Shown in pieces: positions 1 through 64,000 of a DNA stretch of 64,000 nt. Numbering within the stretch: position 1 is the first letter of the stretch; each line of letters begins with the position of its first letter. Below the pieces are notes generated by a model. The model was not told the DNA's origin. It ran no database searches and saw only the letters and a list, made by a program, of their open reading frames with translations. Made by a program: the position numbers and the translations under genes. Source of the DNA: Myxococcota bacterium. GTDB taxonomy: Bacteria; Myxococcota_A; Polyangia; Nannocystales; Nannocystaceae. The stretch is taken from assembly GCA_039028615.1 (NCBI GenBank), contig JBCCHT010000006.1:1-64000 (forward strand). The letters are read 5' to 3'.

Positions 1-320
1 GGGCCGCGCCGACGGGGGGGCCCCAGGCCCCGACCGAGGACTTAAGACGGGCAGGCAACCGCGGGCACAACCGCAACCGCCACGCCCGGCCCGCAGGGAG
101 GGGTTTGGGGGGGTACCCGTCGACAGCAGGCCCCGTGCACGCAGCGGCTCCAATACTTCGAGCGACTCCAGCACTCCCCCTCGCGCCCCTCCAGCCCCCC
201 ATCCTGCGAGCCCCCCAACAGCGCCCTTCCCTCGAGCCCCGCGCACCACGGCCAAACCGCCACTCGAGCACCGCCGCAAGAACAATCCAACGTCGACCCC
301 CAAGCAACTCCACGTCGAAC

Positions 321-354
321 CAAAACAAACGCCGACCCCAGAAGGGATCGGCGT
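321..354 (-). terminator. Rho-independent terminator after rpoC
   Basis: Minus strand ACGCCGATCCC-TTCT-GGGGTCGGCGT hairpin followed by TTGTTTTG, about 20 bp after the rpoC stop. Confidence 0.75.
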
Positions 355-375
355 CCGTCTCGTTCATCGACCGAG

Positions 376-4557
<4,182 letters not shown>

Positions 4558-4572
4558 GTGCTGTCTTCTCCT

Positions 4573-8775
<4,203 letters not shown>

Positions 8776-9000
8776 CGGGTGGTTCCTCTGCGCGGGGTGG
8801 ACCGTCCAAGTGGGTGACGGGACGGTGTCGGGTGGGCGCGATGACTGGGCGGGTGACGCCCTCGCGTGTTTCCGGGATTTGGCCCTACGGGAGCTGCGGT
8901 ATAGCCACGACCGCTTCGGGAAGCCAGTCGCGGCGTTTGCACAGTGCGCAAAAGCCGGCGGAGCCCCGCAGCGGGCCCGCCGACTTCCTTGGAGCGCAAG

Positions 9001-9381
9001 CTACTTGAGCTCGACTTCGGCGCCAGCGTCCTTGAGCTTCTTGGCGATTTCCTCGGCCTCTTCCTTGGAAATGCCTTCCTTGACGTTGCAAGGCGCGCCC
9101 TCGACCAGCGTCTTGGCCTCTTTGAGACCCAGGCCGGGGATGAGCTCCCGGATGGCCTTGATGACGTTGATCTTCTTGGCGCCGAAGCTCTTCATGTGAA
9201 CGTCGAACTCGGTCTTCTCTTCCTCGGGCTCGGCGGCGGGGCCGCCAGGGCCGGCCACGGCCACGGGAGCGGCGGCGGACACGCCCCATTTCTCCTCGAG
9301 CTCTTTGACGAGGGAGGCAATCTCCATGACGGGGAGACCGCTGAGGTAGTCGATGACCTGCTCTTTGGTGATGTCGGACAT
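9001..9381 (-). CDS. rplL: 50S ribosomal protein L7/L12
   Basis: Start refined to [35 protein letters not shown]. Confidence 0.98.
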
Positions 9382-9460
9382 GATGGAATCTTTTCTGTGG
9401 GTGTGAGGTGAAAGTCGGGCGACCAGGAGGGCGTCGCCGCCCCCGCGCATGGTGTTGCGC

Positions 9461-9979
9461 TCAGGCCGCGTCTTTGTCTTTTTTGGCGTTCAGCACGTAC
9501 AGAAGGCTCTGAGCGGGGGCGTTGAGCACCCGAACCATCTGAGTGGCTGGCGTGTTGAGCAGCGCAAGCAGCTGAGCCTTGAGCTCTCGGGGCCCCGGCA
9601 TGTTGGCCAGGGTCTCGACTCCGCTCTTGTCGAGGAGCGAGCCATCGGCGATGCCGCCTTTGACTTGGAACTCCTCGTGGTCCTTGGCGAAGTCACGGGC
9701 CACGCGGGCCGGTGCGCCAGGATCCTCTTCGTTGTACGCGAGACCGGAGACGCCCTTGAGCAGCTCCTTGATGGGCTCGTGTGCAGTCCCTTCCGTTGCG
9801 AAGCGAATGGTCGAGTTCTTGTAGACGCGGTAGGTGCACCCCGCGTCCCGGAACTTGGTGCGCAGCTCGTCGGCTGCCGCCACCGTGAGTCCGGCGAATT
9901 CGACCAGCACGAGAGCGGTCATGCCCTCGATCTCTTCGCGCAGGTTTGCGGATAGCTGGTGTTTGGTTGCGGAATCCAT
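9461..9979 (-). CDS. rplJ: 50S ribosomal protein L10
   Basis: Start refined to MDSATK with [23 protein letters not shown]; synteny between rplA and rplL. Confidence 0.96.
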
Positions 9980-10054
9980 GAATGGACCTCCTTGCAGACT
10001 GGGTGGAACCCCCGAAGGGGCGTTTCGAGTCGTGGAAGGAGTCGCTGACGCCTT

Positions 10055-10129
10055 CCACTCTTGGCCGGCCGCCCCGAGCCCGGGGCATTTACCGCTTGCG
10101 GCCGCAAGCGACCTGCTGTCTTGGAGTGG
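10055..10129 (-). promoter_or_regulatory. L10 leader RNA (autogenous control of rplJL)
   Basis: Minus strand CCACTC-CAAGACAGCAGG...CCGGCCAA-GAGTGG closing stem with the AAGAC-AGCAGG kink-turn signature, upstream of rplJ. Confidence 0.72.
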
Positions 10130-10201
10130 CGCCCGGCTAGGCCGAGCAGACAAAGAAGTTCGCGGCGATGTTCAGTCCGTCGCTCACCTCTGATGAAATC
10201 G

Positions 10202-10900
10202 TTAGGCCTCGGTGGCCGAGGCAACCTCGTTGGTGTCGAGGCGGATGCCGGGACCCATGGTCGAGGACAGGGTCACGCTCTTGAAGTACTTGCCCTTTGC
10301 GGTGGCGGGCTTGAGGCGGTTGAGCGTCTCGATGAGCGCCAGGAGGTTCTCCTGGAGCTTCTCCTTGCCGAACGAGACCTTGCCGACCGGGGCGTGGACG
10401 ATGCCGGTCTTCTCGGTTCGGAAGTCGATGCGACCAGCCTTGAGCTCGCGGACGGCCTTGGACACGTCCATGGTCACCGTGCCGACCTTGGGGTTCGGCA
10501 TCAGGTTCCGAGGACCGAGGACGCGGCCGAGACGACCGACGAGGCCCATCATGTCCGGAGTCGCGATCGCGGCGTCGAACTCGAGCCAACCCTCTTGGAT
10601 CTTGGCGACCAGGTCGTCGCTACCCACCACGTCGGCGCCGGCTTCGGTCGCCTCAGCGGCACGATCGCCCTTGGCGAACACGACGATGCGGATCGACTTG
10701 CCGGTGCCGTGGGGCAGCGCGCAGGACGACCGGATCATCTGGTCCGCGTGACGAGGGTTGACGCCGAGGCGGGCGGCCACTTCGACGGTCTCGTCGAACT
10801 TGGCGCACTTGGACTGAGCAACGAGCTCACAGCCCTCGGCAATGGAGTATCGCTTGCTGCGATCGATCTTCTCGTTGTTGGCTTTGGCTTTTTTTCCCAT
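10202..10900 (-). CDS. rplA: 50S ribosomal protein L1
   Basis: [36 protein letters not shown]. Confidence 0.99.
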
Positions 10901-10911
10901 GCGGGTCTCCT

Positions 10912-10946
10912 TCGGGGTCCGAGCGAGGCGTTGGCCCCTCCCCCGA
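10912..10946 (-). promoter_or_regulatory. Candidate L1-binding mRNA site upstream of rplA
   Basis: UCGGGG-GAGGGGC-CAAC-GCCUCGCUCGGA-CCCCGA stem with internal loop, directly adjoining the rplA SD (AAGGAG). Confidence 0.55.
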
Positions 10947-10969
10947 GTCGGAAAAACTCTGCGGTCGCG

Positions 10970-11395
10970 CTAGTCGACGATTTCCAGGCCCATCGAGCGG
11001 GCGGTGCCCGAGATGGAGCGCATGGCGTGCTCGACGTTGTACGCGTTCATGTCCTTGAGCTTCACCTCGGCGATCTCGCGGATCTGAGCCGAAGTGACCT
11101 TGCCCTTCTTCACCTTGTTGGGCTCACCGGAGCCCTTGGGGATCCCGGCCGCCTGCAGCAGCATGAAGACCGCCGGCGGCGTCTTCACGATGAAGGTGAA
11201 GGAACGGTCGGAGAAGACCGTGATCTCGACGGGCAGGACCTTGCCCTTGTCCTTCTGCGTGCGAGCGTTGAACTGCTTGCAGAAGTCCATGATGTTGACG
11301 CCCTTCGAACCCAACGCGGGGCCGATGGGCGGTGCGGGCGAGGCCTCGCCTCCCTTGCACTGCAACTTGATGAAGCCGGTGACCTTCTTTGCCAT
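10970..11395 (-). CDS. rplK: 50S ribosomal protein L11
   Basis: [26 protein letters not shown]. Confidence 0.99.
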
Positions 11396-11428
11396 GACGA
11401 AAACCTCTTGGAACGCGACGAACGCGAG

Positions 11429-11986
11429 CTAGCTCGCGACGGGCTCGACCTCGGAGAAGTCGACCTCGACGCGGGTCGGTCGCCCGAAGATCGACACCGA
11501 GAGCCAGATCTTCTGCTTGTCGTTGTTGACCTCTTCGACTTCGCCGGTGAAGTTGGCGAAGGCGCCGCTTTTGACGCGGACTTGGTCGGCGACCTTGTAG
11601 ACGATGTCGGGAACCGGAGCCGTCTCGGGGCCCGTCTCGGTTTGCCCGGTGGTGTGCCCCAGCATCCGATTCATCTCGGACTGGCGCACCGGCTTGGGCT
11701 TGGGGTCACCGAGGAAACCGGTGACCTTGGGCGTGTTCTTGACGACGTGCCAGCTCTCCTTCGTGAGCTCCATGCTCACGAAGATGTAGCCGGGAAAGAA
11801 CTTGCGGGTGGTCTTGACGTTGCGCTTGCCACGGCGCTCGGTCACCTGCTCGGAGGGCACCAGGATCTCACCGAACTGGTCCTCCCAGGGCTTGTCCTTG
11901 ATGCGCTCCTCGAGCGCACGCTTCACCGAGTTCTCGTAGCCCGAGAACGTGTGCACCACGAACCATTCCTTCTCCGCGTCCGGCAC
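11429..11986 (-). CDS. nusG: Transcription termination/antitermination factor NusG
   Basis: WFVVHTFSGYE, FFPGYIFV, KOW domain, SIFGRPTRVE. Confidence 0.98.
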   Translation of the reverse strand: MPDAEKEWFVVHTFSGYENSVKRALEERIKDKPWEDQFGEILVPSEQVTERRGKRNVKTTRKFFPGYIFVSMELTKESWHVVKNTPKVTGFLGDPKPKPVRQSEMNRMLGHTTGQTETGPETAPVPDIVYKVADQVRVKSGAFANFTGEVEEVNNDKQKIWLSVSIFGRPTRVEVDFSEVEPVAS

Positions 11987-12008
11987 GATCGGTATCTCTT
12001 CCCCTCGG

Positions 12009-12434
12009 CTAGATGCCGTAGAGTAGGTTGGTGACGGCCCGCCACAGCTGGTCCATCGCCGCCAGGAGCCCCGAGCTGATCAGGGTCATGACGATGACGA
12101 CCACGGTAGCGGCCCGGGTCTCTGCGCGCGTCGGCCACGTGACCTGAGCGATCTCGATGACGACTTCGGTGCAGAACTTGAACCAGTCCTTGCGGCGCCA
12201 CGCATAGATGGTGCCGAGGACGGCGACCGTGATCCCCGCGATGTTCGCCGTCAGGGGATCGGGCCGCGCCACGGACTGCGGCCATGCCGCCCAGATGAGG
12301 TCCCAGATGTCTTCGATCGCCCACGACAAGACCCACGCCCCCATGAAGCCACCGAGGACGAAGATCAGGTGTGCCCAGCGGCTGGGATCGAGGTCCCGTT
12401 TGATGCTGGACGGTTTTTTTCGCGAGCGAGCCAT
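12009..12434 (-). CDS. secE: Preprotein translocase subunit SecE
   Basis: EIAQVTWPTRAET motif plus TM helices; lies between tRNA-Trp and nusG. Confidence 0.95.
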   Translation of the reverse strand: MARSRKKPSSIKRDLDPSRWAHLIFVLGGFMGAWVLSWAIEDIWDLIWAAWPQSVARPDPLTANIAGITVAVLGTIYAWRRKDWFKFCTEVVIEIAQVTWPTRAETRAATVVVIVMTLISSGLLAAMDQLWRAVTNLLYGI

Positions 12435-12535
12435 CGTGAGTCACATGATGGAGACGAAGGAGGCGGTTCTGACCGCGGAAACGGCGCCCCCCGAAACTCT
12501 TTGGCGATTCGGGGATGCGCCGTGTCCGATTTGGG

Positions 12536-12608
12536 CAGGGCGTGAGGGGCTCGAACCCCCGGCCTGCGGATTTGGAGTCCGCTGCTCTACCAACTGAGCT
12601 AACGCCCT
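12536..12608 (-). tRNA. tRNA-Trp (CCA); 3' CCA not encoded
   Basis: AGGGCGT acceptor stem, GCGGA-CTCCAAA-TCCGC anticodon arm, GGTTCGAG T-loop. Confidence 0.96.
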
Positions 12609-12624
12609 AGAGGGAAAACGGGGA

Positions 12625-12786
12625 CTACTTGGTCTCCTTGTGCTCGGTCTGACGCCGGCAAAAGCGGCAGTACTTCTTGAGAGCAAGCTTTTCAGGGGTG
12701 TTCCGCCGATTCTTCTTGGTGGAGTAGTTTCGGCGTTTGCACTCCTGGCATTCCAGGGTGATGATGATTCGATGTCCGGCAGCCAT
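12625..12786 (-). CDS. rpmG: 50S ribosomal protein L33 (Zn-ribbon, C+ form); not in ORF track
   Basis: Manual translation [61 protein letters not shown]. Confidence 0.97.
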
Positions 12787-13021
12787 GGACGTCCTCCTGG
12801 CGCGAAGGGCCGTTGCCTATAGCAAGAGCCGTTCCGGGTTGCAAGCGAGCACCTGGAGCGTTGCCCAGGGGCTCAAAGTGACGAGTCTCGCGCGAAAAAC
12901 CGAAAGATTCTCGGGGCCGCGCTCGACCCGCAGTGACATGGGTTCTGATTGCGTTTGCGCCGACAGCCCCGGTCTCGTGAGAGAGGGAGCAGTCGGCGCT
13001 TAGAAGCAACGCGAGATCGCG

Positions 13022-14221
<1,200 letters not shown>

Positions 14222-14306
14222 GACGGGTACCTCTCGGGGAGTTCTTTGGTCGAAATCGTTTGTTCCGAGTTACTCGGGAAGTTTGGTGCTTCCTGCGTGG
14301 AAGCGG

Positions 14307-14379
<73 letters not shown>

Positions 14380-14513
14380 AAAGGGCTGATTCGGGCGGGG
14401 TTCTAGACTGCCCAGGCAGCCGAGACAAGCAAAACCCCCGACGAACTCGCGCCTCTACGGCCTGATCTGCCGTGAGAGTTAGCCGTGAGAAAACGCGAAG
14501 AATCGTGAGGGAT

Positions 14514-14589
14514 TGGAGCGGGAGACGAGGGTCGAACTCGCGACATTCAGCTTGGAAGGCTGACGCTCTACCAACTGAGCTACTCCCGC
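14514..14589 (-). tRNA. tRNA-Gly (TCC)
   Basis: GCGGGAG acceptor, TCAGC-CTTCCAA-GCTGA, encoded CCA. Confidence 0.97.
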
Positions 14590-14634
14590 AGAGCGAAGCG
14601 CCTCTTGATGTTCAAGGATAAGGAGAGGCGTGGG

Positions 14635-14718
14635 TGGATGGGGTAGGATTCGAACCTACGAAGCGATAACGCGGCGGATTTACAGTCCGCTCCCTTTGGC
14701 CAGCTCGGGCACCCATCC
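14635..14718 (-). tRNA. tRNA-Tyr (GTA); 3' CCA not encoded
   Basis: GGATGGG acceptor, GCGGA-CTGTAAA-TCCGC, long variable arm, GGTTCGAATCC. Confidence 0.96.
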
Positions 14719-14755
14719 GAAGGGTTTGATCTGAAGAGTCGAAGCGATAGCGCGG

Positions 14756-14830
14756 TGGAGCTGACGATGGGAATCGAACCCGCAACCCCCTGATTACAAA
14801 TCAGGTGCTCTACCGTTGAGCTACGCCAGC
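14756..14830 (-). tRNA. tRNA-Thr (TGT)
   Basis: GCTGGCG acceptor, CCTGA-TTTGTAA-TCAGG, encoded CCA. Confidence 0.96.
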
Positions 14831-14943
14831 GTGTTAGTGGAAAGGGCTCTCCTAATAGAGGTTAAGTGCTTGGTCGGCAATCGACCGGATTTGCGCTGGC
14901 CCCGCGAGACGTCGAAACGTCGCTCTGGGCGTTCGGGGCGCGG

Positions 14944-14973
14944 TGTATAGCCCCGCATTTGGTGGGGTGTCAA
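14944..14973 (-). promoter_or_regulatory. Probable sigma70 promoter of the tRNA-tuf operon
   Basis: Minus strand TTGACA-N18-TATACA, about 115 bp upstream of the first tRNA. Confidence 0.6.
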
Positions 14974-15039
14974 CCGTGGCTCGGACGAGGGCAGAAATGG
15001 CCGCGAACGGGTCGCTAACACCCACTCACGGCCGTTCCG

Positions 15040-16281
15040 TCAGAGGGGCGTCGGGCGCGGCACGAACAGTTTTCGATCGGCGGCAGATCCCTGCGTAGAG
15101 GGTTGTGGGGCGTCGATCTCCGCATCCAGCTCGCGGGAGATCCGCATGCTCGGCGAGCCGAGGGTCGCATCCTCGGACAGCAGCGCAGCCTGCAGGTGCC
15201 CGAGCTTGGCTTCGGTGCGGGCGACGAACTCGTTGTCGTAGCCCAGCCGCCGCGCCGTCTCGAGGTTCTTCTCGAACACCCAGATCGCCTTGGTCATGAC
15301 CGGGCGCAGCTGTTCCTTGAGCTCGGCGTAGTAGATCTCGCGCTGCCGGGCGTCGAGCCACTCGGGGACCGGCGCGTACATGAGGGCGTCGTAGAACTCG
15401 GAGAAGAGCTGGCCGAGCTGGAAGCCCGAGGCCGAGACCCAGAACACGTGCTTGGCCGAGATCGCGTGGTTGTACGCGTCTTGGGCCTGCACGAGCAGCT
15501 CGACCTTGGCCTTGAACGCACGCTCCATCGCGGCCTCGGGCGGTTGGATCTCCACGTCGCGGAAGCGGCGGTGGATGATCGCCGCCCGGTAAAAGCGGGT
15601 CATGCCGATGAAGTAATAGTTGCTGAAGCGCTCGGTCTGCTCTTCGACGGCGCGCTCGTAGATCTCGTCGGCGAGGCGTAGGCGCTCGTCGGCTTCGTCG
15701 AGGCGATCGAGCATGAACAACGCATAGCCTTCGCGCGCCATGGCCTCGACCATCACGCTCGGCAACAGGTCGGGCTGCTCGGCGATGGCGTGGAAGGTGG
15801 CGGCCGACTGCTCCCAGCTCTCGAGCTCGGCCTCGCATGCGCCCCGCCGCGCGCGAGCGACCAGGGCATGCTCGCCGTCGGGGAAGCGATCGAGATAGGT
15901 CTCGTAGGCCCGCACCGCGGCCAGGCAGTCGCGGAGTTTTTCGTGGGCTTGAGCCAGGCCGATCCATGCGGGGGCGGCTTGCTCGGGGCTCAGCTCCTGC
16001 GACAACACCCGGCCGAACAGCGCCACCGCCCGGGCGGCCTCACCCGCGGCCAGGGCCGACTCGGCTTGCTCGATGAGCTCGGGGAGCGAGACCTCCTCGA
16101 CGACCTCGGCGCCCTGGGCAAAGGCGGTCGCCGCCACGGCCGAACCGGTGGTGTCTTCGACGGGGGCTTTGGTTTCAGGCGACGTGCGAGATGCACACCC
16201 CGCTGCGCCAGTGGCCGCTGCGACGAGCAGCAGCCCCACCTTCGCCCATCGTCGCGCCCCTTCGTGCCTGCCAGCGTTCAT
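15040..16281 (-). CDS. TPR-repeat lipoprotein with AgmU/GltD-like C-terminal region
   Basis: Lipobox AAGC after MNAGRH start; TPR helices; C-terminal APVP...YYAEL...KAIWVFEKNL pattern recalled from myxobacterial gliding TPR proteins. Confidence 0.7.
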   Translation of the reverse strand: MNAGRHEGARRWAKVGLLLVAAATGAAGCASRTSPETKAPVEDTTGSAVAATAFAQGAEVVEEVSLPELIEQAESALAAGEAARAVALFGRVLSQELSPEQAAPAWIGLAQAHEKLRDCLAAVRAYETYLDRFPDGEHALVARARRGACEAELESWEQSAATFHAIAEQPDLLPSVMVEAMAREGYALFMLDRLDEADERLRLADEIYERAVEEQTERFSNYYFIGMTRFYRAAIIHRRFRDVEIQPPEAAMERAFKAKVELLVQAQDAYNHAISAKHVFWVSASGFQLGQLFSEFYDALMYAPVPEWLDARQREIYYAELKEQLRPVMTKAIWVFEKNLETARRLGYDNEFVARTEAKLGHLQAALLSEDATLGSPSMRISRELDAEIDAPQPSTQGSAADRKLFVPRPTPL

Positions 16282-16337
16282 CGGTGGATAGCTTGACACC
16301 CCGTGCGTCCGAACGTTCCCGACCGAACCATCGGTGC

Positions 16338-16838
16338 TCACTGGGCGACCGAGACCGCTCCCTCGGCGTCGAAGGTGCTGCCGTCTTCCCAGGTCGCGTG
16401 GGTCTTGACCACCAAGACGGCGCAGTCACCCGAGCCGACCTCGAGATCGGAGACCAGGCGCTGGTCGAGCCAGATGACCCAGCTGTCGGGCTCCGCCCCG
16501 ATCTTGTGGCGCCCGGGTTTTTGAACCTTGTCCTTCGGGATGTCCTTGGACTTGCCCTTGCAGTCGGTGACCGTCGCGGTCATGCCCTGGACCGGCGTGC
16601 CGGGGAAGAACACGAGCCCAGCGTGCGGCTGCATCTTCACCTCGTTGATCCGCAGCTCGCCGCGGTTGCTGCCCTTCTTCGACTGCACGACGTCGCTGCT
16701 GCTGCATCCCGCCTCGCCGCAGAACCACGCGCCTCGGTACGAGACGAACTGGTCGCGGAGATTTTGTCGCAAGGCCCCGCAGGCGATGCCGACGAGGGCG
16801 AGGGCCGCGATGCTCGAAATTCGAAGGGTCGGACGCAT
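16338..16838 (-). CDS. Hypothetical lipoprotein
   Basis: MRPTLRISSIAALALVGIAC signal/lipobox; GC3-biased codons. Confidence 0.75.
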   Translation of the reverse strand: MRPTLRISSIAALALVGIACGALRQNLRDQFVSYRGAWFCGEAGCSSSDVVQSKKGSNRGELRINEVKMQPHAGLVFFPGTPVQGMTATVTDCKGKSKDIPKDKVQKPGRHKIGAEPDSWVIWLDQRLVSDLEVGSGDCAVLVVKTHATWEDGSTFDAEGAVSVAQ

Positions 16839-16963
16839 CGTTCGTTCATAGCCGGATCGACGCGAGGACGAAACCATCTCTAGTGCCGTTGCGAACGACC
16901 CTGCCCGGCAACGGGCCACTCGGCTTGCGTTCCCGGCGGCTTTGTCCGATCGTGAGGTCGCGG

Positions 16964-17808
16964 ATGATTCCCGCTAGCCTGATCCCATTGCCCACCGACC
17001 CGGAGGTCGCGGCTCGTGTCGATGGACTCGAGCTGCCGTTCAATCGGCACGGGGTGGACCCCTACGGCATCGATAAGCGCGAACTCGCCAAGTTCTTCAC
17101 GCTGCTCGGTTGGCTCTACCGTCGCTACTTCGAGTCCCAGGTCTTCGGCACGGAAAACGTGCCGCTGCGGGGTCGCGCCATGCTGGTGGGCAACCACAGC
17201 GGCGGCGTGGCGGTCGACGCCATGATGGTCATCGCCTCGGCGTTCTTCGAGCTCGAGCCGCCGCGCTTGGCCCAGGGGATGGCGGAGAAGTTCATTCAGC
17301 GCATCCCCTTCATGTCGCAGTTCACCAACCGGATCGGTCAGTTCACGGGGCTGCCCGAGCACTGCATCCGGTTGCTGGAGAACGAGCGACTGCTGATGGT
17401 GTTCCCCGAAGGGGCCCGCGGCACGGCCAAGCTCTACCGTGAGCGCGACTCGCTGGTGGGCTTCGGCACCGGCTTCGTCCGGCTCGCGCTGCAGACGGGC
17501 ACGCCCATCGTCCCGCTCGCCTTCGTCGGCGCGGGCGAGGCCATTCCCACCGTCATGAACCTCTACCGGGCGGGCAAGGTCCTCGGGCTGCCCTATCTAC
17601 CGGTCACGCCCTATCTCGCCCCCGTTCCCCTGCCCGTCTCGTTCCAGCTCATCTACGGCAAGCCGATCGTCTTGGAGGGGAGCCCCTCGGACTCGGACGG
17701 GATCATCAACGGCCACGTCGAGACGGTGAAAGCTCGCATCGCCAGTCTCATCAAGCAGGGCCGGGCGCTCCGCGAAGGCCGACTCACACCACAGGAGCTC
17801 GACTTGGG

Positions 17809-17812
<4 letters not shown>
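16964..17812 (+). CDS. Lysophospholipid acyltransferase family protein
   Basis: NHSGGVAVD (HX4D-type), VFPEG, TPIVP. Confidence 0.9.
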
Positions 17813-18729
<917 letters not shown>

Positions 18730-18736
18730 GCGCGGC

Positions 18737-19699
18737 TCAGGCCTGGCGAGTGTCGGCGGCGGCGTCCGGCACTCGACCCGAGACCAGGTAGAGCACGAAG
18801 CCTCGACCGGCGTGGTAGGTGCCATCCTTCACGCCCTGTTCGACGCCGCGGAGCCACTTGGTCATCACCGCCCAGGCGCGCTCGAAGCTCGCCTCCTGGC
18901 CACCGCCCGCCAGGTAGTGGCGGCGGGTGTCGGCGCGCGTGCCCGCGAGAATGCTGATGTCCTCGGCCGCCCAGGCCAGTTCCTGCTCGAGCGCCATCTT
19001 CATGGCGGGCTCTCGGTAGGGCGGCGCCAGGTCGATGCAGCGATCGTTGGTGTGCGCGCGAACCTGCTGCAGCCCCTGCGCGCGCAGCAGGCCGGGCAGG
19101 CGTCCGCCGATGGAGCCGTCGCCTTCGTTCAGCGCTCGCTTGCCTCGCTCGCAGACCAGCTGCATGAGCACGAGCTCGGCGATTTCCTCCTCGGGCATCC
19201 GCGGCTCCCCGCCGAGCAAGGCCAAGTTGCCCGCTCGGTTGTCGGGCTCGGCCAGCACGATGAGCCCGCCCGGCCGCGTCACCCGAGCCATCTCCCGCAG
19301 GGCCGCCTCCGCATCCGCCACGTGGATCAAGACCATCTGGCAGGTGACCAGATCGAAGCTGTCGTCCTCGAAGGGCAGCGCCTCCACCGTGCCCTCGACG
19401 AAGGAGCAGCGTGAACCGAGGCCGCGCTCCTCCGCGACCTTCTCGGCCATCGCAAAGAAATCCTTCTCGCTATCGACACCGACCATGGTCGCGTCGGAGG
19501 GAAGCAACCGCATGACCGTGCGCCCCCAGTGCCCCGCGCCGCAGCCGACGTCGAGCGCTCGACGAACGTCGGCGAGACCCCAGCGCCGCGCCATGAGGGC
19601 GAGGAAGTCCGGATTCCAGAACAGGTCGCGCCACTCGCCGTGAAACCCGGCCAGCTCGGCGTAGCGCTCGGCATCTGCGTATTCGGGGGCGTCGCTCAT
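18737..19699 (-). CDS. Class I SAM-dependent methyltransferase
   Basis: [26 protein letters not shown]; start refined to MSDAPEY. Confidence 0.9.
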
Positions 19700-19727
19700 C
19701 GACGCGAAGGATAGCGAGCGCTCGCCG

Positions 19728-20126
19728 TTACGACGACTCGGGCGCAAACACGGCGACCCCGGTGATGCACAGCGGCGAGCCTTCGGCCTCCGACGACGGG
19801 GCTGCGTCGATTCGCACCGATTGACCATGGACGAGCGCGCCACGCAAAAGCTCGAGCGTCTCGGCGCCGAGCCGATGCCGACGCCCGCAGGACTGGCTCC
19901 CGAAGTGGAAGCGCGTGGCCTCGTCGAGCAGCGTGGGTGAGGTGTCGACGTAGCCCGAGGTCCCGGCCGCATCGAGCCATAGACCTTCGATGCGCTGGGT
20001 GGGCGGAGCGTCGGGAGCCGCGCCAGCCACGCTGGCGACTACGGCCAACACGGACCCGAACACCAGCGGGGCGAGACGCGACGCGATGGAGACCTTTCGG
20101 CTGGGCAGCAGCATCACCCAGCCCAA
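19728..20126 (-). CDS. Hypothetical secreted protein
   Basis: Hydrophobic signal-like segment ending VAGAA; two Cys; start uncertain. Confidence 0.55.
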
Positions 20127-20196
20127 CGCACCGAGCCCCCTTTGGGCTTACACCTCGACCGTCTCGAGACGAAAAAGCCCCGGTCGTGCGCCCGCG

Positions 20197-20766
20197 TCAA
20201 CCGCACGCCGTCTGGAACTCCGCACACGCTCCGTCGAACGCGTCTTCCGTGAGCCCGGCCAGGAAGCAGTCCCTACACACGGCGTCCTCCCCGGGCGAGG
20301 CTGACGTCGGGTCTCCAGAGGTTGAATCGGTGGAGTCGGTCTCGCCGCTACCCTCACACAGGCCTTCGTCCTCGCACGCCTGGCTTGCGCACTCGAGGAG
20401 CTGGAGCAACTCGAGCGCCTCCGGTTGCGAGATCCCTCGTTCGCACCCGAGCACGCAACTCAGGTCGGGCTCGGGAAACTCCAAGGTCTCGATGCACGCC
20501 ACCATGCAGGCGAGCGCCTCGGCACAGCTGGGCGAACCATCAGTATCGGTATCGGACGTCGAGGCGATGGACGACGTCGCGCCGAGCGGGGTCGACCCCG
20601 AGCCGTCCGATTCTCCGGGGCCCTCCGACGTGGCGGCGGATGGCGACGTCGTGGCGCCCTCGGTGGTCGCCCGATCGTCCTCGCCTGCGGACTTGGCCGG
20701 CAGCAGGCACGCGCTCGCGTGCAGCAGCAGCACCGCGAGACCAGCCATGAATCGTGAGGTCATCAT
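20197..20766 (-). CDS. Cys-rich hypothetical lipoprotein
   Basis: Signal with ASAC lipobox, Ser/Thr linker, repeated CxxxC motifs. Confidence 0.7.
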   Translation of the reverse strand: MMTSRFMAGLAVLLLHASACLLPAKSAGEDDRATTEGATTSPSAATSEGPGESDGSGSTPLGATSSIASTSDTDTDGSPSCAEALACMVACIETLEFPEPDLSCVLGCERGISQPEALELLQLLECASQACEDEGLCEGSGETDSTDSTSGDPTSASPGEDAVCRDCFLAGLTEDAFDGACAEFQTACG

Positions 20767-20788
20767 ACGAAGAGGGAGTGGCCACCCA

Positions 20789-22027
20789 CTATGGATCTGG
20801 TGTCGCGGGTGGTCCCTCGGGACACACCGCTCGTTCGGCGACGAGCGACCCCGGATGTCGACGTCGCAGCAGCGCCGCTTCGGCGCGCGCCTGGGCTCCC
20901 TTGCCGAGGGCACACAACGCACCGACCCGCGCCACCCTCAGCTCCACGACCAGGGCGCCCGATGGGAACTGCTGCAACACCTCGTCCACGCGGGACAGCG
21001 CATCGCCAGGGCGGCCGCGCTGCAACAGTGCCCGCGCCTTCGCCAGCGCGTGGCTCTGCACGGTCAGGGGGTCTTCGGCGGCGGGAGTGACATCGGCGTC
21101 GGTCGGCGATGGTCGCCGCCGAACTCGGGCGGGCACCGCATCGACGACGGCGGGGGCGCTCGCCGAAGGCAGTGGCGGTGTCTGTGTTGGGGGCGAGGCC
21201 ACGGGCACGACCGCGTTCACGGAAGGCTTGGTCGTGGGGTCTTCGGCGCGGGGCGTGACGGCGGCAGCGCGGGATGGAGCGTCGTCCGCGGTCCCGACTC
21301 CGAGCATCACCACCCCCCCGAGCGCCGCGGCTCCGACGACCGCCGGGATCGTCTTGGCACCCGCGCCGAACCACGCACCGACCGGTACGAGCGAGGCGCC
21401 CGGCTTGGAGATGCGGACCAGCAACAACCCGAGCATGCGCCGACGCGTTTGCGAATCGGGGGCCGGCCCCTCGTCACTGCTCGCGACCAACTTCGAGGGC
21501 GAACACCGAACCTGCTCGGCATATCGCTCGAAGCTCCGGCGTGCGACCCGAAGCCGAGCCGCGGCCGTATTGCGATTGAGACCGAGGCTCCGGGCCGCAT
21601 CCGAGGTGCTGAACTGCTCGAGCTCGACCATCACGAACATCGCCCGGTTCCGCTCGTCCAAAGAGGCGAGGAAGCGCTGCACCAGCTGGGCGCCCCGGGC
21701 CAGCCGCAAGGTGTCGTCCGGTTCGGGGCTCTGCGGCGCCTGGCGTCGCAGCTCCTCGATCCGCCGTCGATGACGCCCGCTTCGCCTTCGGTGTTCACTC
21801 GCCACGCGGCGGCAGATGCCCAGCAGCCACGCCCTCGTCTTCGTCTCGTCGAGCAGCGCGTCCCGCCGCCGATGCACGACGAGGAAGACGTCCTGAACCG
21901 CATCCTCGAGGTCGGCCCGATCCACGCCGAACCGCCACAGCGCCCGCCACACGACGCTCACGTGGCGGCGGTAGACCTGCTCGAAGGCGTGGGTGCTCCC
22001 CAGCGGAGCCATCGCGGGCAGAGCCAT
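20789..22027 (-). CDS. ECF RNA polymerase sigma factor with C-terminal TM and TPR-like extension
   Basis: Region 2 DLEDAVQDVFLVVHRR and RAWLLGI; region 4 HTH NTAAARLRVAR; hydrophobic segment, Pro-rich linker, then a FPSGALV TPR-like tail. Confidence 0.85.
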   Translation of the reverse strand: MALPAMAPLGSTHAFEQVYRRHVSVVWRALWRFGVDRADLEDAVQDVFLVVHRRRDALLDETKTRAWLLGICRRVASEHRRRSGRHRRRIEELRRQAPQSPEPDDTLRLARGAQLVQRFLASLDERNRAMFVMVELEQFSTSDAARSLGLNRNTAAARLRVARRSFERYAEQVRCSPSKLVASSDEGPAPDSQTRRRMLGLLLVRISKPGASLVPVGAWFGAGAKTIPAVVGAAALGGVVMLGVGTADDAPSRAAAVTPRAEDPTTKPSVNAVVPVASPPTQTPPLPSASAPAVVDAVPARVRRRPSPTDADVTPAAEDPLTVQSHALAKARALLQRGRPGDALSRVDEVLQQFPSGALVVELRVARVGALCALGKGAQARAEAALLRRRHPGSLVAERAVCPEGPPATPDP

Positions 22028-22065
22028 CTACCCTCCTATGGCCGCCTTGGCCGAAAGTGGTGTCG

Positions 22066-23034
22066 TCAATTCCATCGCCGCTCGATCCCCACCATCGCGC
22101 GCAATCCGCCCGCTCCGGTGGCCAGTGGACCCGCCCCGTCGACGGTGAACTGAGGGCGGGCCAGACCCACGAGCCCTTCGCCGCCCAGCCACACGCCCCA
22201 CGGCGGAGCCGGGCGCCACACGAGGTGGGCGGAGACCGACGCGGCCACCCAGGGGCTCGAGACCGTGGTGGGCTCGGCGACTCCGACTCCCCGCGCCACG
22301 ACGGGGGCCAGCTCGACGCCGAGGGACAAGGGCAGCTCGAGCCGCCGATGGAGCGGCATCACGAGGCCCACCCGCGCTCGCCCACCGAGCGCCCACTGGC
22401 GAAGGGTCACCGCATCGCGATCGGGCACGGGGCGCAGCCGAGGCACCAACGCAAAGACGCCCACCTCGAGACGAGCGACGCCTCGCTGCCACGAAAACGC
22501 CAGCTCCGGTCCCAGATCCAGCTCGGCCTGCGTCGCACGACCCGCGAGGGCACCCGCTCGTAGCCCGTAGTAGGTCTCGGGTGCGGGGCTCGACTCGCGC
22601 GCGTCCGAGCCCTGCTCCGCGATGACCGGCTCGCGCGTACGCGCGGTCTCGGAATCCGCCGCGGGGGTGGGACTCGGTACCGCATCTTCGGCCGGACCGA
22701 CTTCGTTCGACGGTACGACTCCGACGGTGGTCTCCACCTGCAGCGGGTCCACGAAGGTGGCCACCACCAGCGCCGTCGCGTCGGCGAGCGTCTCGCAATC
22801 GTCGGAGACCATCCGCCGCACGCGGGTCTCCTCCTGGGCGTGCAACACGAGCTTCAGCGACCACTGCGTCTCCGAAGCGCGCACGGTGGCCGTGGCCGAG
22901 ACGTCGGAGGGCAACGTCCGATCCCCGACGTACTTCGCCAGCCGCTGTTGCACCGCCGCCGCGGACGGGCAGGAGGGAGGCGCCTCCCAGGCGATGTCGG
23001 AAACCAACAGCAGGAGGCCGAGGGGCACCGTCAT
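22066..23034 (-). CDS. Hypothetical protein with probable C-terminal outer-membrane beta-barrel
   Basis: WEAPPSCP...DDCETLADATAL N-domain; alternating amphipathic strands ending GIERRWN; start uncertain. Confidence 0.65.
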   Translation of the reverse strand: MTVPLGLLLLVSDIAWEAPPSCPSAAAVQQRLAKYVGDRTLPSDVSATATVRASETQWSLKLVLHAQEETRVRRMVSDDCETLADATALVVATFVDPLQVETTVGVVPSNEVGPAEDAVPSPTPAADSETARTREPVIAEQGSDARESSPAPETYYGLRAGALAGRATQAELDLGPELAFSWQRGVARLEVGVFALVPRLRPVPDRDAVTLRQWALGGRARVGLVMPLHRRLELPLSLGVELAPVVARGVGVAEPTTVSSPWVAASVSAHLVWRPAPPWGVWLGGEGLVGLARPQFTVDGAGPLATGAGGLRAMVGIERRWN

Positions 23035-23285
23035 CAGCGAAGATCCTACATGAGCCGGAACAGCGACCAACCACGGTGGGACACGCTGCGCCACGTCGAT
23101 CGGCCGAGTTCGTCACCGCCCCGACCCGAAGCAAAGACGCGATCGGAACCCATCGTGCGTTGGACCGAGCGGACCCGAGCCCGCGACGACGAGCGCCCTT
23201 CACGCGGCCCGGGCACACAGTCGATGGACCCCCGATTCCCAGAGCAAACAGCGTTCTCGTAGCCCCGATCTCGGCCTTCGAATTC

Positions 23286-23312
23286 ATGACCAATCGATGA
23301 CAATCGCATGAC
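23286..23312. promoter_or_regulatory. Three ATGAC (GTCAT) direct repeats at 11-bp period; candidate OmpR/PhoB-family binding site
   Basis: ATGAC starts at 23286, 23297 and 23308 in the divergent intergenic region. Confidence 0.65.
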
Positions 23313-23379
23313 CGTCCCGTGCTCCTCGGCACCCCTTCGGTGCGTTTCATTGAACCAAGCCCCGACCGAAGACGCCGCC

Positions 23380-25116
23380 ATGAAGCTCATTCGACTCCGC
23401 CGATCCCTCCTGCCCACCGCCCGCATCGCCATGGTGACTGCGCTGGCTCTGTCGAGCTGCGCCGACCAGGACGAGGCCACGCCCGCCACCGCTTCGGTCG
23501 ACGACCGAGGCGGCCGCCAGGAAAAAGTCGCGAGCAAAGACGACCGCAAGGCCGACGACGCCAAGGCCGAGCCGGCCGCGGCCGCCGACAGCCCGATGCC
23601 GATCTTCGCCGACAAGGAGCCCGAGGCCACCCGGACCCCGCCCCCGGACGAAGTGAACGAGGACGGCAAGGGGATCGACCAGGCGCAACGAACCACCGAG
23701 TTCTTCACGCACTACGGGGTCGGCCCCACCATCGACACCCGCGAGGCTCCCTTCTCGACCTTCGCCGTCGATGTGGATACCGCGTCGTACTCGGTGGCGC
23801 GCTCCTACCTCGAACGCCAGCAGCTGCCACCCGAGGCCGCCGTCCGGGTCGAAGAGGTGGTCAACTACTTCGACTACGACTACGCGCCGCCCACCACGGA
23901 GGACTTCAGCATGCACGCCGAGGTCGTTCCCTCCCCCCAGCGCCAGGGCTACCACCTGCTGCACCTGGGCCTCAAAGGCAAGGAGATCGCGGCCGCCGAG
24001 CGCCCCGACGCCAACCTGGTGTTCGTGATCGACGTGTCCGGCTCGATGGGCAGCGAAGGGCGCCTGACGATGGTGCAGGACTCGCTGCGCCTGCTGGTCA
24101 ATCAGCTGCGGGCCAGCGACCGCGTGGCCGTGGTGGTCTACGGCAGCACGGCCCGCACGCTGCTGCCCTCCACCCCCGGCTCGCAGCGCCAGGCGATCAT
24201 GGCCGCCATCGACCAGCTGCAGACCGAGGGCTCGACCAACGTCGAGGCGGGCCTGCGGCTGGGCTACCAGCTCGCGGAGAACCAGGCCCGCGGGGCGGGC
24301 ATCAACCGCGTCGTGCTGTGCTCCGATGGCGTCGCCAATACCGGGGCCACCAGCGCTCAGGCCATCTTGCGGAGGGTCGCCGAGCATGCCGAAAAGGGCA
24401 TCACCATCACCACCATCGGCGTGGGCATGGGCGACTACAACGATGCGTTCATGGAGCAGCTCGCCGACGAGGGCAACGGCAACTACGCCTATGTCGACGA
24501 CGAGGACGAGGCGGAGCGGATCTTCGTCGACCACCTCACGGGTACGCTCCAGGTCATCGCCAAGGACGTGAAGCTCCAGCTCGAGTTCGATCCAGCCGCG
24601 GTCGCTCGCTACCGCCTGCTCGGCTACGAAAACCGCAGCCTCTCCCGCCAGGACTTCGACGACGACCGCAAGGACGCGGGCGAGCTCGGGGCGGGCCACA
24701 CGGTGACCGCGCTATACGAGGTGAAGATCCAGCCCGGCGACCACGCCAAGCTGGGCACGCTGCGGGTCCGCTACAAGGCGCCGCGCGCCGAGACCTCCTC
24801 CAAGCTCGAGCGCGACCTCCCCATGAGCCTCGTCCGCTCGACGTGGTCAGAGGCCGCAGCCCCCACCCAGCTGTCGGTGGTCGCGGCCGGCTACGCGGAG
24901 AAGCTGCGGGGCTCGTACTGGGCCCGAAACCTCAGCTGGGAGCAGCTGCAGGGCCTCTACGCCGAGATCGACCCCGCCCTGCGCAGCCAGGACACGGTGC
25001 GCGAGCTGGGCGAGCTCATCGATGCGGCGACGCGGCTCGACCAGCGCCCCGACAAGTTCGAGCGCGACCTCCCCGTCGCCGCCATGGACTTCGACCGCGT
25101 CCCCGTGCTTCGGTGA
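23380..25116 (+). CDS. YfbK-like von Willebrand factor A domain lipoprotein
   Basis: Lipobox LSSC; STFAVDVDTASY; MIDAS DVSGSM; YRLLGYENR and DAGELGAGHTVTALYE. Confidence 0.9.
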   Translation: MKLIRLRRSLLPTARIAMVTALALSSCADQDEATPATASVDDRGGRQEKVASKDDRKADDAKAEPAAAADSPMPIFADKEPEATRTPPPDEVNEDGKGIDQAQRTTEFFTHYGVGPTIDTREAPFSTFAVDVDTASYSVARSYLERQQLPPEAAVRVEEVVNYFDYDYAPPTTEDFSMHAEVVPSPQRQGYHLLHLGLKGKEIAAAERPDANLVFVIDVSGSMGSEGRLTMVQDSLRLLVNQLRASDRVAVVVYGSTARTLLPSTPGSQRQAIMAAIDQLQTEGSTNVEAGLRLGYQLAENQARGAGINRVVLCSDGVANTGATSAQAILRRVAEHAEKGITITTIGVGMGDYNDAFMEQLADEGNGNYAYVDDEDEAERIFVDHLTGTLQVIAKDVKLQLEFDPAAVARYRLLGYENRSLSRQDFDDDRKDAGELGAGHTVTALYEVKIQPGDHAKLGTLRVRYKAPRAETSSKLERDLPMSLVRSTWSEAAAPTQLSVVAAGYAEKLRGSYWARNLSWEQLQGLYAEIDPALRSQDTVRELGELIDAATRLDQRPDKFERDLPVAAMDFDRVPVLR

Positions 25117-25122
25117 GCCCTC

Positions 25123-26973
25123 ATGGCCTCGATGCGCAGGCTCCTGCCCTTTGCTCTGTCCCTCGGCGTGGGTCTGCTGATCCTGCTGTGGGGGCTGGTG
25201 ATGCTCGAGCGCATCGTCATCGACGAGCGAGAGCAGGCCCACGCCTCCATCGACGAGCAGCGCACGACCCTGGCCGAGCACGCGCGAAGGACCCTCGAGC
25301 TGCGCCTGCAGGCGAAGATCCACGGGCGCGGTGAAGACTACGACCGGGCCCTCGCCGACCCCTTCGCCTCGGACGAGGACCTGCTGCTCATCGACGGCGA
25401 TCGCCAGCGGCTGCCGCGGGTGAGCCAGCCCGCGCCCGGCGAGCAGACCCCGGCCAAGGCGCTCTACCAGCGCCTGCGCCGACGCGAGCGACCCGAGGAC
25501 CTCGAGCGTGGCTCCCCGCCGATGCGTCGCTCCGAGCTGGCCCTCGAGCTGTTCGATGCCATCGATCGCCAGCAGCGGGCCGAGATCGCATCCACGATGC
25601 GGGCCATCCTCCAGCACCGCACCCGCTTCGTGCTCGACTCCGGCTTCGACCTGCCGCTGATGGTGGCCGTGCTCGACGAGCTCGCCGCCTTCTCGCCGCC
25701 CGCCCCCGAGCTGATGGATGGCCTGCTGCGGCACGGCTTCGGCGAGGCCCCCGGGGCCCGGCTCGAGTCCTTGCAGCACCTGCTGCTCAAGCGACGCGGG
25801 CGGTTCTCGACGGGTGACTTCGAGTTCTTGTCCGAGCGCATCGCCGCCCTGTCCCGCGGTGCCAGCGTGGACTTCAAAGACTTCGAGCACGCCGCCGAGG
25901 CCCCCACGGGCACGCCGATCCCCCGCCCGGCCGAGATCCAGGACGCGACCTTCATCGACGAGGGACGCTGGTATCTCGCCCCGCACTCGTCGTCGCAGCT
26001 GCGCGGGGTCTCGGTCGCGCTGGGGCCCCTGACCCAGAGCCTGAGCGACGAGATGCACCATCGCGGGCTGCTGCGCGAAGAGGACCGCGTGTCCCTGCCC
26101 GCCCTGCCCCGCCCCACCACGCTCGCGTCGATGCCCATCGAGATCGACGCCCCGCGCCTGTCCCGGGCCCGACGCGAGGCCGACGACCGGTTCTGGCTCA
26201 AGACCGCCTTCGTGGTGGGCACCGGGCTCTTGGTGCTGATCATCGCCGTGCTCGCGATGCTCCTGCAGCGCCGCCGCCATCGCTTCGTGGAGCTCAAGAG
26301 CGACTTCGTGGCCACCGTGTCCCACGAGCTGCGCACCCCGCTGGCCTCGGTCCGCTTGATGGCCGAGACCCTCGAGCGCCGCACCAAAGACCTGCCCGCC
26401 GCCAAGGACTACCCCGCCCGCATCATCCGCGACATCGACGGGCTGTCGTTCCTCGTGGAGAACATCCTGTCCTTCAATCGACTCGACAAGGGGCGCTGGC
26501 AGCCGCGGCTCACCGAGGTCGCGCTGGGACCCCTGCTCGACGAGATCCTCGATGACCTCGATGCCCCCGGGGGTCGAAGCGTGCACCCGCAGCTCGAGGG
26601 CGTCCGCGGGGTGGTCTTGCGGGCGGATCGCGAGCTGATGGCGCTGCTGCTGCGCAACCTCGCGATCAATGCCTGCACCTACAACGAGCGCGATCCCATC
26701 ACCCTGCGCTTCGAGGGTCGACGTGAAGGCAGCCGCTTCCGGCTGCGGGTCCACGACAACGGCGTGGGCATCCCTGCCGCCGAGCAGGGGCGGATCTTCG
26801 AGGACTTTCGCCGGGTGGCCGGGACTCGAGCGCGCGGCAGCGGCCTCGGCCTGAGCATCTGTCGCAAGACCATGGATGCCCACGGGGGACGGATCACCAT
26901 CGGCTCGTCGACGCCCCAGGGCACCCGCTTCGACCTCGACTTTCCCGCTACGATGGTGGTGGCGGAACCATGA
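25123..26973 (+). CDS. Sensor histidine kinase
   Basis: Two TM helices; H-box VSHELRTPL; N box, DNGVGI, GSGLGL. Confidence 0.93.
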   Translation: MASMRRLLPFALSLGVGLLILLWGLVMLERIVIDEREQAHASIDEQRTTLAEHARRTLELRLQAKIHGRGEDYDRALADPFASDEDLLLIDGDRQRLPRVSQPAPGEQTPAKALYQRLRRRERPEDLERGSPPMRRSELALELFDAIDRQQRAEIASTMRAILQHRTRFVLDSGFDLPLMVAVLDELAAFSPPAPELMDGLLRHGFGEAPGARLESLQHLLLKRRGRFSTGDFEFLSERIAALSRGASVDFKDFEHAAEAPTGTPIPRPAEIQDATFIDEGRWYLAPHSSSQLRGVSVALGPLTQSLSDEMHHRGLLREEDRVSLPALPRPTTLASMPIEIDAPRLSRARREADDRFWLKTAFVVGTGLLVLIIAVLAMLLQRRRHRFVELKSDFVATVSHELRTPLASVRLMAETLERRTKDLPAAKDYPARIIRDIDGLSFLVENILSFNRLDKGRWQPRLTEVALGPLLDEILDDLDAPGGRSVHPQLEGVRGVVLRADRELMALLLRNLAINACTYNERDPITLRFEGRREGSRFRLRVHDNGVGIPAAEQGRIFEDFRRVAGTRARGSGLGLSICRKTMDAHGGRITIGSSTPQGTRFDLDFPATMVVAEP

Positions 26974-27686
26974 GCGCCCAAGCCCACCCCGAACTCGTCC
27001 TCGTCGTGGAAGACGACGAGAACCTCCGCATCGCCCTGGTCGACAACCTCCAAGACGAAGGCTACGCGGTCGTGGCCGTCGACGGGGGCCGAGCCGCGCT
27101 CGAGGCCGCCCAGCAGCGCCCCCCCGCGCTGGTGGTGCTCGACATCATGCTGCCTGATCTCGACGGCTATGCGGTGTGCAAGGCCCTGCGGCAGTACGGC
27201 AGCACCGCCAAGATCTTGATGCTCACCGCCCGGACGTTGGAGGACGACGTGGTGCAAGGCTTCGACGTGGGCGCGGACGACTACCTCGCCAAGCCCTATC
27301 GCCTGCGTGAGCTGCTGGCCCGCATCCGCGCTCTGCTGCGTCGGGGGGCCACGGCCCCCGCCCCCACCACTCGTGACCTGCCCGGTTTCGACATCGACCG
27401 GGCGGCGCGGACCGTGGCGCGAAACGACGGCCAAGGCATCGAGCTGACCCGGACCGAATTCGACCTCCTGGTGTTCCTGCTGGACAACCCGGGCACCGCG
27501 CTCACCCGCGAGCGCATCCTGGACCAGGTCTGGGGCGATGGCGTCATCGTGGATCCACGGACGGTGGACAACTTCGTGTCCAGCCTCAAGCGCAAGCTCG
27601 GCTGGCGCAAGGGCTGCGGATACGCGGTTCGGGCGGTCCGGGGCGTGGGCTATCGGCTGGAGCTCGACGCAAGTCCCGCCACGTAA
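26970..27686 (+). CDS. OmpR/PhoB-family response regulator
   Basis: VEDD, LDIMLP, GADDYLAKPY, winged helix RTVDNFV...VRGVGY. Confidence 0.95.
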   Translation: MSAQAHPELVLVVEDDENLRIALVDNLQDEGYAVVAVDGGRAALEAAQQRPPALVVLDIMLPDLDGYAVCKALRQYGSTAKILMLTARTLEDDVVQGFDVGADDYLAKPYRLRELLARIRALLRRGATAPAPTTRDLPGFDIDRAARTVARNDGQGIELTRTEFDLLVFLLDNPGTALTRERILDQVWGDGVIVDPRTVDNFVSSLKRKLGWRKGCGYAVRAVRGVGYRLELDASPAT

Positions 27687-27821
27687 CGATCGCCGTCGCC
27701 ATCGCGTCTTCCTTGGAGCCCAGGCCAAAACGGCGCGTCCTCGCCGTTGCCTGATAGACTCGAAGCCGCCCTCGTCGCGCTCGTCACCGCGAACGGGGCC
27801 ACGCCGAGAAGGACGATTCCG

Positions 27822-28259
27822 ATGGACCTCAAGTCGATACCCGCCGCCCTGACCCTGTTGGCCGGCGGTCTGAGCCTCACCGCCTGTGCCTCCAAGACCG
27901 CCGACGCCACCGAGGTGAATCCGCCCGCCGCCGCTGCCTCCGACGCAGACGCCGAAGCGCACGCCAAGGAAGCCGAAGCGAGCTGCGGCGGCGAGGGCCG
28001 CTGCGGCGCGAACAATGAAGCGGACCCCGCCGACTCGGCCGAGGCCGCCGAGGCTTCCGACGCGGAAGCGCCCACCGCCGAGCCCGAGCCCGAGAGCCTC
28101 GCCGCTCAAGCTCCGCCTGCCGAGGCGGCACAGGCCGAAGCTCAGCCCGAGCCCAAGCCCAAAGCCAAGCCCAAGAAGACCAAGAACAAGAAGCCGGCCA
28201 AGCGAAAGAGCAAGAAGAACGCGGCCGAAGAAAAATGTGGTGAAGGCACCTGCGGCTGA
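27822..28259 (+). CDS. Low-complexity lipoprotein with HvfA-like (E)xxCG(E)GxCG motifs
   Basis: Lipobox LTAC; EASCGGEGRCG and C-terminal EEKCGEGTCG; Ala/Glu/Pro and Lys-rich linkers. Confidence 0.7.
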   Translation: MDLKSIPAALTLLAGGLSLTACASKTADATEVNPPAAAASDADAEAHAKEAEASCGGEGRCGANNEADPADSAEAAEASDAEAPTAEPEPESLAAQAPPAEAAQAEAQPEPKPKAKPKKTKNKKPAKRKSKKNAAEEKCGEGTCG

Positions 28260-28324
28260 CCACCTTGCCCCCTACGGTCCGGCCCGACTCCCTGTAGGCG
28301 TTGCGATCGCCTACGATTGAGTCG

Positions 28325-29185
28325 ATGCGCGGCCCCGATGGGATTGCCGCCAGCGTCTGGGTTTTCGCCTCGACGCTGGCCCTTGCCTGCACGGCCGACA
28401 ACCCTCGGTTCGAGGCCAACGACAGCGCGAGCGAGCCGGACGCCAGCGCCTCGGCGAGTACGACGGGTGTCACGCCCGGCGACGACGAGGGCATGGCGAC
28501 CGACCCGGTCCCGCCCGCCACCGAAGACGACGGGACGCCCGGCGATGGACCGGGCTCCGACAGCGGAGTCGATGCATGCTTCGACCCCGAGGAGGGGGTG
28601 GAGCTCCTGTTCGACGTCGACGTCGAGTTTCGACCGATGCTGTGCACGGGGGGCATCGGCGCCAGCGGCCTCCTCGAGCGCAACGGCGACTATTGGCTCA
28701 CCCCGGGCGGATGCGAGAGCGACGGTAACCCCTCGATCCGCCTGTACTTCCAGCCCATCGGACCCGTGCTGTCCGAGGGCGAGGCGCGCTGCGTCGACTT
28801 CGTGTTCAAGGTCGACGAAGAAGACTGCTCGCTGACCTACGTCATCATTCGCGAGGCGGGAGAGGGGCCGCTCATCTACGTCGCGGCGACCGTGGCCGGC
28901 AGCCCGCTCACCGACAACATCGCGGTGCAGGCGACACCTCTCGACGGCGCCTGCGATTGCGCGGCGGGGCCCGAGCTGTGCTGCGAGCCCTCGACCCCCG
29001 CCGGCCCCTATGGCCTGGCCCTCGACATTCCGCCCGACGGTGAGCAAGGCGTCGTCGAGCAGGGCGAAGTGCTCCCCCTCAGCTTCGGTCAAGCGACGTA
29101 CGAGTTCTCGAACCTCCAGTCCCGCGTCACCAACGACTGCGAGGACCCCTTGCACTTCGACTGGGTGCTACGGCGTGTCGACTGA
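28325..29185 (+). CDS. Cys-rich hypothetical lipoprotein
   Basis: ALAC lipobox followed by TADNPRF; acidic linker; multiple Cys. Confidence 0.7.
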   Translation: MRGPDGIAASVWVFASTLALACTADNPRFEANDSASEPDASASASTTGVTPGDDEGMATDPVPPATEDDGTPGDGPGSDSGVDACFDPEEGVELLFDVDVEFRPMLCTGGIGASGLLERNGDYWLTPGGCESDGNPSIRLYFQPIGPVLSEGEARCVDFVFKVDEEDCSLTYVIIREAGEGPLIYVAATVAGSPLTDNIAVQATPLDGACDCAAGPELCCEPSTPAGPYGLALDIPPDGEQGVVEQGEVLPLSFGQATYEFSNLQSRVTNDCEDPLHFDWVLRRVD

Positions 29186-29854
29186 CCACTCGATGCCCGC
29201 CGCCTGCAGCGTGTCGCGAGACGTGGCCTGGCCCGCGTCACCGCCGATGGCCGCGGTGGCCGGCGCGATGACTCGAACCCGATAGCCGCGATCGACCAGC
29301 CCCTGGGCGGCCGCGTCGACGCAGTAGCCCCCCGTGCAGTAGCCGAGTACGTCGAAGCGCACCTGCGAGGGACCCCCCAGATCGTCGACGAGCCGGGCGA
29401 TGACCGGCTCGGCCGCGGGATTGGAGAACAGCGAGTAGACCTCTTTTTCGAAGAACACGCCGACGCCGCTGCGTGCCTCCTGGGCCAGCGCGGCGGCATC
29501 GAGCACGCGCGTGCCCTCGCCTTGCCGGTCCTCGCCCACCAGGTTCTGCACCCCGCCCGCCACCACCTGCATGGGCACGAAGCGGGTCCGCGCCGGCTTG
29601 CCGACAAAGACCCTCAGCCAGCCGGGGGTGCCCTTGATGCAGTGCGGCGGGAACGGGCCCCCGTTGGCGTTGAACTCCCAGGCGTCGTAGGCGTGCGAGT
29701 CGACGGAGCCGATGATGGGATCGCCCGCGGCCTCGGCCGCGGCCAGCTCGGACTCGATGGCCTCGTGCACGGACGCAACCGCCTCGACGTACAGCGCCCC
29801 TTTGGAATCGACGAAATCGAACTGGGTGTCAACGTCAACGAGGATGCGTCGCAT
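29168..29854 (-). CDS. pncA: Nicotinamidase (isochorismatase family)
   Basis: DVDTQFDF, DSH, FPPHCIKGTPG, K...YSLF, catalytic YCV; adjacent to NAPRTase. Confidence 0.82.
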   Translation of the reverse strand: MRRILVDVDTQFDFVDSKGALYVEAVASVHEAIESELAAAEAAGDPIIGSVDSHAYDAWEFNANGGPFPPHCIKGTPGWLRVFVGKPARTRFVPMQVVAGGVQNLVGEDRQGEGTRVLDAAALAQEARSGVGVFFEKEVYSLFSNPAAEPVIARLVDDLGGPSQVRFDVLGYCTGGYCVDAAAQGLVDRGYRVRVIAPATAAIGGDAGQATSRDTLQAAGIEWSVDTP

Positions 29855-29863
29855 GGCTCGGCC

Positions 29864-31327
29864 TCAGGGGTCGTGGGTCAGGCGCTCGACCAGGCTCGCG
29901 GTGGCTTCGCTGAGCTCGACCCGCCGCTGGGGCTGCGGGATGGTCATGGCGCGGGACAGATCGAGCACGTTGCAGATGCGCAGCTGCTCGATGGCATCGG
30001 GATTGTTGGACAGGCACACGTAGTCCTCGGGCACGCGCTCGCCGGCTTGGCCGATGATGCCCAGCGGGCCGTCGCCCCGAAGGCGACGCCACACCACGGG
30101 ACGCCCGGGCACGCTCCGCTTGCCGCGGCCCGCCGCGTCGCCGAACTTCATACAGGGCTCGCCCACCGTCTCGCTCAGCTTGTACACGGCGCTGACCCGA
30201 TCCCGAGACAGCGGATTGCTCATGGGCTTGGCCACGATGAAGCCGCCGTAGCCGTAGTGCTGGGACTGCGCGGAAAGCCCGGTGAACTCGCGGAGGCGCT
30301 CGAAGTGGAGGGTGGCCTCGTCGTCGAGGCCGTCTTCGAGCACGTGCGCGGGGGCGAGGCCTTGCTCGCGCAGCAGCTCGCAGGCGTGCAGATACTGGAT
30401 GAACTTGTTGCCGGAGTCGTAGCGGATCGAGCACGCGTGCTCTTGCTCGCGCATGACCTGCGTCGCCGCCCGAATGCCCTCGCCCATGGTGTCGAAAGTG
30501 TCGAGCAGGTAGCTCGGGGCTGCGCTCCGCATGTCCCGCATGGCACGGAACGCGGGCAGGTCGGCGCGCCAGCGCTGCACGTGCTCGTGCCCCATTGTGC
30601 CTACCGGGGTCATGCCGAGCTCGCGCGCCAGCAGGACATTGCTGGTGCGCGTGATGCCCTCGGCCTTGCACGCCTCGAGCGCGATGCGGTGCTGCTCCAT
30701 GCACACCGCCGAGCGCATGCCGACCTCGAAGATCCGCGATGCGTCTCCGCCCACCGCCTCGACCAGCGCGCGGGCGCGGTCGCGAACGCCCTGACGATAG
30801 GCATCGTCCTCGCGGGTGATCTCGATCTTGCCCGTCATGCCCAGCGAATCGACGACCTTGGCGATGAGGGCCTCGTGCTCGGCACACGTGGCGGTGGTCA
30901 TCTCGGGGGTCAGGCCCGCCCCTTGCTTGAGCGCGGTGGCCAGCTGGATGGGGAAATTGAGCCACAACAGCGTGGGCTCGAGCCACGAGACGAGGAAGCT
31001 GGGACCGGTGACGGTGAGGATCGGCTCGCGCTCGAAGACCCACGATCCGGCCGGCACCGCCTCGATCTGGAGCGCTTCACCCTGCTCGAGCGCCGATTCC
31101 ATGGCCGCGCTGAGGCCATAGCCGTGCTCGCGAGCGAACGCGAGGTCCTCGGCGGTGGCCTGCAGGCCGGCCATCATCGAGCTGAGGATCTCGGCCAGAT
31201 CGAAGGGGATGTAGTGAAAGCCGCCGAACCGAAACGAAAAGTAGAACGTCTCGCGCCGCAGGGGGAAGCCCGCCTGGCCCATCGAGAACTTGTACGCATC
31301 GGTGGCCAGCACGCTCGTGTTCGTCAT
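29864..31327 (-). CDS. pncB: Nicotinate phosphoribosyltransferase
   Basis: LATDAYKFSM, TSNV, GTMGHE, LLDTFD, RYDSG, VYKL. Confidence 0.88.
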   Translation of the reverse strand: MTNTSVLATDAYKFSMGQAGFPLRRETFYFSFRFGGFHYIPFDLAEILSSMMAGLQATAEDLAFAREHGYGLSAAMESALEQGEALQIEAVPAGSWVFEREPILTVTGPSFLVSWLEPTLLWLNFPIQLATALKQGAGLTPEMTTATCAEHEALIAKVVDSLGMTGKIEITREDDAYRQGVRDRARALVEAVGGDASRIFEVGMRSAVCMEQHRIALEACKAEGITRTSNVLLARELGMTPVGTMGHEHVQRWRADLPAFRAMRDMRSAAPSYLLDTFDTMGEGIRAATQVMREQEHACSIRYDSGNKFIQYLHACELLREQGLAPAHVLEDGLDDEATLHFERLREFTGLSAQSQHYGYGGFIVAKPMSNPLSRDRVSAVYKLSETVGEPCMKFGDAAGRGKRSVPGRPVVWRRLRGDGPLGIIGQAGERVPEDYVCLSNNPDAIEQLRICNVLDLSRAMTIPQPQRRVELSEATASLVERLTHDP

Positions 31328-31358
31328 GGCGATGCTGGGCAGCCTAGCACCAGGACGT

Positions 31359-31400
31359 GAAAAGGCCCGGTCTCCGCGTGGGCGGGGGCCGGGCCTTTTC
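31359..31400. terminator. Bidirectional intrinsic terminator
   Basis: GAAAAGGCCCGGTCTCCGC-GTGG-GCGGGGGCCGGGCCTTTTC, with A and T runs forming the stem base. Confidence 0.8.
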
Positions 31401-31434
31401 GTTCACGTCGGCCTGCGGCCGACGGGTTCAGCGT

Positions 31435-32397
31435 TTAGTTCTGCGGAAGGATGCAGACGCCGATGTCCTCTTCTCCCGGAGGGGCCGTGCCCTCGTCGTG
31501 CCACGGGGTGCACTCGGTCATGTCCGGCATGCAGTTCTCGGTGGCGTTGGGATCGGTGATGTCGCAGTACGCGGCACAGCAACCGATGGAGCCCACGCAG
31601 CCCGGGACCACGTCGGCCGCGGCACACCAGCCGCCCGGATCGCAGACGTTGATGAACTCGCAGGGATCACCGATGGCGCCCAGGTCGGGGCCGGAGGCGT
31701 CGGGCGAGCAGATGAAGCCGTTCTCCTCGGGGTAGCAAGCCTGGCCCTCGGCGCAGTCCTGCAGGAGGGGATCGCACAGCGGGAGGCAGAGAATGAGGAC
31801 ACCGTCGTTGGTGATCGAGCAGGCCTCGTCGGGGTCGGAGCACAGGGGCGCTTCGGGGCTGCCCTCGCAGAACCCGACGCAGGTGCCCATGTTGGTCTCG
31901 CCGTCGACGTCCCAGCACATGGAGGCCAGGTCGCAGCTGTCGATGCCGCTGACGCCACTGCCCTCGACCGTGCAGGTATCGCCGGGCTGACCGGGGTTGT
32001 CCTCGATGGGCGAGCAGCGGGTCGCGTTCCAGCTGCTGCCGCCGGAGTTGTCCCACGGCATGCACTTTTCGCCCTCGGGGCAGTCCTGCGCCCAGATGTC
32101 ACACTCGTTGTTGGGGCCGCCGCCATCGGGCTCCATGATGAAGTTGCTCGGACCGTCGTCCGAACCCTCATCGGCGCCGCCGCTGGTGCCCACCGGGGTA
32201 TCGTCGTTGCCACCGGTGTCTTCCGCCGTGCCGTTCATCGGCAGGGTGTCGTCACCGTTGGTTTCTTCGGCCGGAGTCGCGCCCCCATCCACGTTGCCGT
32301 CTTCGGCTCCCGCGTTGTCCTGGGTTCCGCAACCAATCGCCAAAAGCAATCCAAACGCGCCGGCCAGAGAGGCGCTAGCGCTGAGCACAGAGTTCAT
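31435..32397 (-). CDS. Cys-rich myxobacterial lipoprotein (CDIWAQDCPEGEKC family)
   Basis: Lipobox AIGC; acidic linker; repeated CDxxxQDCxEGxxC modules. Confidence 0.85.
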   Translation of the reverse strand: MNSVLSASASLAGAFGLLLAIGCGTQDNAGAEDGNVDGGATPAEETNGDDTLPMNGTAEDTGGNDDTPVGTSGGADEGSDDGPSNFIMEPDGGGPNNECDIWAQDCPEGEKCMPWDNSGGSSWNATRCSPIEDNPGQPGDTCTVEGSGVSGIDSCDLASMCWDVDGETNMGTCVGFCEGSPEAPLCSDPDEACSITNDGVLILCLPLCDPLLQDCAEGQACYPEENGFICSPDASGPDLGAIGDPCEFINVCDPGGWCAAADVVPGCVGSIGCCAAYCDITDPNATENCMPDMTECTPWHDEGTAPPGEEDIGVCILPQN

Positions 32398-32582
32398 CCG
32401 ACCACGTCGCATCCTGGGAGGATACACGAAACGAAGTCTTCCGAAACCTCCATTCCAAACACCTGAGCTAGGTACAACCCATAAATCTAATGTGCGACGA
32501 TGAGAGAATTGTAGGCAATCGTTGCACATTCGGCCCACGGGCTCGCCGGGATGTTCGGGGCCAAGGGTCGTCGAAATTGCCG

Positions 32583-33398
32583 TTAGCGTGCGGACAACGT
32601 GGTCTCGCGCTCGGTGGGCACGGCTCCGCCGAGACCGGCGTGCTCGATCCAGGGCCACGGTTCGGATCCGCCCCCCGAGATCCACGCGAGCTGGCTTCGA
32701 TATCGCGACAGCAATTGCAGCGCAGCCACGCCGTGGTCGGGATGACGATGGAGCGTCGACCGCAGCTGCAGCCCCTGGCCGGGGTGCTCGGCGGCGCATC
32801 GTGACGCGAGGGCTTCGAGGGCCTGCGCTCGTTCGTCGGCGCCGAACATGGCGGCCACGCCCCCCGCGTCGACCTGGGCCCCAAGCTCGGTCGGACGCGG
32901 CGGCGTGGACATGCGACCGCCCTCGAGCTCGAGCCGTCGCAGCTCGGCCCACGCGGGCACGAAGGCATAGGGACGATCGTCGTAGTAGCTCGCCGGGCGC
33001 TCGATGAGACGGGACGCGGCAAAGAGGGTGCGGTGATCGAGGTGCCCGCCGATCCCCAGCGGCCACCAACTCTCGCGGGGTTCGATGACTGCGAGGTATC
33101 GCCGCAAGGCATGGGCGATGCGTTCGACCTCGGTCGACTGAAGCCGCGGCTGCACGACCAGGGAGTGAAAACTCGGCACGAGCCCGCGCCGAACCGGAGC
33201 ATCGGCGAAGTCGAGGTGCATGCACTCCGCGCCCACCGAGGCCAGCGCCGCCCGGTCCTCGGCTCGTCGCTGCGGTTGGTCTGCACCGAACACGGTGATC
33301 ACCACCACCCGACGGCCCGCGGCTCGACACGCCACGATCCCGGCCGCGCAGGAGAACACGGCGTCATCGAGATGGGGTGAGACATAGACCCGCGTCAC
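32583..33398 (-). CDS. PIG-L/LmbE family N-deacetylase
   Basis: SPHLDDAVFSC, RRAED, GGHLDH, YYDDRPY; GTGA overlap with the upstream gene. Confidence 0.88.
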   Translation of the reverse strand: MTRVYVSPHLDDAVFSCAAGIVACRAAGRRVVVITVFGADQPQRRAEDRAALASVGAECMHLDFADAPVRRGLVPSFHSLVVQPRLQSTEVERIAHALRRYLAVIEPRESWWPLGIGGHLDHRTLFAASRLIERPASYYDDRPYAFVPAWAELRRLELEGGRMSTPPRPTELGAQVDAGGVAAMFGADERAQALEALASRCAAEHPGQGLQLRSTLHRHPDHGVAALQLLSRYRSQLAWISGGGSEPWPWIEHAGLGGAVPTERETTLSAR

Positions 33399-34144
33399 GA
33401 GCTCGGCTCCACGATGGCTGCACCCACGCCGAACCCGATGGTCAGCACCAGCGTGGGCGTGGGGCGAGGACCGAGCTGCACGAAGGCCGCGGTCGCGGCC
33501 AGTTCGGCGTCGTTGACCAATCGCAGGTGCTCGAGCTCGATGCCCATGCGCTCCGCCAGCTCGGCGCGCCAGGTCGGATCGGGGTCACGCCAGCAATAGG
33601 TGCAGACCGTCGGGGCTTGGTCCGAGCCCACCTCGCACGGCAGCGCCAGCAGCACCCGGCCCGAAGCCGCGTGGGTGCCCAGCGCTTCGGCAATGAAGTC
33701 GAGCGTCGTGCTCCGTGAAGTCTCGTCCCCGGCGGCGCGGGCCATGGGGGCGAGTCGTTCGTCCCGCTCCACTCGCCAGGCATGTCGGCCGTCGAAGAGC
33801 TTGAGCGAGGTCTGGCCAAGGTCGGCGCACAGGTCGACGGACGGTGACGCCGTCGTCCAACCCGCTCGTACCGCGGCGAAACTCGGGTCGTCCGCGACGT
33901 GCACCGTCAGGCCCAGCTCGGCCAACGACGCCTCGATCGCAGGCTCCACGCCTCCTCCCGCGAGCACGACGGTGTCGATGTCCCGCGCCAGCTCGACCGC
34001 GTGCGCCACGATGTCTCGCCCGAGCGCGCCCGTGCGCAGCCCTGCCACCACCGCGGCCAGCTGGCGGGCAAACGAAGGCCGCTGCCGGTAGTGCTGCAGA
34101 GGCCGGCCCTCGACGGGCATGTCCCACAGCTCCAGCGGAGTCAC
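33395..34144 (-). CDS. ROK-family sugar kinase-like protein, apparently circularly permuted
   Basis: DLGQTSLK, NDAELAA, LTIGFGVGAA; a VVLAGGGV motif precedes them; GTG start overlaps the GT2 stop. Confidence 0.7.
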   Translation of the reverse strand: MTPLELWDMPVEGRPLQHYRQRPSFARQLAAVVAGLRTGALGRDIVAHAVELARDIDTVVLAGGGVEPAIEASLAELGLTVHVADDPSFAAVRAGWTTASPSVDLCADLGQTSLKLFDGRHAWRVERDERLAPMARAAGDETSRSTTLDFIAEALGTHAASGRVLLALPCEVGSDQAPTVCTYCWRDPDPTWRAELAERMGIELEHLRLVNDAELAATAAFVQLGPRPTPTLVLTIGFGVGAAIVEPSS

Positions 34145-35103
34145 CGAGGGTGCACGGTCCACGGCGGCTCCTTCGTCTCTTCTACGACCGGCCATGGGTC
34201 ACAGGGTCGACGGCTGATGCGCTGATAGTAGTGCCGCTCGACGAAGTACAGGACCTTGCACAGCCGCAGCGCGAACTCGAAGACCTGCCACGCCATGCGC
34301 TCTCGGGCCGGAGCCGAAGCCAGCAAGTCGGGTCTTCGACGGCCGTGTCGGCGGTGGACCGCGCGGGTCTCGGGGAAGAGCCGATCGAGGCGCTCGAGCT
34401 CCATCCGCATGCGTCGGTAGTAGCGATACATCCCGACGAAGGTCTCGGGGGCCCGAAACCAGATCTGGCCGCGACTCGTCTCGACGATCGAGCCCAGGCC
34501 GTGGTCTCGCACGATCACTCGGCTGAGGTAGATGTCGTCGATGCGCATGCCCGCCGCGTAGTCGTAGAAGCGATCGTCGGGCAGCGCCTCTGCACGGGCC
34601 TTCATCTGTCGCACGCTGGGCATCTCGTAGCGACGAATCGCGAAGAGCTTGCCCGAAAACCATGTGCGCTGAGACGAGTGACCACGACGCAGGTTGTACA
34701 GATGAAGGGCGTGGGCCAGCACGGTGCGTCGGCGCGGTGGCACGGGCACCTTGGGCGGCATCGCGACCTGGAGGCTCGGATCGCGCAGCATCGCCTCGCA
34801 CAGGGCAGTCACCGTGTCGGGCTCCACACGGAGGTCGGCATCGGAGAACAGCACGAAGGGCCCGGGTCGAACGCCGCGCAGCTGGGCGGAGACCTTGCCG
34901 CCCGTGCTCGTCACCACCGGCCAGCCGCAGGAACGAGCGATACCCACGGTGTCGTCGCGGCAGTCGTCCGCCACGACCAGGCGGTCGAACGCGAGGCCCA
35001 GCTCCGCGGTCGCGTGCTCGCACGCCTGCGACAGCGACTCGAGGCACCGGGCCAGGGCTCGCGCCTCGTTCTTGGCCACCACGGTGATGGGGATGGTGGT
35101 CAC
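34141..35103 (-). CDS. GT2-family glycosyltransferase
   Basis: VVAKNEA, VVADDCRDDT, FSDAD (DXD), IDDIYLS. Confidence 0.85.
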   Translation of the reverse strand: MTTIPITVVAKNEARALARCLESLSQACEHATAELGLAFDRLVVADDCRDDTVGIARSCGWPVVTSTGGKVSAQLRGVRPGPFVLFSDADLRVEPDTVTALCEAMLRDPSLQVAMPPKVPVPPRRRTVLAHALHLYNLRRGHSSQRTWFSGKLFAIRRYEMPSVRQMKARAEALPDDRFYDYAAGMRIDDIYLSRVIVRDHGLGSIVETSRGQIWFRAPETFVGMYRYYRRMRMELERLDRLFPETRAVHRRHGRRRPDLLASAPARERMAWQVFEFALRLCKVLYFVERHYYQRISRRPCDPWPVVEETKEPPWTVHPR

Positions 35104-36278
35104 CTCATCGCCTCCTCGGCGAGGTCGGCCGCACCTCGGCTGCCGTCCTGGGCGCGGTAGCTGTCGGCGATGCGCTGCGATGCGTCGCGATGAGGGCCGG
35201 GTCCAGCGAGGCGCGCCAAGGCTTCACCGATGAGCTCGACCGACGCGGTCTCGAGGTCGATGCCCTGCCCTGCCCCGCAATGCTCGACCATGGCCAGGTT
35301 GTGGGGCTGATCGTTGCAGATCGGCGCGAGCAACAGCGGCACGCCTGCCGCCAACGACTCCATCACCGAGTTGGCGCCACCGTGGGTGACGATGACGTCC
35401 GCCTGCTCGAGCACCGCCAGCTGGTCGACATCCGCCTCGCAGCGAATCGTAGGCGGCAACCCGCGGGCTCGAAACTCGGCGTCCAGGTCACCCATGCTGG
35501 CGATCATCGCCAGGCCGCGCCGGGTGGCGGCGGCGATGATGCGTTCGAAACGCTCGGGCTGGTACCAGGCCTGGCTCCCGAAGCTCGCGTAGGCCAGCCG
35601 CCGTGAACCTCGGTCGGGAATCTCGGGCCGTACGCCCGTGCGGTCTCCGCCCCGCGAAGGCCCCACCAATCGAATCGTGGGATCGGCGGGTGCGGAGGCC
35701 ACCGCGGAGGTGGTGAACACCGCGGTGCCGTGGGGCGACAGCACGTCGCTGACCCGAAACCGTGCCTCGAGCCCATGTCGCTCGAACAACGCATGACGCA
35801 TGGGGTCGAGCGCCTCGAGCGTCTCGATCAACGTGCTGCGCGTCGTGTCCGGCACCACCGGGTTGAGCGAGGTCGACCACCCCACCCAGGGCACGCCCTC
35901 CCGCTCGGCTGCGATCGCGGCGGCGTAGACCATCGAGTCGATGGCCACCACGCCCGGCTTCACCCGGCGGATCATCTCCCGGAACGGCTCGACCAGCTCG
36001 GCTTGAGCGTCGATGAGCATGGCCCGAATCCACCCCGCCAGGGCGGCCGGATCGGTGAGCAACTCGGTCAGCGCCTTGCCCCGCAGCGCCGCGTCGGGGG
36101 GCGGAGCATCGGGCGGCAACGCGACCTGCTTCACCCCCGCCGCTCGTAGCTCCGACCGGATGTCCGCCGGCGTGCCCCATACGACCTCGAAGCCGCGGCG
36201 CTCCAGCTCCAGCGCAGGCCCGAGCAACGGGTGGTAGTGACCGCGCTCGGGGATGGTGAACACCATCGCGCGCTTCAT
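35100..36278 (-). CDS. GT1 (MGT/UGT-like) glycosyltransferase
   Basis: PERGHYHP, YASFGS, DQLAVL...THGGANSVMESL...DQ; ATGA overlap with asnB. Confidence 0.9.
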   Translation of the reverse strand: MKRAMVFTIPERGHYHPLLGPALELERRGFEVVWGTPADIRSELRAAGVKQVALPPDAPPPDAALRGKALTELLTDPAALAGWIRAMLIDAQAELVEPFREMIRRVKPGVVAIDSMVYAAAIAAEREGVPWVGWSTSLNPVVPDTTRSTLIETLEALDPMRHALFERHGLEARFRVSDVLSPHGTAVFTTSAVASAPADPTIRLVGPSRGGDRTGVRPEIPDRGSRRLAYASFGSQAWYQPERFERIIAAATRRGLAMIASMGDLDAEFRARGLPPTIRCEADVDQLAVLEQADVIVTHGGANSVMESLAAGVPLLLAPICNDQPHNLAMVEHCGAGQGIDLETASVELIGEALARLAGPGPHRDASQRIADSYRAQDGSRGAADLAEEAMR

Positions 36279-38023
36279 GGCGCCGCGACTCCGTAGGCCT
36301 CCGCCCACCGCTGGAGGCAGGCGACCCGGAACATCGCAGCCCGACGCGGCTCGTCGAGCGGTGCCGGCTCTCGAAGCCGCGAGAGATCGACCACCGCCTC
36401 CACGAGGGGATGAGGCGCCTGCGCCAGCTCGTGGATGAGCCCCTGGTAGATGCGACCGACGTCTTGGTCCTTGGGCAGGGCGGACTTGCGACGGACGCGA
36501 ATGGGCTCGGGTACCCATCCACGGACCGCCTCGCGCAGCACCGTCTTCTCGACTCCTTCGGCCAGGGCGCGCGTCGGCTCGATCGCCTGGGCACAGGCCA
36601 GCACCGCGTTGGCGGCAAAGGGCACGCGCGGCTCGACCCCGAAGGCCATGCAGTGCACGTCGCCGTTGTGCAACAGTCGAGGGAGCCACCGCTCCACCAC
36701 CAGCCGCGTGGTCGCGGCCACCCGCGAGGCAGGATCAGAGAAGCGCTCGCCCTGTCGTTCGAGTCGTTCACGGTAGCGACGGTCGAGCGTCTCCAGCGGG
36801 TCCGCGTCGACCTCGGGACGAATCGCCACGGCACCCAGCCGCTCGAGGATGTTCCTTGGGCGGCGAGTCGCGACGTCGTCGAGCAGGAAGTGATAGCCGT
36901 AGTGCGTCTCGTCGGCCGCGTCGCCGACCAAGATCCCTTTGAGACCGCGCTGGGCCGCGGCCTTCGCCAACGTGCGCTGCGACAGCTCTTGCTCCCAGGC
37001 GGGCAGAGCATCGTTGCTGCGCACCAGCCCTCGGAGCTCGGCGTCCATGGTGGTGCGCTCGAAGGGTACGAAGTACGCCTCGAGCTCGAGCTCCCGGGCG
37101 GCCATCCGGGCGAAGGGCGTGTCGTCGGAGACCACGATCGCCGAGTCGCGGCTCGTCCAGCGCTCCTGGCCGTCGAAGGCCACCGTCAGCGCCACCAGGT
37201 CGGGCACCTGCGCCCGCGCTCGGGCGGCGATGAGCGTGGAATCCAGGCCTCCGCTCAAAAAAACGCCCAAGGGAGCATCGGCGATGCACGCCGCCCCGAT
37301 GGCATCGTGCAGCGCCTCACCGAGCTCCGACGCGCCGACCGCGGGATCGGCCCCCGGAGACCACCGCCAATACGCCAGTTGCGTGATGCCGTCTCGGCTC
37401 ACCTGCAGCCGATGTCCCGGGGGCAGAATCTCGAGCCCCTCGAACATCGCCCGCTCCACCCCGCTGAACGCAGGTGCGACCAGATACTCCACGATGGCCT
37501 CGAGGTCGGCCCGCACCGCGCCCGTCCCCGGACCCAACAGAGCCTTGGCCTCGGACGCAAAGCTCAGACCATTGGGCGTGCGGCGAAAGACGAAGGGCTT
37601 GACCCCGAGGCGATCGCGAACACCATGGCCCTCGCCGCGCTGCGCGTCCCAGAGGAAGAACGAGAACATGCCGTCGAGGTGATGCGGCGTCTGGGTGCCC
37701 CAGCGGGCCCACGCCGCGAGCACCGTCTCCGCATCGCAGCGGCTCCGCCACGGACCGCCCAGCTGCGCCCGCAGCTCGGCGTCGTTGTACAGCTCTCCGT
37801 TGTAGATCAGGTGATAGCGACCATCGGGGCTCACCAGCGGCTGCTGTCCCCCGGACACGTCGACCATGGCCAGACGGGTGTGCGCCAGGGCAGCGTGCTC
37901 CACGAACACCGAGCCTTCACCGTCGGGGCCGCGATGACGCAGCTGAGCCTGCATCCACTCGAGCCCTGCGCGCGAAGCCTCGGAGGATCGATCGAAGTCG
38001 ATGATGCCCGCGATGCCGCACAT
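36275..38023 (-). CDS. asnB: Asparagine synthase (glutamine-hydrolysing)-like amidotransferase
   Basis: MCGIAG Ntn Cys, HRGPDG, YNGELYN, RDRLGVKP, LSGGLDS, GDAADE, EPRVPF. Confidence 0.9.
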   Translation of the reverse strand: MCGIAGIIDFDRSSEASRAGLEWMQAQLRHRGPDGEGSVFVEHAALAHTRLAMVDVSGGQQPLVSPDGRYHLIYNGELYNDAELRAQLGGPWRSRCDAETVLAAWARWGTQTPHHLDGMFSFFLWDAQRGEGHGVRDRLGVKPFVFRRTPNGLSFASEAKALLGPGTGAVRADLEAIVEYLVAPAFSGVERAMFEGLEILPPGHRLQVSRDGITQLAYWRWSPGADPAVGASELGEALHDAIGAACIADAPLGVFLSGGLDSTLIAARARAQVPDLVALTVAFDGQERWTSRDSAIVVSDDTPFARMAARELELEAYFVPFERTTMDAELRGLVRSNDALPAWEQELSQRTLAKAAAQRGLKGILVGDAADETHYGYHFLLDDVATRRPRNILERLGAVAIRPEVDADPLETLDRRYRERLERQGERFSDPASRVAATTRLVVERWLPRLLHNGDVHCMAFGVEPRVPFAANAVLACAQAIEPTRALAEGVEKTVLREAVRGWVPEPIRVRRKSALPKDQDVGRIYQGLIHELAQAPHPLVEAVVDLSRLREPAPLDEPRRAAMFRVACLQRWAEAYGVAAP

Positions 38024-39060
38024 CAGCCGCGACCCCGGAGCACGTCCATCAACATGTGCAGGGTGGACCACTGCACCCGTCGTCGAGTGGTATCCAGCGA
38101 CAGCGGCCGACCCAGCTCCCCCGCCAGCCCCTCCAGCTCGTGGCGCGGCAGGGGAAGCGCCGAGGCGTCGCAGGGAAGCATACGCGGGACCTTGGGGCCC
38201 GAGGTCAGCCACCGGGGTGCGCCCCGCTGCGCCAGATAGTCTCGCACCCACGCCTTGTCCGGGTCGGGACCGCGGTGGAGCCACGAGCCCAGGACCTGGT
38301 CGTCGAAGAACGGGGATCGAAGCCCGAGGCCTGCCGCATCGGTCAGCGCCGCCACGATCGGAATGTAATCATAGTCGGGTCGGCCTCGAAAGACGGCGTC
38401 GGCTCCGTCCCCCGTCACCACCACGTCGTGTCCACGGCGGGCGAGGTCTCGGGCCAGCAACCATCGCCCCACCGGGTGCAGGCCATAGAGCGGCGTCTCG
38501 ATGCATGTGATGACCGAGCCCAGCTGCTCCACCAGCTCGCGGGGGTTCACCGTCACGCGCGCGAGCGGGACCTCCAGCCAATCGCAGATCGACTGCGCGG
38601 CGTCGACCTCGTCGTAGCGGTCGATACCCGTCTCGAGGGTCACCACCGTGGGTGCAGTACCCAGCTGCCTCCGCCACGCGACCAAGACCGCCGCGGCATC
38701 GAGCCCGCCGCCCAGGGCGAGGACGGGCGAGCGCGAAGACTGGGCGATGGCCGCGACCGCGTGTTCGAAGCTCACCGAGGGCTCGACGGCTTCAGCCGCC
38801 GCAGGCCCGGGCACGGCGACGCGCTCGATCCCCTGCACCACCGTGCGACGGTGACCGGTCGGGGAGAGTCCCCACGCTTCGTCGACGCCTCTCGGGTCGA
38901 GCTGCGAGTCCGAGCCGGTCAGGGCCGACAACCGCGAAGCCCGGGCCCCATCGGCGACCCGCAGGTAGGACCAGCCGATCCCGTGCCAGGCCCGCGCGCC
39001 CTCGGGCTCGACCCGGCGAGCGAGTCGCGTTGCGCAGAGCCCCTGCCGTGATGCCGACAC
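38023..39060 (-). CDS. Asparagine-synthase C-terminal-domain protein (ATP-dependent amide ligase-like, no glutaminase domain)
   Basis: ALGGGLDA, TGDGADAVF, RSPFFD; GTG start inferred; TGATG coupling to asnB. Confidence 0.75.
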   Translation of the reverse strand: MSASRQGLCATRLARRVEPEGARAWHGIGWSYLRVADGARASRLSALTGSDSQLDPRGVDEAWGLSPTGHRRTVVQGIERVAVPGPAAAEAVEPSVSFEHAVAAIAQSSRSPVLALGGGLDAAAVLVAWRRQLGTAPTVVTLETGIDRYDEVDAAQSICDWLEVPLARVTVNPRELVEQLGSVITCIETPLYGLHPVGRWLLARDLARRGHDVVVTGDGADAVFRGRPDYDYIPIVAALTDAAGLGLRSPFFDDQVLGSWLHRGPDPDKAWVRDYLAQRGAPRWLTSGPKVPRMLPCDASALPLPRHELEGLAGELGRPLSLDTTRRRVQWSTLHMLMDVLRGRG

Positions 39061-39074
39061 GTTCGCGCGGCATT

Positions 39075-39851
39075 CTAGCCTCTCGTGGTCACCGGCTGAA
39101 CGTAGTGGCGAATGATGCCGACCTCGGGATGGCGCGCGATGTACTTCGCGGCCGCTGGCGCCCATCCCCGGACCCCCAACACCAGCGTCCCTCGGCCTGC
39201 GCTCACGACTCGGTACGGGAGCTGCGCCCGATCGAAGTCCTGCCGGATGCAGCCCCACACGACGTCCCAGGCTTCGCTCGACGAGAAGTACGGGTCGGCG
39301 AAATCGACGGCGATCATCGCCGACTCGTCGGTCACCGTCTCGCTGATCTTCGCTTCGGGCGGAGCGAGTTCGATGGACTCGACCATCCCGCGCAGCTCGT
39401 CGAGCCTCTTGGGCGAGAAGGAGACGATGGAGTGGCGCTCGTCGATCACGACGAGTTCTTGGGCCTCGTACGCATACATACGGAAACCGAGGTTGCCGGA
39501 GCCGAGGTCGTGCGTCACGAGGTAGGACAGCTGCGTGTCTTCATCGATGGGAATGGGAAGACCGTCGGGGCCCACCGCGATCGTCGACGTTCGAAGCCGC
39601 TCGTGATCGGGCGGATCGCGATCGAGGAAGTCGTCCTCCTCGTACTCGTCGTCGTACTCCTCCTCGTCTTCTTCGTCCTCGGGCTCCGGCTCTTCGGGCA
39701 CTCGCTCCTGTTCGAGCTTGGGAGTCTCGACCTCGGCAAACGTTGGTCCGGAGGCTCCGGGGACCTCGGTCGCATTGCGCTCGCAGGCCACGGCACTGAC
39801 ACAAAGCGAGCCCAGGAGGGCGAGTACGGCATTCGAGCGCATGTCGTTCAA
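39075..39851 (-). CDS. Hypothetical lipoprotein with acidic tract
   Basis: AVAC lipobox; EDEEDEEEYDDEYEEDD; 14 bp upstream of the AsnB-like cluster. Confidence 0.7.
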   Translation of the reverse strand: MNDMRSNAVLALLGSLCVSAVACERNATEVPGASGPTFAEVETPKLEQERVPEEPEPEDEEDEEEYDDEYEEDDFLDRDPPDHERLRTSTIAVGPDGLPIPIDEDTQLSYLVTHDLGSGNLGFRMYAYEAQELVVIDERHSIVSFSPKRLDELRGMVESIELAPPEAKISETVTDESAMIAVDFADPYFSSSEAWDVVWGCIRQDFDRAQLPYRVVSAGRGTLVLGVRGWAPAAAKYIARHPEVGIIRHYVQPVTTRG

Positions 39852-40184
39852 CTCTCGATCACGCGAACGTGCGGCGAGCCGAATCGAGCTACGCCCGGCA
39901 ACACTCGCGGTGGGTCACGCAGCCCCCAACGCATCGAGACGCGTCGTCGACATACCGCAATGTCGGTCGCTCGCGTCACCGAAGGCCGTTCTTCGGGCTC
40001 GATCCATACGGGCGAACACGACCAACTTCGACAGCCCTGATTCGGAAATTTTCGAGGCCCGTAGGCCGGGTTGCGGACACTCGTCGACGTCCGAAAAATT
40101 GTCGGGACGGCATCGATTTCGTTGTCGCCTGCCGTATTGGATCCATGTTAGTCAATCAACCCGACAACCACTCATAGGGGGGTC

Positions 40185-41690
40185 ATGGCTAGGTTCAATG
40201 CGCTGTACATCCTGCCCTCGGGGTCAGGTGAATATCACGCGAATCGCTATCGCGTTTACTTCCGGCCCAACCAACAGGGCATGACGGTCGCCGATCTCAA
40301 CAACGAGTTCATGCGGTCGTTCACGTCCATCTTCAATGGCAGTGTCTCCGGTGGCACGACCAATGTGGCCGAAGTGACGCGACGTGGCGACCTGAGCTGG
40401 GAGGGTGAAGCCCCGCTGCAGTTCACGCTGGATGCCGTGTTCGCGGACGCCATCGATGTCCCCGACGTCCGTGACGACTGGGTGGGCATCACGTGGAAGG
40501 AAGCAGGCCGAGGCTTCGCCGCGCAGACCCTCCAGCTCGAGCAGAGCACGGGCCGTCAGGTGGGCGTCGCCGTCATGGGAATCACCCTGGGCGGCCTGCT
40601 CGGGGGCATCCCCGGGGCGGTGCTGGGTACCTTGGTCCTCGACGAAGCCGACGAAGAGCTGATGCTCTCGCACTTCCTCGCGGGTCGACGCTCGTGGGTC
40701 ATCGGCGATGCCTACGACGACGCGGCCGGGGAGTACCTCGAAGAGCCCCCCACCGCCCACGGCCAAGTCTTCTACCTCGAGACGGGTGCCGTCGAGCGCT
40801 TCTCGACCTGGTTTTACCACGTGTGGCCCACGGCCACGCTCGCGGGCCTCATGGCGCCGGGCGGAGACATGCGCTCCGCCATCGACATCGTGTGGAAGAA
40901 CCTCCTCGAGAACTATCTCGACTTCAAGGGCAGCAGCATCTCGGTGGTGCCCACCAGCCAGATCAACCTCACCGCCCCCTCGCCCGACTGGGTGCCGCTG
41001 GGCAGTGAAGGGGTGGTCCATACCTGGGAGTCGTTCGACGGGTGGCGAGACGTTCGGAACAAGGCGTGGACGGCCGAGATGCTCGACCTGCACCCCGGCC
41101 TCGAGATGCAGTTCCCGCGCCCGGTCCAGGCTCCCGTCGATGCCGCGCTGTGCTGGAGCCGCGGTCGTACCTACTTCTTCAAGGGCTCCCGGTACTGGCG
41201 GTACGACCTCAACAACGACCATACCGACTGGAACTACCCCAAGAGCATCTCGCGGCACTGGCCGGGCCTGCCCGACGACCTCGACGCCGCCATCGATTGG
41301 GATAACGGCAAGACCTACTTCTTCAAGGGCAGCCAGTACTGGCGCTGGACCAAGGACGAGGGCCTGGACAGCGGGTACCCCAAGTTGATCGCCGACGAGT
41401 GGCCGGGGATTCCCAACGACATCGACGCGATCTTCGATCACAACGATGGTCGCGTGTACTTCTTCAAGGGCAACCAGTACTGGCGCTGGACCAAGGGCTC
41501 CGAGAGCGCCGACAGTGGGTACCCCAAGTTGATCGCCGACGAGTGGCCCAGCGGGCTCCCCTCGATCGATGCCGGCATCCGTACCGGGCTGCACCGAGTC
41601 TACGCATTCGCGGGCGACCGCTACTGGCGTTGGGACATCGACGACGAGCTCGACAGCGGATACCCCAAGAACATCCGAGACCACTGGTAG
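40185..41690 (+). CDS. Hemopexin-repeat protein with uncharacterised N-terminal domain containing a glycine zipper
   Basis: Four repeats of DAA...YFFKG.QYWR...SGYPK.I...W; GITLGGLLGGIPGAVLG; no signal peptide. Confidence 0.88.
   Translation: MARFNALYILPSGSGEYHANRYRVYFRPNQQGMTVADLNNEFMRSFTSIFNGSVSGGTTNVAEVTRRGDLSWEGEAPLQFTLDAVFADAIDVPDVRDDWVGITWKEAGRGFAAQTLQLEQSTGRQVGVAVMGITLGGLLGGIPGAVLGTLVLDEADEELMLSHFLAGRRSWVIGDAYDDAAGEYLEEPPTAHGQVFYLETGAVERFSTWFYHVWPTATLAGLMAPGGDMRSAIDIVWKNLLENYLDFKGSSISVVPTSQINLTAPSPDWVPLGSEGVVHTWESFDGWRDVRNKAWTAEMLDLHPGLEMQFPRPVQAPVDAALCWSRGRTYFFKGSRYWRYDLNNDHTDWNYPKSISRHWPGLPDDLDAAIDWDNGKTYFFKGSQYWRWTKDEGLDSGYPKLIADEWPGIPNDIDAIFDHNDGRVYFFKGNQYWRWTKGSESADSGYPKLIADEWPSGLPSIDAGIRTGLHRVYAFAGDRYWRWDIDDELDSGYPKNIRDHW
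41316..41548 (+). repeat. Near-identical intragenic duplication (141-bp period) of hemopexin blades 2 and 3
   Basis: tacttcttcaagggc(ag/aa)ccagtactggcgctggaccaagg and gggtaccccaagttgatcgccgacgagtggcc each occur twice. Confidence 0.85.
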
Positions 41691-41766
41691 CGGCCGCTGA
41701 CGCGCTCCGACCCGCACTCTCTCTTCGACTTCCCAACGCGATCGTCATGACGCGACCGAGGCCACG

Positions 41767-44301
<2,535 letters not shown>

Positions 44302-44316
44302 CTGGAGTATCAGTCC

Positions 44317-46266
44317 ATGTCCCGCGACAAGACCAACGAAGCCGTTCGGTTCTTCCTCGACGAGTGGGTAACCGCCGAGCAGCGCCAAGCCCTCGTGGAC
44401 AGCCCCCACACCCTGTATCAGTGGGGGGTCTACTCGAAATACACCGGGGGTCCCATCGATGCGGTGGCCGGCCGTCGGCTCACGCCCAACTTCCACCTGC
44501 GGCTGTCCCGTGACCCCATCCCCCGGCAAGCCGGGTTCCCGGTCACGGCCGACGCGACCTTGGGCGTCGACCCCGTCAGCACCCCGCTGTTCTTCGTGCG
44601 GCGCGTGGCCGACCCGATCCAAGACTCCGAAGAGGAGATCCGCCAGACCCTCCTGAGCGGGCTCTTCCACGGCTCGCTGGCGGCCCAGCGCAGCGAAGAG
44701 TGGGCGGCTCAGGCCGCGGCGGCCATCCACGGCGCCGCCTCGTCGGGCACGCTGTCCCAGAACGTATTCACCCACACCGCGGTCCCCGACGGGCTCGAGG
44801 TCTTGGGCGATCGCGATCAGTTCTTCGAGCTGATGACCAACTGGTTCACCTTCACCTGGGAAGGCAACTACTACTCGCGGTGGGAGAGCGGCTCTACCGG
44901 CACCAGCGCCGATGAGCTCACCAGCGACTATCTCGACCGCAACCTGCTCGAGGTCCAGCTGCGCGACGACTGTGCCTACGCGCGCATCGTGGCCCCCCAG
45001 CACTGGTTTTTGGGCACCGCGCGCCCCGCCACGGTCGCCTTCCGAGAGGTCTACCTCCAGTTCTCGTTCGAGGGCGACCGCATCGACCACGTCGAGATCG
45101 TGCACAGCGTGGGCGTCGACGTCCCCGGCAACACGGCCGACTACTACGACATCTCGTTCTTCTACGCCGAGGACGGCTTCGTGCCGCCCCATACCCGCGA
45201 GCTGACCCCAGTCACCACCTACGTCTCGGGCTTCGTGGTGGGGCACGCGAGCCCGCGCTGGGATCATCATCGCCGCGACGAAGACCCCCAGCAGCTCAAC
45301 CTCGCCCTGTCGCGTCGCCGTGCCGACCACGTGTCGGCCATGCTGCAAGAGCTGATCAACGCGGCGGGGCACGGGGACACGCTCGTCTGCGACCTCGTCA
45401 ACGCCTGCTACATCCCTCCCGTGGGCAGCGATGGTGACGAGACCTCGGGGATGGCCCTCGTCGCGCTCGGAGACCAGGTCACGCGCGTCGAGGCGGGCGG
45501 CGACGAGAATGCCGACGCCGAGTCGATGCGTCGGGCCGAGATCTCGGTGGTCGTGACCCATCAGGTCGCGACCCAGCAGACGCTCGACTACACCGAGACG
45601 GTTCGCTACCGCATTCCCGAGGAGTGCGAGCCCAACGAGACGCGCCGTTGGGCGGTGGCGATCTCGGTGTCGGGCGGAGCGGGCCATGCCGGAATCGGCG
45701 GAGCCTTCGCCTTGGGCAAGCTCAAAAACCGCCTCACCGGCCAAACCGCGCAAGGGGCCTTCACCGGGGGCGGCCCCGGCATCGGCCTGGCCTCGCCGGG
45801 GGCCGACCCGGGCTGGGGCGACTGGACGAACTTCACCACCGCCTACGGCTGCACCTTCGAGGACTTCGACGTCACCGACGCGGTCCTCATCTCCGCCAGC
45901 GTCGGCATCGCGATCTTCGGGGTGTCCGTGGCCTGGCTCGGGTTCCCGACTCTGGGGGTGTCACCGATGTGGATCGGCGACTTCAACATGGGCACCTTCG
46001 GCGCGGACGCGGGGGTCAACTGGGGTGCCTGGAACGTCATCGGCGATCCGCCGGGCCCCCGCTGTTCACCCGAGCGCTGGGAGTCCCGCGAAGAGTCGCG
46101 CCAGATCCAAAGCCCCTTCCGCCTCGAGGGCACCGAGCAGCTCACGCTGACCGTCACCTTCGATACCGGCGAAGACGAGCTGGCCGGCGACCAGCAAGAG
46201 GCGCTGCAGAACTTCGCTCAGCAGATCGTCGCCGCGTATCAGCAGGGCCAAGCCCTCGCACAGTAG
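44317..46266 (+). CDS. Hypothetical protein with circularly permuted OmpA-like domain and Gly-rich insert
   Basis: VVGHASPRW, NLALSRRRADHV, ALGD, RRAEISV, with TFDTGEDEL...ALQNFAQQI at the extreme C-terminus; GGAG SD. Confidence 0.8.
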   Translation: MSRDKTNEAVRFFLDEWVTAEQRQALVDSPHTLYQWGVYSKYTGGPIDAVAGRRLTPNFHLRLSRDPIPRQAGFPVTADATLGVDPVSTPLFFVRRVADPIQDSEEEIRQTLLSGLFHGSLAAQRSEEWAAQAAAAIHGAASSGTLSQNVFTHTAVPDGLEVLGDRDQFFELMTNWFTFTWEGNYYSRWESGSTGTSADELTSDYLDRNLLEVQLRDDCAYARIVAPQHWFLGTARPATVAFREVYLQFSFEGDRIDHVEIVHSVGVDVPGNTADYYDISFFYAEDGFVPPHTRELTPVTTYVSGFVVGHASPRWDHHRRDEDPQQLNLALSRRRADHVSAMLQELINAAGHGDTLVCDLVNACYIPPVGSDGDETSGMALVALGDQVTRVEAGGDENADAESMRRAEISVVVTHQVATQQTLDYTETVRYRIPEECEPNETRRWAVAISVSGGAGHAGIGGAFALGKLKNRLTGQTAQGAFTGGGPGIGLASPGADPGWGDWTNFTTAYGCTFEDFDVTDAVLISASVGIAIFGVSVAWLGFPTLGVSPMWIGDFNMGTFGADAGVNWGAWNVIGDPPGPRCSPERWESREESRQIQSPFRLEGTEQLTLTVTFDTGEDELAGDQQEALQNFAQQIVAAYQQGQALAQ

Positions 46267-46284
46267 CGGCCCTTCGGGCGCGCT

Positions 46285-47499
46285 TCAGCGGCTCATACGG
46301 CCGGCCGCGACCTCGTCCCTCGTCAGCTGATGATGGGGCAAGGTCGGGCCGTCGCCGCCGCGACAGTAGTGGCACGCCCCGAGCGGCTCGCTGCGGTTGA
46401 GGTAGCGCTCGAGTCGCTCGGCCAGGTCCTCGGACTCGAGGTCGACCCCGTCGTCGCCTCGGACCACCTCGACGCCGGCCGGGACCGGCTCGTGCTCGAC
46501 GCGGGCGAGGAAGTCGGGCGCATAGGCGGCGCGGGTACACATGTAGAAGCGACCGTCCCGCACGATGAGGCAGCGATGCCGCAGCCAACACCGCTCGAAG
46601 GTGGTCGCCGCGGTCTCCTCGTCCACGAAGCGAGGCGACAGCACCTGGCTGAACTCCTGGACCTCTTTGATGTTGAGGACGAAGCCGTGCTCCCGCGACC
46701 GCTGGCGCGCCAGCTCGAGCAACGCGGGGCGAACCGGAGCGCTGACGTAGTTGGAGATGGTCATCTCGTCGAGCGCGGGCCAAAACGCGTCGGGCATCGC
46801 CTTGAGGCGCAGGCCATTGGTGAACAGCCGCACCCGGTCCGCCACCCCCGAGCGCCGCAGGACCCCGATGATCTCCACGATCTCGGGGTGCAGCAGCGGC
46901 TCGCCTCCCATGATCTTGATGACGTCGGCGTGGAGGACCGACCGCATGCGCTCGCAGATCGCCTCGACCTCGGCGACCCCGAGGCTGTGCCGCGCCACGA
47001 AGGGCGACATGTTGCAGCAGTTGGCGCAGCGCAGGTTGCAGTGCTCGGCGATGTGGATCTCGAACGCCTCGACCCGCACGCGGCCCTGCTCGTCCCGCAC
47101 GTAGCGCTGACGATCCGGGGAAAAGCCGGCGCGCGGTCGGATGCCCGCCGCCAGCGTCATCGGCCCCGGTCCGCGGAGCACCGTGAGCGTGCACGTCGAG
47201 CCCAGGCGTCGACGGAGCCAGGCTTCGATGGCATCGCCGTCCGCCTCGGGGGCGACACGCACCGCGAACACGGCCGTGTCCTCGAGTCGATAGCCCTCGT
47301 CGCGGCCGAGCCGTCGCACCGCCTCGCGGGCGCTTTGCCGTCGCAGCTGTTCGAAGGCCGCGTCGAGCGAGTCCAGGCCGGAGCCCTCCGCGGCCACGGC
47401 CACCAGCAGGTCCGGTTCGTCCCCGGGACCGAGCGCGCTGGTGGTCTCGCCCGCCTCACATGCAGCCACAACACGCTCGGACACGGACGGGCTCACCAT
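46285..47499 (-). CDS. Radical SAM protein with N-terminal extra domain
   Basis: CNLRCANC, MGGEPLLHP, FTNG, C-terminal Cys cluster; AAGGAG SD before MVSPSV. Confidence 0.88.
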   Translation of the reverse strand: MVSPSVSERVVAACEAGETTSALGPGDEPDLLVAVAAEGSGLDSLDAAFEQLRRQSAREAVRRLGRDEGYRLEDTAVFAVRVAPEADGDAIEAWLRRRLGSTCTLTVLRGPGPMTLAAGIRPRAGFSPDRQRYVRDEQGRVRVEAFEIHIAEHCNLRCANCCNMSPFVARHSLGVAEVEAICERMRSVLHADVIKIMGGEPLLHPEIVEIIGVLRRSGVADRVRLFTNGLRLKAMPDAFWPALDEMTISNYVSAPVRPALLELARQRSREHGFVLNIKEVQEFSQVLSPRFVDEETAATTFERCWLRHRCLIVRDGRFYMCTRAAYAPDFLARVEHEPVPAGVEVVRGDDGVDLESEDLAERLERYLNRSEPLGACHYCRGGDGPTLPHHQLTRDEVAAGRMSR

Positions 47500-47606
47500 C
47501 CTCTCCTTGATACCGGAACGCGACGACCACGGGGGCAACGAAGCGCGCGAGGGCCTGCAACGGGCCTCCACGGCGCGTCTATCGGGTGCCCCTGCCGACG
47601 ACCGGT

Positions 47607-48362
47607 CTATGACTCCGGGCTGGTCTTGGCCTCGGCCGAGGGGCTGGGGTCGTCGCTCGCCTCCGGGTCCCCGGGCTCGTCGCTGCCTTCGGGCCAGCCC
47701 AGCCACTCGAACACCGCCCGCGCACGCTGCACCTTGCCGACGAAGCCCTCCACCGAGTCGGGGAAGTCGGTGCGCCCCTCTTCGACCCACGAGCGAATGC
47801 GGGTCGGCCCTCGAACGTAGGACGCCAGCGCGAGGCGCTGATCGCCATCGAACTTCGCGAGCAAGCGCGACAGGTACCAGGTCCCGGCGTGCACGTTGAA
47901 CTCGGCGTCGTAGACCTTGGTCGGCCGACCGATGCGCTTGCCGATCGACTTGGCCGTCTTGGGCATCAGCTGCATCAGCCCACGCGCACCGCTGCGGTTG
48001 CGAGCCTTGCGATTGAACTTGCTCTCGACCCAGATGACGCCGTTGACCAGGTAGGGATCCACGCCATACTCGGCGGCGGCCGCCGCGACGATCGGCTGGA
48101 TCGCCAGGATCCGAGCCTCGTCCGAGGGTCGCCACATCTTCTCGGGCTCCGGCTCTGGTTCCGGCTCCGGCTCGACCACGGGGGCAGGCGCCGGCTCGGG
48201 CTCCGGCTCCGGCTCGACCGCGGGGGCAGGTGCCGGCTCGGGCTCCGCCACGGCCGGGGCTGGTGCTGCGCTCACGGCCGGCGCCGACTCGACGGAGCCG
48301 CTGCTGCCGACGGCACAGCCCCCCGACAGACCCATCGTGACCGCGAAGACGAGACGGCGCAT
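47607..48362 (-). CDS. SLT-domain lytic transglycosylase lipoprotein
   Basis: VESKFN, GARGLMQLMPKTA, NVHAGTWYL, ALASY; SGGC lipobox. Confidence 0.9.
   Translation of the reverse strand: MRRLVFAVTMGLSGGCAVGSSGSVESAPAVSAAPAPAVAEPEPAPAPAVEPEPEPEPAPAPVVEPEPEPEPEPEKMWRPSDEARILAIQPIVAAAAAEYGVDPYLVNGVIWVESKFNRKARNRSGARGLMQLMPKTAKSIGKRIGRPTKVYDAEFNVHAGTWYLSRLLAKFDGDQRLALASYVRGPTRIRSWVEEGRTDFPDSVEGFVGKVQRARAVFEWLGWPEGSDEPGDPEASDDPSPSAEAKTSPES
48161..48246. repeat. 42-bp tandem repeat (about 2 copies) encoding a Pro/Glu linker
   Basis: ccggctccggctcgacc(a/g)cgggggcagg(c/t)gccggctcgggct twice. Confidence 0.8.
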
Positions 48363-48479
48363 GGCCGGAGTCCTAGCAGATCTCGAAGGCCAGCGTCCGT
48401 CGGCGCTCACGTCCTCGCCCCACGCAGTCGCGAAGTCGCGCGCATCGGCCCATCAACGGCCGCGCAGCCCCGCTTCGGC

Positions 48480-49088
48480 TCACGCGCGCTCGGCCCATGA
48501 CACGTCGACGTGGAGTCGACCGCCGCTCGGATCCCGCATGCGAATGATCGACTCCCCGGGCAGCTCACAAAAGCGAAGCAACCCCTCGAGACCGCCCGCG
48601 ATGCCTTCGAGATAGCCACGCGCGAAGAACTCGGGCGGCAGTTCCTCGTACGAGAGTCGAACGCTGCGCCCCAGCTCGCAGTCGTCGAAGCTCGCCGAGC
48701 CCGCGTTGCGATAGACCTGACTCCACCCGCGCGGCACCATCTTGAAGAAGTGCCGTGGCGACACTCCGAAGAGTCGAATGGTCCCCTGCGCCAACGGGCC
48801 GAGCAGCGGTCCGTTGAGGCTGTCGAGGATGGAGCGCGCGCACACCCGGCGAATCCCCACTTCGCCGAGCACGTCCCACATCGCAGTGTTGAGATCGATG
48901 TCGACGGACACGGGCAACCACTCGCCCCGCCCGACGCCCCGCATCATCGTGCGCGTCTGCTCTGGTAGTGCCTCCAGTATCTGGTCGGACTCGGGCTCCT
49001 CGTCGAGTGCCCGTAGTTTCGCGATCAGCTGACTCCCCCGATATCGTGCCCCCACGGGGTTCGATTCTAGCCCCGAAATCGCGCGCAT
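48480..49088 (-). CDS. Myxobacterial hypothetical protein (DUF2378-like)
   Basis: EWLPV...; PRGWSQVY..AG; pattern recalled from myxobacterial paralog families. Confidence 0.6.
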   Translation of the reverse strand: MRAISGLESNPVGARYRGSQLIAKLRALDEEPESDQILEALPEQTRTMMRGVGRGEWLPVSVDIDLNTAMWDVLGEVGIRRVCARSILDSLNGPLLGPLAQGTIRLFGVSPRHFFKMVPRGWSQVYRNAGSASFDDCELGRSVRLSYEELPPEFFARGYLEGIAGGLEGLLRFCELPGESIIRMRDPSGGRLHVDVSWAERA

Positions 49089-49254
49089 CAGGACTCCCGC
49101 GTGAATGCGCGATCGGCAGAAGTGAATGCCTCACGCGAGGCGCAAGAGTCCGAGAGCCCGATGGACGGCGTTCATCCTCGGTGCCGCGCTGCGTTCGGGT
49201 TCATGCACGCCGTCGATCGATCGTGGGGAACTCACCGACGGCGCTCACCGCTAG

Positions 49255-50046
49255 TCAGTCGACACCCGAGGGGCGCGCAGTCGCGCCCGCGTCGATTCGA
49301 TGCCGGTCGACCCCCGAGGGGTGATGCACTTCGATGGTCCCCGCTTCGGTATCGAGCGAGACCCACATCGTTCGCGCCCCGCTGCAGGTTCCCGTGTTGA
49401 CCATGACGCCCCCCTCGAACGGGGTGATGCCCGGCACGTGGGTGTGGCCCATGACCACGATGGAAACGTCGTGCTCGCGGCTCAGCCCCTGCGCCCCTCG
49501 AGCGTAGGGGCCCTGCGCTCCGCGAAACTTGCGGTCCTTGATCTCCACGTCGCGCTGCTCGAACCACCACGCCAACGGTCGTAGCCCCCATGCGCGTAGC
49601 CGACCGGTGCCCCAGGTGCCGAAGTCGGCCGCCCACGAGGCCTTCACCGCGACGGGATCGAACTGGTGGCCATGGATGAACAGCGTGGGAAAGCGGCCGG
49701 GCATGCGCAGGTGCTCGGGTGCATCCAGGGCCTCGCCCGCGACCTCGTCGTGGTTGCCGAACACGTGCACGTAGGGCGGCTGGTCGAAGCGCTCGCTGAG
49801 GCTCGGCACCCGGCGACGCACCTGCTCGAGCATGCGACGGGCCGCGGCGCGGCTCGGCACCGCGGAGTGATCGGTCTGGTAGATGTCGCCGAGCAACACG
49901 ATCCGATCGTGGTCCGCCTCGAGCTGATCGAGGAACCGCGAGAAGGTCCCCAGGTCGTGACCGAAACCATCGGTGTGGTCACGAGCGCCGATGTGGAGAT
50001 CCGAGAGGGCTGCGATGCGCACGAAAAGGGGCTCCCGCCGCAGCAT
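49255..50046 (-). CDS. Calcineurin-like metallophosphoesterase (LpxH-like)
   Basis: SDLH, LGDI, GNHD, HGH, GHTH, NTG. Confidence 0.88.
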   Translation of the reverse strand: MLRREPLFVRIAALSDLHIGARDHTDGFGHDLGTFSRFLDQLEADHDRIVLLGDIYQTDHSAVPSRAAARRMLEQVRRRVPSLSERFDQPPYVHVFGNHDEVAGEALDAPEHLRMPGRFPTLFIHGHQFDPVAVKASWAADFGTWGTGRLRAWGLRPLAWWFEQRDVEIKDRKFRGAQGPYARGAQGLSREHDVSIVVMGHTHVPGITPFEGGVMVNTGTCSGARTMWVSLDTEAGTIEVHHPSGVDRHRIDAGATARPSGVD

Positions 50047-50050
50047 ACGC

Positions 50051-50845
50051 TCATTGGCCCGGTCGGAGTGCCCAGAGCATCACGGCGGTCGCCGCCGCCA
50101 CGTTGAGCGAGTCGACCCCGGGGGCCAGCGGGATCGTGAGCGCATCATCGGCCCGTGCCCGAACCGGCGCCGAGAGCCCGCCCCCCTCGTTGCCCACCAG
50201 CACGATCGCGCGCTCGGGCGCCCGGTAGTCGGCCACGTCCACGCTCCCGGGCCCGACCACCGCCGCCACCACCCGGGTGTCCGAGCCCATGCTTTCGCGG
50301 AGCTCGTCGATCGTCTCGGGCAGCTGGCGGCTCTCCACGATCGGCAGCGAGAAGCACAGGCCCATCGCCGCTCGGATCGCTCGCCGCGTGAACGGGTCCG
50401 CTCCCCGTCCGTGCACCAGCGCATCCACCCCGAAAGCCCGCGCGTTGCGGACGACCGCCCCGAGGTTGGCGGGATCAGCCAGCGACTCCGCCACCAGCAC
50501 CCGACGCGGGCCCCCGCCCCACCCCGCACACAGCGACGCGATCGATGGCGACGAGGGTCGAGGCATGACCGCGAGGCAGCCGCGATGAAAGTCGAAGCCG
50601 ACCACCTCGCGCACCAGGGCGGCCCCGGCCACGAAGGCGGGCACCTGCTCGTCGATCGCATCACCCAGCCGCTCGCGATGGGCCTCGGTCACCAGCACCG
50701 CGTCGACCGGATGGTCGCTGGCCAGCGCCCGCGCGACCGCGATCTCGCCTTCCACCACCACCTTCGGCCCCCGCTTGCGCGTGGTGAGGGCCGTAAAGGG
50801 CTCGAGGCGAGGGTCTTGGGCGTCGTCAACCGGCCAGGTCGGCAT
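50051..50845 (-). CDS. TrmH/SpoU family RNA methyltransferase
   Basis: DPANLGAVVRNA, GNEGGGL, IPLAPGVDSLNVAAA. Confidence 0.92.
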   Translation of the reverse strand: MPTWPVDDAQDPRLEPFTALTTRKRGPKVVVEGEIAVARALASDHPVDAVLVTEAHRERLGDAIDEQVPAFVAGAALVREVVGFDFHRGCLAVMPRPSSPSIASLCAGWGGGPRRVLVAESLADPANLGAVVRNARAFGVDALVHGRGADPFTRRAIRAAMGLCFSLPIVESRQLPETIDELRESMGSDTRVVAAVVGPGSVDVADYRAPERAIVLVGNEGGGLSAPVRARADDALTIPLAPGVDSLNVAAATAVMLWALRPGQ

Positions 50846-51896
50846 CGGTCTCGCCTCGTGCCTCGAAGGCCGCCACCGCGCTCTCGATCTCGCCGCACAC
50901 GTCGTCGCGGGCCGCCTTGGCGGCGACCTTGATCGCGTTGGCGATGGCCTGCGCCCCGCTCCGCCCGTGCGCCTTGATGATCGGAGCGGAGAAGCCCAGC
51001 AGCGGCGCGCCGCCGTACTCGCGGTAGTCGGTGACGTCCTTGAGCCGACGAAGCCCCCCGGACAGCAGCACCAAGCCCATGCGCCACAAGAAGCTCTGCT
51101 TGAACGCCCACTGGCCCAGGTTCTTGAACACCTCGTTGACGCCCTCGGCCATCTTGAGGGTCACGTTGCCCGTGAAGCCCTCGCACACGATGACGTCGGC
51201 CGCCCCCTTGGGGATGTCGCCGCCCTCGACGTTGCCGATGAAGTTGAGCAGCGGGTCGCCCTTCATGTAGCGGTGGGCATCCTGGAGGGTCTGGTCGCCC
51301 TTGGTCTCCTCGGTGCCCATGTTGAGCAACGCCACCGTCGGGCGGGTGACCTTGGAGATTCGGCTGGCGTAGGCGTGGCCCATGTAGCCGAAAAAGAGCA
51401 GGTCCGTCGCGCGGCAGCGCACGGTCGCCCCCACGTCGAGCAGCAAGGCGAAGCGATCGGGATTGTTGGCGCGCTGCTGGGTCGGATACACCGCGGCCAA
51501 GGCCGAGCGCTTCACTCCGGGGATCATCGGCACCTTCATCGCCGACGCGAGCACCAGGGCTCCGGTGGACCCGGCCGACACCAGGGCATCCGCCTCCTTG
51601 GCGGCGACCATCTTCGATGCCACCAGGATCGACGCGTCGGGCTTGGCCTCCAGCGCGGGGCGAGGCTTCTCGTCCTGCCCCACCACCTGCGTCGCCTCGA
51701 CCAGATCGATGCGCCGCGGTTCGTGCTCCACCTCGGCCAGCTCGGCCTTGATGGCGTCGAGGTTGCCCGTCAGCGCAATGTTGATCTCGGTATCGAGGGA
51801 CACCTGCGCGGCTGCGCGGACGACCTCTCGCGGCGCATGGTCGCCTCCCATGGCGTCTACGGCGATACGAAAACTGCGCTCGGCCACGGCGCTCAT
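50826..51896 (-). CDS. plsX: Phosphate acyltransferase PlsX
   Basis: IAVDAMGGDHAP, VSAGSTGA, NMGTEETKG, FIGNVEG, GNVTLK, YGGAPLLG, KAHGRS. Confidence 0.95.
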   Translation of the reverse strand: MSAVAERSFRIAVDAMGGDHAPREVVRAAAQVSLDTEINIALTGNLDAIKAELAEVEHEPRRIDLVEATQVVGQDEKPRPALEAKPDASILVASKMVAAKEADALVSAGSTGALVLASAMKVPMIPGVKRSALAAVYPTQQRANNPDRFALLLDVGATVRCRATDLLFFGYMGHAYASRISKVTRPTVALLNMGTEETKGDQTLQDAHRYMKGDPLLNFIGNVEGGDIPKGAADVIVCEGFTGNVTLKMAEGVNEVFKNLGQWAFKQSFLWRMGLVLLSGGLRRLKDVTDYREYGGAPLLGFSAPIIKAHGRSGAQAIANAIKVAAKAARDDVCGEIESAVAAFEARGETDADLAG

Positions 51897-51936
51897 CGTA
51901 GCAGCGCAGGCGCCTCGTTCGCGATACGCTGGGCCC

Positions 51937-52746
51937 ATGGACTTGCGGAAGTCGATGATCTTGGGGGGTTGGGTGTTGAGTATGGGCTTGGGCTGTAGCC
52001 CCATCGAGCCCGAGGTCACCGGGGGAAGCTCGGGCACCGAAGACGGCAGCGGGACCGCGAGTGACGATTCCGAGCCCTCCGTGCCCGCCAACCCCAGCGC
52101 GAGCGACACGGGGATGTCCGCCGACGGCACCTCGGCCGACTCCGCCATGGGCACGGATTCGACGTCGAGCTCCACGGGCGAGCCGCCCACCGACACCACC
52201 ACCGAGGATTGCCCGCTCGGCACCGAAGGCTGCTCCTGCGACGACGAAGAGGGTTGCGACGAGGGCCTCGAGTGCAGCGACGCGGGCACCTGCGAGACCC
52301 CGCCGCCGTGCATGTCCATCGACGCCGAGATTCACGACGACGAGGCCACCGCCACCCCGCTGACCGAGCTCGACTGCGGCAACACCTCGGACCTCGGCCT
52401 CATCGGCACCATCGATGGGACCGAGACCGACTGGTACACCTTCTACGGCAACCACGAGTTCATCGGCTGCAACGAGCGCCCGGGCGCCGCCGTCGATTCC
52501 GATGTTCCACTGGAGGTCTGCGTGTTCATCAGCTGCGACAGCGGCAACCGCCAGAGCATCGAGTGCGACGGCGGAAACACGACGGAGATGTCGCCCGAGG
52601 GTCGGCCCGGCTGCTGCGGCACGGACTCGGCGGGCATGGAGGACTACGGATGCTCGTCGCTCACCAACGACGATGTCTTCGTGTGGATCTCCGTCACCTC
52701 CGAGGCCCCGGTCTGCGCCAACTACGGGCTGTCCTACGATTTCTGA
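51937..52746 (+). CDS. Cys-rich hypothetical lipoprotein
   Basis: GLGC lipobox; Ser/Thr linker; CPLGTEGCSC; ETDWYTF (PPC-like). Confidence 0.75.
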   Translation: MDLRKSMILGGWVLSMGLGCSPIEPEVTGGSSGTEDGSGTASDDSEPSVPANPSASDTGMSADGTSADSAMGTDSTSSSTGEPPTDTTTEDCPLGTEGCSCDDEEGCDEGLECSDAGTCETPPPCMSIDAEIHDDEATATPLTELDCGNTSDLGLIGTIDGTETDWYTFYGNHEFIGCNERPGAAVDSDVPLEVCVFISCDSGNRQSIECDGGNTTEMSPEGRPGCCGTDSAGMEDYGCSSLTNDDVFVWISVTSEAPVCANYGLSYDF

Positions 52747-53669
52747 GCCACGGTCGGGCCCGGCACCGCGAAGGCCAGCCGCTCGAACCACTGGACGCAG
52801 AAGTCGACGAAGGCGCGCACGTTGGGCGCCACGTAGCGGCTGCTCGGGTACACCAGGTGGAAGGGCGAGGACATCGACTTGTAGTCGGGGAGGATCATCT
52901 TCAGCTGCGCTTGGCGGACCGGCTCCACCCCGAGTGAGTCGGGCAGAAAGGCGATGCCCGCCCCGTGCATCAGGGCCACGCGCACGAAGCCAAAATCCTG
53001 GGTGGAGATGCGTCCGCGGACGGTCACCGATTCCGAGCGCCCGTCGGGCCCCTCCAGCGTCCACTCCATCTGGCCATGCCGCGCACGAAACAGGATGCAG
53101 TCGTGGTCGGCGAGCTCCGCGATCGTCTGGGGCTCACCGTGCTGCTCCAGGTACTGCGGAGACGCGAACAGGTGCGCCTGGCTCATGCCCACCGCCCGCG
53201 CGATCAGGCTGGAGTCCTCGAGCTTGCCCGCACGCAGCGCGACGTCGAAGCCCTCGGCGATGAGGTCGACGCGGCGCTGAGTCAGCTCCACCTCGAGCTG
53301 GACCTTGGGGTACCGCGCACAGAACTCGGCCACGATCTGCCCCACGCCCTCGTTCCAGTCCGACGGCGCCGTGATCCGTAGTCGCCCTTTCGGCTCGCCC
53401 ATCAGCTCGGCCACCGAGCGCGCGGCGTCGGCCAGCTGCGCCACCGCCCCCGTGACCTGGGCGTGATAGCTCTCGCCCACGTCGGTCAGCCGTTGCCGCC
53501 GCGTCGAACGCTCGAGCAAGCGCGCCCCCAGCTGATCTTCGAGTCGAGCCACCCGCCGCGACACGTTGGACTTGGCCAGCCCCAGCCGATCGGCGGCCGC
53601 GGTGAAGCTGCCCGTGTCGACCACGGCCAAAAACGCGGTCACATCCTGGAGATCGGGGGGTTCGTCCAT
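52734..53669 (-). CDS. LysR-family transcriptional regulator (CrgA-like)
   Basis: GSFTAAA...SRRVARLEDQLGARLLERSTR; VDLIAEGFDVALR. Confidence 0.95.
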   Translation of the reverse strand: MDEPPDLQDVTAFLAVVDTGSFTAAADRLGLAKSNVSRRVARLEDQLGARLLERSTRRQRLTDVGESYHAQVTGAVAQLADAARSVAELMGEPKGRLRITAPSDWNEGVGQIVAEFCARYPKVQLEVELTQRRVDLIAEGFDVALRAGKLEDSSLIARAVGMSQAHLFASPQYLEQHGEPQTIAELADHDCILFRARHGQMEWTLEGPDGRSESVTVRGRISTQDFGFVRVALMHGAGIAFLPDSLGVEPVRQAQLKMILPDYKSMSSPFHLVYPSSRYVAPNVRAFVDFCVQWFERLAFAVPGPTVAQKS

Positions 53670-53670
53670 T

Positions 53671-53687
53671 GTTGCGGATCATAGAAC
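53671..53687. promoter_or_regulatory. Candidate LysR binding site (GTT-N11-AAC, T-N11-A)
   Basis: GTTGCGGATCATAGAAC directly upstream of the LysR start, between divergent lysR and doxX. Confidence 0.55.
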
Positions 53688-53763
53688 GACGAGTTGTCGG
53701 ATGGCGCCCTACCGGCCCCCATCGCCTGGTCGCATGCTCGAAGCAGCCCAAGGAGAACGAGAA

Positions 53764-54219
53764 ATGTCCGACGCAATCCGCTCCAAGCTCCCCACCGCCG
53801 CCCGCATCCTGCTGGGGCTCGCTTTCTTCGTCTTCGGCCTCAACGGCTTCCTGCAGTTCGCGCCCAATCCCCCCATGCCCGAAGAGGCGGGGGCCTTCAT
53901 GGGCGCGCTGGCCGCGACCGGATACATGTTCCCGCTCATCAAGGGCACCGAGGTCGTGGCCGGCCTGCTGCTGCTCGGCGGACGCTTCGTCCCGCTGGCG
54001 CTGGTGCTGCTGGCCCCCATCCTCGTGAACATCGTGCTCTTCCACGTGGTGCTCGCGCCCGCCAACATGGCGATGGTCTTCGTGCTGCTCGCGCTCGAGC
54101 TGTACCTCGCGTGGGCCTACCGCGACTCGTTCCGCGCCGTGCTGCAGGCCGACGCTCGGCCCACCGCCAACAGCCCCGCGGCGGGTGGAGTCCTTCGCGA
54201 AGCCACCGCCACCCGCTAG
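53764..54219 (+). CDS. DoxX-family membrane protein
   Basis: ARILLGLAFFVFGLNGF, EVVAGLLLL, PILVNIVLFH; AAGGAG upstream. Confidence 0.88.
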   Translation: MSDAIRSKLPTAARILLGLAFFVFGLNGFLQFAPNPPMPEEAGAFMGALAATGYMFPLIKGTEVVAGLLLLGGRFVPLALVLLAPILVNIVLFHVVLAPANMAMVFVLLALELYLAWAYRDSFRAVLQADARPTANSPAAGGVLREATATR

Positions 54220-54235
54220 TCCGACCGGACCCACG

Positions 54236-54265
54236 AGCACCACCACCCTTCGGGGTGGTGGTGCT
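54236..54265 (+). terminator. Stable hairpin (cUUCGg loop), probable terminator after doxX
   Basis: AGCACCACCACCC-TTCG-GGGTGGTGGTGCT; weak U-tract. Confidence 0.65.
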
Positions 54266-54419
54266 TGGTCGTGGTTGCGAGACTGCGCGGCCCGAGAAAC
54301 TTCGCGCGGGCCGTGATCCGAAGCGTGCCCGCGGGACTCTATCCCCGCCGAGACACGGAACGCTGCGCCGGGATTTTTGGCCTGGCGGGCGCTCCGTCCG
54401 TGCCTCGAAGGGGATCCCC

Positions 54420-56009
54420 ATGAAGTCTTCCACGCGCGCCCTGTCCCTCGTCGCCCCCGTGCTCGGCGGCCTCATGCTGTGCTCGTTCGCCTCCGAGGCC
54501 TCCGCCGCGGCGTTCATCGTCACCAGCAACGCCGACGAAAACGACGACGACCTCACCGACGATCTGTGCATCACCGCCTCGGGCACCTGCACCCTGCGCG
54601 CCGCCATCGAGCAGGCCAATGCCATCGACACCGAGGCGCACACCATCGACATCCCCGGGGTCGTGGGCACCATCGTCATCACGCAGACCGGCGTTCCCAA
54701 CAACGACGCCGCCTGGGGCGACCTCGACATCGACGGCGACATCACCATCGTCGGCGACGGGAACATCATCGACGGCAACGGCACCGACCGCATCTTCCAC
54801 GTGCTGATCGGCGCCAGCCTCACCGCCTCCGAGCTCACGTTGCAAAATGGTTGGGGCGACACCTCGGGCGGCGCCATCTACAACCAGGCCGACCTCACGC
54901 TCATCGACTCGACGCTGATCTTCAACACCAGCACGGGCGAGGGCGGAGGCATCGAGAGCATCGCGGGGAGCTCCACCGTGCTCGAGGGCTGCCGCATCAC
55001 CGAGAACTCCAGCACCCGAGGCGGCGGCGTGTACTCGGCGGGCGACCTCGAGATCGTCGACAGCACCATCGACCTCAACGTCGCGACCTACGGCGCCGGC
55101 CTGTACCTGACGCATACCGGGGCTCCGGCGGCCTCGATTACCGGCAGCTTCATCGGCACCAACGACGCGACCTCTCAGGGCGGCGGCATCTGGACCTCGA
55201 GGCCCGTCGACATCCTCGGAACCCGCATCGAGGCCAACTCCGCCGATGACTTCGGTGGCGGCATCTATGCCTACTTCGGCGACGCGGTGGTCGACGTGTT
55301 CAAGTCGGACCTCGTGGGCAATGCCGCCGACAACGGCGGCGGGCTCTACAACAACCGAGGCGACACCGCCCTGCGGCGCGTCAACGTAGTGTTCAACACC
55401 GCGACCACGGCCGGCGGCGGCATCTACAATCAGGGCCCGCTGATCATGCGCCGCAGCGCCGTGTTCAACAACGACGCCGCCGCGGGTGCGGGGCTGTACA
55501 ACTACTTCTTCGACGCCGACCTGACCGCGCTCAACACCACCTTCAGTGGCAACGACGCGACGGGAACCGGCGGCGGCCTGTGGCTGGGCTCGAACTCCAC
55601 CGCTCGCTTCAACAACGTCACCGTCACCAACAACACCGGGCTCGGCGGAGGCCTCCAGGCGTGGGCCGGAGCGTCGGCCGAGTTCATCAATACCCTGGTG
55701 GCGGGCAACGTGGACGGGGGCGGCCTGCCCTCGGACTGCAGCGGCCCCATCGTCTCCAACGGTCACAACCTCATCGAGGACACCGCTGCCTGCACGATCA
55801 CCGGGCCCGCGACCAACGACATCTACGCCACCGCTCCCGATCTGGGGCCGCTGTCCATGAACGGCGGTCGCTCGCCGACCCACGAGCTGCTGCCCACCAG
55901 CGCCGCGCTGGAGGCCGGCGATGCGGCGACCTGTCGAGGCGTGGACCAACGCGGCGAGCCCCGCCCGGGCGGGGCCGTCTGCGACATCGGTTCCTTCGAG
56001 CGTCAGTGA
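54420..56009 (+). CDS. Secreted CSLREA-type parallel beta-helix protein with choice-of-anchor Q domain
   Basis: Signal peptide; CTLRAAIEQAN; many GGG(I/L)Y repeats; DQRG...CDIGSFE. Confidence 0.88.
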   Translation: MKSSTRALSLVAPVLGGLMLCSFASEASAAAFIVTSNADENDDDLTDDLCITASGTCTLRAAIEQANAIDTEAHTIDIPGVVGTIVITQTGVPNNDAAWGDLDIDGDITIVGDGNIIDGNGTDRIFHVLIGASLTASELTLQNGWGDTSGGAIYNQADLTLIDSTLIFNTSTGEGGGIESIAGSSTVLEGCRITENSSTRGGGVYSAGDLEIVDSTIDLNVATYGAGLYLTHTGAPAASITGSFIGTNDATSQGGGIWTSRPVDILGTRIEANSADDFGGGIYAYFGDAVVDVFKSDLVGNAADNGGGLYNNRGDTALRRVNVVFNTATTAGGGIYNQGPLIMRRSAVFNNDAAAGAGLYNYFFDADLTALNTTFSGNDATGTGGGLWLGSNSTARFNNVTVTNNTGLGGGLQAWAGASAEFINTLVAGNVDGGGLPSDCSGPIVSNGHNLIEDTAACTITGPATNDIYATAPDLGPLSMNGGRSPTHELLPTSAALEAGDAATCRGVDQRGEPRPGGAVCDIGSFERQ

Positions 56010-56112
56010 GTCGCTCCGGTCGACCCACGGCCTGGCGCCGACGAATCGGTCGGGGCGGCGTCAGGCCCGGGTCGACCGACATTCGGCACCAGACCGTGGC
56101 ATGGTTGCTGGG

Positions 56113-56649
56113 ATGTCCTCTCGCTCGCTCCGCAATCGGCTCATGGCCGCGGCGCTCGGCTTCGGCTTGGTCGCGCTGGGCGTGTACCTGGCCCCCTCCG
56201 AGGCCTACGAGATCCAGCAGCCCTTCCGCGACGGCGGCGAGCAACAGATGGCCACCGTGGTCTCGACGGGCGCTGGCTCCCGGAGCTACGAGGCGGGCGG
56301 CCAGCACGGGGGAACCCGAACCTACGAGGTGCTCACCGTCGACGTCGAGCTGGACAGCGGGCGAACCGTGCGCATCGATCACCTCGTGCTGGCCCGCGAC
56401 CACGAGCGGTTATCGCCCGGCGACGAAGTCTCGGTGACGCTGATTCGGGGAGAAATGACCAAGGCCCTGCCCCGCGGGCCCTTCTACTTGCTGACCAGCT
56501 CGGTCGACGCGGGCACGATGGACCTGCTCGGCTGGACCTTCAACGGGCGGCCCGCGAGCGGAAAGGCCATTGCCGCTCTCATCCCCGGGCTCATCCTCCT
56601 GATGTTCGTGGGAGCGCTGACCATCGATCGTCTTCGTACGCGAGAGTAA
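56113..56649 (+). CDS. Hypothetical membrane protein
   Basis: N- and C-terminal TM helices flanking a beta-rich soluble region. Confidence 0.6.
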   Translation: MSSRSLRNRLMAAALGFGLVALGVYLAPSEAYEIQQPFRDGGEQQMATVVSTGAGSRSYEAGGQHGGTRTYEVLTVDVELDSGRTVRIDHLVLARDHERLSPGDEVSVTLIRGEMTKALPRGPFYLLTSSVDAGTMDLLGWTFNGRPASGKAIAALIPGLILLMFVGALTIDRLRTRE

Positions 56650-56705
56650 TCGAGGCCCGCCGCGTTGCGGCCGTTGCAGGCGTGTTCGGTGGTAAATTCG
56701 TCGCG

Positions 56706-58739
56706 ATGGATGGGGCGAGATTGGGGGCAGTGCTTGCATCGGCGTTGCTGGCGAGCTGCACGAACACAGAGCCGCCGGCCGATGGCGATGCGACCCGCGG
56801 CGACGCCACGAGCACCTCGACACCGTCGGCCACGGGGGCCGACGGACCGGAAACGACGACGACGGGTGCCGCCGACACGACCGGTGCTGCCGACACGACC
56901 AGCGGCGGCAGCTCGGGCGACGACAGCACCACCAGCGACGAGTCCACGGGCGACGAGCTGCCTCCCTGCACCACGCCGGCCGTGGACGGCCGCCTCGTGC
57001 ACGGACCCGCCTCACCGCTCGTCGATGTCGATCCATCCTGCGGTCGGCTGACCTACGGGCAGTACGCCAATCAGGGCCAGGCCGACGCCGTGCACGTGCT
57101 GCCCGACTTCTCGTTCGCCGGATACATGCGAGGGGGTGTCGCGCTGCCCGACGTGCCCACGGTGGTGACGCTCAATCCCGAGGCCGGCGACAACCGGGCC
57201 GCGATCCAGGCCGCCATCGACGAGGTGAGCGCCATGGAGCCGGACGCCGACGGTCTTCGAGGGGCCGTGTTGCTGACCGCGGGCACCTACGAGGTCGGCG
57301 ATTCCGTGCTGCTCCACACCAGCGGCGTGGTGCTCCGCGGCGAAGGCCAGGGCAGCGCGGGCACCACCCTCGTCGCGACCCGTCCCGAGCAACACGACCT
57401 CGTCGTCGTCTCCAGCGGGAGCACGGGGCCGACCGAGGTCGCCGACACCCGCGTGGCGATCACCAGCGAGCTCGTGCCCGTGGGGGCGCGGTCGCTCGAG
57501 GTCGCCGACGGCCGCGGCTTCTCCGTCGGCGACACCGTCACCGTGGTCCGCATCCCCAACCAGACCTGGATCGATGACCTCGAGATGGGCCAGTGGGGCT
57601 GGACGCCCGAGGCCTACGACATCGGATTCGAGCGGGTCGTCACCGAGGTCGATGGCGATACGCTGACTGTCGACATCCCCATCGTCGACGCCATCGAGTC
57701 GCAGTACGGCGGCGGGGCGGTCGCCCGGGTCGATGTCTCCGATCGGATCGAGCAGGTCGGCGTCGAAGATCTCCGGCTGCAATCGGCCTTCCAGGCGCCC
57801 GACGACGAAGCCCACGGCTGGAACGCCGTCGCGCTGCGGGGCGCAGCCAACTCCTGGGTGCGCCGCGTCACCGCCCTGCACTTCGGCTACGCCGCCGTCA
57901 CCCTGGTCGACTCGAGCTTCAACACCGTCGAAGAGGTCGCCCAGCTCGACCCCGTCTCGCAGATCGCGGGCGGTCGGCGCTACTCGTTCAACATCGCGGG
58001 CCGCGGCACGGGCAACCTGTTCAGCCGCTGCTTCGCCCGCGAAGGTCGCCACAACTTCGTCACGAGCTCGCGAGTCCCGGGGCCCCACGTGTGGCTCGAC
58101 TCGCTTTCGGTCCAGAACAACAGCGACGAGGGGCCGCACCACCGCTGGGCCACGGGCTTGCTCTTCGACAACACCGCCTCCCAGCTCTTCAACGCGCAGA
58201 ACCGGGCTGACTCGGGCTCAGGGCACGGTTGGGCGGGAGCGCAGATCCTCTTCTGGAACATCCTCGCCACCGCCACCGTGGTCAACGATGCACCGCAGGG
58301 CGCCATGAACTGGGTGGTGGGCGGTGACGGCACCCGATCCGACAGCGGCTTCACCCCCGACGAGCCCGACGGTTGGTGGGAGTCGTGGCAGAGCACCGTG
58401 ACCCCGCGCAGTCTCTACCTCGCGCAGCTCGAAGACCGCCTCGGCCCCGAGGCCGTGGCCAACGTCACCATCCCCGAGCAGCTCGAGGGCGACATCTGGT
58501 CGCTGCTCAACGGCTGGGCGGGCGAAGGTCGTCTGGCGGATGCGACCCCCGAGGATCCCGTGGTGTGCACGGGAATCCTGTCGGGTAGCGGCGCGGCGTG
58601 TTGCCCCGCGTCGTGTGGCGCCTGCGGAGGCGCCGGCTGCAGCGGGTTCCCCGGCGGCGGCGACAACTGCTGCGAGGGCACCATCGTCGCAGCGGGCCTC
58701 AGCTGCGCCGACTTCCCGCCGCCCTGCGTCATGCCCTGA
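56706..58739 (+). CDS. Lipoprotein with pectin-lyase-like beta-helix (probable polysaccharide lyase) and C-terminal Cys-rich module
   Basis: LASC lipobox; LPDFSFAGY, IQAAID, SGVVLRGEG, HHRWATGLLFDN, GHGWAG, PRSLYLAQL. Confidence 0.8.
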   Translation: MDGARLGAVLASALLASCTNTEPPADGDATRGDATSTSTPSATGADGPETTTTGAADTTGAADTTSGGSSGDDSTTSDESTGDELPPCTTPAVDGRLVHGPASPLVDVDPSCGRLTYGQYANQGQADAVHVLPDFSFAGYMRGGVALPDVPTVVTLNPEAGDNRAAIQAAIDEVSAMEPDADGLRGAVLLTAGTYEVGDSVLLHTSGVVLRGEGQGSAGTTLVATRPEQHDLVVVSSGSTGPTEVADTRVAITSELVPVGARSLEVADGRGFSVGDTVTVVRIPNQTWIDDLEMGQWGWTPEAYDIGFERVVTEVDGDTLTVDIPIVDAIESQYGGGAVARVDVSDRIEQVGVEDLRLQSAFQAPDDEAHGWNAVALRGAANSWVRRVTALHFGYAAVTLVDSSFNTVEEVAQLDPVSQIAGGRRYSFNIAGRGTGNLFSRCFAREGRHNFVTSSRVPGPHVWLDSLSVQNNSDEGPHHRWATGLLFDNTASQLFNAQNRADSGSGHGWAGAQILFWNILATATVVNDAPQGAMNWVVGGDGTRSDSGFTPDEPDGWWESWQSTVTPRSLYLAQLEDRLGPEAVANVTIPEQLEGDIWSLLNGWAGEGRLADATPEDPVVCTGILSGSGAACCPASCGACGGAGCSGFPGGGDNCCEGTIVAAGLSCADFPPPCVMP

Positions 58740-58762
58740 GCATCAGGGCCACCGAAACGGGC

Positions 58763-59530
58763 TCACGAATCGTCGCCCCCGTCGAGGACGCGGGCGCGGA
58801 CCTGCTGCTGGAGCTCACGCCAACCTTCGAGCAGCTCTTCACCCTGCTCCTCGATCTTCCGTCGCAGCTCCCCCACCTGCACGGCCGCGAGTTCGAACCA
58901 TCGAGACAGCGGCTCCATCGTGGGCGCGGACTCCATCGGCTCGTCCGCGCGTAGCGTAGGCAGCGGAAACTCGGCGGTGACGATGGGGCCGTCGGTGACG
59001 AACTCGACCTCGGGAGCGACGTCGCGGAGCAGCTCGGCCATGGAGCGATTGACGGCCAGGAAGTCACAGCGAAAGCGCTGCACGCCCCGCTCGGTGGCGG
59101 CGGCGATGAGGCGCAGCATCAGGCGTCCGCCGAGGCCCTGCCCCTGCATGCTGTCGAGGATGGCGAGCGCGGGCTCGGCCACCTCGGGCTCGGTGGGCAG
59201 ACAAATGAAGCGGCCGATGCCGAGGCCTTCGCCTTCGCGGCCGTCCTCGTCGAGCGCGACCACCCCCATGGCGAAGTGGCTCTCCCCGTCGACCTCGGTG
59301 AAGTAGCGGAGCTCGGCGTCGCTGAGGTCCTCTTTGTCGGTGAAAAACCGCAGATAGCGGGAATGGGGCGAGAGGCGCGCGAGCCCGGCCACGAGGTGTT
59401 GTTTGTCGGACGGGCGCACCAGACGAAGGCGGGCGCAGCTGCCGTTGCGCAGCGTGAGATCCTCGGCGTATTCGGGGCCAAAGGTCCGCATGGACTCGGC
59501 GGGCGGGCGGTCGTCGGCGGGCTCCGACAT
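58763..59530 (-). CDS. GNAT-family N-acetyltransferase
   Basis: LSPHSRYLRFF, AEPALAILDSMQGQGLG, NRSM. Confidence 0.85.
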   Translation of the reverse strand: MSEPADDRPPAESMRTFGPEYAEDLTLRNGSCARLRLVRPSDKQHLVAGLARLSPHSRYLRFFTDKEDLSDAELRYFTEVDGESHFAMGVVALDEDGREGEGLGIGRFICLPTEPEVAEPALAILDSMQGQGLGGRLMLRLIAAATERGVQRFRCDFLAVNRSMAELLRDVAPEVEFVTDGPIVTAEFPLPTLRADEPMESAPTMEPLSRWFELAAVQVGELRRKIEEQGEELLEGWRELQQQVRARVLDGGDDS

Positions 59531-59593
59531 GCGCTCAGGGTAGCGCCCGATCGCGGGCAGGCCAGCGCCGCGAGGCTGCTATGATGCACGGCG

Positions 59594-60391
59594 ATGGCCC
59601 CGCCCATTCGGCTCACCGCCGCCCAACAGCGCGCCATGGCCGAGCGCCACCGCCAGCGCCTCCAAAACTGCGAGCCCTGGTCAGCGGGCATGCCCTGGAA
59701 GCACGAGCTCCAGATTCAGGGGGACACCTACCGGGTGCTCGAGCTGTGGCCGGGGATCGTCGCTTCCGATGCGCCGGTCGACCGACTCGAGCCCGGGCAG
59801 TTCGTCGACTCGCCCACCGGTAAGTTCCGGTACTGCGTGCGGCTGCACCGAGCAGGGCAAACCCTACTGACGTGGTGGGGCAATCAAGTCGGCACCGTCC
59901 TGTTCGACAAAGACGTGATCATTCCCGCCCTGTACCAGGTGCGCGGGCCCGACGAGCCCGGCGATGGGCACTGGTCCGCGACGCCGTGGATGTCGCTGAC
60001 GCCGGCCGAGCTGATGACGCTGCGGCCAGGCACGCGCATGGCCAAAGGTCGCACGCTGGTCGCAGGGCTCGGGCTCGGGCACCAGCTCATCGAGGTCAGC
60101 AAGCGCGTGCAGGTCAAGCGCGTGATCCTGGTGGAGCTCGACCAAGAGCTGGTCGACTGGATCCTCCCTCGCATCCGGCCTCATATGAAAACGAGGCTCG
60201 ATGTCCACGTGGGTGACGCCTACGAGCTCATTCCGAAGCTCTCCGCCGACGTCGCGCTCATCGACATCTTCCCGGGCTACGGCGACGGCTTTCGCCGCGT
60301 CGAAGAGCTTGCGCGGGCGAGCCCGAAGATCAAGAAATTCTGGGGCTGGGGCACGTCGGAGATGACCGGCCGTGCCCAGTCCGGCGGCTGA
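59594..60391 (+). CDS. SAM-dependent methyltransferase-fold protein (spermidine-synthase-like)
   Basis: LVAGLGLG, VELDQELVD, GDAY, DIF. Confidence 0.7.
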   Translation: MAPPIRLTAAQQRAMAERHRQRLQNCEPWSAGMPWKHELQIQGDTYRVLELWPGIVASDAPVDRLEPGQFVDSPTGKFRYCVRLHRAGQTLLTWWGNQVGTVLFDKDVIIPALYQVRGPDEPGDGHWSATPWMSLTPAELMTLRPGTRMAKGRTLVAGLGLGHQLIEVSKRVQVKRVILVELDQELVDWILPRIRPHMKTRLDVHVGDAYELIPKLSADVALIDIFPGYGDGFRRVEELARASPKIKKFWGWGTSEMTGRAQSGG

Positions 60392-60639
60392 CCGCGTGTG
60401 CACCGACCAAGTGACCCGCGGTAGTTTCGACCTCCGCTCGGCGAGGCCTCGACGCCTCGCCGAGATGCCCCGAATTGAACCGCCCCCTCGGGCGAAGGCC
60501 TGCAGCGGCCTTGGTGAGTCCCACGAGCGGGCCCTGGTTCTGCCGGAAATCATGCGTTACGGTTGCGCCAGACTGAGGGCACTCTCCCTGGCTCGAATTC
60601 CACGGAGGGGACCTCAACTAGGAAAAACGAGACGAGAAG

Positions 60640-61047
60640 TTGTCCAAGAAAATCTTCGTAGGCGGCTTGGCATGGGCCACGGATGACGGTTCACTGCGCG
60701 CTGCTTTTGAGTCCTACGGCCCGGTGGAAGATGCGAAGGTCATCCTCGACCGCGAGACCGGACGGTCCCGGGGCTTCGGCTTCGTGACCATGCAAGATGA
60801 CAAAGACGCCCTCAAAGCGATGGAGGAGCTCGACGGGTCGGAACTCGACGGTCGGCAGATCCGTGTGAACGAGGCCCAAGAGCGCTCGCGTGGCGGTGGC
60901 GGTGGCCGCGGTGGCGGTGGTGGCTACGGCGGTGGCGGTGGCGGTGGCGGCGGCTACGGTGGTGGCCGCGGCGGCGGCGGATACGGTGGCGGTGGCTTCA
61001 ACGACCGTGGCGGTGGCCGAGGCGGCCGCGGTGGCGGACGCTATTAG
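60640..61047 (+). CDS. RRM RNA-binding protein with Gly/Arg-rich tail
   Basis: RNP2 IFVGGL, RNP1 RGFGFVTM, RGG/YGG tail; TTG start. Confidence 0.93.
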   Translation: MSKKIFVGGLAWATDDGSLRAAFESYGPVEDAKVILDRETGRSRGFGFVTMQDDKDALKAMEELDGSELDGRQIRVNEAQERSRGGGGGRGGGGGYGGGGGGGGGYGGGRGGGGYGGGGFNDRGGGRGGRGGGRY

Positions 61048-61065
61048 GCGAAGCCTCGCTCCCGT

Positions 61066-61929
61066 CTAGAACAGGGCCACCTGCTCGGGCTCGCGTCGCT
61101 CGCCGACGAAGCCGGGCAAGTGGCCCACTTTCGTGCGCGTAGACAAGATGTCGAAGAAGCGTCGAGCCAGGCGCGGCGCGTGGAAGTCGTTGGGCACGTG
61201 CATGAACACGTGGGGCTCCCGCCCCTGCTCCAGCCACTGCACCACGACGTCGGACCAGCTCGCCAAGCGCTCGTCGTTGGCCTCCAGATCGGGGTTGGCG
61301 ATGAAGCGCAAGACGGGGCGGCCCGCCGTCGCCACGACGGGCGCGGGGAGCTTGGGCTTGCGCTCGTGGGCCTGCACCAGCGCGGGATCGTCCCCCGTGG
61401 CCTCGTGCACCCCTCGGGTATCGAGGATGACCCGGTCCACCCCCAGCTCGGCCAACATGGAGTCGAGTTCTTCGGCGATGCGGGCCTCGAAGTACGCCGG
61501 GTGACGGACCTCGACCGCATACGAGGCCAAGGGCGGCAACGCGAGCAGGAAATCCTCCAGCTGCGGTAGGCGTTCGGGGCCAAAGCGCGGCGGGAGCTGG
61601 ACCAACACCGGGCCGATCCGGTCGGCGAGCGGGCGCATCACCTCCATGAACGAGACGGCCTCGCGCTCGGCGTTCACCAGCATGCGATCGTGGGTCACGG
61701 TGCGCGGCAGCTTGAAGCAGAACCGAAAACCGGGCGGCGCCTGGTCGAGCCAACGCAGCACGGTCTCCGCCGGCGGCGTCGCGTAGAAGGTGGTGTTGCC
61801 TTCGACCGCGTTGAAGTAGCGCGCGTAGGCTTCCAAGCGGCGATCGGCCGGCGTCTTGGGCGGGTAGAGCTCCCCGTTCCAGTCGACCCGATTCCAGATC
61901 GGCAGGCCGAGCCACACCCGCTCGATCAT
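61066..61929 (-). CDS. DUF72 domain protein
   Basis: VEGNTTFYA, FCFKLP..VTH, QLPPRF, AVEVRH. Confidence 0.9.
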   Translation of the reverse strand: MIERVWLGLPIWNRVDWNGELYPPKTPADRRLEAYARYFNAVEGNTTFYATPPAETVLRWLDQAPPGFRFCFKLPRTVTHDRMLVNAEREAVSFMEVMRPLADRIGPVLVQLPPRFGPERLPQLEDFLLALPPLASYAVEVRHPAYFEARIAEELDSMLAELGVDRVILDTRGVHEATGDDPALVQAHERKPKLPAPVVATAGRPVLRFIANPDLEANDERLASWSDVVVQWLEQGREPHVFMHVPNDFHAPRLARRFFDILSTRTKVGHLPGFVGERREPEQVALF

Positions 61930-62020
61930 GTGCGCTCACCCATCTATGACGAGCCTAGAGCGCATCCGCGAACGATTTCAAGCGGTCATGCGAACGCCAG
62001 TATGCAGTACGCTGTCGCCC

Positions 62021-62737
62021 ATGAGCCTGTCGCTGAAGACCCAGTGGACCATCGTCGCCTCGGGACTCGTGGCACATGCCGATCACGTGCTCACGGGTGA
62101 AGAGTGCGAGCGGCTCATGGCGATGGTGGATGCGCAGGTCGACGAGGACGAGTACGCGCAGTGGATGGCCATCATCAGCGACGGGCCGCAGCTCGAACAA
62201 CGACTGAAGAGCCTGCCTCCGCCCCCGGCCGAGGATCATCGCCAGATCCTCGAGGACGCGTGGCTGATGGCGGTGGTCGATGGCGAGCGCGCGGACGAAG
62301 AAATCGAGGCCCTGGAGCGCATCGCGGAGCACATCGGGGTGGAGCCCCTTCAGCTCGAGTTCTGGCGCGAGGCATGGACCGAGGCCCAGCAGGCCTACGC
62401 CGAGCACGTGAGCATCGCGTTGGCCTGGGTGCTGGGCGGGGGCGAACCCGCCGGCCCCGACGACGCGGGCACGATTCGCGACACGGTGGGTGAGCTGCCC
62501 ACGACCCACGAGCACCGCGAGCAGCTCGAAGGGGTCGCCCGCGCCGGACACGACGGAGACAAAGCCGCCGCCGGCCTTCGCGCCGCAGGCACGGCCCAGC
62601 GCCGCGATGCCCTGCAGCGGCTCCACGCCGCGGCCGAAGCCGCCTCCCGCGGTGACGAAGCCAAGACCCGCTGGCGGGAGCTGGCGGCCGCGACCGGGCT
62701 CGACGACGCGGAGATCGAGCGCATCGCCAGCGCCTAG
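62021..62737 (+). CDS. TerB-like protein
   Basis: VAHADHVLTGEE and AVVDGERADEE motifs. Confidence 0.7.
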   Translation: MSLSLKTQWTIVASGLVAHADHVLTGEECERLMAMVDAQVDEDEYAQWMAIISDGPQLEQRLKSLPPPPAEDHRQILEDAWLMAVVDGERADEEIEALERIAEHIGVEPLQLEFWREAWTEAQQAYAEHVSIALAWVLGGGEPAGPDDAGTIRDTVGELPTTHEHREQLEGVARAGHDGDKAAAGLRAAGTAQRRDALQRLHAAAEAASRGDEAKTRWRELAAATGLDDAEIERIASA

Positions 62738-62773
62738 GCCCGGCCCGCATTCATCGATACAAAGGACACGATC

Positions 62774-63577
62774 ATGGACCTCGGAGCCGAGCGACTGCTC
62801 TCGCTGGTCGAGAACGCGGGTGGGTTCGAGGTCTCGCGACCGCGCCCCTTCTGCGCGGTGCTCCAGCCCCGGGAGCCCACCGAGCGAGACTTCCTCCACC
62901 AGGACCTGCTGCGCCCCGAACATCGCGAGGCGTTCTTCAGTGTGGTCGACGAGGTCGGCCTGGTCGTGGTGCGAGGGGTCGCGGCCGATCCGAGCCGCTA
63001 CCGCGACGTCCGAGGCCGTTCGAGCCGCGGGCGCCTGAGCCAGGGCGAGTACTATCACCACGACGGCTGCTCCGGCCCCACCAAGCCGCGCGTGGTGGAG
63101 ATTCGCTGCCCGCACCAGCCGGTAGCGCGCACCATCGCCACCGCGGTCGCCCCCTTCCCCGCCACGCTCTACTCGATGCTGCGCGAGCTCCCGCCGCAGC
63201 TCCGAAGCCGTGAAGAGCTCGCCCCGTGGTGCGAGCAGCTCGATGCCCAGGGCCGGCTCCCCGAGCCGGAGCTCGACATGGTGCAGGGACTGGCGACCCG
63301 AGCCGTGCGCAAGAGCCTGGGTGCCGCTGATGCCCGGAGCTACTTCCGCGGGGTCGACCAGCGCTGCGAGGCCTTCGACGAACCCTGGCAACGCGGTGAG
63401 AGCCGCTTCATCGCCAATGCCAACGCCGGTCGCACCATGCAGCACCGCCGCGCCTACGCGATGAGCCACGACGAGCTGGGGCCCAGCGGCAAGCTGCTCA
63501 AGCGCTGGCCGGCCGACCCGGGCGTGCTCGACGGACCGGCTCAGCCATCGAGTGCGCCCGGGAACACCCCGTCGTAG
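62774..63577 (+). CDS. Hypothetical protein, possible TauD-like Fe(II)/2OG dioxygenase
   Basis: YHHDG (HxD) and WQRGES.FIAN...MQHRR. Confidence 0.55.
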   Translation: MDLGAERLLSLVENAGGFEVSRPRPFCAVLQPREPTERDFLHQDLLRPEHREAFFSVVDEVGLVVVRGVAADPSRYRDVRGRSSRGRLSQGEYYHHDGCSGPTKPRVVEIRCPHQPVARTIATAVAPFPATLYSMLRELPPQLRSREELAPWCEQLDAQGRLPEPELDMVQGLATRAVRKSLGAADARSYFRGVDQRCEAFDEPWQRGESRFIANANAGRTMQHRRAYAMSHDELGPSGKLLKRWPADPGVLDGPAQPSSAPGNTPS

Positions 63578-64000
63578 CGAGCGATGGCGTCCTCGGTGCC
63601 GCACAGGTGGACGCGGTCGCCCTCGGCCGGCACGAAGTCCTCGGAGAAGTCGACGATGACCTGGTCGTCGCGCTCGACGGCGACCACCGAGCAGCCCGTC
63701 TTGGCCCCGACCTTGGACTCGCTGAGCTTGCGACCGATGAGCCCGGTGGGCCGTACGCCGACGAGCTTGAGGCGAGCCTCGAGGGAGATCCACTCGTCGC
63801 CCAGCAGCTTGTGGGCCAGGATCTCGCCCGCGACCTCGCCCAGCGAGACGGCAAAGTCGGCCCCCGCCCGGTGAAAGCGCTCGACGTGATCGACCCGCGC
63901 GACCCGGGCAATGATCGGAATCTCCGGGGCCAGGTCGCGAGCCACCGCGGCGGCAAAGAGGTTGGTGCTGTCGTCGGCCACGGCCAAGATCGCGGCCCGG
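63541..64000 (-). CDS. TrkA-N/TrkA-C (RCK) domain potassium transport protein, 5' part outside window
   Basis: DDSTNLF, IIARV, AGADFAVS, LIGRKLSE...GCSVVAVER, GDRVHLCGT. Confidence 0.85.
   Translation of the reverse strand, partial: RAAILAVADDSTNLFAAAVARDLAPEIPIIARVARVDHVERFHRAGADFAVSLGEVAGEILAHKLLGDEWISLEARLKLVGVRPTGLIGRKLSESKVGAKTGCSVVAVERDDQVIVDFSEDFVPAEGDRVHLCGTEDAIARYDGVFPGALDG

Follow-up and report, generated by a model that had tools for sequence, protein, structure and literature searches.

The 64,000-nucleotide window, by which we mean the whole stretch of DNA analysed (68% GC, from a 12.3 Mb genome of a member of the Nannocystaceae), contains a cassette of three open reading frames on the plus strand, genes 1 to 3, separated by intergenic gaps of 76 and 15 bp (Table 1). 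The earlier note had described three co-oriented genes with these gaps, an AT-richer upstream region and no obvious signal peptides, and all of this held: the ORF coordinates agree, the intergenic region upstream of gene 1 has a GC content of 60% (equally low values occur in 3.5% of 333-bp windows), and the best 12-residue Kyte–Doolittle mean within the first 40 residues, the heuristic by which signal peptides were judged absent from the three proteins, is 0.69–0.74. A promoter scan upstream of gene 1 found no sigma-70-like site and nothing above chance. The divergent lipoprotein-like gene is part of a block that, judged by synteny, interrupts the flanking operon. One DNA sequencing run contains the stretch and may be its source (30/30 bins covered, no differences listed); three joints in it rest on 21 letters and were set aside. 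Among the matches listed, there was no RNA sequencing run containing the stretch.

Table 1. Features of the cassette and its upstream region (positions in the window; residue numbers refer to the protein named).
Feature	Position	Strand	Description
Lipoprotein-like gene	39075..39851	-	ORF divergent from gene 1; no Pfam match over cut-off
Intergenic region, gene 1 and divergent lipoprotein-like gene	39852..40184	.	Lower GC; likely promoter region
Gene 1	40185..41690	+	501 aa; N-domain of no matched family and four hemopexin repeats; probable effector
Gene 2	41767..44301	+	844 aa; belongs to a many-paralog family as its cargo-linked subunit type (family size, tree, neighbours)
Gene 2 N-domain (residues 1-445)	41767..43101	+	Ig-like core, long out-and-back beta-ribbon, alpha/beta tip
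Amphipathic segment (gene 2 residues 194-226)	42346..42444	+	Conserved hydrophobic tip 209-213; candidate membrane-inserting hairpin
Low-complexity loop (gene 2 residues 293-380)	42643..42906	+	pLDDT under 50
Four FN3/Ig-like beta-sandwiches (gene 2 residues 449-844)	43111..44298	+	
Gene 3	44317..46266	+	649 aa; conserved N-domain g3N and exchangeable cargo
g3N (gene 3 residues 1-~295)	44317..45201	+	No matched family; proposed loading or docking domain
Gene 3 cargo (residues 301-642)	45217..46242	+	Circularly permuted OmpA-like domain; Gly-rich hydrophobic insert ~443-577

Gene 2 belongs to a family of 2,415 clusters at 50% identity, which had no match in Pfam, NCBIfam, PHROG (at E under 0.001) or PADLOC; an Atlas search with gene 2 returned unnamed clusters only, and a literature search found no paper on the family. 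A phage origin was rejected, as no match was found in phage records or viral contigs. The source genome encodes about 20 gene 2 paralogs, 10 of them in one 28-kb cluster on another contig. In other phyla, several ancient subfamilies each contribute one gene to an array; these subfamilies are highly supported across phyla in the tree, and none of the 48 members of nine arrays was nearest to a gene of its own array. The distribution of the family is patchy, mostly many-or-none: among 36 genomes of the same bacterial family as the source it is present in four, of which three gave 13–21 matches each and the fourth just one, which was partial. The survey of gene 2 homolog neighbourhoods that had been proposed yielded many-paralog arrays, together with a clade linked to g3N genes with variable C-termini.

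The 185 closest family members that were tested all lack a hydrophobic N-terminus, as if the family served a machine of the producer's own envelope that is assembled in the cytoplasm, inserted into the inner membrane and anchored by an OmpA-like insert to the cell's own peptidoglycan, with g3N export or local opening of the wall. Such a machine would be a channel for secretion or exit, and not a weapon set free from the cell. An OmpA-like insert in a core subunit, a hydrophobic tip, and the wall hydrolases and peptidoglycan-binding domains among the partners, all described below, would also fit. However, arrays of a similar kind are found in both diderm and monoderm lineages, the arrays inspected yielded no conserved member that could be recognised as an ATPase or conventional membrane protein, and distant family members in two genomes (G359 and G271) have signal-peptide-like N-termini, indicating that the fold can work outside the cytoplasm. 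We consider such an own-envelope machine unlikely.

The four beta-sandwich-like repeats that had been read from the gene 2 sequence were all found, and are of the FN3/Ig-like type. Structure comparison with the full-length gene 2 model gave FN3/Ig matches only; pilins, adhesins and macroglobulin domains were among the structural matches. For the N-domain, whose core resembles an ordinary Ig-like sandwich, no pore-forming protein was among the matches listed; MACPF/CDC, gasdermin, aerolysin, protective-antigen and SPFH folds were likewise absent from these, although the N-domain may still have a fold of this kind. In gene 2 and 59 relatives no pore-former family reached its Pfam cut-off, and a PDB sequence search with gene 2 family profiles gave nothing under E 0.08. 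The tip of the amphipathic segment is hydrophobic in 141 of 147 aligned rows, with beta-periodicity in residues 201–217. One AF2 model predicts the segment as a hairpin and the other as two helices, a difference that may reflect the different alignments only. In some paralogs, an OmpA-like domain is inserted in the loop equivalent to the low-complexity loop of gene 2, and both halves of this domain are recognisable in the insert of one core subfamily.

As all the recognisable structure is Ig/FN3-like and the partners are mostly hydrolases, the proteins might instead build a non-penetrating surface or extracellular scaffold (a fibre, cage or adhesin) that presents binders as well as digestive enzymes, serves feeding or predation and makes no pore. 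The conserved, exposed hydrophobic tip with its beta-periodicity fits envelope penetration better, and the cargo common to injection systems and the peptidoglycan-binding-type insert at the ribbon tip also argue against a passive scaffold, which we regard as quite unlikely.

Gene 3 had been credited with an N-terminus similar to that of gene 2, which was not upheld: the best BLASTP E value was 0.13 and the profile–profile probabilities were 0.05% and 0.14%, so that the two genes were rejected as paralogs. The N-domain of gene 3, g3N, is fused to several unrelated C-terminal domains, as is the rule for polymorphic toxins. A subtilase was found in 13/13 C-termini of one scan; further C-termini carry a peptidoglycan-binding domain with a subtilase, an M74 murein endopeptidase, Amidase_2, an OmpA-like domain or unassigned domains, and g3N also occurs alone. 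Subtilases predominate among the g3N C-termini and might serve in maturation instead of being cargo. The cargo of gene 3 itself shows 42–45% identity to three eCIS_core proteins over their C-halves. Its OmpA-like domain, as previously proposed, is present by profile comparison, with matches to the source genome's OmpA domains of 92% for residues 303–345 and 84% for residues 612–638, but it is circularly permuted and lies below the Pfam cut-off (E 0.084; 13.7 bits against a curated cut-off of 27.2 for PF00691); an Atlas search with gene 3 gave OmpA leads only, all under 0.9. Both halves of the OmpA/MotB-like domain can thus be recognised in gene 3, as in the core-subfamily loop insert, but unlike PF00691 the gene 3 version also has the Gly-rich insert and reads GHAS in place of GHTD. 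Since the GHTD aspartate is replaced, peptidoglycan binding by gene 3 is uncertain.

The gene 2 clade has four copies in the source genome, each with a g3N gene adjoining or near. By hand count, a g3N gene directly follows the gene 2 clade member in 27 of 30 non-redundant loci, and a phospholipase D gene follows a member of its sister clade in 8 of 12; these counts are not independent, because the loci were gathered with one motif and include kin, and the clades were taken from the tree and the N-terminal motif, the automatic clade labels being unreliable. The remaining 3 of 30 loci have no adjacent g3N gene, in some arrays of actinobacteria the gene 2 type subunit is not followed by a cargo gene, and some g3N genes lie apart from any gene 2 paralog (three of four in genome G004, one of five in the source genome). 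One further genome (G204) gave a weak g3N match (E 8e-10), and the gene 2 family was not found there. With seven VgrG-type, three sheath and four eCIS_core matches in the source genome, genes 1 and 3 might be orphan T6SS or eCIS cargo that chance has placed around an unrelated gene 2. The 27/30 linkage excludes chance for gene 3, and genomes G004 and G014 have g3N genes and no eCIS_core match; a chance grouping of the three genes is extremely unlikely.

The subtilase and phospholipase D partners have intact catalytic motifs, and a Tae4 amidase gene lies inside the cluster of genome G026. A small propeptide-like gene (probability 64%, E 7e-5) accompanies nine subtilase-type loci, some of which are closely related to one another, and may be an immunity gene; none is evident in the window cassette. 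Protease and phospholipase D partners, the lack of signal peptides and the patchy distribution would also suit an intracellular defence or programmed death system, in which infection would lead the paralogs to open a pore in the membrane of the producer, with the subtilase or phospholipase D as trigger or executioner. One array, on a Paracoccus plasmid, moreover comes immediately after a trypsin, EAD1 and ATP-binding protein trio. However, the EAD1 neighbour was seen in this one locus only, PADLOC has no match for the family (version 2.0, with 9 proteins scanned, gave only a weak ZorB/MotB-type match, E 0.015), and the peptidoglycan hydrolases, the hemopexin repeats and the cargo of eCIS type suggest a site of action beyond the cytoplasm. 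A role in defence or cell death is therefore very unlikely.

Gene 1 carries the 4-blade hemopexin propeller claimed for it, with four repeats over the Pfam cut-off (PF00045; 184 bits, E 3e-55). The glycine-zipper domain claimed beside it is merely a Gly-rich hydrophobic stretch of about 25 residues (126–152), variable or absent in homologs and lying inside a conserved domain of about 300 residues without family match (residues 1–312) that has a conserved HFLAGRRSW motif. The N-domain has a motif likeness to DUF1990, but a distant relationship was unsupported (profile probability 0.07% against 20 natural DUF1990 sequences) and was rejected. Ten of the 11 N-domain homologs lack hemopexin. One lies between VgrG-like genes in a VgrG/RHS island (G152), in a genome where the gene 2 family was not found, and another, in genome G014, lies far from the gene 2 family system; gene 1 was not found beside that system in any other locus examined. 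Gene 1 as part of a three-gene unit, as the earlier note had it, was thus not supported, and its tie to the system is unproven because its N-domain elsewhere sits between VgrG-like genes. Gene 1 is probably a second payload of the gene 2 system, although it might just as well be carried by the T6SS or eCIS of the same genome; for gene 1 alone a chance grouping has about an even chance of being right.

The three proteins and 59 gene 2 family members gave no family match to VgrG, Hcp, PAAR, sheath or T6SS membrane complex proteins, and no eCIS tube, sheath, baseplate or spike gene lies in the cassette; the source genome's VgrG-type genes are on other contigs, as are its sheath matches (C9, C15 and C19). 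The eCIS_core (DUF4157) N-terminal domain is absent from gene 3 and g3N by Pfam. The claim that no eCIS or T6SS hallmarks are present therefore stands for the structural genes of the cassette, but not for the gene 3 cargo, common to eCIS_core proteins, nor for gene 1, with its homolog in a VgrG/RHS island. In T6SS, VgrG is a multi-copy subunit, scattered from the core cluster and paired with different effectors. The gene 2 type subunit is likewise multi-copy, off the core cluster and found with varied cargo of overlapping types (amidases, phospholipase D, peptidases), but here the core consists of paralogs of one unrelated family.

Other systems share parts of this plan. In the eCIS study PMC8213781, DUF4157 heads toxin domains and hemopexin is eCIS-enriched; as there, a conserved N-domain precedes variable C-termini without signal peptides, and one C-terminal module occurs behind both eCIS_core and g3N, but the arrays inspected have no tube, sheath or baseplate genes and the family has no phage or viral relatives. 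The complement MAC and two-component CDC-like toxins (PMC11169675) would be comparable in having paralogs as subunits, each with its own role, as well as a segment that may turn from helix to hairpin, an associated protease and an antibacterial context. Unlike them, the present system has not two paralogs but 7 to about 20, places its cargo in proteins apart from these, and shows four Ig-like domains and no MACPF/CDC sequence match, nor any among the structural matches listed. Streptomyces umbrella particles (PMC11062931) offer a possible analogy as multi-protein antibacterial particles with a polymorphic toxin and exchangeable partners. They have a repeat-containing UmbC toxin scaffold and lectin-tipped spokes, whereas no such scaffold was seen here, no repeat or lectin family surfaced in Pfam scans of the cassette proteins and gene 2 relatives, and the gene 2 family occurs in many phyla.

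Taken together, these results lead us to propose, with evenly balanced confidence, that the cassette is a swappable adaptor–cargo satellite of a larger, undescribed multi-subunit, hetero-oligomeric and probably membrane-penetrating delivery assembly. The modular scaffold and payload without signal peptides that had been envisaged fits the many-paralog family and the interchangeable C-termini of g3N; a complex of the three genes does not, as genes 2 and 3 are no paralogs of each other and the paralogs that form the core, about 10 in number, are encoded on a different contig. The assembly probably brings payloads, enzymes among them, to the envelopes of other cells, by a mechanism that we infer as follows. 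Joined in a set order, the paralogs would build a ring or particle in which the long beta-ribbons lie next to one another and the sandwiches form arms, and a gene 2 type subunit would dock g3N-bearing cargo as VgrG docks its effector. The assembly might leave the cell without Sec, by lysis or in vesicles, bind the target envelope and insert its hydrophobic hairpins, while the OmpA-like loop insert of one core subunit would grip peptidoglycan. The cargo would then work on the target, most likely another bacterium, at its wall, its membrane or its proteins. A fuller version, which we put forward only tentatively, is a new class of bacterial nanomachine for protein delivery, unrelated to phage tails, in which 7 to about 20 paralogs, as in complement, come together in a set order to make a beta-barrel pore or needle anchored to peptidoglycan, interchangeable enzymes are loaded via the adaptor subunit and g3N, and a Sec-exported sister version exists, the whole being patchily spread across many phyla.

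The main claims are directly testable, since the family is carried by organisms in culture: Paracoccus sp. SMMA_5 and Pararhizobium qamdonense (on plasmids), Nannocystis pusilla and Leptolyngbya sp. The gene 2 family, new to the four libraries scanned, comprises thousands of clusters and conserved multi-paralog arrays in many phyla, with its own pool of exchangeable cargo. If it does form a delivery machine, cargo would be swapped between unrelated machines, because one module occurs behind both g3N and the eCIS core domain, and a weapon class would be added beside T6SS, eCIS, Tc and umbrella particles.

The three genes proved to be the ORFs first described, with the same lengths and gaps of 76 and 15 bp, behind an intergenic stretch that is indeed AT-richer (60% GC vs 68%), and their GC3 of 0.87–0.90 fits genuine genes of this genome (G000; 12.3 Mb, with the window on contig C6). 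In agreement with the reported lack of signal peptides, a hydropathy heuristic found a hydrophobic N-terminus in none of the three proteins. The N-terminus that genes 2 and 3 were thought to have in common was found by neither sequence nor profile comparison. The block from 39075 to 46266 splits a biosynthetic operon. As the same operon is unbroken in G001, a genome of the same genus that offered the only informative region among four compared, the three-gene cassette looks like an insertion.

Genes 2 and 3 matched nothing in Pfam or NCBIfam over the cut-off. A profile built from gene 2 and 69 homologs retrieved 2,415 family representatives (E up to 0.001; library clustered at 50% identity), annotated, as far as seen, only as 'hypothetical protein'; none of 59 diverse members reached a Pfam cut-off, and family profiles found no relatives among solved structures. 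The observation made in the earlier note was real, but its scale was underestimated, the system being larger than first read. In G000, 19 ORFs match the profile, and the subfamily of one further, more divergent paralog aligns to the gene 2 family at 96% probability. Outside the core cluster, the paralogs are singletons or a pair on contigs C2, C3, C4, C6, C14, C20, C30 and C35.

Records bearing arrays, that is, clusters of paralogs, are labelled Acidobacteriota, Chloroflexota, Armatimonadota, Actinomycetota, Cyanobacteria, Planctomycetota, Verrucomicrobiota, Pseudomonadota and Myxococcota. The gene 2 family was present in 4 of 36 genomes of the same taxonomic family (13–21 matches in three, a single partial match in one), in none of 24 from other families of the class, and in at least 9 of 401 genomes of the phylum sample, G000 counted. 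The distribution is patchy, yet, as two of these nine (G108 and G447) show only one or two family genes, one of them broken, it is short of strictly all-or-none. The family was found on three plasmids, and no carrier was found among the phage records and viral contigs searched.

A tree built on 162 of 177 hits (the other 15 had a short alignment) splits the paralogs into more than 12 mostly well-supported subfamilies spanning phyla. For 48 genes from nine arrays, the nearest relative always lay outside the array concerned, and the corresponding counts of nearest relatives inside are 0/9 (G014), 0/8 (G026), 2/14 (G004) and 4/18 (G000), so the arrays consist of ancient, distinct subunits rather than of recent duplicates. 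Short paralogs of 230–280 aa contain only the core of the N-domain plus a ribbon rich in Ser and Thr, without the tip subdomain or sandwiches, and are good candidates for oligomer modelling. Clusters of distant members in G359 and G271 (L137–L140), with signal-peptide-like N-termini and fewer sandwiches, are possibly a Sec-exported sister system.

Residues 1–295 of gene 3 make up a domain (g3N) that matched no family. Among loci collected with a single motif, some of them kin, a g3N gene lay downstream of gene 2's clade in 27 of 30 by hand count (once after an intervening small gene; loci at least 90% identical merged, those without downstream room or with a truncated gene dropped), and phospholipase D followed the sister clade in 8 of 12, as it does on the Paracoccus plasmid. 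It is very improbable that the three genes are grouped by chance. A subtilase stood behind g3N in 13/13 proteins of one scan; its catalytic motifs were intact in 11 of the 12 inspected for them, and a small gene adjoining nine such loci resembles the propeptide of that subtilase (64%, E 7e-5) and may encode its inhibitor. Still other g3N C-termini are domains without an assigned family. G000 has in total five g3N genes and four gene 2-type subunits. With such catalytic C-termini, the assembly might be a non-penetrating scaffold for enzyme display, a reading that we consider quite unlikely. The C-half of gene 3 is an OmpA-like domain with halves swapped about a Gly-rich hydrophobic insert and the GHTD aspartate missing; residues 301–642 are 42–45% identical to the C-halves of three eCIS_core-headed proteins, so one payload has been joined to two unrelated N-domains. 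Geller et al. (PMC8213781) report that DUF4157 (eCIS_core) is N-terminal in proteins with C-terminal toxin domains. None of the three L042 genes on C30 has an obvious signal peptide. The orphan g3N gene of L043 overlaps a gene for a 636 aa protein without a Pfam match.

Coordinates of the features (G, genomes, G000 being the own genome; C, contigs of G000; L, loci)
Feature	Location	Strand
Interrupted operon (radical-SAM, asparagine-synthase-like, glycosyltransferase genes)	window 35100-39258 and 46285-47439	-
Two tandem ORFs, ~1,400 aa each, at contig start	window 376-8775	-
Core cluster (28 kb) of ten family paralogs, arranged as three blocks of opposing orientation	G000:C4:105729-133291 (L037-L039)	
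Further G000 paralogs	C4:97673, C4:272377-277530, C2:561732, C20:47048, C3:437279	
Short paralogs	L001:9226-9948, L020:14154-14900, L024:15741-16430, L032:12768-13619	
g3N + PG-binding + subtilase	G000 C35	
g3N + M74 murein endopeptidase	G000 C14	
g3N + Amidase_2	G004	
g3N standing alone	G014, G026, G000 C30	
Gene 2-type paralog, divergent PLAT-repeat metallopeptidase gene, lone 229-aa g3N gene	G000:C30:38711-41831 (L042)	
Orphan 391-aa g3N gene, distant from any family paralog	G000:C8:272381-275460 (L043)	
Third partner type, adjoining family gene	L030:7840-9378, L132:18222-19985	
Trypsin / EAD1 / ATP-binding protein trio immediately upstream of complete array	L131:8020-12907 (NZ_CP102356.1)	
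Tae4-family amidase with PG-binding domain, within family cluster	L064:19217-19957 (G026)	

Phospholipase-type arrays (L018, L020, L021, L032, L106, L131) terminate in a gene of 640–740 aa whose N-part resembles squalene-hopene cyclase (Pfam E 2.5e-12, L020) and whose C-part has no assigned family; its role is possibly in lipid modification or immunity, and on the Paracoccus plasmid, tyrosinase and trypsin genes follow it. The homologous L030 and L132 partners (26% identity, E 8e-32), which share a conserved GTCVPTS motif and have no Pfam match, are possibly cysteine proteases. The trypsin/EAD1/ATP-binding trio preceding the Paracoccus array favours an intracellular defence or death system, which we nevertheless regard as improbable.

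Four hemopexin repeats were found by Pfam in gene 1, as its proposed propeller required, and the 'glycine zipper' turned out to be only a short, variable hydrophobic stretch within a larger domain of no assigned family. Searching proteins with this N-domain gave 11 homologs, ten of them stand-alone and one a full ortholog with hemopexin, and the domain was detected in 2 of 400 phylum genomes: in G152, where VgrG-like genes flank it in an RHS island and the gene 2 family was not found, and in G014, where the gene 2-type gene lies 0.4 Mb away. It was not found around 32 genome loci or in relatives' clusters. Hemopexin genes lie beside three arrays of actinobacteria, of which two or more are closely related, and PMC8213781 lists hemopexin with domains predicted as eCIS effectors. 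The gene 1 product is probably an effector, which may be carried by the gene 2 family system or by another system of G000, as this genome additionally encodes VgrG-type, sheath and eCIS_core genes.

The cargo logic is like that of T6SS and eCIS, and the likeness to complement-type toxins (PMC11169675) and umbrella particles (PMC11062931) is by analogy only; at the sequence level, the system matched none of the T6SS, eCIS and pore-forming families. Word-based literature searches, covering few subscription papers, returned no title or abstract describing the gene 2 family or its partners, although comparative-genomics tables could mention it, and the system is apparently undescribed. A machine residing in the producer's own envelope is rather unlikely. 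We give about even chances to the cassette being one satellite adaptor–cargo unit of a hetero-oligomeric delivery assembly that has a core array. The genomic steps of this delivery reading are observed, and we infer assembly, docking, release and membrane insertion. By the mechanism that we hypothesize, gene 2 family paralogs encoded by the core array would assemble into a hetero-oligomer, satellite cassettes would supply adaptor–cargo pairs that dock on it, and the assembly would be released and then insert in a membrane.
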